Assembly: GCA_942490925.1 (NCBI GenBank)
Contig: CALNYX010000017.1
Location: 1,281,159-1,345,158 of the forward strand
DNA from: an uncultured Chlamydiaceae bacterium
GTDB taxonomy: Bacteria; Chlamydiota; Chlamydiia; Chlamydiales; JAAKFR01
Direction: 5' to 3'
Length of the DNA: 64,000 nt
Shown piece after piece: positions 1-64,000 of the stretch. Below the pieces are notes generated by a model that saw nothing but the letters and a program-made list of their open reading frames with translations, was not told the DNA's origin and searched no databases. Numbering within the stretch: position 1 is the first letter of the stretch; the number at the start of each line of letters is the position of its first letter. The translations under genes were made by a program, and so were the position numbers.

Positions 1-760
1 GGGTAATAACAATGGCAGTAGCTCCTCCAAGAAATCGCATCACTTTTTTTCTATATGGTTTAAATTCAGATAAAAAGCTCAGCAAAAAAATTGCTATCCC
101 AAAAAAAAGATAGGTTACAAAAGCAGATGTTGAAAATGAAATCATAAAAAGAAAATTAATGAAGAGTAAAAGCTTTAATGACATCCGTTTTTTCTCTTGT
201 AAAAAGAGATAGTAAAAATTAACCATCACAATAAAGGGTGTCATGTAAAGCGCATAGTACGAAGGTTCATAAGTAAATGCATGAGGGCGCTCTCGCAAAT
301 GCGTTTGGAAAAAATGTCCCAATTCTTTGACTGCAAATAGACCAACTCCAATAAATGACCAGAAATAGAGCTTCAGCACTTTTTTTACATCAAGCTTGTG
401 CATGATTTGATATGGAAGCCAGAAATAACAAATCATGGTAAGTCCATACCAACCAAAAAATAGAAAACAGCGCCTCTTGTAACTCGAAAAGAAAAATGAA
501 ATAAGCAACGAAGCGGTCAACATTAACAAGGGGATCGTAATTCTTTTGTCTATGCTAAAGAATTCCCTTCGAAAACGCAGCATCAATGCTACTATCAGAG
601 CAAAAGCAATAAAGTTATTATAACGAAATGTAAATCCCTTCAATGTAAGACTCAATACATCGGCATGTAAGGTTAAAAAATAGAGAAAAAGGATCGGATA
701 AAAAAGATCTGTTGGCTTAGAAAACGCAAGAAGACGGGGCTTTGAGAACGTTAGTAGCAT
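1..760 (-). CDS. Polytopic membrane protein, O-antigen polymerase/ligase-like; the C-terminal part lies beyond the left window edge
   Basis: Absent from the ORF track because no stop is reached. The minus-strand frame is open from ATG 760-758 (MLLTFSKPRLLAFSKPTDLFYPILFLYFLTL...) to position 1. It has multiple hydrophobic segments and the motif EPSYYALYMTPF. The start overlaps the upstream gene's stop by 10 nt, at the end of a sugar-nucleotide cluster. The function is only a family-level guess. Confidence 0.5.
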   Translation of the reverse strand, partial: MLLTFSKPRLLAFSKPTDLFYPILFLYFLTLHADVLSLTLKGFTFRYNNFIAFALIVALMLRFRREFFSIDKRITIPLLMLTASLLISFFFSSYKRRCFLFFGWYGLTMICYFWLPYQIMHKLDVKKVLKLYFWSFIGVGLFAVKELGHFFQTHLRERPHAFTYEPSYYALYMTPFIVMVNFYYLFLQEKKRMSLKLLLFINFLFMISFSTSAFVTYLFFGIAIFLLSFLSEFKPYRKKVMRFLGGATAIVIT

Positions 761-1503
761 CGTTTCAACCACCCTTGCGTCAAATGTGTCACTGGTTCGC
801 GCATAGAGCTTTTATTATATTTTTTATCAGGTAATTCTAACGCAAACTCAGGATGCTTTTCAAGAAACTCGCGAACTGCCGCAGCAGGATTATCCTCTTT
901 CCAAATCTTTTTCCCACGTGGAACGTCTGACACCTCCCCTTTAAATCCATCAGCAACCACAAGATAAAATCCTGAAGAAACAATGGGTGCAAATAGCTCG
1001 AGTTCCTGGAGGACATGCTCTTTTGAATGATTCGAATCGAGAATCACCATCACTGTTTGACCAGGTTGAATATCAATTTGCGCAATTATTTGGGGATTGA
1101 CCGAGTTCCCCTCAATCAGTTGAAGATAAGGTGATAGGTGATGTTCTTCTAGACGTTTTCGATTTTGTGGGCGTAAATCTTTATCGATTCCAATCACTTT
1201 ACCATGGCCTAAACCATGACAGAGTGTCGCATAAAAAAGAAGCGAACCGCCCATAGCAATGCCTGTTTCAATGATCACATCAGGAGGATTAGAGACAATC
1301 ACCTCCTGAAGACGCATCAAATCTTCAGGAAGTTGTAAAACTGGCACGCCCATCCATGTAAAGGTATAGTGATAGTGGGCATTCCAACCTGTTTTAAGCC
1401 ATAGTCGGGATAGAATTTGAAAGGCTTCTTCGCTATAGAGGGAAATTGTTCGCTCTTCTAGACAAAGCTCAGCTTTCTCTTCATCAATATGAAACGGTTT
1501 CAT
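751..1503 (-). CDS. CmcI (cephalosporin hydroxylase)-family class I SAM-dependent methyltransferase, probable sugar O-methyltransferase
   Basis: ORF 751..1596 trimmed to ATG 1503 ([10 protein letters not shown]), because the upstream part overlaps ugd. WMGVPVLQLPEDL...PDVIIETGIAMGGSLLFYA...GKVIGIDKD matches the CmcI-family signature. Confidence 0.72.
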   Translation of the reverse strand: MKPFHIDEEKAELCLEERTISLYSEEAFQILSRLWLKTGWNAHYHYTFTWMGVPVLQLPEDLMRLQEVIVSNPPDVIIETGIAMGGSLLFYATLCHGLGHGKVIGIDKDLRPQNRKRLEEHHLSPYLQLIEGNSVNPQIIAQIDIQPGQTVMVILDSNHSKEHVLQELELFAPIVSSGFYLVVADGFKGEVSDVPRGKKIWKEDNPAAAVREFLEKHPEFALELPDKKYNKSSMREPVTHLTQGWLKRCY

Positions 1504-2827
1504 GAAGCAGGGGTGTTTGGCCGATTCCAAAATAGTCGAATCCGCGTGTTGCCATTTCGTGTGGCGAATACTGATTACGGCCATCAAAAAAGGCACGTCC
1601 CTTCATCAACTTAATCACACGTTCAAAGTCAACGAATCTAAATTGTTTCCAATCTGTCATCAGAACAGTTGCATCTGCCTGCTGGGCACTGGCATATTCA
1701 TCCTGGCACCACTCGATTTGTGGAGATTTTGGAAGCAATTGTTTTGCCCTATCCATAGCAACTGGATCATACAGGGAAAGATAAGCTCCCTGTTCAAGCA
1801 ACTCTCTGATGAGAACAAGAGAGGGCGCTTCACGCATATCATCCGTCCCAGGCTTAAATGCTAGCCCCCAAATGGCAATTCTCTTATCAACAAGCTTCCC
1901 AGAAAAATAGTCTCTGACTTTTTCTCCCATTCTCTGCTTTTGGCGCTGGTTCACTTCCTCAATCGCATCAATCAGATCTGTTTGATAACCCGTCTCTTTT
2001 GCAAGAGCCCTGAGAGCTTTCACATCCTTAGGAAAGCACGAGCCACCATAACCCGTTCCTGCATACAAAAACGCATAACCAATACGCGTATCCGATCCAA
2101 TTCCCTTGCGCACCTTAGTAATGTCCGCCCCTGTTAATTCACAAAGGCCAGCAAGCTCATTCATAAAAGAGATCCGCGAAGCCAGCATTGCATTAGCTGC
2201 ATACTTAGTCATTTCTGCAGATGGTGGATCCATAATTAAAATACGGTCATGATTGAGATTGAAAGGTGAATAGAGCTCCTGCATCAGCGCAGCAACCCTA
2301 GGATTGCTTGTTCCAATCACAATCCGATCAGGTTTCATGAAGTCGTTGACAGCATCACCCTCTTTCAAAAATTCAGGATTAGATACGACGTCAAATTCAA
2401 CATCTCGACCAGCCAATGCCTCTTCTATTGCACTTGCAACTTTTTCCGTGCTGCCTACCGGCACCGTTGACTTATTGACAATGATCTTATACTCATCCAT
2501 ATGCTCAGCTAACTGGGCAGATGCTTGCATCACATAGCGAAGATCAGCTGAGCCATCTTCATCAGAGGGCGTGGGAACAGCTAAAAAGCAGATCAATCCA
2601 AAGCTAACAGCCTCTTTGTAATTAGTTGTAAAGCTTAGACGTTCTGATTTGACATTTCTTTTGACGATCTCCTCAAGCCCTGGTTCGTAAATGGGAATGA
2701 CGCCTTGTTTGAGCTGGTTAATCTTTTCAGGATCAATATCCAAACAAATGACATGATGCCCCATCTCGGCAAAGCAAGCTCCTGTAACGAGCCCGACATA
2801 ACCTGTACCAATCACTGCAATTTTCAT
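1484..2827 (-). CDS. ugd: UDP-glucose 6-dehydrogenase
   Basis: [24 protein letters not shown]ossmann N-terminus and the GGSCFPKD catalytic-Cys motif. Start trimmed to ATG 2827; the longer ORF begins at a TTG. Confidence 0.93.
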
Positions 2828-2888
2828 AGAGGAGGAAGATACCAAGAAATGCGTGACAACTCAAGGGAAATTCCCTATGCTCCTAGCC

Positions 2889-3824
2889 ATGTCTAAGAAA
2901 ATTCTCGTTACTGGAGGAGCCGGCTTCCTCGGCTCCCACCTCTGCTCTCTGCTGATCAATCAAGGCCACTGCGTTACATGTGTTGATAATTTCTACACCG
3001 GTAGTCAACAAAATGTCGCAAAACTCCTCGACCACCCGCAATTTGAACTCATTGAACATGACATCTGTCAACCGCTTTACATTGAAGTCGACGAAATCTA
3101 CAATCTGGCATGCCCCGCCTCACCCTTTCACTACCAAAACGACCCTGTACAAACCACTAAAGCTAGCGTACTTGGGGCGCTTAATTTGCTAGAGCTAGCA
3201 AAAAAGACAAAAGCCAAGATTTTGCAAGCCTCTACGAGTGAGGTATATGGCGACCCAACAGTGCATCCTCAGGAGGAGAGTTACTGGGGGAATGTCAATC
3301 CAATCGGTATTCGAGCCTGTTACGATGAGGGGAAACGGTGTGCTGAAACATTGTTTTTTGACTACCACAGGCAGTATGGCCTAGATATTCGTGTTGCTCG
3401 TATTTTCAATACATATGGCCCTAATATGCACCCAAATGATGGACGTGTCGTCTCGAATTTTATTGTGCAAGCCCTACAAGGTGAGCCTATTACAATATTT
3501 GGCAGCGGAAGCCAAACACGCTCTTTCTGCTACTATTCTGATTTGATTGCGGGTCTTGTTATGCTGATGAACAGCAGCTTTACAGGCCCGCTAAACATTG
3601 GAAACCCTTACGAGTTCACGATGCTTGAACTGGCAGAAAAAATCTTAAGTATCACAGGGTCAAAATCTAAGATTGAACACCGTACTCTGCCTGAGGATGA
3701 CCCGAAACAGCGGCAGCCAAATATTGATAAAGCGTTAGCTTTGGGCTGGTCTCCTCAAGTCTCTCTGGAAAAGGGCCTTAAGTCTACGATTGAATACTTT
3801 GAAAAACTGGTTGTTTATGCCTAA
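2889..3824 (+). CDS. uxs: UDP-glucuronate decarboxylase (UDP-xylose synthase)
   Basis: [17 protein letters not shown]ossmann motif, YDEGKRCAE (YxxxK) and RIFNTYGP motifs typical of UXS-type extended SDRs. Start placed at ATG 2889 (MSKKILV); the ORF track starts at GTG 2853. Confidence 0.88.
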
Positions 3825-4803
3825 GAAGATTTTAGTGACAGGCGCTGCGGGTTTTATTGGATTTCATACGGCTTTGGCATTGAAGAAGCGGGGTGATGAA
3901 GTCTTTGGGCTAGATAATTTCAATGACTACTACTCACCCGATTTGAAAGAGCAGCGGGCAAAGTTGCTCGCAGAAGCAGGAATCGAGGTGGTTAAAGGTG
4001 ATGTGAATGATCCTGAGCTGCTTTCTACCCTTTTTGAAAGAGGTCCAACTCATGTGCTTCATCTTGCAGCGCAAGCTGGAGTTCGACATGCTCGTAAATA
4101 TCCAGAGGCATATCTCAAAAGCAATATTGATGGCTTTCTTGCGATCCTTGAGCAATTGAAAACACGACCTGAAATTCCGCTGATCTATGCCTCCTCTTCA
4201 TCAGTTTATGGAACAAATGAAAAGGTCCCATTTTCAGTTGATGATCGAACAGACTCTCCAGCTAACTTGTATGCAGCAACGAAAAAAACAAATGAGCTAC
4301 TAGCCTATAGCTATCATCATATCTATGGAATTAAGACTACGGGCCTGCGCTACTTCACTGTTTACGGTCCTTGGGGACGTCCTGATATGGCCTACTATCT
4401 TTTTACAAAATCCATCTTGGAAGAGCGTTCGATTCATCTCTTCAATCACGGCAAGATGTGGCGTGATTTCACTTATATCGATGATATTGTGGCAGGAACA
4501 ATCGCTGCTCTCGATTTGAGTGCTCCCTATGAACTTTTTAATCTAGGCAATCACCGCTCTGAAAAACTCCTCGACTTTGTGAAAATTCTAGAAGAGCTCT
4601 TGGAGAAGAAAGCTACGCTGATTTTAGAAGGGCCTCGAGTTGATGAAGTAGAGAGAACCTACGCGGATATCGAAAAATCACGTCAGCTACTGAACTATAG
4701 ACCTACTACAAAATTGAAAGAGGGGCTTGCTCAGTTTGTAGACTGGTATTGTGCAAAGACTAAGGGCAAGGCTTCAGTGATGTCAGATGCGACCATGCAG
4801 TAA
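3817..4803 (+). CDS. NAD-dependent epimerase, UDP-glucuronate 4-epimerase type
   Basis: [24 protein letters not shown] (YxxxK) and [17 protein letters not shown], as in CapI/LpsL-type UDP-GlcA 4-epimerases. ATG 3817 overlaps the uxs stop by 8 nt. Confidence 0.8.
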
Positions 4804-6233
4804 GAAGTTTCGCTATGCGCTGCATATTCACCGGCAAGTCCATGCACATGCACACCTAAAATAGCTGCCTTCAAAGGATCGTGCGTCTGAGCTAGAAACG
4901 CTGCAATAACCCCTGTCAAAACATCACCACTACCTGCTGTAGCCATCCCAGGATCGCCAGTGATTGAAATATAGGGCGTCTTGCCTGGATGGAAAATGAA
5001 TGTAGGCGCTCCTTTCAACACAAGTGTCACCTTCTTGCTCTCGCTAAATTGATGGCAAAGGGTGAGCAGTTGCTCAAATGACTCGGTCTTTTCAATCCCT
5101 AGCAATCTTTTCATCTCACCAATATGGGGTGTCATAATGGTTTTTGGTGGAACATCAATCCATTTAGCTGCCAAAAGAGTAAGTGCTTCCGCATCGATCA
5201 CACACGGCTTATCTATTTTTGGTAATACAGCTTCTAAAATGCTACGTGCTTCGGTTGAGGTACCAATTCCTGGCCCAATAAAAACGGCAGAAGCTTTTTC
5301 CATGGCATGTAGAATTTCATCTGGTGTTTGATACCCTTGACGAATCACCTCGTACGGGGCATGGCCCAGTTCTGACTCCATACCTGCTGGATGAAGGAGG
5401 CGAACAATTCCTGCTCCAGCGCGCAGTGCAGAAAAACTTGCCAAAATCGGCGCTCCTGGCATTCCAGGCGAGCCACCAACCCCGATGACGTAACCTGTTT
5501 CATATTTATGGCGTGTACGCTGAACCTTTGGAAAATACTTCTCGATCAATGCCTCTTGGATCAATTCAAAGTCTCCCTGGGCCTGCTCAATTGCCTCTTT
5601 GCCAAGACCAAAATCAAAAACGGAGATACGCCCCATATAGTTCCAAACATCACCTAAAAAACAGCCACTTTTGGGCAAACCAAGAAAGAGTGTATGTAAA
5701 GCCTCAATAGCAACACCGCCAACCTCTCCAGTTGTTCCATTGATGCCAGACGGGACGTCGACAGAAATGATAGGAAGCTTTGACTGATTGGCTTTTTCAA
5801 TGGCCTCTTTTAGAACACCTTCGACCTGACCATGAAAGCCCGTTCCCAAAATTCCATCGATGAGAAGCTGCGCTTTTTTAAATTGAATTTCTTGAGCGCT
5901 CTCAATGTTTTGAATGACCCCGCCTTTCTCTTGAAACCGGTTGGCTTGCAGTTGACAGAGCACACTACTTTTTTCTAGAGGAGCGAAGGCAAGTGCTTTG
6001 ACATGAAAGCCTCCTTCAAGAAGGATCCTGCCAGCAACGTAAGCATCTCCAGCATTGTTCCCTGAGCCGCAAAGCAAAATGATAAGAGGCTCAATATGCA
6101 AATCAGCAACGTAGCGCTGCACAAGCTCAGCAACACCACGTCCAGCTTCGTTCATGAACCGCTCTTCACTCGCGCCCTTATCATAGGCAAGTTTTTCAAC
6201 GCGGGCCATCTCTTTTGCTTTGACACTCTTCAT
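4731..6233 (-). CDS. nnr: Bifunctional NAD(P)H-hydrate repair enzyme (epimerase / ADP-dependent dehydratase)
   Basis: N-terminal YjeF_N domain (CGSGNNAGDAYV) fused to a carbohydrate-kinase-like dehydratase domain (GPGIGTS, TAGSGDVLTGVIAAF). Confidence 0.9.
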   Translation of the reverse strand: MKSVKAKEMARVEKLAYDKGASEERFMNEAGRGVAELVQRYVADLHIEPLIILLCGSGNNAGDAYVAGRILLEGGFHVKALAFAPLEKSSVLCQLQANRFQEKGGVIQNIESAQEIQFKKAQLLIDGILGTGFHGQVEGVLKEAIEKANQSKLPIISVDVPSGINGTTGEVGGVAIEALHTLFLGLPKSGCFLGDVWNYMGRISVFDFGLGKEAIEQAQGDFELIQEALIEKYFPKVQRTRHKYETGYVIGVGGSPGMPGAPILASFSALRAGAGIVRLLHPAGMESELGHAPYEVIRQGYQTPDEILHAMEKASAVFIGPGIGTSTEARSILEAVLPKIDKPCVIDAEALTLLAAKWIDVPPKTIMTPHIGEMKRLLGIEKTESFEQLLTLCHQFSESKKVTLVLKGAPTFIFHPGKTPYISITGDPGMATAGSGDVLTGVIAAFLAQTHDPLKAAILGVHVHGLAGEYAAHSETSYCMVASDITEALPLVFAQYQSTN

Positions 6234-7471
6234 AATTTCACTTTGAGCGATTGCTTAAATAATTTCAGTGTTTTTTCTCGTGCTTCAGCATGATCGACAA
6301 TTGGATCGACTGGCTCATGATTTGTATATTCGGGACACCATGTGCGGATATAAATGCCTTCTGGATCAAATTTCTTTCCCTGTGTCACAGGGTTAAATAT
6401 TCTAAAATAGGGAGCAGCATCAGCGCCGCAACCGGCAACCCATTGCCAATTTGCTCCGTTATTTGCTCTGTCGGCATCGACTAAATGTTTCCAAAACCAC
6501 TTCTCTCCCTCCCTCCAATCAATAAGCAGATCTTTGATCAAAAATGAAGCTACGATCATCCGCACACGATTATGCATCCAACCTGTATGTTTCAACTCTC
6601 GCATTCCTGCATCGACAATGGGATAACCTGTTTTTCCCTCTTGCCAAGCATGTAAAGCGGCTTGATTTTTCTCCCATGGAATTTTTTTATAGCGCTCATT
6701 TAGAGGCTCTGTTTGAAGCTTTGGAAAGCGAGAGAAGAGATGATAACAGAATTCGCGCCACCCAATTTCTGAGAGGAAACTGGCTGCTGATTTTCCAGAA
6801 ACAGCACGCCAAATTTGCCTAGGGCCAACCTCTCCAAAGTGAAGATGAGCTGAGAGTCGTGAAGTTCCCTCTTGCATTGGGAAATCGCGCGCACTTTGAT
6901 ATGAAGCGAGTTTTTTGCTGACAAATTGCTTCAATCGTTTTTGCGCTTCTTGCTCACCAGGTTGCCAAAATGAGTCAAAAAGAGGGTCGGGAGCGACTGC
7001 CTTGGGCAATGGGTCTGAGCGCACTTTAATCAAAGTTGCGATGTTCGGTTTAGGAAGAGACTTTGGAATTTCTATTGTCTGTAAAGCCTTCTTCCAAAAA
7101 GGGGTGAAGACTAAATAGGGTTTTTCCATTTCATATGGCTCTAGTAAAAGTGAGCCATTATAGGAAAAGATCTCAAGACCTGGAATCTTCAATTCTTTGT
7201 CATTATTGAGATAGAGACGAGTGATCTTGTGCTCTTTAGCAAGTTGCTTGATGACTGTTTTGGCTTCACCAGAGCGGTAGCAGAGTTTATCTTGTATAGA
7301 GCTTAAAAAACTCTTCAGACTCTGGCTAACCCACCATTTTTGAGAAGGACCTAGTGTCTTATCTTCAATGTAAAGCGCAATAACAGCCTGATTTTCTTTT
7401 GCTGCAAAGTAGAGAGCTGGATTGTCTTGAAGTCGTAGATCGTTTCTGAGTAAAACAATTGCACGCGTCAT
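6230..7471 (-). CDS. phrB: Deoxyribodipyrimidine photolyase / cryptochrome family protein (short, 413 aa)
   Basis: N-terminus LRNDLRLQDNPAL. FAD-binding motifs TGYPIVDAGMRELKHTGWMHNRVRMIVASFL and GANWQWVAGCGADAAPYFRIFNP. Confidence 0.88.
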   Translation of the reverse strand: MTRAIVLLRNDLRLQDNPALYFAAKENQAVIALYIEDKTLGPSQKWWVSQSLKSFLSSIQDKLCYRSGEAKTVIKQLAKEHKITRLYLNNDKELKIPGLEIFSYNGSLLLEPYEMEKPYLVFTPFWKKALQTIEIPKSLPKPNIATLIKVRSDPLPKAVAPDPLFDSFWQPGEQEAQKRLKQFVSKKLASYQSARDFPMQEGTSRLSAHLHFGEVGPRQIWRAVSGKSAASFLSEIGWREFCYHLFSRFPKLQTEPLNERYKKIPWEKNQAALHAWQEGKTGYPIVDAGMRELKHTGWMHNRVRMIVASFLIKDLLIDWREGEKWFWKHLVDADRANNGANWQWVAGCGADAAPYFRIFNPVTQGKKFDPEGIYIRTWCPEYTNHEPVDPIVDHAEAREKTLKLFKQSLKVKL

Positions 7472-8859
7472 ATCGCAATCTCTTTTACCAACCCCTTAAA
7501 AATCAAGCGATGAATTGGGAGTAACATATACCAATAGAGATATCCAAAAATACCTTTGGGTCGAAAACCAACTGTTTGCACAATTTCAGCTTCCTTAACT
7601 TCGAAATCAAGCCATGCTTCACCAGGGATACGCATTTCGGCATAAAGAGTCAATTTTTCTGGGCCTACTGCTACGACACGCCAAAAATCGAGAGCATCTC
7701 CAACATGTAGCTCTGTTGGATGGCTTCTGCCACGTCGCAGACCAACGCCCCCACATAACTTGTCGATAAAACCCCGAAAGCTCCAAGCCCAATTCATCGA
7801 ATACCAACCAGAATACCCTCCAATAGAGAAAAGTCGCGCTAAAGTTGCTTCCTTATCAGTAAATGGGGCTTTATAGACCTCTTTGATACAACCGCGCTCT
7901 GGCAATTCGTGGTAGGGTGAAAGGTCTGGTAATAGCTTACTCATGACAATTGCGTCTTTCCAGCTCGAGAAAACTTCACTCTCCTCATTACGCTTTAGCG
8001 CACGTCTAATTGCCTCTTCATAGGACATACATGTGTGCGGCAGAACTGTTTCAATTTTATGATCCAAGCAGACGGCTTCACTTCTCAAGCTATCTACAAG
8101 TGAACTTGCAAGGGCAAAATTCGTTGCTGTGACAAAGTAAAGCCAGTAGGAGCTAAGTCGAGGAGTCAACACTGGAACAGTTAAAATAAAGCGTTTGAGC
8201 TCTCTCTCATGTGCTAGTTTTAACATCATCTGCTTATAGGTTAAACAGTCAGGTCCTCCTATATCGAAGGTGTGATCAAAACACTCTTTGTTAAGTAGCG
8301 CTGCTTGTAGGTAGTAGAGCACATCATAAATGGCGATAGGCTGACATCTGTTGTTGATCCACTTGGGAGCAACCATTGCTGGCAAATGTTCAACGAGATC
8401 ATAGACGATCTCAAAACTTGCACTTCCAGAACCAATTACAATACCTGCGCGGAAAATAGTGCACGGAATTGGGCTTTTCTTAAAAATCTCTTCGACATTA
8501 TGACGGGATAAGAAATGCTTTGAGAGGCTTTTTCCTGTTGTCAACGCTGAAAGATAGAGGATTTGTTTCACATTTGTTTGCTTCAACAGGTCAACAAATC
8601 GCTTAGCACACCGTTTTTCTTGCTCCAAAAAATCTTCTTTGGACGAACTCATGCTATGCACGAGATAGTAAACTGCATCAATCTCTTTTGGAAGTGCCTT
8701 GAGTGTATGAAGATCCCCTTGCAAAATTTCGACTTCTTTGGGGAGTTTTAAACGCGTCTGACTGCGTACTAGTGCAATGACATGGTGTCCAGCTGCAAGG
8801 AGAATTGGAATTAAACGTGTTCCAATGTAGCCATTTGCACCAGTAACAAGCACTCTCAT
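7468..8859 (-). CDS. NAD(P)H-binding SDR-family protein with a C-terminal DUF2867-like domain
   Basis: MRVLVTGANGYIGTRLIPILLAAGHHV Rossmann fold plus a ~150-aa C-terminal extension of DUF2867 type. It has 4-nt ATGA overlaps with both neighbours. Confidence 0.72.
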   Translation of the reverse strand: MRVLVTGANGYIGTRLIPILLAAGHHVIALVRSQTRLKLPKEVEILQGDLHTLKALPKEIDAVYYLVHSMSSSKEDFLEQEKRCAKRFVDLLKQTNVKQILYLSALTTGKSLSKHFLSRHNVEEIFKKSPIPCTIFRAGIVIGSGSASFEIVYDLVEHLPAMVAPKWINNRCQPIAIYDVLYYLQAALLNKECFDHTFDIGGPDCLTYKQMMLKLAHERELKRFILTVPVLTPRLSSYWLYFVTATNFALASSLVDSLRSEAVCLDHKIETVLPHTCMSYEEAIRRALKRNEESEVFSSWKDAIVMSKLLPDLSPYHELPERGCIKEVYKAPFTDKEATLARLFSIGGYSGWYSMNWAWSFRGFIDKLCGGVGLRRGRSHPTELHVGDALDFWRVVAVGPEKLTLYAEMRIPGEAWLDFEVKEAEIVQTVGFRPKGIFGYLYWYMLLPIHRLIFKGLVKEIAI

Positions 8860-9818
8860 TCGGGTTGGTATCCCACTTTTGGAACGATTAGAACTGTTTG
8901 GACTGAATCCAAGTTTTTGACAACTGCTGCTGCGTCAATTTCATAGGAGTAGGCTCCCTCGCGCAGAGGGTAGACTTTTGTGACTTCTGCAACTTTAAGG
9001 CCAACTGGAAAAACACCATCCATTCCCGTGGTGACGAGGAGATCTCCCTCTTGAATAATCGGCATCGCTGTCAGTGGAGAGCTTTCATCAAGTGGCTTAC
9101 CTGTACGTAACTCACGTGCTGGTCCAAAACTGTCTGCAAAATCGTAGTTGAAGCCAAGGCCGCGTATGCTCTGAGTGCGATTACGCCATAGGGGCGCTCC
9201 CGCTCCTTGAATCACTCCTTTTGCTAAATACCATGCAGCAGCATCACCTACGTATTCTTGGCGTAACCTTTCAAGCACTTTTTGATCTTCAGAAGATTTT
9301 ACGCAGCTCAGCAAGGCATCAATATGTTCGATAAAGGTTGCGCTTTGCGGTCGTCCTCGGACAGCGCGTACTGAAGGCTTAAGCCCCATGTCAGTGATCA
9401 AGCGAATGCGCGACTGTCTTTTCCCGACGTAGTCAACGATTCCAACGACTGCATTGCCCACGAGTACTGGACTATTCTGATCAATAATTCCACGCCCATT
9501 TTCACTTCCAACATCGACCCAAAAACCACTCATCCAACTGCTAGGATCGCGATAGATTACATGGGCTGGCAATACATTTTCTTGTTGAACCAACTCGCCC
9601 ATGTTCAATAAACCGCGCAATTTTCCAATTTCAATGCGCAGTAGGTGATTTTCAGCTTCGAGCTTCTGGACTTGAGAATGTTCAGCGTGACTTTTCCATA
9701 CAGGGGAAAAAAGTGCGATGAGCCGAACGCGCCCTTTTTCAACCATCCAAAGTGGAAGACTCAAAAGTAAAAAGAGGGCGCCTGCAAGCAATAAATACTT
9801 TCGATAGGCCTTTTTCAT
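8856..9818 (-). CDS. mreC: Rod shape-determining protein MreC
   Basis: N-terminal TM segment, coiled coil (LEAENHLLRIEIGKLRGLL) and a C-terminal GDLLVTTGMDGVFPVGLKVAEV motif. Positioned downstream of aspC. Confidence 0.75.
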   Translation of the reverse strand: MKKAYRKYLLLAGALFLLLSLPLWMVEKGRVRLIALFSPVWKSHAEHSQVQKLEAENHLLRIEIGKLRGLLNMGELVQQENVLPAHVIYRDPSSWMSGFWVDVGSENGRGIIDQNSPVLVGNAVVGIVDYVGKRQSRIRLITDMGLKPSVRAVRGRPQSATFIEHIDALLSCVKSSEDQKVLERLRQEYVGDAAAWYLAKGVIQGAGAPLWRNRTQSIRGLGFNYDFADSFGPARELRTGKPLDESSPLTAMPIIQEGDLLVTTGMDGVFPVGLKVAEVTKVYPLREGAYSYEIDAAAVVKNLDSVQTVLIVPKVGYQPE

Positions 9819-9832
9819 GCAGAGCTTTTTTT

Positions 9833-9993
9833 GAAACCTTTGATTAATGCCGGCCTTGGATCTTTCAGCACAATTTGCACCAGAGCGTCATTTTTGCCCT
9901 CTCTAACCCACAAGGGGTTAGCTTCGGCCTTCAAATTTAGCTCTAACGCAAATTTCACTAAAATCTCCAAAACCCTCATTAATCAGAGGCTTC
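9833..9993 (-). repeat. Copy C (reverse orientation) of a ~160-nt imperfect-palindrome repeat family
   Basis: The reverse complement aligns over its full length with 33944-34104 and 54763-54922, sharing core blocks such as ctaaccc-ttgt-gggttag, aatgacg and ctaaattt. The arms gaaacctttgattaatg (9833-9849) and cattaatcagaggcttc (9977-9993) are complementary. The flanks are TTTT/TTTT. Confidence 0.8.
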
Positions 9994-11131
9994 TTTTAAT
10001 CGCTGTTACAAGACTTTCTACAGCTTTTGCATTCACTCCTGCAACATTAATCCGTCCATCTTGTGGCAAATAAATCGCATACTCTTCACGCAATCGATCT
10101 ACTTGTTTTGCACTCAGGCCGATATAGGAAAACATCCCGCACTGTTTTTCTAAAAATGTGGCTCCAAGCTGCTCCATCAAAAGCATACGCATCTGTGAAA
10201 TGCGCTCTCTCATCGATGTGAGCTCTGCAAGCCACTGCTCTTTTAACTGCGGATTCATCAAAATGAGTTTGACAACGCGTGCTCCATGACATGGGGGATT
10301 TGAATAAATACCGCGAATGATCACTTTGATCTGACTTCCCACTTCTGCAAGATGAAGTCCACACGCCACAAAAAGAGCGCCTGTCCTTTCAGCATAAAGC
10401 CCAAAAGATTTCGAATGTGAAACACAAACTGCAAACTGCATCCCCTCTTGTAAAAAGAGGCGGATTGCAAAAGCATCCTCAGTGACGCCATGCCCAAATC
10501 CTTGGTAAGCAAAATCAAATAGGATGAAGAGCTCTTTCTCTTTCACTTTTTGACAGATCTTTTCCCATTCGGCTACTGATGGATCACACCCTGTTGGATT
10601 GTGACAGGCCGGCTGTAACAAGAGTACGCTACCTCGCTCCATCGTGTTGATTGCCTGAATTGTTTTCTCCAAATCAAAACTGCGCGTCTCAGCATTATAG
10701 TAAGGGAAAGTTTCTGTTGTAAAGCCAGCATGGGTAAAGATACGTTCATGATTGTCCCACGTGGGATTGGAAACATAGAGCTTTGTAAAGCCGCTTTTCC
10801 TCAAAAACTCTGCGCAGATACGTAAAGCGCCTGTTCCACCAACAGTTTGAGTCCCATAGACAGCAGCCTCCGTTCCAAAGACGAGCTTGTTGGTCTCGCG
10901 CACATAGTCGGGATCTCCGTCGATTGGGAGATAGTCTTTGCTCTTTTCATCTCGTAAAAGAGCCTCTTCCGCTTTTTTTACGCTCGCAAAAAGATGGGGC
11001 TTAAGCTCATCTGTTTTATAGGTCCCAACCCCAGCATTGATCTTCTCTGGGCGGGTTTCCTCTTTAAAGGCAATATTGAGCCCTAATATTGGGTCTCTAG
11101 GGGCTAAAGAAATCTCTTCAAAAAAATCCAT
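9983..11131 (-). CDS. aspC: Aspartate/aromatic amino acid aminotransferase (class I)
   Basis: PRDPILGL...INAGVGTYK N-terminus, NPTGCDP, and SHSKSFGLYAERTGAL containing the PLP lysine. Confidence 0.9.
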   Translation of the reverse strand: MDFFEEISLAPRDPILGLNIAFKEETRPEKINAGVGTYKTDELKPHLFASVKKAEEALLRDEKSKDYLPIDGDPDYVRETNKLVFGTEAAVYGTQTVGGTGALRICAEFLRKSGFTKLYVSNPTWDNHERIFTHAGFTTETFPYYNAETRSFDLEKTIQAINTMERGSVLLLQPACHNPTGCDPSVAEWEKICQKVKEKELFILFDFAYQGFGHGVTEDAFAIRLFLQEGMQFAVCVSHSKSFGLYAERTGALFVACGLHLAEVGSQIKVIIRGIYSNPPCHGARVVKLILMNPQLKEQWLAELTSMRERISQMRMLLMEQLGATFLEKQCGMFSYIGLSAKQVDRLREEYAIYLPQDGRINVAGVNAKAVESLVTAIKRSL

Positions 11132-11201
11132 AAGCCGCGAAGCTTAGCAGAACTACCAATTGTTTTAAAACCTTTGAGCTGTTATTTTCCTCACTCCTTA
11201 T

Positions 11202-11274
11202 GGGGCGTTAGCTCAGTTGGTAGAGCGCAACAATGGCATTGTTGAGGTCAACGGTTCGACTCCGTTACGCTCCA
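11202..11274 (+). tRNA. tRNA-Ala (anticodon GGC)
   Basis: Hand-folded cloverleaf. Acceptor GGGGCGT/ACGCTCC has the G3:U70 alanine identity pair. Anticodon arm is CAACA-AT[GGC]AT-TGTTG, the T-loop is GGTTCGACTCC, and the discriminator is A. CCA is not encoded. Confidence 0.93.
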
Positions 11275-11324
11275 AAAAATCATTTACATTTCTTCTCTTT
11301 CTTTCCTATAGTATAATGATTGCC

Positions 11325-12554
11325 ATGAATAAGCGTTTTTTTTCCAATTTGCTCATTTTTGCTGCCATGGGAGTCGGTCTACTCACTGGGTGGATCAATA
11401 TTTCTTTTTTGAATCAGACGGCTCAGGTAACCTCTGATATTTTCCTCCGCCTCCTACAAATGATCAGTCTTCCTCTGATTTTCTTAGCGGTCGCCTCGAC
11501 TATTTCTGGAATGCGTGATTTTTCAGAGATCAAGCGGATGGGACGAAAAGTTCTCACTTATACGTTAGGGACAACGATCGCTGCAGCGACAATTGCGCTC
11601 ATTTTATTTCTAGTGATCTCTCCAGCAGGGCCAGCAGGTCATGTCAGTGGAGACATTGCTCCAGTTACGCGCCCGGAAGGCTCCTATCTCTCATTTGCTC
11701 TCAATATCGTCCCTTCAAATGTGATCACTGCTTTTGCTGAAGGTAACGTCATTGGTATTGTCTTTATGTCTCTTATCTTGAGTATTTCGACTCTCTTTCT
11801 GCCTTCAGAGCAAAAGGAGTTTTTGAACAAGCTTTTCTCTAGCTTGTTTGCTGCGATGCTCAAAATCACTGGGTTTATCATCAAGTTGATGCCACTGGCT
11901 GTTTGGGCTTTTGTGACGCTTTTGTTCAATGAGCTCAACCAAAACTATGCCCACTTCAACAGCCTCATTCTCTATCTTGTCTGTGTCATCAGCGCAAACC
12001 TGATTCAAGGGATTATAGTTCTTCCAATCATGTTGAAGGTAAAAGGGATCTCTCCATGGAAAGCTTTTAGAGCAATGAGTCCAGCATTGAGCATGGCCTT
12101 TTTCTCAAAATCCTCTAACGCTGCACTTCCAATCACAATGGAGTCGATTGAGAAAAATGCTGGCGTCTCTAAGAAAGTCTCGAGCTTCTCATTGCCACTC
12201 TGCTCTGTTGTGAACATGAATGGTTGTGCCGCTTTTATTTTGATCTCCACGCTCTTTGTTGCTTCATTGCATGGCATGACGTTTGGCACTCTGGACTATA
12301 TTGGCTGGATTTTCTTCGCAACACTTGCTGCTGTTGGAAACGCCGGTGTCCCAATGGGATGTTTCTTCCTCACAAGCGCTTTTCTTGTTGGAATGGATGT
12401 TCCGCTGATGATGATGGGATTGATTCTTCCTTTCTACGCCGTGATCGATATGGTCGAAACAGCTCTCAATGTCTGGTCTGACTCATGTGTCACCATGTCT
12501 ATCGATAAGGACTTGGTGTCTCAAGAAGACGCACTACCGATAGAAAGCGCCTAG
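11325..12554 (+). CDS. Dicarboxylate/amino acid:cation symporter (DAACS; GltP/SstT-like)
   Basis: Polytopic protein with DAACS-type motifs (SLPLIFLAV, VVNMNGCAAF, AAVGNAGVPMG). The ORF track start at 11217 overlaps tRNA-Ala, so the start was moved to ATG 11325 (MNKRFF); ATG 11316 is also possible. Confidence 0.85.
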   Translation: MNKRFFSNLLIFAAMGVGLLTGWINISFLNQTAQVTSDIFLRLLQMISLPLIFLAVASTISGMRDFSEIKRMGRKVLTYTLGTTIAAATIALILFLVISPAGPAGHVSGDIAPVTRPEGSYLSFALNIVPSNVITAFAEGNVIGIVFMSLILSISTLFLPSEQKEFLNKLFSSLFAAMLKITGFIIKLMPLAVWAFVTLLFNELNQNYAHFNSLILYLVCVISANLIQGIIVLPIMLKVKGISPWKAFRAMSPALSMAFFSKSSNAALPITMESIEKNAGVSKKVSSFSLPLCSVVNMNGCAAFILISTLFVASLHGMTFGTLDYIGWIFFATLAAVGNAGVPMGCFFLTSAFLVGMDVPLMMMGLILPFYAVIDMVETALNVWSDSCVTMSIDKDLVSQEDALPIESA

Positions 12555-14336
12555 TACTTCATGACAGTTTTCGACGGGAGAGAAGTGCGTTTGACACGTA
12601 GGTAGACTACGCAAAAATAGCCTCCCATACCCTTTTTTGACTAAACGACTATCGAGACAGATGACGCTTCCTCGATCTTTGTGATCGCGGATCAGTCGTC
12701 CAAATCCTTGCTTGAACTTCACGATTGCCTGCGGCAAAGAGTAGTCAAAAAAGGCAGAGCCTCCATCCGCTTCAATCTGCTCACAACGGGCTTGAAAGAG
12801 GGGATCCCCCGGAGCCTTGAATGGCAAACGCACAAGTATCACACAGTGGAGCTGAGGGCCAACCACATCAACTCCCTCCCAGAAGGAATCAGTTCCAAAA
12901 AGGACTGCCCCTTGCGTCTCACGAAATTTATCGAGCAGTTCAGTGCGCGAATGCTCACCCTGAATCAAAACGGGATATCCCTTCTCTTCGAGAGATTGTC
13001 GTAAAGCGGCTTGACAGCTGCGCAACATGGCATAGGAAGTGAAGAGCACAAAAGCATTGCCCTCACACTGTTCAACAGTTTTTTCGATCATCTCCTGGGC
13101 TTTTGGCAGAAAAGTCTCTTCGTTGGGTCCGGGAAAGTCTGTAGGAACAACGAGAAGGGATTGCTCTTCATAGTCAAAAGGACTGGCGTAAACTTGTTCT
13201 ACTGCTTCTTCTATTCCTAGTCGCCTCTTGATGAAAGAGAAGTTGTGATTCGTTGTTAGTGTCGCGCTACATAAGACCACTGTTGGAATCTTTTCAAATA
13301 GAGCCTCTGAAAGCATTGGAGCAATATCTAGATGGGCGGAGACAAGTGTTCCCTCTTCGACCCAACGGACTTGATTCTTTTCAATTGGAGTGAAAACAAA
13401 GTCATGTAAAAGCGAAAAAAGACGTGTCAGTTGGTTTGCTGCAGCGTTCAACTCAGCGCTTAGCCCGGGTTGCTGTGGATCCTCTTCAATCAGCAGCAAT
13501 GAGATAAAATCTTTGCTCGCTTCAACAACCGTTTCAACTGCTTTTTCCCACTGCTTGACATCTTTTTCTGCCACGCGAAAAACATCATTATGATGTCCAA
13601 TCTTTTGAAAAAGCGCTTCCATAGCATCAAGTAGCTCACGCTTTTTAGCCGGCATGGTTAGCTCATCTTGAGGAGCGAGCTTGTCCCACTTGAGCATTGC
13701 TTTCTCAATCAAGCGCTGCACCTTCTGACGATTCATGCGATCTGCAAAGTAGTCAGTTGCAACGTTTTCGACATGGTGCGCTTCATCGATGATCAAGCGT
13801 TGATAGGGGGGGAGCACTCTGTAGGTATCTTCTGTCTCAGCGCGAATGGCCAAATCAGCAAAGAGTAGATGGTGATTGACAATGATTAGGTGAGCCTCTT
13901 CCGCTGCTTTTTTCTGTTTGAAGTAGCTGCAATCCTTGTAAAACGGACATTTAGCATTTGTACAGCTATCTGAATCAGCATAGATTTCATCGGAGCCATC
14001 ATGCTCTTTACGCAAGCAGACATAATTCCCCATTCCTTTGAGCAAGATAATATTGAGATCCAGATTCAGGGCATCTAAAAGAAGCGGGATATCTTTCTTG
14101 AGGAGTTGCTCTTGTAGCGCGATTGTGTGCGTTGAGATGACTGTTGGCTCACCGTGCTCTTTTGCCCAGAGAAGAGCCGGCAGCAGATAGGCAACACTTT
14201 TTCCAATGCCCGTGCCAGCTTCAACTAAAAGAGTTTGATTCTCTAAATAGGCTTCATGAACATTTTGCAACATCCCTTCTTGTCCGGGACGCTCATCAAA
14301 ATCTTCAATGAGTTCACTCAGTTTCAAGGAGGTCAA
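12534..14336 (-). CDS. dinG: ATP-dependent DNA helicase, DinG/XPD (Rad3-related) family
   Basis: Walker [14 protein letters not shown] box, a four-Cys Fe-S insert (CLRK...[12 protein letters not shown]), and [10 protein letters not shown] in the C-terminal helicase domain. Confidence 0.85.
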
Positions 14337-15978
14337 GGAAAGCTCTCAGCTGCTTAGATCGTATAGGATGACGCATTTTTCGTAGGGCCTTAGCTTCGAT
14401 TTGGCGAATTCGCTCACGGGTAACATTGAAAGCAACTCCCACTTCTTCAAGAGTCTTGGGCTTACCATCAAGCAGACCAAAGCGTTGGATCAATACCACA
14501 CGCTCTCGCTCTGTTAGAGTGGTAAGGACTTCATTCATCTTGTCTTTCAAGATTGAATAGCCTGTCGCTTCAGCAGGAGACTCGACCCCTGTGTCTTCAA
14601 GGAAATCACCGAACTGGCTCTCGCCACCCTCACCCACTTCTGCTTGTAAGGAGATTGGATGCTGCGCAATTTTATAGATCTCGCGCACTCTTTCAGGAGT
14701 GATGCCAAGCTCATTGGCCAGCTCTTCAGGTGTCGGTTCTCGCCCTGTCTCCATCATCAACTTCTTCGCGCCTCTCAGCACTTTGTTGATGGTTTCGATC
14801 ATATGGACAGGAATTCGGATGGTACGTGCTTGGTCAGCGATTGCACGGGTTACAGCTTGTCTGATCCACCACGTGGCGTAGGTTGAAAATTTGTATCCAC
14901 GACGGTATTCAAATTTTTCAACAGCCTTCATCAGACCCATATTCCCTTCTTGAATGAGATCCAAGAAAGAGAGCCCGCGGTTTGTGTACTTTTTCGCAAT
15001 CGAGATCACTAAGCGAAGGTTTGATTCTACCATCTCCCGTTTCGCTTCTTGGCTCTTATCCATCCAGCGTTGCAACATGCGCACATCTTTTTTGAACTCG
15101 TCAAGCGTGCGTCCAGCTGCAACTTCTCGTTTTTCAAGTTTGCGCCTTGAAGCCGTCAATTTTGCAGCTGCAAATTTATTCCGTTCAGCGCGTCCAGTTA
15201 GCTCACTAATTTCTTTTTCAAGTTGTAAAAAACGGTCATAGGCACGGAAAACAACTTCGGCAAAGTCATCGATGATATTGTGGCGATAGTGAAAGCGACC
15301 TAGATAGGCTTGCGCTCGAATTCGACATTTTTCAAGCTCATCACTCAGTTTGGCTCGTTTATCCTTTTTGAGCTTTGGATCGCGGAGCTGAATGAGAATT
15401 CCACGTAGAACAAGGTCTTCTTTCTGCAAGAGCTCGGAGAGTCTTGGAAGCAGTTTTAGGTAGGCATTTTTATCCTCGACCTCTTTTTCAGAGACAACCT
15501 TATCAAAGCGATCTTTACCTGCAATCAGCGAAGCAATGATTGAAATCGTCTCTTTTGAGGCATAACGAAAACGCATGATGATACGCTCAATTTGAGCCTG
15601 GGCCTTTTCGATCCTCTTGGAGATCTCAACTTCCTCTTCACGTGTCAGAAGAGGGACTGATCCCATCTCTTTCAAGTACATGCGAACAGGATCGTCAGGG
15701 GTACCTTCAGCACGCTTGGCAATCCCTTCGAGCTCTTTGGCCTCTTTTTTCCGTTCTTTTTGTCTTTCGACATCAGCCTGATTGAGAATTTGGATATCCA
15801 TTCCCGCGAGATAAATCAACACCTGATCGATCTGCTCAGGGTTGTCAAAATTCATCGGGAGAATCTCATTGATCTCCTCATAGGTGACAAACCCCTGCTC
15901 TTTTGCAAGAGCTACGAGCTCCTCAGTTTTTTGTTGAAATTCGTCGCTGGACTCAGAAGAAGATTGTTTTTTAGCCAT
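14314..15978 (-). CDS. rpoD: RNA polymerase primary sigma factor (chlamydial sigma-66 type)
   Basis: Regions 1.2 to 4 are all present ([55 protein letters not shown]). Long blocks match my recollection of Chlamydia sigma-66. Confidence 0.97.
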
Positions 15979-16030
15979 GAACCTTTAAAATCTGTGTAAA
16001 AACGCCTTACTATACCTATTAACGGACTTT

Positions 16031-16705
16031 ATGCAAACTCTTGCGTGGGATAAAAAAGGAAATTACATCACAGCTGCTGAAGCTCAGCGTGGTGTGCTCT
16101 ACCAATGCCCTGAATGTCACACAACTCTTCGTGCTCGTTGCGGCTCTCAAAGGCGTCACCACTTCTATCATACAACTTCTTCGCGCTGCCGCTTGCGTCA
16201 ACGCTCTGTTTTTCACCGCAAAATTCAAAATTTTATCCTACAACAACTTGCTCCAGAGCCCATTGTACTCGAACACCCCTTTCCCTCCATCGGCCGCATT
16301 GCCGATATCGTCTGGCCTGCTCACAATTTAGTCATCGAAATTCAATGCTCTTCCATTCGGGCGGAAGAAGTTAAAAAACGGATGAGTGATTATGCTGAAG
16401 CGGGCTATCGAGTGATTTGGATTCTGCACGACCATCGATTTAATCGCCACACCCTATCTGATGCCGAGGTCTTCCTACAAGACCATCCTCACTTTTTTAT
16501 CTCCAACCATCTCTTTCTCTACCAACAACTAGCCAAAATACGAGGCAATCGACGCCTTGAGCGCTCCCCACGCTTTGCTCTTCGCCCCAGAGAACTCATC
16601 AATCCACCTAGTAGAACTTGGACAGCTTCCCCAAAACAAAAGAGGCTTGGCTTCAATCCCTTTCGTATCATTTTCAATCATTTACTCGAGAAAAGGTGTA
16701 ATTAG
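16031..16705 (+). CDS. CoiA-like competence/nuclease family protein
   Basis: An N-terminal zinc-finger-like segment (YQCPECHTTL...HHFYH) is followed by a PD-(D/E)xK-like core (RIADIVWP...LVIEIQCSSI) and GYRVIWIL. This is the CoiA family pattern. Confidence 0.6.
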   Translation: MQTLAWDKKGNYITAAEAQRGVLYQCPECHTTLRARCGSQRRHHFYHTTSSRCRLRQRSVFHRKIQNFILQQLAPEPIVLEHPFPSIGRIADIVWPAHNLVIEIQCSSIRAEEVKKRMSDYAEAGYRVIWILHDHRFNRHTLSDAEVFLQDHPHFFISNHLFLYQQLAKIRGNRRLERSPRFALRPRELINPPSRTWTASPKQKRLGFNPFRIIFNHLLEKRCN

Positions 16706-17883
16706 AGAGTCATCATGCCGATCAAATAGTTGGCAAATGGCCCTTTTGAAATGAGACCCATATAGCAATCAGCAGAGACCTCTTCATTCAGCTTAGAGCG
16801 CAGCACCAAACGGAGCTTCTTCTCCTTGTCATGGGAAATCTCGTTTAAAGCCTTATTCCACTCATTTTGGCCAGCAACAACAATCTGTGAAAAATCTTTC
16901 ATGAACTTCTCGCCACTCCAGCCTAGTGTATTTTTAACCATGCTATTGACGAACAAGAACCGGTTTTCAAATTGGGAGTAGACAAACAAAATGCCCCCTG
17001 TCTCCTCACGCAAGTGGTCAAACAGTGGACGCAGATCAATCGCATACTGATTTGCCGAACTATTTAGGAATCGTCCACCTAAGTGATCTGCTCCAGTAAA
17101 TCTTTCAGCCATCTCTAAATAACGATTCAATTGGAGAGAAACATCATAGGGCTTATGCTTTGGCACTTCAAAAGGAATTGCGCTTTGCTGAGGCTCTTCA
17201 AGCTGCAATAATCCGCGAATCTCATGCATCAAATCACGCACTTTTCCCTCAAGATTTGAGACATATCCCTGCTTCTTCTCGATGATCATGCGTTGCTCAC
17301 CAATTGTATGTTGATAATCAGCTAAAACAGAATCTTTGTGCTTCACTTGGTTTTGCGTTTCAGCCTTATACCGTTCATACTCCTCTTCTAATCGGGTGTA
17401 CTCGATACGTAAATCTTCAAATTCGAGATAAGCTTGGCGCATCTGTTCGAGCTTCTTATCCATCTCAAGATTGAGCTCGATCACCTGCTCCTTGCTCTTA
17501 GCAACAGACGACTGTAGAAGATCTATTTGATGTTCATAACCGCGTCTTGCTTGAGCCAATTCCACCTTACAATTCTCAAGCTCATGAGAAGGGTGAGACT
17601 CCATCCGCTGCAGTTTTTCTTGAACAAGCTCTCGCACTTTCCACTGCATCTTCTGTTCCCAGCTACGTAGTAAAAGCCATCCAGCTGCAGAGGCACAGAT
17701 CAACACACCACAACTTGCAAGAAAAAGGACACGCCCATCATTTTCGCTAAGAAGCGAAAGAGCACAAGCCACTGTGAAAAAAACTGGCAAACAGAGACAA
17801 AGAAGCAGCAACATCCGGAAACGACGACGTCCCCACATAAAAACCCATCTAGGACGTACAACTGAGGAGCTAATCTCTTCCAT
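16702..17883 (-). CDS. Membrane-anchored coiled-coil protein with a bilobed hydrophobic domain (candidate Inc-type protein)
   Basis: Two hydrophobic segments, LLLLCLCLPVFFTVACALSLL and LFLASCGVLICASAAGWLLL, are separated by a 7-aa loop near the N-terminus. About 170 aa of heptad-rich coiled coil and a globular C-terminal domain follow. Confidence 0.6.
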   Translation of the reverse strand: MEEISSSVVRPRWVFMWGRRRFRMLLLLCLCLPVFFTVACALSLLSENDGRVLFLASCGVLICASAAGWLLLRSWEQKMQWKVRELVQEKLQRMESHPSHELENCKVELAQARRGYEHQIDLLQSSVAKSKEQVIELNLEMDKKLEQMRQAYLEFEDLRIEYTRLEEEYERYKAETQNQVKHKDSVLADYQHTIGEQRMIIEKKQGYVSNLEGKVRDLMHEIRGLLQLEEPQQSAIPFEVPKHKPYDVSLQLNRYLEMAERFTGADHLGGRFLNSSANQYAIDLRPLFDHLREETGGILFVYSQFENRFLFVNSMVKNTLGWSGEKFMKDFSQIVVAGQNEWNKALNEISHDKEKKLRLVLRSKLNEEVSADCYMGLISKGPFANYLIGMMTL

Positions 17884-17904
17884 AATTTTAGGTTCCCTTT
17901 TTCG

Positions 17905-18744
17905 TTAAAGGATCGAAATGAGAATCTTGATTCTACTCACACTTAAACGGCATCCTCGCGGATTTCTTGCCGAAAGTGGTTCGATACACACGAAAGACGA
18001 GCCATTTGGATGCCAAAGCTGCCAAGAATTTTCCTCGTTCTCTGACCAGTACTGCACACGTAGTTGATGAGAAGCAGTTTCCATCAAAACTGCCCCATGA
18101 GAAAAATCAGGAGAGGGAAGAAAGCCGTAGTCCGCTGGTTCCTTCAAATCAAAAACGAGCTCATTGTTAGAATAGTTCCACGTGGAAGGAATCGGTTTGA
18201 ATGTTCCCATATCATTGTAGCTCTCTTGGACATGTGAACGGACAACACCCTGTCCATCTGCCAATGCATAATAGGTGTGCAAGCCCACGACTGATTCTGT
18301 ATCACTTACCACAGAAAGCTCAATTTGTAGACCCTCATCGACTAATTGCGCTTGATATGTCATCTTAAAATCTTGACCTTCAAGATCTTTTAAACTTACA
18401 CCCTGCCACTGATCACTTCCTTTTAATTCAGCTGAAAGATGTTTTTCATCTTGAGAGACCACCGTCCAAGGAGCATACCGCCCAATCCCATGCGAAAAAG
18501 GCTCATCCGTGCCGGGCCTTGTAAACGGGAATTTCGAAGGATCAGCAAGCTTTGGAATCACACTAGGATTACGATGGTGAAAATGAGGTCCGATCATCGC
18601 ACCTAAACCAGCGCGCCTCGTTTCAAAAAGCTCATAGGTCGACTGGTCAATCGCCTCCACATCCCCCTTTTTTAGGCTCACAAAATTCATCCCTTTCTCA
18701 GGGATAAATTGGGCTGTATACCCTTGATGCTTCAACTCAACCAC
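17905..18744 (-). CDS. Aldose 1-epimerase (galactose mutarotase)-like protein
   Basis: Family-type motifs SHGIGRYAPWTV, GLHTYYAL and FVCIEPLSA. Confidence 0.58.
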   Translation of the reverse strand: MVELKHQGYTAQFIPEKGMNFVSLKKGDVEAIDQSTYELFETRRAGLGAMIGPHFHHRNPSVIPKLADPSKFPFTRPGTDEPFSHGIGRYAPWTVVSQDEKHLSAELKGSDQWQGVSLKDLEGQDFKMTYQAQLVDEGLQIELSVVSDTESVVGLHTYYALADGQGVVRSHVQESYNDMGTFKPIPSTWNYSNNELVFDLKEPADYGFLPSPDFSHGAVLMETASHQLRVQYWSENEENSWQLWHPNGSSFVCIEPLSARNPRGCRLSVSRIKILISIL

Positions 18745-19183
18745 GTACTCTTCCTCCTACAAATAAACCTAATCCAATGAAATAGAGCGAAAGGCCGACT
18801 AAGACAATTCCCGACAAGGTCGACTTGTAAGGAAATTTTTTACTTAACGTCGAGCGCATGGGCTCTCTTTGGTCATACCACGCCATCCAAGAACTTTTTT
18901 CAAACCGCTCCAACCCCTGTTCAGCCGACCACGGGTTCTTAAAGGGGTCTCCCACAGGGCTCATTCCTCCAATTTTCTCTTCGTCATACTCAAAAAAATA
19001 GGTAGCAAAAATTTGATAAAGCCCCCCTTTTTGCTCTCTAATCTCCCATTTTTCGACCGTTACAGGGACCTGTTGGTCTAAATGGTAGTAGCGCACTAGC
19101 TGAATCGCCCCACGCCCCCCAAAAAAGAGCGTTGCGCCCACAACAAATGCTAAGAAGATCATCCATACGCCATTTCTATGCAT
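18737..19183 (-). CDS. Small membrane protein, DUF3592-like (TM - beta-rich domain - TM)
   Basis: N- and C-terminal hydrophobic segments flank a soluble domain. It overlaps the downstream gene by 8 nt and is divergent from rpsT. Confidence 0.55.
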   Translation of the reverse strand: MHRNGVWMIFLAFVVGATLFFGGRGAIQLVRYYHLDQQVPVTVEKWEIREQKGGLYQIFATYFFEYDEEKIGGMSPVGDPFKNPWSAEQGLERFEKSSWMAWYDQREPMRSTLSKKFPYKSTLSGIVLVGLSLYFIGLGLFVGGRVRG

Positions 19184-19262
19184 ACCTAATGGTATACCAA
19201 GTTCCGTACTTTACGAATAACCCTAAATTTGCTAAACTAGGAGGCTAAACAAAGGAAATTCA

Positions 19263-19553
19263 ATGGCAGACGAGAAAAAGACCCCTAAAAAAAGACGCGC
19301 AACAGCAGAAAAGCGTGAGCTTCAAAATGAAAAAAAACGTTTACAAAACAAAGTTTTTAAATCTCAAGTTCGCACAGCAATGCGTCAATTTGAAACAGTA
19401 TTGAAAGAGAATGACCAAGCAAACGTCACTTCTCAGCTTTCTACACTTTATAGTCTTATGGACAAGGGTGTTAAACGAGGTGTTTACAAAAAGAATAAAG
19501 CAAGCCGCTCAAAGCTACGTATTTCAAAACGCGTTGCCCAAGCAGCATCTTAG
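19263..19553 (+). CDS. rpsT: 30S ribosomal protein S20
   Basis: Basic 96-aa protein (TAEKRELQNEKKRLQNKVFKSQVRTAMRQF...) typical of S20. An AGGAGG-like sequence lies upstream. Confidence 0.93.
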   Translation: MADEKKTPKKRRATAEKRELQNEKKRLQNKVFKSQVRTAMRQFETVLKENDQANVTSQLSTLYSLMDKGVKRGVYKKNKASRSKLRISKRVAQAAS

Positions 19554-19562
19554 GAGTCAACT

Positions 19563-20276
19563 ATGAGCTTATGTGGTTCAATTAGACAGAGTTATGCAAG
19601 AGGCCCAAGTCTATGGCTTTCAAAAGTTGACCAGGCAGCCGATGTCGCATCTCGCGCAACACAATCAGTCCTAGGCGCGACAACGATTGCGCATCATATT
19701 GGACATCGCTCGATTGGTCTAAATCAAACACATAGTGTTACAAGACAAATTGATGGTTTTCTCGGAGTTTTCCGAACCGGTTGTAGCATTGAAAAAGCTG
19801 TGAGTGGCCGAGCCTTTTTTGTAACTAACCCTGATGGCTCGTTTAAAGTAAAAGATGGGCATTATGTTAGACGTGGTTGGCTTGATGTCTCGATTAATGT
19901 CTCCATTTTAGCGGCCCGATGCGTTACAACAACAAGTTACTTAGAGGGGAAAAAAGCCTTCAGTTTAGGTGCTCATTCAAGAGGGATTGGACATGCGATT
20001 GGTGGACTTTGGACTCTTGTCAGTTCACTTTGTTTAATGAGTTCATTAAAGGCATTGTTCAATGCTGACACATGGAAAAATTGGGCTAAACAGCTAGCAG
20101 CTACGATTGCCTCGACGTTCGAATTAGCCTCTTCTATCTTTGAGGTTTCTTGTGTAAGCCAGTCATCACCTGCTTTGGGTATTGCAGGTGGAGCTCTTTC
20201 ACTTGCAACAGGACTCAGCTGGCTAGTTTACGAACTAGGCTGGGGAGACCTCTCACCTTGTGCAGATGCTGCTTAA
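19563..20276 (+). CDS. Hypothetical protein with C-terminal hydrophobic segments
   Basis: 237-aa ORF starting 9 nt after rpsT. I recognise no family. Hydrophobic stretches include GGLWTLVSSLCLMSSL and ALGIAGGALSLATGLSWLV. Confidence 0.5.
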   Translation: MSLCGSIRQSYARGPSLWLSKVDQAADVASRATQSVLGATTIAHHIGHRSIGLNQTHSVTRQIDGFLGVFRTGCSIEKAVSGRAFFVTNPDGSFKVKDGHYVRRGWLDVSINVSILAARCVTTTSYLEGKKAFSLGAHSRGIGHAIGGLWTLVSSLCLMSSLKALFNADTWKNWAKQLAATIASTFELASSIFEVSCVSQSSPALGIAGGALSLATGLSWLVYELGWGDLSPCADAA

Positions 20277-21563
20277 GGAAGAAAATCGTTTCACTTGCTT
20301 AGCAAGAACCTTTTCAAGCTCACCCTCTTCTACATAGAGAGTGAGCTTTTTTCTTGCCCGCGTCACAGCCGTATAGAGCATCTCCCGTCCAAAGCGCTCA
20401 CTCCCTTGCGGTAACAAAACAATCACCTCATCATATTCACTTCCCTGACTCTTATGCACCGAGAGCACATAGGCATATTCATAGGTAGGAAGCAGATAGC
20501 GTGGTAGTTTGCGCTCTCCAAATTGAGCATACTCCTTGTAAAGCAGACCAGTATCCCCATTATAAAGCTCTTGGGTTGGATCATTCACCTTCACCATTAT
20601 TGGCACAGGTTCTTCCCCTTGGTGGATGAGCGCATTGAGATTCTCCACGCCGTATGGCCCCTTACGCAAAGGAGTCAAGATGCACGCAGAACTATTTTGA
20701 ATCATGGGAATCAATTCTTTGACTGAGGGAAGAGGCTCGTAATGTACAGGTTTTCCCTGTTTGACAGCTTGCGCAACGTCAATGATTTCCTGCAGCTCAG
20801 CACGTAGGCAGGTTGCCAACTCTACTCGATTATTCCTTGAGAGATCTGCAAATAAAGAGCCTGATTCAACCGGTGGGAGCTGATCCTTATCTCCGAAAAG
20901 CACTAGTCGCGCCCCAGTTTTGACAGCTTTGAAAAGACGTGCCATGAGCTCAGCATCAATCATGGACCCTTCATCAATTACAACAAGGTCAGCATCTATC
21001 TGCTGATCCCGCTTCAACAAGGCATGCAGAGTTTGCACAGAAATATCTGGCAGCGAGGCGCGTAAATTGGCGGCAGCTTTACCTGTAGGAGCAGCAACAG
21101 CAACACGCTCTTTGGGAAATTGCCCGATGAGCTTTGCAGCTGTGTATGTTTTACCAGTTCCCGGGCCACCAGAAACAAGCGTGACCGGATGCTCCATTGC
21201 ATAGCCAATTGCAGCTTCTTGCTCGGCATTTAACCCCTCAGTTGAGAAAGCTTTTGGTTCAACTGTTGCTGAACTGAGCCTTTCAAAGTTTTCTAGAAAG
21301 AGCTGCTCTGCTTCCCAGCTGCGACGTAAATACCAACGACTTTCTTGCTCCACTACAACATGAAGCTCAGGGAGCGTTTGAGCCTGTTTGATCAACTCTG
21401 AATCTAACTCTCCACAAGAAGGAAAAAGCTCTTGATTCTCAATCAAGACACATAAATGTCCTTCGCGCGCTGATGCCAATAGGTAGGCCAGAAACAGCTC
21501 ATGGCTTTTTGAAAAACGACGTCCAAAATAGTGATCAACATGACTAAAAGGTGATGACATCAT
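20253..21563 (-). CDS. recD: Exodeoxyribonuclease V alpha subunit (RecD helicase)
   Basis: Walker A GGPGTGKTYT, VVIDEGSMID, and SVHKSQGSEYDEVIV...LYTAVTRARKKL. Last gene of a recC-recB-recD array with overlapping ends. Confidence 0.9.
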   Translation of the reverse strand: MMSSPFSHVDHYFGRRFSKSHELFLAYLLASAREGHLCVLIENQELFPSCGELDSELIKQAQTLPELHVVVEQESRWYLRRSWEAEQLFLENFERLSSATVEPKAFSTEGLNAEQEAAIGYAMEHPVTLVSGGPGTGKTYTAAKLIGQFPKERVAVAAPTGKAAANLRASLPDISVQTLHALLKRDQQIDADLVVIDEGSMIDAELMARLFKAVKTGARLVLFGDKDQLPPVESGSLFADLSRNNRVELATCLRAELQEIIDVAQAVKQGKPVHYEPLPSVKELIPMIQNSSACILTPLRKGPYGVENLNALIHQGEEPVPIMVKVNDPTQELYNGDTGLLYKEYAQFGERKLPRYLLPTYEYAYVLSVHKSQGSEYDEVIVLLPQGSERFGREMLYTAVTRARKKLTLYVEEGELEKVLAKQVKRFSSLSSICTR

Positions 21564-24273
21564 TGCTCCTTAAAAAAATGTAAAACCCAGCCGTAAGTTT
21601 CTCTCCAAAAAGTCCTAAATAGCGCTCCAACGCTTCGCGATAAATTTTGGCCTGGAGATCATAGTGGTGCCGCTCCGTCTCTTTTTGAGCACTATCGACA
21701 ATCACGTTAGATTTCCAATCAACAAAATAGTAACGCCCCTCATGCTCAAAGAATAGATCGATAAAACCCTTCATATATCCCTCATCCGTACTGTAGAGAA
21801 AAGGCATCTCTTTGTTCATTTTGGAAGGGTCAACATCGGCTAGTCGAAAGGGTAGCGGGAGATGTAAAACCCGCTTTACCATTGCCTCCACCTCTGTTTG
21901 AAATGGCTCCAAAGGCGTTCCCTTCACAAGGGCGCTCAGATCACCAGGCTGGGCAAATGAAATCTTCTCAAAGATAGTGTGCAGCAGTGTGCCAATTTCT
22001 GGGCCAGCTGGCAGTGCGACTTCCACCTCTTTTTTCACTGCCTCATACGTCACAAGTGAAGAAAAGGATTGAATCGGACATGAAGGAAATGAAAGCACTG
22101 CTTGCTTAGGAGCAACTAGTTGAATCGACTCCTCTGAATCTGTTTGTACTTCCACCTTTGATCTCTCTACGCGAGGAAGCGACTCATTAACGGAGTCTAA
22201 AAACCGTTGCATTGGAGACGTTTTTTTCTCAATATAGGGAATGTAAAGCCGCTTTTTTGCTCGCGTAAATGCGACATAGATTTGCCGCATCTGCTCAGCT
22301 TCGCTCTCTAGTTGATCAGCCTGCTGAGCTTGGGCTGAAAAGCTATACTGGCCTTGGTAACAGACAAGATTTTTACGCTGCACCACAGGAGCTGCCAAAC
22401 CAATTGGAAAGACGATATCAAACTCTAGCCCTTTACTTGCGTGAACTGTCATGATGTTGACTGCATCTTGCTCTTTAATCAACCGCGCTTTGAGACGCTC
22501 TGAATCTGAATCTTCTATGGCAAGTTGTTGTAAGTAGAGAAGGTAGCTCTCCTTTGGCATCTGCTGCTCAGCAATCATTTCAACGAGTTGCTGCATCTCA
22601 TGGTAAATCACCTCACCATCTTGTTGCTGCAAAAGCGTTGGCCCTGCTTGCTTCATCACTGCATCAAACAATTGAAGAATGCCTTTCTGTTCAAGCAGAT
22701 GATGATAGAGATAAAAATCCTCATGCCTGAGTCCAGATAGTGGTCCGCCTAAGACGAGTTCTATTGCATTACGATCGCGCGGGTTGAGCACAGCTTGGAG
22801 CAACTCATAGAGGACATTGACACGCAATGAGCGCGCTTTATAAAGACGCGTTGGGAAGGGGCATGCTTGTTCAAAACGGGCAGCTTGATACCGATCTTTA
22901 ACCAGTACTGCACACTGAGAAGGGCTAAAACGTCCAATCTCTTGAATCACAAGTTCAAAAAGTTCTCTCTCCTCTTCGACTTGCATCACCATAATGGGAG
23001 GATCCAAATCCTCTTTCATCTCACCAGGCTCAACGGGTTGGTATGCGAGCTTCTCTGCTGTTTGCGGCAAACTAAATGCCGCCTGTCCAAAAAGCGCATT
23101 AAGCCCCTTAATCAGACTTGGAGTCGAGCGAAAATTACGCATTAAAATCGCTGGCTCACTCTGCATCTGCTTTTTTGCGCGCAAATAGGTATAGATATCT
23201 GCCTGTCTAAAACGGTAGATCGCTTGCTTAGGATCCCCGACTAAGTAGAGCGGCACATGTCCTAAGAATAGCGTTGAAAAGATCGTCCACTGAACCGCAT
23301 CTGTATCTTGAAACTCATCGATTAGAACCGCTTTGTACTGCCCTCTCACTTTGGATGCAAAGGCAGCGTTATGAACACTTTTTTCCATCAGTTGAATCAA
23401 ATCTTCAAAAAAGACGAGTTCCTGCTCTTCGATCACCTGAGTGATTTTTAAGCGCACCTGCTCTGCTAAAGTCGCAAATAAAATGAGGGGGTCTGAACCT
23501 CTCTGAATAATGGGAAGACACTTCTCGACAAGACCTGGGTAGTGCAGCTGCGGCTCTTCTCCTCTTTTGAGACGATTATCGGGGTTGAAGAGCAGGAGGG
23601 GCGTCCCAACCCAATCGCCTTCGACAAAGGACTTAAAGCCCACTTGGATTTCTGGCTTTACATTCTTTTGACGGTCACACAATTTCCCATATAAAGGGGC
23701 TAAGGCGAGTAAATCTTCAAGAAGAAGGGCTGGATCAACAGATGCTAATAAATGTTGAATTTCAAGATTACTTGTCTCATAAGAGGGGCCTGTTTCAATC
23801 GGTAATCGATTTTTTGCGACTGCTAGAAGATGATTGACAAGACGGTCGATCTCATTTTGATGAGCCTGCAAAACTTTTTCGATCTGTTTAGGATGTAAAA
23901 CCGTTGTACAGCGGAGCGCGTCTTTGGCAGCCTGTTTGAGAATATCAAGCGAGGCACTCTCCTCGATTTGGTCAAAGGAAAAGCCTGACTCAAAAGCATA
24001 CTCTTTAAGTGCATGAAAACAGAAGCTATGGATGGTAAAGATTCGCTCGTTTTCAAGGTAGGCAAGCTTTTTTCGAATGCGTGTTTTCAACTCAAGTGTT
24101 GCAGCGCGAGTAAACGTGACGACTAGAATTTCATCTGGGCTAAGCCCTTTCTCTTCTACAAGACGGGTAAAAATGTTTTCGATTGCAAAGGTCTTCCCTG
24201 TGCCGGCAGAGGCTTCAATAAAATGATCTGTGAGCAAATCAAGAGCGGGATCTAAAACATCAAAACCAGGCAT
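21544..24273 (-). CDS. recB: Exodeoxyribonuclease V beta subunit (RecB helicase-nuclease)
   Basis: IEASAGTGKTFAIE, LIDEFQDTD, VHASKGLEFD, and a C-terminal PD-(D/E)xK nuclease (GFIDLFFEH...FVDWKSN). Start taken at MPGFDVLDP (24273), which gives E. coli-like spacing to Walker A; the ORF extends to 24309. Confidence 0.9.
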   Translation of the reverse strand: MPGFDVLDPALDLLTDHFIEASAGTGKTFAIENIFTRLVEEKGLSPDEILVVTFTRAATLELKTRIRKKLAYLENERIFTIHSFCFHALKEYAFESGFSFDQIEESASLDILKQAAKDALRCTTVLHPKQIEKVLQAHQNEIDRLVNHLLAVAKNRLPIETGPSYETSNLEIQHLLASVDPALLLEDLLALAPLYGKLCDRQKNVKPEIQVGFKSFVEGDWVGTPLLLFNPDNRLKRGEEPQLHYPGLVEKCLPIIQRGSDPLILFATLAEQVRLKITQVIEEQELVFFEDLIQLMEKSVHNAAFASKVRGQYKAVLIDEFQDTDAVQWTIFSTLFLGHVPLYLVGDPKQAIYRFRQADIYTYLRAKKQMQSEPAILMRNFRSTPSLIKGLNALFGQAAFSLPQTAEKLAYQPVEPGEMKEDLDPPIMVMQVEEERELFELVIQEIGRFSPSQCAVLVKDRYQAARFEQACPFPTRLYKARSLRVNVLYELLQAVLNPRDRNAIELVLGGPLSGLRHEDFYLYHHLLEQKGILQLFDAVMKQAGPTLLQQQDGEVIYHEMQQLVEMIAEQQMPKESYLLYLQQLAIEDSDSERLKARLIKEQDAVNIMTVHASKGLEFDIVFPIGLAAPVVQRKNLVCYQGQYSFSAQAQQADQLESEAEQMRQIYVAFTRAKKRLYIPYIEKKTSPMQRFLDSVNESLPRVERSKVEVQTDSEESIQLVAPKQAVLSFPSCPIQSFSSLVTYEAVKKEVEVALPAGPEIGTLLHTIFEKISFAQPGDLSALVKGTPLEPFQTEVEAMVKRVLHLPLPFRLADVDPSKMNKEMPFLYSTDEGYMKGFIDLFFEHEGRYYFVDWKSNVIVDSAQKETERHHYDLQAKIYREALERYLGLFGEKLTAGFYIFLRSNDVITF

Positions 24274-27109
24274 CACGCATCTCCCCGTAGAGTCGTTTGG
24301 CCTGCTCATCCCATTTGAAAAGGGTTGGAGAGAGCGCTTTGGTCTGCATCACCCAAGCAAGTGCTGGATCGTAAGAAGTTGCAATCAGTTTTTCAAGACG
24401 CGCCCTATCTTGCTTCAAAATAACATCAACCCAGTTGGGGAAAAGGGGTGAGGGACATTGCTGGCTTAGAAAATAGTATTCTACCATCCTTTCAAGCAAA
24501 GGACGTGTGGTGGTGAAAAACGGGCTCTTCTTTTTCCCATCACGTCCAAAAATAAGAGGGATCGGTTCATGGCAGTGGCAAGCGAGCACATAAAGTGGCC
24601 AGGCTTTAATTGCTCCGGCAAAGTCTCCACGTTCATAGGCAAGTAATCCATTGTTTGTAAAGCCGTCTATTTTTCCTGTGATATGAATCGATGTCTCTTT
24701 ATTGTAATCAAAAACAAATGAGGCCTCTTTTGAGTCGACCATTTCATCTTGCAACTCTTTTTCAACGCGTCTTTGTGCGATATCAGAAAAAGGTCCTAGT
24801 GGAAACTCACCTCTCTTTTGCAAATTGATAACGGCTTGTTTTTGCGGCATCTGTAAAAGCAGACGGCGCATTTTGGCCATCTGCAAAGGGGAGAGCGTGA
24901 ACTCTTCTTCATGTTTCACTTCAGTGGCATCATAGAAATTGAGGTGTGAAAAATAGTGACGTAGAGGTGAACGCAGAGCGCGCACCAATTCATAGATAGC
25001 AATATGATGTTCTCCAGGTGGCACAGGTATGGGTTGTGGCGGAAGAAAAAATGGTTCAGGAGCTTGCTTGGTCTGTAATGCCACTGCAAGTTGGTAGTCT
25101 GCTATCGATGTACTTGTAAGCTCTTGTTGTGAGAAGTAGAGAGGATCGTAGCTGCGCAGAGGATGTTTCACTTTTTTAATATAGGGAAGTAGAGGCGCAA
25201 TCACGGATGAAGGAGGCTCTTCACTTCCATCAAATGGATTGTTTCCCAAGTAACTGATGAATAATTTTTCTCTCACTGAAAGCATTGTTTCGAGGAAGAG
25301 ATAGCGGTCTAAGTCGGCCTGCGAGGGCACTTCAGCCCTTCCTTGCAATTGATCTAGGGAGAGGGGCATCTCTTGGCGAGGAAAGGCATCGTGGTTCATT
25401 CCAATCAAACAGATCACTTTTGCTGGGATGGCGCGCATGGGTAGCAAGGAACAAAAACGGATCGCTTGCACCTCGTTTGGATTTAGCGTGGTGCTCTCAG
25501 CACGTACAACTTCCTGCAAAAGAGGAAAAAAGGATTGAAAGGTGTAGGTTTGGTCGCGGGCCAACTTTTTCAAAGGCTTGAGCGTGCGGAGTAATGATTC
25601 GTTCGAAAATACGAAATAGGCTTCATAGAGATCTTGGAGATATTCAGACCAACGTACAAGTGTCCATTGAGTACCATCATGCAAAGGCTTTAGTTGCGTA
25701 TAGAGTGTATCGATCAGATAGGCTAATTCACCTAGAAGCTCTGCCTCAGTCAAATCAATGCGTGAAGAGCCTAACGCCAAGTCTTCAAGTAATTGGTCAA
25801 TCCCTTGTTTCCAGGTATTGCCCTCTTCATCCATTTTTTGACCCAAGAGGTCACTGCGATGCGCTGCATCAACTCCCCAACGAATACCCGTAACCTGGAG
25901 CCACTCGCGAATTTGTAATACCGTCTCTTCATTCCATCCCATCTTCTTTTGAAAAAGAGGGTGACGAAAGAGCTCTAACATTACAGGAGCACTCCACCGT
26001 TTTTTCTCTAGATCAAATAGTAGCCAAAGTCCCTTAATCTCAAGATCATGACCCATTTGAGGCAGATCAGTAATTTGGCATAGAGAGCCAAAAACCGACT
26101 CGATATAGGGCGTATAGAGTGTAATATCTGGCGCCATCACCAAAATTTCTTTGGGCTCAATTTGAGGTAGCAAAGCCATCAGGTTGTGGTAGAGAATTTC
26201 TACTTCCCGATGAGGAGTTGAGGCGATATGCAACTCGATTGTTGGATCTTCTTTCAACGGCTCAAAATTCAGAAGTGCCTCTTGAGTCGCTGTAATCCCC
26301 TCAATGCTATAGTCTTCAACTGTCTGGATTTCCCCTTCCTCAACAAGGGTCGCCAGTTGTCTACCAGCTTTACCTAGTGTTGCTAAGAGGGGTTGGCTCT
26401 CATCAAACTCACTCCAGAACTCCTGGCAAGGGGAGAGGACGTAGTGATGAACGGGCATCTTTTGAGCGACCTGATCGAAAAAGTGGAAGAATAGGGGTGG
26501 TTGATGGCTAAAGCCAAAAAGGTGAATAGAAACAGAGCCTTCGATTAACTGAGGCTCTTTTAAGATTGATAGGAAGTCATCATAGTTTGAAAAAACTTCT
26601 TCCCAAACAAGTTGTTGCCAGGGGGAACTCCACTCTTTTACCCCGTAGATGCTGTAACGTTGAAAAAGGGTTGCAAGCTGTTTAGCAAGCATCATTGTAC
26701 GCCTTTTTCTTCCTCCAACATAACCCACCAGAGGCTGCCAAATGGGATCTGTTGAATCAAGATGGGCAGCAAGCACCTGTTCAATATCAACGATCAACTC
26801 AATTTTTGTCGGAAGCTTAAAACGGTTATGGCAGAGAGATAAAATTCCCTGATTGAGAAAAGAGGTCTCAAAACCAGCAGCAACTCCAAGCTCATCTGTC
26901 AATTGAAGACGTATCCATTTTTCTATGGCATGGCTCGGAACAAGAAGCAGTCTTTTCGCAAAAACCGACCCTTGTAAATCGAAGAGATTTGCTTTGAGTT
27001 TCAAAAGAAGTTTTTCAAGGCGGTTGCTAAAAAAGAGCCGTCCCTGATTAAATCCTTCTATGCCTTCGTCTTCTCGCAGACTATTAACTCCTTTTAGCGC
27101 TTTAAACAT
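24260..27109 (-). CDS. recC: Exodeoxyribonuclease V gamma subunit (RecC)
   Basis: 949-aa ORF directly upstream of recB. The N-terminus LFFSNRLEKLLLKLKANLF is RecC-like. The exact start is uncertain because 27109 overlaps the divergent gene. Confidence 0.85.
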   Translation of the reverse strand: MFKALKGVNSLREDEGIEGFNQGRLFFSNRLEKLLLKLKANLFDLQGSVFAKRLLLVPSHAIEKWIRLQLTDELGVAAGFETSFLNQGILSLCHNRFKLPTKIELIVDIEQVLAAHLDSTDPIWQPLVGYVGGRKRRTMMLAKQLATLFQRYSIYGVKEWSSPWQQLVWEEVFSNYDDFLSILKEPQLIEGSVSIHLFGFSHQPPLFFHFFDQVAQKMPVHHYVLSPCQEFWSEFDESQPLLATLGKAGRQLATLVEEGEIQTVEDYSIEGITATQEALLNFEPLKEDPTIELHIASTPHREVEILYHNLMALLPQIEPKEILVMAPDITLYTPYIESVFGSLCQITDLPQMGHDLEIKGLWLLFDLEKKRWSAPVMLELFRHPLFQKKMGWNEETVLQIREWLQVTGIRWGVDAAHRSDLLGQKMDEEGNTWKQGIDQLLEDLALGSSRIDLTEAELLGELAYLIDTLYTQLKPLHDGTQWTLVRWSEYLQDLYEAYFVFSNESLLRTLKPLKKLARDQTYTFQSFFPLLQEVVRAESTTLNPNEVQAIRFCSLLPMRAIPAKVICLIGMNHDAFPRQEMPLSLDQLQGRAEVPSQADLDRYLFLETMLSVREKLFISYLGNNPFDGSEEPPSSVIAPLLPYIKKVKHPLRSYDPLYFSQQELTSTSIADYQLAVALQTKQAPEPFFLPPQPIPVPPGEHHIAIYELVRALRSPLRHYFSHLNFYDATEVKHEEEFTLSPLQMAKMRRLLLQMPQKQAVINLQKRGEFPLGPFSDIAQRRVEKELQDEMVDSKEASFVFDYNKETSIHITGKIDGFTNNGLLAYERGDFAGAIKAWPLYVLACHCHEPIPLIFGRDGKKKSPFFTTTRPLLERMVEYYFLSQQCPSPLFPNWVDVILKQDRARLEKLIATSYDPALAWVMQTKALSPTLFKWDEQAKRLYGEMRDAWF

Positions 27110-28799
27110 TGCTCAATTTTGCACATCGTTAAACGATAACCTATTCAAGCTTTTACTCGCGTTTTTTTTGATCCGCCTCAAAGGGCCGGAACATAGCTAT
27201 ACGATCCTTTCGCTTGCAGGCGCTGTATTTGTAGTTCCTTTCATACTGTTTGCTTCGACAGCTGGGACACTTGCCGATCGTTACAGCAAACGGTCACTCA
27301 TTTATTTTACGCGAGTTATGGAAATTGTCTCAACACTCTTAGGAGTGTTAGCTTTTATTTTTAAGTCAGCTGTTGGTGGTTATATTGTCCTCTTTCTGTT
27401 GGCTATACAAAGTACCCTTTTTTCTCCATGTAAGTATGGTATTCTTCCCGAAATTGTCCCTAAAGAGCGTTTGTCTCGCTGTAACGGAATGATCACCGGC
27501 ACAACCTATCTGGCGATTATTCTTGGGACCTTCTTTGCAGCCTTTTTGACTCAAGCCTCTCAAGATCGCTTTGTCTTTGCCGCTCTTGTAACTGTAGCTG
27601 TTGCGGTCCTTGGAGCAATTGCCAGTTTGTGGCTCCCTAAAACGCAACCACGCGACCACAAGAAAAAAATCTCGGTCAGCTTTTTTATGGAAATCATGCG
27701 CGCATTAAAAAAGGCGCGCGAAACACGCTACCTTTTTGAAGTGATCCTTGTAGGCTCCTATTTTCTCTTCATGGGAGCCTATTTGCAACTCAATATGATC
27801 CCTTTCACCATTCAATCGCTTCACCTACCAGAAGTACAGGGTGGTTACCTATTTTTGATGGTCGCGATTGGAATTGGAATTGGCTCGTTTCTTTCAGGTC
27901 AACTTTCTGGCAAAGAGACGCAAATTGGCTATCTTCCAGTCGCAGCAGTGATTACTTTTGTTTGCTTTCTCGGACTTTTTGTCTTTCAGTCACATTTTTT
28001 CACTGTCATTCTCTTTCTTGTTGGTATCGGGGTTGCTGGCGGATTTTTTATCGTTCCAGTCGATATTTTTATCCAGGTTGCAAGTCCTGACAATAACCGC
28101 GGAGAGAACGTTGCTGCCGGAAACTTTCTAAGCTTTTTCGGAGTCATCATAGCTTCAGCTCTACTTGCTCTTTTTGGCAATCTCTTTCAAATGAGCGCAG
28201 CCCAAGGCTTTCTTGCTCTTTCAATATTTACCTTCCTTTTCGCAGTTCTTCTTTTTATTATTTTTGCTGACCAATTTCTACGGCTATTTGCCTCCTATGT
28301 CTGTTACACTTTTTGGGATATGAAAGTCATCGGGAAAAGACGATTGCTCAGAGCTCCACCGACTCTGCTTATTTGCCAAAGACGCTCTTGGCTTGATGTC
28401 TTTGCCATCATGGCCACCTTACCTCGGCTCATTCGCTATATCGTACCAATCGACCCCTCCGATCAATGCCATCCCCTCTTTTACCGCATTCTACGCATGA
28501 TCCCGATCGATATCGAACACTTCTCTCCAATTGGAGAGCCTGCCCTCAATCAAATAAAAAAAGAACTTGAATCGGGTCATAGCGTCTGTTTGATGTACCC
28601 CGATGAGAGCTTCAAAAATGTCAAAGAGTGGCGCGAAAAAGTAGAAAAGCTTGTTGAAGATATCCATGTTCCTGTTGCGCCGATTTATGTCGCACATGAG
28701 GGAAATCCCACCCTAGAGGGAAAGATTAAACAATTTCTTACACTTTTCCGTAAGCCAGTGAAGGTTGGCTACGGAACTCCTCTTGATAAAAACACTTAA
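27060..28799 (+). CDS. MFS lysophospholipid-transporter (LplT)-like protein fused to a degenerate PlsC-type acyltransferase domain
   Basis: The N-terminal 12-TM MFS region has the LplT-type motif SLNDNLFKLLLAFF. The C-terminal ~170 aa align in pattern to LPLAT acyltransferases, but NHxxxxD reads QRRSWLD and FPEG reads YPDE. Confidence 0.8.
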   Translation: MPSSSRRLLTPFSALNIAQFCTSLNDNLFKLLLAFFLIRLKGPEHSYTILSLAGAVFVVPFILFASTAGTLADRYSKRSLIYFTRVMEIVSTLLGVLAFIFKSAVGGYIVLFLLAIQSTLFSPCKYGILPEIVPKERLSRCNGMITGTTYLAIILGTFFAAFLTQASQDRFVFAALVTVAVAVLGAIASLWLPKTQPRDHKKKISVSFFMEIMRALKKARETRYLFEVILVGSYFLFMGAYLQLNMIPFTIQSLHLPEVQGGYLFLMVAIGIGIGSFLSGQLSGKETQIGYLPVAAVITFVCFLGLFVFQSHFFTVILFLVGIGVAGGFFIVPVDIFIQVASPDNNRGENVAAGNFLSFFGVIIASALLALFGNLFQMSAAQGFLALSIFTFLFAVLLFIIFADQFLRLFASYVCYTFWDMKVIGKRRLLRAPPTLLICQRRSWLDVFAIMATLPRLIRYIVPIDPSDQCHPLFYRILRMIPIDIEHFSPIGEPALNQIKKELESGHSVCLMYPDESFKNVKEWREKVEKLVEDIHVPVAPIYVAHEGNPTLEGKIKQFLTLFRKPVKVGYGTPLDKNT

Positions 28800-28834
28800 A
28801 AAGGGCATAATGGATGAAATCCTAAGCCCAGGAA

Positions 28835-30328
28835 ATGGTGGAACAAGCAAAATTTGGCCCTATTCGTCGCATCTTTTGGCCGATACATCGCCTTGAAATT
28901 CGTCAAGTTGTTGTAAAATTTTTACTTCTCTTCCTCGTCTGCTGTTGCTACAGCGTCCTACGCAATCTCAAAGATGCCGTTATTCTCCAATCCTCTGGAA
29001 CAGAGGTGATCCCCTTTATTAAGGTCTGGGGGATGGTCCCTGGGGCAATCATTGCGATGTGGCTCTATGCACGCTTGAGAAACCGGGTAAGGCGAGAGCT
29101 TGTCTTCTATACCCTGATTTCCGCCTTTCTCATCTATTTTCTAGTCTTTGCTTTTATCATCTATCCGAGACACGAATCCTTAAGACTCAATGAGCTTTCA
29201 GTTTACCTTTCCAGCCATCTCCCAACTGGTTTTAAAGGAATGATTGCTATGATCTGCAATTGGAGCGTTTCCCTTTTCTACATCATTTCAGAGCTCTGGG
29301 CCTCCGTTATTTTGACCGTCCTCTGCTGGGGCTTTATCAATGATATGACAAAGGTTTCTCAAGGGAAGAGATTTTACGGAATTCTCAACCTCGGCTCCAA
29401 TATAGCCCCACTTGTGGGGATTTTTTTTGCCACGCTTTTTGAACGCTTTTTCCCTTTTCACTTTGCCATCTTTGCTGGAGATCCTTGGAAAGAGCGCCTT
29501 GCAACCTCTATTCTGTTTATCTCAATTTGCGGCCTCCTTGCCATGCTCTGCTTCCATTGGCTCATGACTATTCGTAATCGTCTGGCTATCGCAGAAGATG
29601 AAGTCATCCAGAAAAAACCTAAGATGCGCTTATCGATGCGAGAGAGCATCAAGTTTATCATGCGTAATAAATACCTCGCTAGCCTTGCAATGATCGTTCT
29701 GGGCTATAATATCGCAATCAACTTCACCGACATCTTGTGGAAATGCCAACTCAAAACCTTCTTCTCCGATCCAAGTGACATCTTGTCTCACATGAATAAA
29801 GTTTCTATGGGAATTGGGACGATCTCTACAATCTGTGCCATTCTTTTCTCTTTCCTAGTCTCTCGTATGGGATGGACCTTTACAGCCATCCTCACGCCAC
29901 TGGTGATGGCGGGACTCGCGATCATATTCTTCCTTTTTCTCTTTGCTGGCAACAGCTTAGCAGGGATTTCAACATCGATATTTGGCATCACACCCCTAGC
30001 ACTCACCGTCTATCTTGGCTCCATGCAAAACTGCTTGAGTAAAGCCGGGAAGTATTCGATCTTTGATGCGACTAAGGAGCTTGCCTTTCTCAATGTTGAT
30101 GAAGAAGTGCGCGTCAAAGGGAAAGCAGCGATTGACGGCCTCGGCTCAGGGATCGGTAAATCGGGTTCCTCGCTCACTTACCAGGGCTTCCTCATTCTCT
30201 TTGGAAGCCTCAGCTCCTGTACCCCATATATTGCTGTATTGCTTCTCTTCGTCTTTTTTGGCTGGTTCTACTCTGTAAGGACGATAGGCCAAACCTTCAA
30301 AAAAGAGCCTCAACTACAAACAGCTTAA
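28835..30328 (+). CDS. ntt: Nucleotide transporter of the ATP/ADP translocase (TLC/NTT) family
   Basis: KFLLLFLVCCCYSVLRNLKDAVIL...VIPFIKVWGMVPGAII and a 12-TM layout are diagnostic for the TLC family of Chlamydiae, Rickettsiales and plastids. Confidence 0.9.
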   Translation: MVEQAKFGPIRRIFWPIHRLEIRQVVVKFLLLFLVCCCYSVLRNLKDAVILQSSGTEVIPFIKVWGMVPGAIIAMWLYARLRNRVRRELVFYTLISAFLIYFLVFAFIIYPRHESLRLNELSVYLSSHLPTGFKGMIAMICNWSVSLFYIISELWASVILTVLCWGFINDMTKVSQGKRFYGILNLGSNIAPLVGIFFATLFERFFPFHFAIFAGDPWKERLATSILFISICGLLAMLCFHWLMTIRNRLAIAEDEVIQKKPKMRLSMRESIKFIMRNKYLASLAMIVLGYNIAINFTDILWKCQLKTFFSDPSDILSHMNKVSMGIGTISTICAILFSFLVSRMGWTFTAILTPLVMAGLAIIFFLFLFAGNSLAGISTSIFGITPLALTVYLGSMQNCLSKAGKYSIFDATKELAFLNVDEEVRVKGKAAIDGLGSGIGKSGSSLTYQGFLILFGSLSSCTPYIAVLLLFVFFGWFYSVRTIGQTFKKEPQLQTA

Positions 30329-30471
30329 ATTCACTATATTCTGCACCTCTTTTTACAATAGCTTTGCTGTAGAGCACCAACATCTTACAATCAGCCTGTG
30401 TCTCAATAGCATTCCAAGGAATAACATTTTGACACAAAAGTCTTATATGCATTACCATAAACCATAACGTT

Positions 30472-38732: not shown

Positions 38733-40639
38733 GATACCACCTTCAACACGATTAACGTGATATCATCATGTTGCTTTGCCTCTCCAACAAATTGATTGAG
38801 CTCAGCAATGAGTTTTTGTGCGATCTCAGATGCCGTTGATGAAGCCTCGCGTTGAATAAACTGTTGCAAACGCTCTTCCCCAAACATGTTAAACTCCACA
38901 TCGTGCGCTTCTGTCACCCCATCGCTGTACATCACGACAATATCGCCTGCTTCAAGCTGGATCGACTCTGCTTCTGGAGATTGAGCTTTTTCCATCAATC
39001 CCATTGCCATATCTAAGTGATTAAGCAGCCCAACGGATTGATCTTTTCGATGGTAGATCACCGGTGGATTATGTCCATATGAATAGTAATCAAAACGATG
39101 TGAGGAGTGATCATATTGTCCCATAAATGCGGTAACAAACATTCCCGTTTCTCCCGTATCACGACAAAACAGATTGTTCGCCTGGCGCATCGTCTCTGTA
39201 AGTTGATCCCCCTCTTGAGCAAATGTCCGCAGCATATTTTTTAAAATTGAGGAGTAACAGCAGGCTTGAACCCCTTTACCAGCGGCATCAGCCACTGCCA
39301 AAACCAATTTGTCATTTTCTTTGACAAACATGTCATAGAAATCACCGCCAACTTCAATTGCTGGGATAAACGTCTCTGCTAATTCAACACCTTCATAGGT
39401 TGGTACCCCTTGAGGCAAGAGACTTTTTTGCACAAGTTGGCCCATTGCTAATTCTTGAGCATATTTCTCTTTTCCAACCCGTTCCTCTTCTGCAATATGC
39501 TGTTTTTCTAGTAGCGTATCTACAAAACCATTGAAAATGTTGCCCAGGCTATTGATCTCAAATCCAACAGGATCTTTTTTATACCGTTTTTCAAGATCAC
39601 CTTGCTGAATTTGTTGCATCACGCGACTGAGACTTGAAATCGGTTTTGCCATCCTTTTAGTGATGAAATAGGCCAAAATGACACCAATTATCAAAATCAT
39701 CACGTAGCTACTGTAAATCCACAATAACTCATGAAAAGGAGCTTCAATCACATCACTTCGAGAGGCATAGGCTAGTAAGAAAAATTCCGTCCCTGGCAAT
39801 TGTTTGATCAAACCAATCTGTTTCTCATTTTGCCATGTAAAGCCTATAAATGGCGGACCAAAATCAGTTCCTTTAATTCCTTCACCTGGGACAAAAGCAT
39901 TCGCCGGTTGGTCCTCCCGAAATGGGTTTGTCACATCCTGCTCAAGTCTATGAAAGTAGCGAAATCGCAAATGAGGATCTGTTGCCGCAAAAATAAACGA
40001 AGAGGGGAGAAACATGGCAAATTCGATGGGATAGGGATATTCGTCTTGTTGTAAAAGCAGTTCAATATTTTCCTGAATATTATCAACAATTGCTATGACC
40101 CCTACCGGTTTGTCATCTTTGAGAATACCGTAAGAGCTGAGCAAAAAAGGTGTTTGCGTTTCTTTATCTCGAATAATTGTTGTGACATAACCACTTTTTT
40201 CTCCTGCCTGCGAAAATGGGTTCGGGGATTGAAAAAAGCGAGTGAGATCTTTGTTATCATATTCAGGCATGCTTGATGAGACAACAACGTACTGCCCCTT
40301 ATCTGTCACTTTGAGCAACAAAATCCCATAATAATCGTTGAGAGAGGAGAGATGTTTTAAATCCTCATACATTTTAGGCGTCTGCTCTGAAGGGAAATCC
40401 TCATTTAAATTTAAAAAAAACGAGAGAATATGAAAGATTTTTTCATTTTTTACTTGAATTTGAGATAATGGTAGCAGTCTCGCTTCAACCTCTTGACTTA
40501 AGTGAAGCTGTGCCACTTCCACAGTCTGCTCATACCTGTTTTCAAGGAAAATAAAGAAGTCCACTAAAAGGGGAATAGCAAGTAGAATGATGCTAATGCC
40601 CAGCAAGCGAAAACCAATAGATTTACGGAAAGGTATCAT
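38729..40639 (-). CDS. rsbU: RsbU-type membrane-bound PP2C serine phosphatase with a periplasmic sensor domain
   Basis: TM, periplasmic domain, TM, HAMP and a SpoIIE/PP2C domain with all acidic metal-binding motifs intact (GGDFYD, ADAAGKG, YSDGVTEA, HDDITLIVLK). Confidence 0.9.
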   Translation of the reverse strand: MIPFRKSIGFRLLGISIILLAIPLLVDFFIFLENRYEQTVEVAQLHLSQEVEARLLPLSQIQVKNEKIFHILSFFLNLNEDFPSEQTPKMYEDLKHLSSLNDYYGILLLKVTDKGQYVVVSSSMPEYDNKDLTRFFQSPNPFSQAGEKSGYVTTIIRDKETQTPFLLSSYGILKDDKPVGVIAIVDNIQENIELLLQQDEYPYPIEFAMFLPSSFIFAATDPHLRFRYFHRLEQDVTNPFREDQPANAFVPGEGIKGTDFGPPFIGFTWQNEKQIGLIKQLPGTEFFLLAYASRSDVIEAPFHELLWIYSSYVMILIIGVILAYFITKRMAKPISSLSRVMQQIQQGDLEKRYKKDPVGFEINSLGNIFNGFVDTLLEKQHIAEEERVGKEKYAQELAMGQLVQKSLLPQGVPTYEGVELAETFIPAIEVGGDFYDMFVKENDKLVLAVADAAGKGVQACCYSSILKNMLRTFAQEGDQLTETMRQANNLFCRDTGETGMFVTAFMGQYDHSSHRFDYYSYGHNPPVIYHRKDQSVGLLNHLDMAMGLMEKAQSPEAESIQLEAGDIVVMYSDGVTEAHDVEFNMFGEERLQQFIQREASSTASEIAQKLIAELNQFVGEAKQHDDITLIVLKVVS

Positions 40640-40656
40640 CTAGTATCATTGTTACG

Positions 40657-41349
40657 ATGAATAATAAAATCTCAAGCCTTCATCACCCTCTTGTCAAACA
40701 TTTTGTTAAATTACGAGAGAAAGCCTCCTATCGCAAAGAGCAAGATTCTGTGCTTGTGATGGGTGATACACTCATTAATGAGCTCCCGGTGAAGCCCAAA
40801 AATGTACTTACAATCGAAAACTCCTCAATAGAGATCTTAAAAAAAATCAGCGGTCTTACCTCTTTTAGTGAAAGCATCGCAGAAGTTGGGCTTCCTAAAC
40901 CGACCTCAGTTGGAACAGTTTCATCTCTTTTAGTCATCGACCAAATTTCAGACCCTGGAAATCTTGGTACGCTGCTACGCACTGCTCTTGCCCTCAACTG
41001 GGGAGGCGTTTTTCTCCTTCCAAACTCTGTTGACCCTTTTAATGACAAAGTGATGCGCGCTTCACGGGCAGCCCTTTTCAAGCTTCCATGGCAACAAGGA
41101 AGCTTTGAAGAGCTCCAAGAGCTTGTAAAACGCTTTACACCTCTTATTGCAGATATCAAAGGGACTAATCTCAAAGAAATTGGGCAACCAAAACATCCTT
41201 TGCTTGTTTTAAGTCATGAAGCGCATGGTGTTTCAGACCAGATGGCACAACTCGGACAAAAAGTTACAGTCCCAATGGCAAATATGGAATCTCTAAATGT
41301 AGCCGTTGCAGGCAGCATCTTAATGTATGGATTATGGACGACGAACTAA
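40657..41349 (+). CDS. TrmH/SpoU-family RNA 2'-O-methyltransferase
   Basis: SpoU motifs ISDPGNLGTLLRTALALNWGGVFLL, LVLSHEAHGVS and SLNVAVAGSILMY. Confidence 0.85.
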   Translation: MNNKISSLHHPLVKHFVKLREKASYRKEQDSVLVMGDTLINELPVKPKNVLTIENSSIEILKKISGLTSFSESIAEVGLPKPTSVGTVSSLLVIDQISDPGNLGTLLRTALALNWGGVFLLPNSVDPFNDKVMRASRAALFKLPWQQGSFEELQELVKRFTPLIADIKGTNLKEIGQPKHPLLVLSHEAHGVSDQMAQLGQKVTVPMANMESLNVAVAGSILMYGLWTTN

Positions 41350-42365
41350 GTAAAAAAGAGCATAAAGAACAGCGTAAAATGGCCAAAAGGCGCGATCGAT
41401 CTAAATATAAGAAAACAGATCGCGACAAGTGGGAGAAAAAACAGTCTACTGAGGCTGAGCAAAAGTTCGACCGCGAAGAACTGCTCAAGGGACGCGTATT
41501 GGCAATCTTCCCTGAAGAGGTCCACGTGGAACACGAAAATCAGATCTTCCCTTGCGTCCTACGTGGTGTTTTGAAAAAAGAAGTGAGTCGAAAAAAAACA
41601 TTGATCGCTGTTGGAGATTTTGTGCTTTTTGATCCCAAAGCAAGTCGCATCGCTCATGTTGAGCCACGTCATACCATCTTGTCACGCAGTGACCATCTCA
41701 GGCGCAATAAAGAGCAGATTCTGGCAGCAAACATTGACCAAGTCCTCATCACTGTCTCAGTTGTCAAGCCTCCACTAAAACCTGCCCTTGTCGATCGCTA
41801 CATCATTGCAACGTGTAAAGGGAAGATGCAGCCGGTTATCATTGTCAACAAAATCGATCTGCTTGAAAAAGGGAGTGATGAATCAGAGCTTTACAAAGAA
41901 TTTGTTCGGGTTTACAAAGGACTTGGAATCCCAGTGCTTCCGATAAGTGTAACAAAAAACAAAGGCCTGAGCGCATTAAAAAAGCAGATGGCTAAGAAAG
42001 CTTCGGTCTTCTCAGGTCAATCAGGAGTGGGTAAATCCTCTCTCATCAATGCTATTGCTGATTTAGATCTACCGATCGGCGATGTCGTGCACAAAACACG
42101 CAAAGGAGCGCATACAACCTCCCAAGCGAAACTCATTCACCTCCCATTTGATGGTTGGTGTATTGACACACCCGGGATCAGGAGTTTTGGAATTTGGGAT
42201 CTTACCTTAGATGATCTTGAAGATTACTTTCCTGAAATTTTTGAATTCCGCCATGCTTGTCGCTTTCCCGATTGCACACACACACATGAACCCGATTGCG
42301 GTGTCAAAGATGCGATTGAGCGAGAAGAGATCAACCCCCTACGTTTTTCCTCCTATCAGAAACTG

Positions 42366-42383
<18 letters not shown>
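41334..42383 (+). CDS. rsgA: Ribosome small-subunit-dependent GTPase A
   Basis: Circularly permuted GTPase (NKIDL...GQSGVGKSSLINAI) with a C-terminal zinc finger CRFPDCTHTHEPDCGV and a basic N-terminal extension. Confidence 0.9.
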
Positions 42384-44132
<1,749 letters not shown>

Positions 44133-44213
44133 TCTCTGAATTTTTGATAAAATAGCCTTGCTACAGGTCGCTGAAAATCTCATTTTTGTGCTAAAATGAG
44201 ACTGGAGGGGGAT

Positions 44214-44600
44214 ATGAATCAGGCTGTTGTATTATTTGGTGAAGCTGAAAAGGGAGAGTTTCATTCTGCCTATTTTTGTGAAACACTGGAACATCTGGCG
44301 CACCACATTGGTGAGCCTCCTCACAAAGAGGCGCGTGGCATACAGTTTGCGATTCAGATGCTACTGTTTAGACGTCCAGTTCTTTTTTTTCGCGTACAAG
44401 AAGAGGGATTTCATCAAGCTGACTACCTAACTGGATTGAAAAAGCTTCAGAAAAAAGAACTCTTCCCGCCGATAGCAGCCATCGCCCTTCCAGGTGTTGG
44501 GGATCATGAGATTATTCAAGCGACCTCGCCTATCTGTGCTCTGCATGAAAGCTTTCTTATTCTCACTGAGCAAGATCTCTACGATTACCTTACCACCTAA
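44214..44600 (+). CDS. Hypothetical protein (128 aa)
   Basis: Start moved to ATG 44214 (MNQAVVLFG), which follows a GGAGGGGG Shine-Dalgarno sequence. I recognise no family. Confidence 0.5.
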   Translation: MNQAVVLFGEAEKGEFHSAYFCETLEHLAHHIGEPPHKEARGIQFAIQMLLFRRPVLFFRVQEEGFHQADYLTGLKKLQKKELFPPIAAIALPGVGDHEIIQATSPICALHESFLILTEQDLYDYLTT

Positions 44601-44779
44601 GCATAGACTCATTATGCTTATTTGATATGTATTAAAGGCTTCTAAGTTTTTTTCTTTCCGTTAGAAGCTATTCACTCTTGCCGCTGCACATTTTAACAAA
44701 ATTTTTATCAAAAGGTTGCTTTTTTTCCTGCCAGACAATTAAAGTTTTTTTTCAGAAATGTGCCTTAGCTCAGTTGTAT

Positions 44780-44850
44780 GCCGGTTTAGCTCAGTGGTAG
44801 AGTGTTGAAAAAGTATTTCAAAGGCAGGGGTTCGATTCCTTTGACCGGCT
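44780..44850 (+). tRNA. Aberrant tRNA-like gene (tRNA-Thr-derived, nominal anticodon AGU); possible pseudogene
   Basis: Good acceptor stem (GCCGGTT/GACCGGC), D-arm (TAGCTCAGTGGTAGAGT) and T-arm (AGGGG-TTCGATT-CCTTT). The anticodon loop AAAGTAT lacks U33, the variable loop is 4 nt, and a partial copy of the 5' D-arm (44761-44778) sits 1 nt upstream. Confidence 0.45.
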
Positions 44851-44868
44851 TAAACTGTAGGAAGGCAT

Positions 44869-46011
44869 ATGATGAAAAAGTATTTGGCTAGCTTTATAGT
44901 CGGTATTGCTCTTTTTTCCATGTTTTTTGGGGGAGGAAATTTAACATTTCCTCTCTTGGTAGGAATTGACTCCACACGCATACTTCCACCAACCCTTGGT
45001 TTTTTGATATCCGGGGTACTGGTCCCTTTCTTTGGCCTTTTGGTTGGACTATATTTTAAAGGCGACTATGAGAAAAGTCTCGGTATTTGGGGAAAGCGAG
45101 TCGCGCAAATTTTGATTTTTACACTCCTTCTTTTTTGGATCCCATTAGGGTCTGGACCGCGTTGTAATCAGCTCGCTCATGGAGCCTTTTGTCAGCTGGG
45201 GCTTGATCTTCCTCTTTGGTTCTACAGCGGAGTATATAGTGTGATTGTCTACTTACTCACTGCCCAGAGAAAGTACTTCTTAGAAATCCTTGGTAAAGTT
45301 ATCACTCCCATTTTGATTGCGTCACTGTTTTTTATAATCTTTTCTATTTTTTCCCAAAGCAAAGAGACTCTTCTCCCCGGGCAGCCTTCCTTTTTTCAAG
45401 AGCTAAGAGCTGGGATGCATGCTGGGTACTACACCATGGATTTCATTGCAGCGATTTTCTTTTCAGCAACAATAATTTCGCTGATTCGTGATCAACATAA
45501 AGGAACTCCAACAGAGCAGCGGAGTTTAGTACGCAATGCCTTTTGTATTGGAATTGGGCTCTTATCAATCATCTACATCGGGATGATTGGTGTTGGAAAT
45601 GTTAATGCAGATGTTCTTTCTCAAGTCTCTAAAGGTCAACTGCTAGCTGCTGTAGGAAAGGTGATGTTTCATGAGAAATTTTTCTTTATCGTTGTGACAG
45701 TCATTGTTTTAAGCGTCCTCTCTACTTCTATGGCGCTTTCTCTTGTTTATGCAGACTACTTAAGAAAGACACTATTCAAAGATAAGCTTAGCCATAAAGT
45801 GACTCTATTTATCGCTGTCTTTACTTCATATGTGATGTCGTTGGTTGGTTTTGATAGATTAGCATTGTTAATTTCTTATGCTATGTCGGCGCTTTACCCT
45901 TTCTTACTCCTGACTGTTGTCCTAGGCCAAGGAAAAAGCCTTTATGGAGAGCGTTTAAAAACTTGGCTTGCCACCAGAAAAATAGCAATTAAAAATGAAA
46001 ACAATTCATGA
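44869..46011 (+). CDS. brnQ: Branched-chain amino acid transport carrier (LIVCS/BrnQ family), short form
   Basis: The N-terminus LFSMFFGGGNLTFPLLVG matches the BrnQ signature (FFGAGNLIFPP). About 11 TM segments. An AGGAAGG RBS lies 3-6 nt before the tandem ATGs at 44869 and 44872. Confidence 0.7.
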   Translation: MMKKYLASFIVGIALFSMFFGGGNLTFPLLVGIDSTRILPPTLGFLISGVLVPFFGLLVGLYFKGDYEKSLGIWGKRVAQILIFTLLLFWIPLGSGPRCNQLAHGAFCQLGLDLPLWFYSGVYSVIVYLLTAQRKYFLEILGKVITPILIASLFFIIFSIFSQSKETLLPGQPSFFQELRAGMHAGYYTMDFIAAIFFSATIISLIRDQHKGTPTEQRSLVRNAFCIGIGLLSIIYIGMIGVGNVNADVLSQVSKGQLLAAVGKVMFHEKFFFIVVTVIVLSVLSTSMALSLVYADYLRKTLFKDKLSHKVTLFIAVFTSYVMSLVGFDRLALLISYAMSALYPFLLLTVVLGQGKSLYGERLKTWLATRKIAIKNENNS

Positions 46012-46702
46012 GTTTGCCTCTTGTCTTGAGAAGAACATGGTCATCACTGGAGGCCATTTTACTTTAGATGCAGAGGGAAAAAGTATTAATCCCGGGACCA
46101 TAGGTTCTTTCCATCGAGCAGTTGAACTCTATGCATTAGCAAAAGAGGAAGCACTTAATCCAACTTTGGGGATTCTTATTAACGATATTGGAGCAGTTTG
46201 CACCGCATCAGCATGCTCCACGACTGCGGTTATTTCTAAAGTGAATTTTGTTTTCCCTGAAACCTACCGGGCTGTTTTAGATGAGTTTGGCATTACCCAA
46301 GAGGAGCTCACTATTTTTTGGGAAAAACACATTCGCAATCGCGCTAAAAAACTCTTGCATAAGCGAATTGCAGCAGCTGATCCTAACCTCTTTTACAGAG
46401 AGGGGGAGTATCATTACAAAAACCCTCAATTGAATACTGATATTATCCTCACACGAAAAATAGAAAAAGATAAACGAGGGACACCAGCATGCCCCTTGAT
46501 AATGAGCGCTTACGCTTTAGAACACAATAAAATGGGCTTTAGCTCAAGCTTCAATTTTTACTATGTAGGTGAAGACAACTACAAGAATGTTGCCAATCAC
46601 TTCGTGATTGAGAAGGGAGCTTTTTTAGCAAAGTGTTTCGATCTAAATACGCATGTTAAAAATGTCTATATTTTTAATGATAAAATTATGAAGAACTTCT
46701 AA
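45995..46702 (+). CDS. Hypothetical protein (235 aa), translationally linked to brnQ and a cysteine desulfurase
   Basis: Overlaps brnQ by 17 nt, and its stop abuts the nifS-like ATG. It has Cys-containing motifs (GILINDIGAVCTASAC, RGTPACPLIMSAYALEH). I recognise no family. Confidence 0.6.
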   Translation: MKTIHEFASCLEKNMVITGGHFTLDAEGKSINPGTIGSFHRAVELYALAKEEALNPTLGILINDIGAVCTASACSTTAVISKVNFVFPETYRAVLDEFGITQEELTIFWEKHIRNRAKKLLHKRIAAADPNLFYREGEYHYKNPQLNTDIILTRKIEKDKRGTPACPLIMSAYALEHNKMGFSSSFNFYYVGEDNYKNVANHFVIEKGAFLAKCFDLNTHVKNVYIFNDKIMKNF

Positions 46703-47845
46703 ATGATCTTTCTAGACAATAATGCGACCACGCAAGTAGATGAGCTCGCTACGGAGGCAATGCTTCCATTTTTCAATACCGTTTATGCCAACCCTTCATC
46801 TCTTCATCAAGCAGGCCAGGATGCCTTAGCAGAAGTAGAGCGTGTACGCAGACAAATCGGTGAGCAGCTGAGCTGCTTGCCTGAAGAAATTTTTTTTACT
46901 CGTTCAGGTACAGAAGCAAATAATTTTTGTCTGAAACATTATGCCCTTTCCAATAAAGAGCGAGGAAACCATCTCATTACCTCAAAAATTGAGCATGCTT
47001 CGGTTTTAGAAGTGTGTGCTTTTTTAGAAACAGTTGGGTTTGAAGTCACTTATCTCGATGTAGATGAAGTGGGAATTATTCACCCTGAGCGTCTAAAAGA
47101 GGCCATTCAAAAGAATACGATTCTTGTTTCGATCGCACATGTGAATAACGAGATTGGAACCATTCAGCCTTTAAAAGCTTTGCTGGCAGTTTGTGAAGAC
47201 ATTCCATTTCATACAGATGCGGTACAGAGCTTTTTAAAAACAGATTTTTCAATCGAAAACTACCCAGTCGCATTAGCCTCTTTTTCTGGACATAAGTTTC
47301 ATGCGCCAAAAGGGATTGGTTTTGTATTTAAGAAAAAGTCACTTGCTCTCCCTCCCTATTTGCATGGAGGTCAGCAGGAGAAGGGTGTTTTTGCAGGGAC
47401 AGAGAATGTTCCTTACATCGTGGCGCTAGGAAAAGCCATGGAATGCATAAGCTCAACGCACGTAGAAGGCATGAGACATCTTCAAGAATATCTTGTTGAG
47501 CAGCTTATGCAGATAGAAGGCATTCGGATGAATGGGCCCTGTGATCTGTCACAAAGGGTCTGCTCTAATCTGAACTTTTCTTGCAATTCTCTTGAAGGAG
47601 AGAACATTTTAAGAGAGCTCTCTAGTGCAGAAATTTATGTCTCCACCGGTTCAGCGTGTAGCTCGAAGCATTCACGAATCTCTCATGTCTTACGTGCAAT
47701 TCAATGCCCTCCTGAATTTATCCATGGTAACGTCCGCGTTGGTCTATCAAAGTATACCACGCGCGCAGAAGTAGAAACCTTCATTGACAAGCTTTCAGCT
47801 ATAGTGACATCGCACGCTCAATTCAGGTTATTTACATGCCAATAG
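46703..47845 (+). CDS. Cysteine desulfurase (NifS/IscS-type class V aminotransferase)
   Basis: IFLDNNATT N-terminus, PLP lysine in SFSGHKFHAPKGIGF, GTENVP, and catalytic Cys in STGSACSS. Confidence 0.9.
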   Translation: MIFLDNNATTQVDELATEAMLPFFNTVYANPSSLHQAGQDALAEVERVRRQIGEQLSCLPEEIFFTRSGTEANNFCLKHYALSNKERGNHLITSKIEHASVLEVCAFLETVGFEVTYLDVDEVGIIHPERLKEAIQKNTILVSIAHVNNEIGTIQPLKALLAVCEDIPFHTDAVQSFLKTDFSIENYPVALASFSGHKFHAPKGIGFVFKKKSLALPPYLHGGQQEKGVFAGTENVPYIVALGKAMECISSTHVEGMRHLQEYLVEQLMQIEGIRMNGPCDLSQRVCSNLNFSCNSLEGENILRELSSAEIYVSTGSACSSKHSRISHVLRAIQCPPEFIHGNVRVGLSKYTTRAEVETFIDKLSAIVTSHAQFRLFTCQ

Positions 47846-48707
47846 CCCTTAGATATGTTGCGATGGCGCTTACAGCCAGCTTCATGATTGGTTTTTTTCC
47901 GATCTATTGGGCAATGTTCAGTGAAGTGAGTAGCAATATTCTTCTTTTTTATAGGAGCTTTTGGAGCTGTATTTTCTTGCTGCCGGTGATCATTTTTTGT
48001 AAGGGAAAGCTTGTTGTGCAAGAGATTCCTTTCTTCTTATTGTCAGCAACCTGTTTGGGGGCAAATTGGCTCGTTTATATCTATGCAATCAATCACAATC
48101 ATGTGATAGAAGCGAGCATGGCGTATTTCATTTTTCCGCTTGTGAGTACTCTTTTGGGATTTTTCTTTTTTAAAGAACCGATTTCAAAAAAACAGCAATG
48201 GGCACTACTTTGTGTTGCGTTAGGCCTTTCTTATCTGTTTGTTGTGAAGCACATTTTTCCAGTATATTCCTTAGTGATTTCGTTAACTTTTGCCTGCTAT
48301 GCTTTGATTGGAAAACTCGTTAAGACATCTGTTTTTATCCGTATGGCTATTGAATGTTTATTAATTAGCCTCTTTTTAATGTTATGTTTTCAATCCCCAA
48401 TGCAACTTACCATGCATTTTTTGCAGTTTGATGTCTTAATGCGTCTATTGCTCCTTATGGGAGGAGTGATCACTGTCATGACCTTTGCTTGTTTTAACAG
48501 CGCCGTTAAAAGACTCCTTTTTCATTGATGGGCTTGATCGGCTTTGTTGTGCCGACATTGGTTTTCTTAATTGGTGTTTTTTATTTTCATGAAGAGCTAG
48601 ATCATCAGAGACTCTATTCGACGCTCATGATTTGGGTGGGAGTGCTGCTTTACATTTCTGATTTAGGCTTCTACAAATCGTTAAGATCTGCCACATCAAG
48701 GAGCTGA
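47836..48707 (+). pseudogene. rarD: RarD/EamA-family (DMT) transporter interrupted by a 1-nt frameshift
   Basis: ORFs 47836..48528 and 48525..48707 are two halves of one 10-TM EamA-type protein. Across the junction the frames read ...NSAVKRL|LFH* and ...PFSLMGLIGFVVPTL. Restoring one C at ~48516 gives KRLPFSLMGLIGFVVPT, the conserved RarD pattern. Confidence 0.75.

Positions 48708-64000: not shown

Follow-up and report, generated by a model that had tools for sequence, protein, structure and literature searches.

How should we understand a palindrome that, in an uncultured Chlamydiaceae bacterium, lies between an aminotransferase gene (here called aspC) and mreC, supplies the stop codon of the first gene and ends just short of the start codon of the second? 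MreB-based division is established in Chlamydiae, and the host bacterium divides without FtsZ. A sequence-only reading of the window, by which we mean the whole stretch of 64,000 nt analysed here, had named the palindrome copy C of a repeat with two further copies, A and B, and had suggested that it could serve as a processing, attenuation or translation-control point for a cell-shape/division gene. The other possibility that we weigh here is that copy C is simply a member of a mobile family. MITE-like elements in Chlamydiae are described neither in the 2024 review of MITEs (PMC10969869) nor in the other literature that we found, and the Waddlia genome paper counted only repeats of more than 200 bp.

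Results

Anatomy of the junction

The features of the junction are collected in Table 1. Copy C matches the family profile over model positions 1-161 with 156 bits (nhmmer) and the covariance model R1 with 173 bits. Its placement at the aspC-mreC junction, the coordinates given earlier for both the element and the stop, and its inverted orientation relative to A and B all proved correct. The aspC product is a class I/II aminotransferase (Pfam Aminotran_1_2, E = 3e-68) that matches the NCBIfam model PRK09257, 'aromatic amino acid transaminase', with 457 bits. Its C-terminus now reads ...IKRSL-TGA, the last three codons and the stop coming from the first 11 nt of the element, as the earlier reading of an element arm that encodes (R)SL and the stop had it. 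At the other arm, likewise as had been read, the foot of the hairpin lies close to the mreC ATG, at a distance of 14 nt, and the mreC start is backed by homologues that align from residue 2. Both this leader and the mreC AUG are unpaired in the centroid fold. A Shine-Dalgarno core is absent from the 14-nt leader; such a core precedes about 32% of the genes of this genome, against 13% of random 14-mers.

At present aspC and mreC are spaced by 164 nt. The aspC frame continues through the element because 161 + 4 = 165 nt, and the resulting 54-codon open reading frame, whose TGA is the ancestral stop of aspC, has no Pfam match. The two downstream junctions are 4-nt overlaps, between mreC and an NmrA-DUF2867 gene at 8856-8859 and between the latter and a photolyase gene at 7468-7471, making aspC-mreC the single break in a chain of four genes.

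Table 1. Features of the aspC-mreC junction and the other copies of the element in the window
Feature	Coordinates	Strand	Basis or remark
Copy C, full-length 161-nt palindromic MITE-like element	9833..9993	minus (sense strand)	nhmmer, covariance model, RNA fold
Aminotransferase gene ('aspC'), aromatic/aspartate, 382 aa	9983..11131	minus	Pfam Aminotran_1_2, NCBIfam PRK09257
aspC stop TGA, element positions 9-11 of copy C	9983..9985	minus	read from sequence
mreC, 320 aa, intact (ATG at 9818)	8856..9818	minus	Pfam MreC, NCBIfam PRK14872
A-rich leader AAAAAAAGCUCUGC, 14 nt, from hairpin foot to mreC AUG	9819..9832	minus	centroid fold and Shine-Dalgarno check
Target-site duplication AAAA, 5' side of copy C	9994..9997	minus	read from sequence
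Target-site duplication AAAA, 3' side of copy C, within a run of seven A	9829..9832	minus	sequence
54-codon ORF in the aspC frame	9815..9979	minus	ATG 3 nt past the aspC stop; TGA overlaps the mreC ATG (ATGA)
Apical core of the element GAAGGCCGAAGCTAACCCCTTGTGGGTTAGAGAGGGCAAAA, conserved across the order	9891..9932	minus	column identity across 24 genomes
Copy A, other subfamily than C	33944..34104	plus	
Copy B, other subfamily than C	54763..54922	plus	

Membership, subfamily and fold of copy C

Against a profile made only from A and B, C reaches 80.3 bits (E = 1e-23) and the best of 1000 dinucleotide shuffles 5.5 bits; the alignment of C to A and B thus withstands the shuffled-sequence control. 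The profile of the remaining 26 full copies scores C at 150.7 bits. The family consists of two subfamilies, with A and B in one and C in the other, and C is 68% identical to A and B, 92.5% identical to the copy at C17:1574842 and 90.1% identical to that at C17:895618. The statement that C is the most diverged copy is true of the three copies in the window and does not extend to the genome, where C lies near the consensus, comes fifth when 27 copies are ranked by their mean identity to the rest, and belongs to the top scorers against the family models. C looked diverged, and shows the compensatory substitutions that had been attributed to it, because it belongs to the other subfamily: 12 base pairs relative to A and 14 relative to B are changed on both sides with pairing kept.

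The minus-strand RNA of copy C folds into a single rod of about 59 predicted base pairs (-80.3 kcal/mol, z = -10.4), and the opposite strand folds at -55.4 kcal/mol. The ends of the element, GAAGCCTCTGAWTAATG and CATTWWTCAGAGGYTTC, complement each other, and pairing extends over its whole length; the sense strand of C holds seven G.U and one A.C. Copies A and B fold like C.

A MITE-like family

Iterated nhmmer found 42 family matches in the 2.29-Mb genome; 28 are full length, and every one of the 42 lies on the 1.8-Mb contig C17. An exact 4-bp target duplication flanks 12 of the 28 full copies where mismatched flank pairs would give 0.74, and none of 20,000 permutations reached 12; duplication lengths of 2, 3, 5 and 6 gave no signal in the same copies. 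The duplicated 4-mers are AT-rich (TTAT, TTTA, TTAA, TAAA and others) and in this genome are not strictly YTAR. The ends of the element, GGAACCTCTGAATAAT, are identical at 11 of 16 positions to the E. coli IS5 end GGAAGGTGCGAATAAG, and IS5 makes 4-bp target duplications. The element carries no transposase gene, the open reading frames within its 161 nt are without Pfam match, and deletion derivatives of 26-62 nt are present in the genome. Small size without a transposase, terminal inverted repeats, a duplication of fixed length, dispersed copies and presence/absence differences between relatives are all found together, as in MITEs, and the family is a MITE-like mobile element, one more of a known kind, deserving its own description.

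An autonomous partner with matching ends was not found in this genome (G000) or in the relatives G006 and G019, draft assemblies being liable to lose insertion-sequence copies, and no DUF772 domain turned up in this search. Additional matches to the element terminus outside the full copies include short deletion derivatives, and none of them ends a longer element. The sole multicopy DDE_Tnp_1 insertion sequence of the genome, 1149 bp long and present in four copies, was rejected as the mobiliser, being IS903-like with a 9-bp duplication and different ends (GACTGTGTTTCAAAAG); transposase fragments on contigs C47 and C61 were set aside since their ends do not match. A REPIN or REP system mobilised by a RAYT is ruled out by the target duplications and by the absence of the Y1 transposase (PF01797) from G000, G006 and G019.

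Copies relative to genes

Nineteen of the 28 full copies lie at tandem junctions, seven between divergent genes and two between convergent ones, and at tandem junctions the orientation shows no preference (9 sense and 7 antisense to transcription). At 8 of the 28 full copies, neighbouring genes have their stop within the element or right at its border, which makes nine such gene ends in all. The TGA at positions 9-11 serves four of them; in two the stop is a T|GA that straddles the border, and in the other three it falls in the duplicated 4-mer. Besides aspC, the TGA at positions 9-11 therefore ends three further genes, each with a gene-to-element gap of -11. About eleven copies end at most 25 nt before a downstream start codon, taking the start of the longest open reading frame, and the copy at C17:895618 fills nearly the whole gap between two divergent genes, 15 and 7 nt from the two starts. 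The donation of a stop and the position just before a start are a habit of the family in a tightly packed genome, not a peculiarity of aspC-mreC.

The junction before the insertion

Removal of the element with one AAAA yields ...GCG ATT AAA AAA AGC TCT GCA TGA, in which the TGA overlaps the mreC ATG (ATGA) and the reconstructed aminotransferase ends in ...IKKSSA. Overlaps of 4 nt are common here (170 of 1098 tandem gene pairs). The C-terminal change amounts to four residues, and the tail to which they belong differs between relatives both in length and in sequence. Of ten family relatives, nine have aspC and mreC side by side and overlapping or nearly abutting, with an overlap of 20 nt in four, 26 nt in one and 1 nt in three, and a 10-nt gap in one; in the tenth, G006, a 416-aa opposite-strand open reading frame lies between them. 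None of the ten carries the element at this junction, which is what the comparison proposed by the sequence-only reading brings out. An empty site in a close relative was not found, the nearest MreC among 5.8 billion proteins being 63% identical, and a search for related loci in genome contigs returned only proteins of 43-45% identity from other phyla. The MreC homologues are annotated as Chlamydiales. From synteny at the family level and the target duplication, which as AAAA within a run of A carries little information, we infer that the insertion broke a translationally coupled aspC-mreC junction in which stop and start overlapped.

Conservation across the order and drift of resident copies

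The hairpin is conserved among the copies of this genome: 94.1% of the pair cells are paired where shuffles give 82.7%, both sides have changed in 36 of 59 pairs, and with the partner slid by 1-3 columns only 36-51% are paired. Using the covariance model, full-length relatives were found in at least 28 of 200 genomes of the order, in at least 21 of 127 genera and at least 15 families, all of which are minima as few candidates per genome were scored; the genus of 1.0-1.2-Mb genomes, probably Chlamydia, gave no matches. When 24 genomes are compared, compensatory change is seen in 51 of 52 pairs. Mean column identity in these genomes is 0.73 in the centre and 0.54 in the arms, a difference to which ascertainment may contribute, the model having been made from one genome. 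The conserved centre reads GATTTT ... GGAGATCGA-GCTAACC-loop-GGTTAGC-GAGATCGA ... AAAAGAT, while the termini differ completely between lineages, the reverse of the textbook MITE. The termini fall into three classes or more, and the duplication differs from class to class. Where the ends are GGAA/GGAG...TGAATAA, it is 4 bp long and AT-rich; where they are TACCATT, it is a 3-bp TTA or TAA in about 17 of 22 copies, as judged by eye; and a class in G194 with TGCTCTGTCAAC ends has CTAG on its flanks. The flanks of related copies in G006 read CTAA, TTAG or TTAA.

The fate of copies once resident can be followed in G171 and G123, two species of another genus, which have four orthologous insertions in common, with flanks 90-96.6% identical, and do not share their other sites. 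The orthologous elements are 98.1, 97.0, 91.3 and 87.6% identical. Over the four loci, 6.6% of paired and 6.4% of unpaired positions have changed, and single changes break a pair 13 times and keep it 12 times. Four double compensations all fall at one locus, where one of the partners has lost 26 kcal/mol. On this small sample, four loci from a different genus, resident copies appear to change at about the pace of the DNA around them, which argues against constraint at the level of the host and makes it less likely a priori that copy C is kept for the sake of mreC. Selection acting while the element propagates, perhaps together with conversion between its copies, is the best explanation for the conserved hairpin.

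Strand asymmetry

The two strands of the element are not equivalent. The sense strand is rich in G+T, and G.U is about five times as frequent as A.C mismatches (163 vs 34 within the genome; 117 vs 40 in other genomes). In 34 of the 42 copies the sense strand lies on the C-rich strand of the replichore (binomial p 7e-5), with GC skew switching near 485 kb and 1350 kb of C17, and in G006 the same rule is obeyed by 28 of 29 copies at loci with |skew| > 0.05. The labels 'leading' and 'lagging' follow the skew convention alone, two dnaA genes lying away from the extremes of GC skew. In asymmetric palindromes the more stable hairpin is preferentially lost from the lagging-strand template, and by analogy such loss may be an alternative source of the bias. 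Orientation relative to replication is also known to be biased in several families of DDE insertion sequences, including an IS5 subgroup (PMC3971601). Copy C is among the eight exceptions, although not much should be read into this.

Signals at the junction

A consensus scan of 9600-10200 found no promoter-like site, and the one terminator-like site in that interval (9666-9685, plus strand) lies inside mreC and outside the element, so that no predicted signal would interrupt a transcript running from aspC into mreC. In the window, Rfam 15 gives no match at the gathering threshold, and between 9780 and 10030 none at E <= 1. Of the roles once suggested for the element, attenuation fails on these grounds: the hairpin is followed by a run of A, not of U, and the terminator scan shows nothing at the element. 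An intrinsic terminator or attenuator is rejected on the same evidence, the rod being followed by AAAAAAAGC.

Discussion

We propose a model for the aspC-mreC junction in which copy C is, with high probability, an ordinary mobile-element insertion into a coupled junction, without a dedicated role in the control of mreC. Environmental chlamydiae would harbour an old mobile element, palindromic and non-coding, with IS5-like ends, of which copy C is one resident copy; the enzyme that mobilises the element is presumably not encoded in this assembly. Together with the duplicated AAAA (165 nt, 55 codons), the element would have entered a run of A 11 nt before the original aminotransferase stop, which would then have overlapped the mreC start as ATGA. 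The TGA of the element would have replaced this stop, turning ...IKKSSA into ...IKRSL. A co-transcript of the two genes would carry a rod of -80 kcal/mol, uncoupling the translation of mreC from that of aspC, and this rod may plausibly be a substrate for RNase III or a barrier to 3' exonucleases, as for Correia and ERIC. Translation of mreC would start from the unpaired A-rich leader or by re-initiation after the in-frame 54-codon open reading frame. Copy C would not have been selected for the regulation of mreC, and its hairpin would be kept since the element needs pairing to propagate.

This model retains part of what had been claimed for the junction. The rod-like structure of about 160 nt predicted upstream of mreC stands, as a rod of 161 nt ending 14 nt before the AUG, provided that aspC and mreC are co-transcribed. 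The idea of a control point divides: a dedicated function is at odds with an element that sits at about 42 sites in both orientations and is missing from the junctions of relatives, while a regulatory effect of copy C on mreC is plausible by analogy with Correia and ERIC. We infer, in addition, that the coupling of mreC to aspC has been lost or altered.

The element resembles several known systems. ERIC is said, in the 1991 description by Hulton et al., to have a conserved central inverted repeat, as the chlamydial element has. The two have further traits in common: each is an imperfectly palindromic sequence (127 to about 160 nt) whose fold is a single long hairpin, each occurs throughout an order or family in numbers that vary widely from genome to genome, and each is found within transcription units at the ends of genes, in both orientations. 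An ERIC copy at a gene's 3' end has a reported effect on mRNA decay (PMC10969869). The host phylum is different, however, and the chlamydial element has 4-bp duplications (3-bp TWA or CTAG in its other classes) and termini that have turned over fully between genera; a blastn search of 5,426 E. coli genomes for ERIC homology gave no match at E <= 0.01. In Correia elements, 26-bp terminal repeats enclose an interior that is not palindromic, the duplication is TA, and there are an IHF site and outward promoters; the chlamydial element is hairpin throughout, has a 4-bp duplication and shows no detected promoter. As to how copy C might affect the aspC-mreC message, the best parallel is nevertheless Correia/NEMIS of Neisseria, a co-transcribed MITE whose repeats are cleaved by RNase III in the mRNA, with changed expression of flanking genes (PMC10969869). 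The element is like the IS5 family in its 4-bp duplication, in ends that resemble those of IS5 at 11 of 16 positions and, in sister classes, in CTAG/YTAR-like targets, although there is no IS5-group transposase with these ends and the core is conserved under changing termini. Such a core is not what is expected from the internal deletion of one insertion sequence.

Two further comparisons concern insertions of similar size. The bcr1 element of the Bacillus cereus group, about 155 nt long, has short AT-rich duplications, is transcribed and has a predicted stable structure with compensatory changes; the likeness is one of description, and the host is of an unrelated phylum. To our knowledge, Rickettsia palindromic elements (RPEs) have no clear target duplications. 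Like copy C, which is an in-frame insertion of 165 nt within coding sequence, RPEs are palindromes of about 150 nt, found in an obligate intracellular lineage, that enter genes in frame (PMC10969869). They are, however, read through as protein with a conserved peptide, whereas the TGA of copy C ends the protein after three codons. A translated insert of the RPE type is ruled out by the stop at positions 9-11 and by the lack of any frame conserved across genera; a protein-coding element in general is rejected too, its open frames (sense frame 3 and antisense frame 2) being confined to the lineage of this genome and unconserved across genera.

Could the rod nevertheless have been co-opted as a cis-regulatory RNA, kept to set the dosage of MreC through processing by RNase III or RNase E, differential stability of the cistrons or occlusion of the mreC initiation region? 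The G.U-bearing sense strand is indeed the mRNA strand, which folds far more stably than its complement (-80.3 vs -55.4 kcal/mol), the hairpin foot falls within the ribosome footprint of the mreC AUG, and the genome encodes RNase III (rnc). Precedents exist in the RNase III cleavage of Correia and in the RNase E site exposed by ERIC at gene 3' ends in Yersinia (PMC10969869), and the place of C among only 8 of 42 copies in the disfavoured replication orientation could hint at retention by selection. Against this, the element occurs at about 42 sites without preferred orientation to transcription, no relative has it at aspC-mreC, orthologous resident copies in another genus drift like their flanks, and no Rfam family matches even at E <= 1; furthermore, mreC can be expressed without aspC, as the opposite-strand gene that splits the two in G006 indicates. 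We consider co-option unlikely. That the element acts instead on transcription, by providing mreC with an outward promoter or aspC with a terminator, is the least credible of the readings and very improbable. Sigma-70-type promoters are carried by Correia and several other MITEs (PMC10969869) and some copies, such as that at C17:895618, nearly fill divergent gaps, but promoter-like sites are missing from 9600-10200, the lone terminator-like site is outside the element, and the rod is followed on the mRNA strand by AAAAAAA in place of a U-run.

A translational relay would explain the tolerance of the insertion in another way: ribosomes would re-initiate at the AUG 3 nt past the aspC TGA, read the 54 codons, melting the hairpin on the way, and stop at the ATGA of mreC, so that coupling is preserved. 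The geometry is exact, with TGA-TTA-ATG at 9985-9977 and the TGA of the open reading frame at 9817-9815 overlapping the mreC ATG at 9818-9816, the insertion of 165 nt is in frame, and mreC, ancestrally expressed by overlap, has no Shine-Dalgarno core. Only about a third of the genes here have such a core anyway, however, and the ATG (element positions 15-17) and the open frame were inherited with the element: the frame is open after the TGA in 13 of 28 copies, the chance of an open frame given a sense, frame-3 insertion is roughly 46%, the frame is closed in other genera, and the stop-donating copy at C17:1487625 has a second stop at element position 141. The 54-codon open reading frame is an incidental product of the in-frame 165-nt insertion, and we hold a relay to be quite improbable. 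A broader reading, which we also regard as unlikely, is that the family is a mobile hairpin defined by its structure and not by its ends, possibly co-opted at this site as an intercistronic processing or relay device that doses a division protein. It fits the apical core of about 45 nt conserved across the order, the changing outer stem and duplication (4-bp AT-rich, 3-bp TWA, CTAG), and a single functional strand, tolerant of G.U/G.T, on the C-rich strand of each replichore. If true, it would suggest that the element passes through a single-stranded intermediate of DNA or RNA, or that different transposases exploit a factor that binds the core.

Taking copy C as an ordinary insertion, the locus is a cleanly reconstructable natural experiment, in which a coupled junction before a cell-shape/division gene has been broken by a selfish hairpin. 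With the stop, the re-start codon, the in-frame open reading frame and the ATGA all defined by the geometry of the junction, the consequences are testable by simple reporters. The elements also matter for annotation, as they create spurious open reading frames of 75-95 aa and shift predicted gene ends. Finally, a family present in at least 21 genera, with a conserved core, arms that change fast but always stay complementary, and a strong bias in orientation relative to replication, offers a system for what keeps palindromic repeats foldable.

Orientation and distribution of the element

The orientation of the 161-nt palindromic element is biased relative to replication. Contig C17, which carries all 42 copies in the source assembly and includes the window as C17:1281159-1345158, has GC-skew switches at about 485 kb and 1350 kb. 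Over the whole length of this contig the G+T-rich sense strand coincides with the replichore's C-rich strand in 34 of the 42 copies (p = 7e-5). The copy between aspC and mreC is among the eight exceptions. The same rule is obeyed in G006, another genome of the order, by 28 of the 29 copies that lie in loci with strong skew. Across the 65 other contigs of the source assembly (484 kb), where about nine copies would be expected by length, none was found. As the tandem repeat (AACCCTAATCACT)n, which resembles a telomere, also stands at the start of one of these, C32, some of the small contigs may derive from a host or another organism.

G006 (1.6 Mb) is dense in the element: sampling of roughly 300 kb in the neighbourhood of known matches (loci L055-L071) gave 58 copies, many of them head-to-tail pairs spaced by 11-13 nt with a CTAA between that is common to both. 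Among ten relatives it is the only one in which aspC and mreC are not adjacent; an opposite-strand ORF of 416 aa lies between them.

Genes and insertion sequences beside individual copies

Locations of the features are collected in the table. At one divergent gap of C17 the element with its duplication (165 nt) occupies all except 18 nt, ending 15 and 7 nt from the longest-ORF starts of two divergent long ORFs; either the true gene starts lie further in or the promoters must lie within the element. Several ORFs of 75-95 aa are owed solely to the stop-free antisense frame of the element, which is open in 18 of 28 copies in this genome, and are likely to be spurious gene calls in annotations. 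The IS903-like insertion sequence (1149 bp) is present in four nearly identical copies, with ends GACTGTGTTTCAAAAG, 9-bp duplications and a 302-aa DDE transposase as product; a truncated copy of the element lies about 100 nt from one of them. On the strand opposite to aspC, at a distance of 70 nt from its start, a tRNA gene shares sequence with the first codons of a dicarboxylate symporter as called from the longest ORF; the true start of the symporter must lie further downstream.

Locations of the element copies and neighbouring features
Feature	Location	Strand
Element copy, aspC-mreC	window 9833-9993	-
tRNA gene	window 11202-11274	+
Dicarboxylate symporter, longest ORF	window 11217..12554	
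Divergent gap holding an element copy	C17:895603-895785	
Truncated element	C17:1511959-1512046	
IS903-like copies	C17 688 kb, 1378 kb, 1512 kb (beside truncated element), 1738 kb	
Element-derived ORFs	C17:573752-573985, 1627293-1627574, 1726413-1726697, 357589-357813	
Telomere-like repeat	C32:1-120	
Locus with the 416-aa ORF (L040)	G006:C15:56350-58150	

Conservation of the core and its terminal classes

The family is order-wide: 28 or more of 200 genomes, from at least 21 genera, contain it. In an alignment of loci from 20 genomes of the order (A4; L072-L091) the apical core is conserved and the outer stems are wholly turned over but still complementary, with compensatory change at 51 of 52 pairs. 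MITEs usually show the opposite pattern, with conserved ends around a variable interior. Within genus g98 (loci L092-L131; G171, G123, G194, G263 and others), one common core is found with three terminal classes, each with a different target duplication: TACCATT with a 3-bp TTA or TAA, TGCTCTGTCAAC with CTAG flanks, and GGAACC/GGAGAT with a 4-bp AT-rich duplication. That the same core is joined to three sets of termini with different target duplications suggests that more than one transposition system has moved it.
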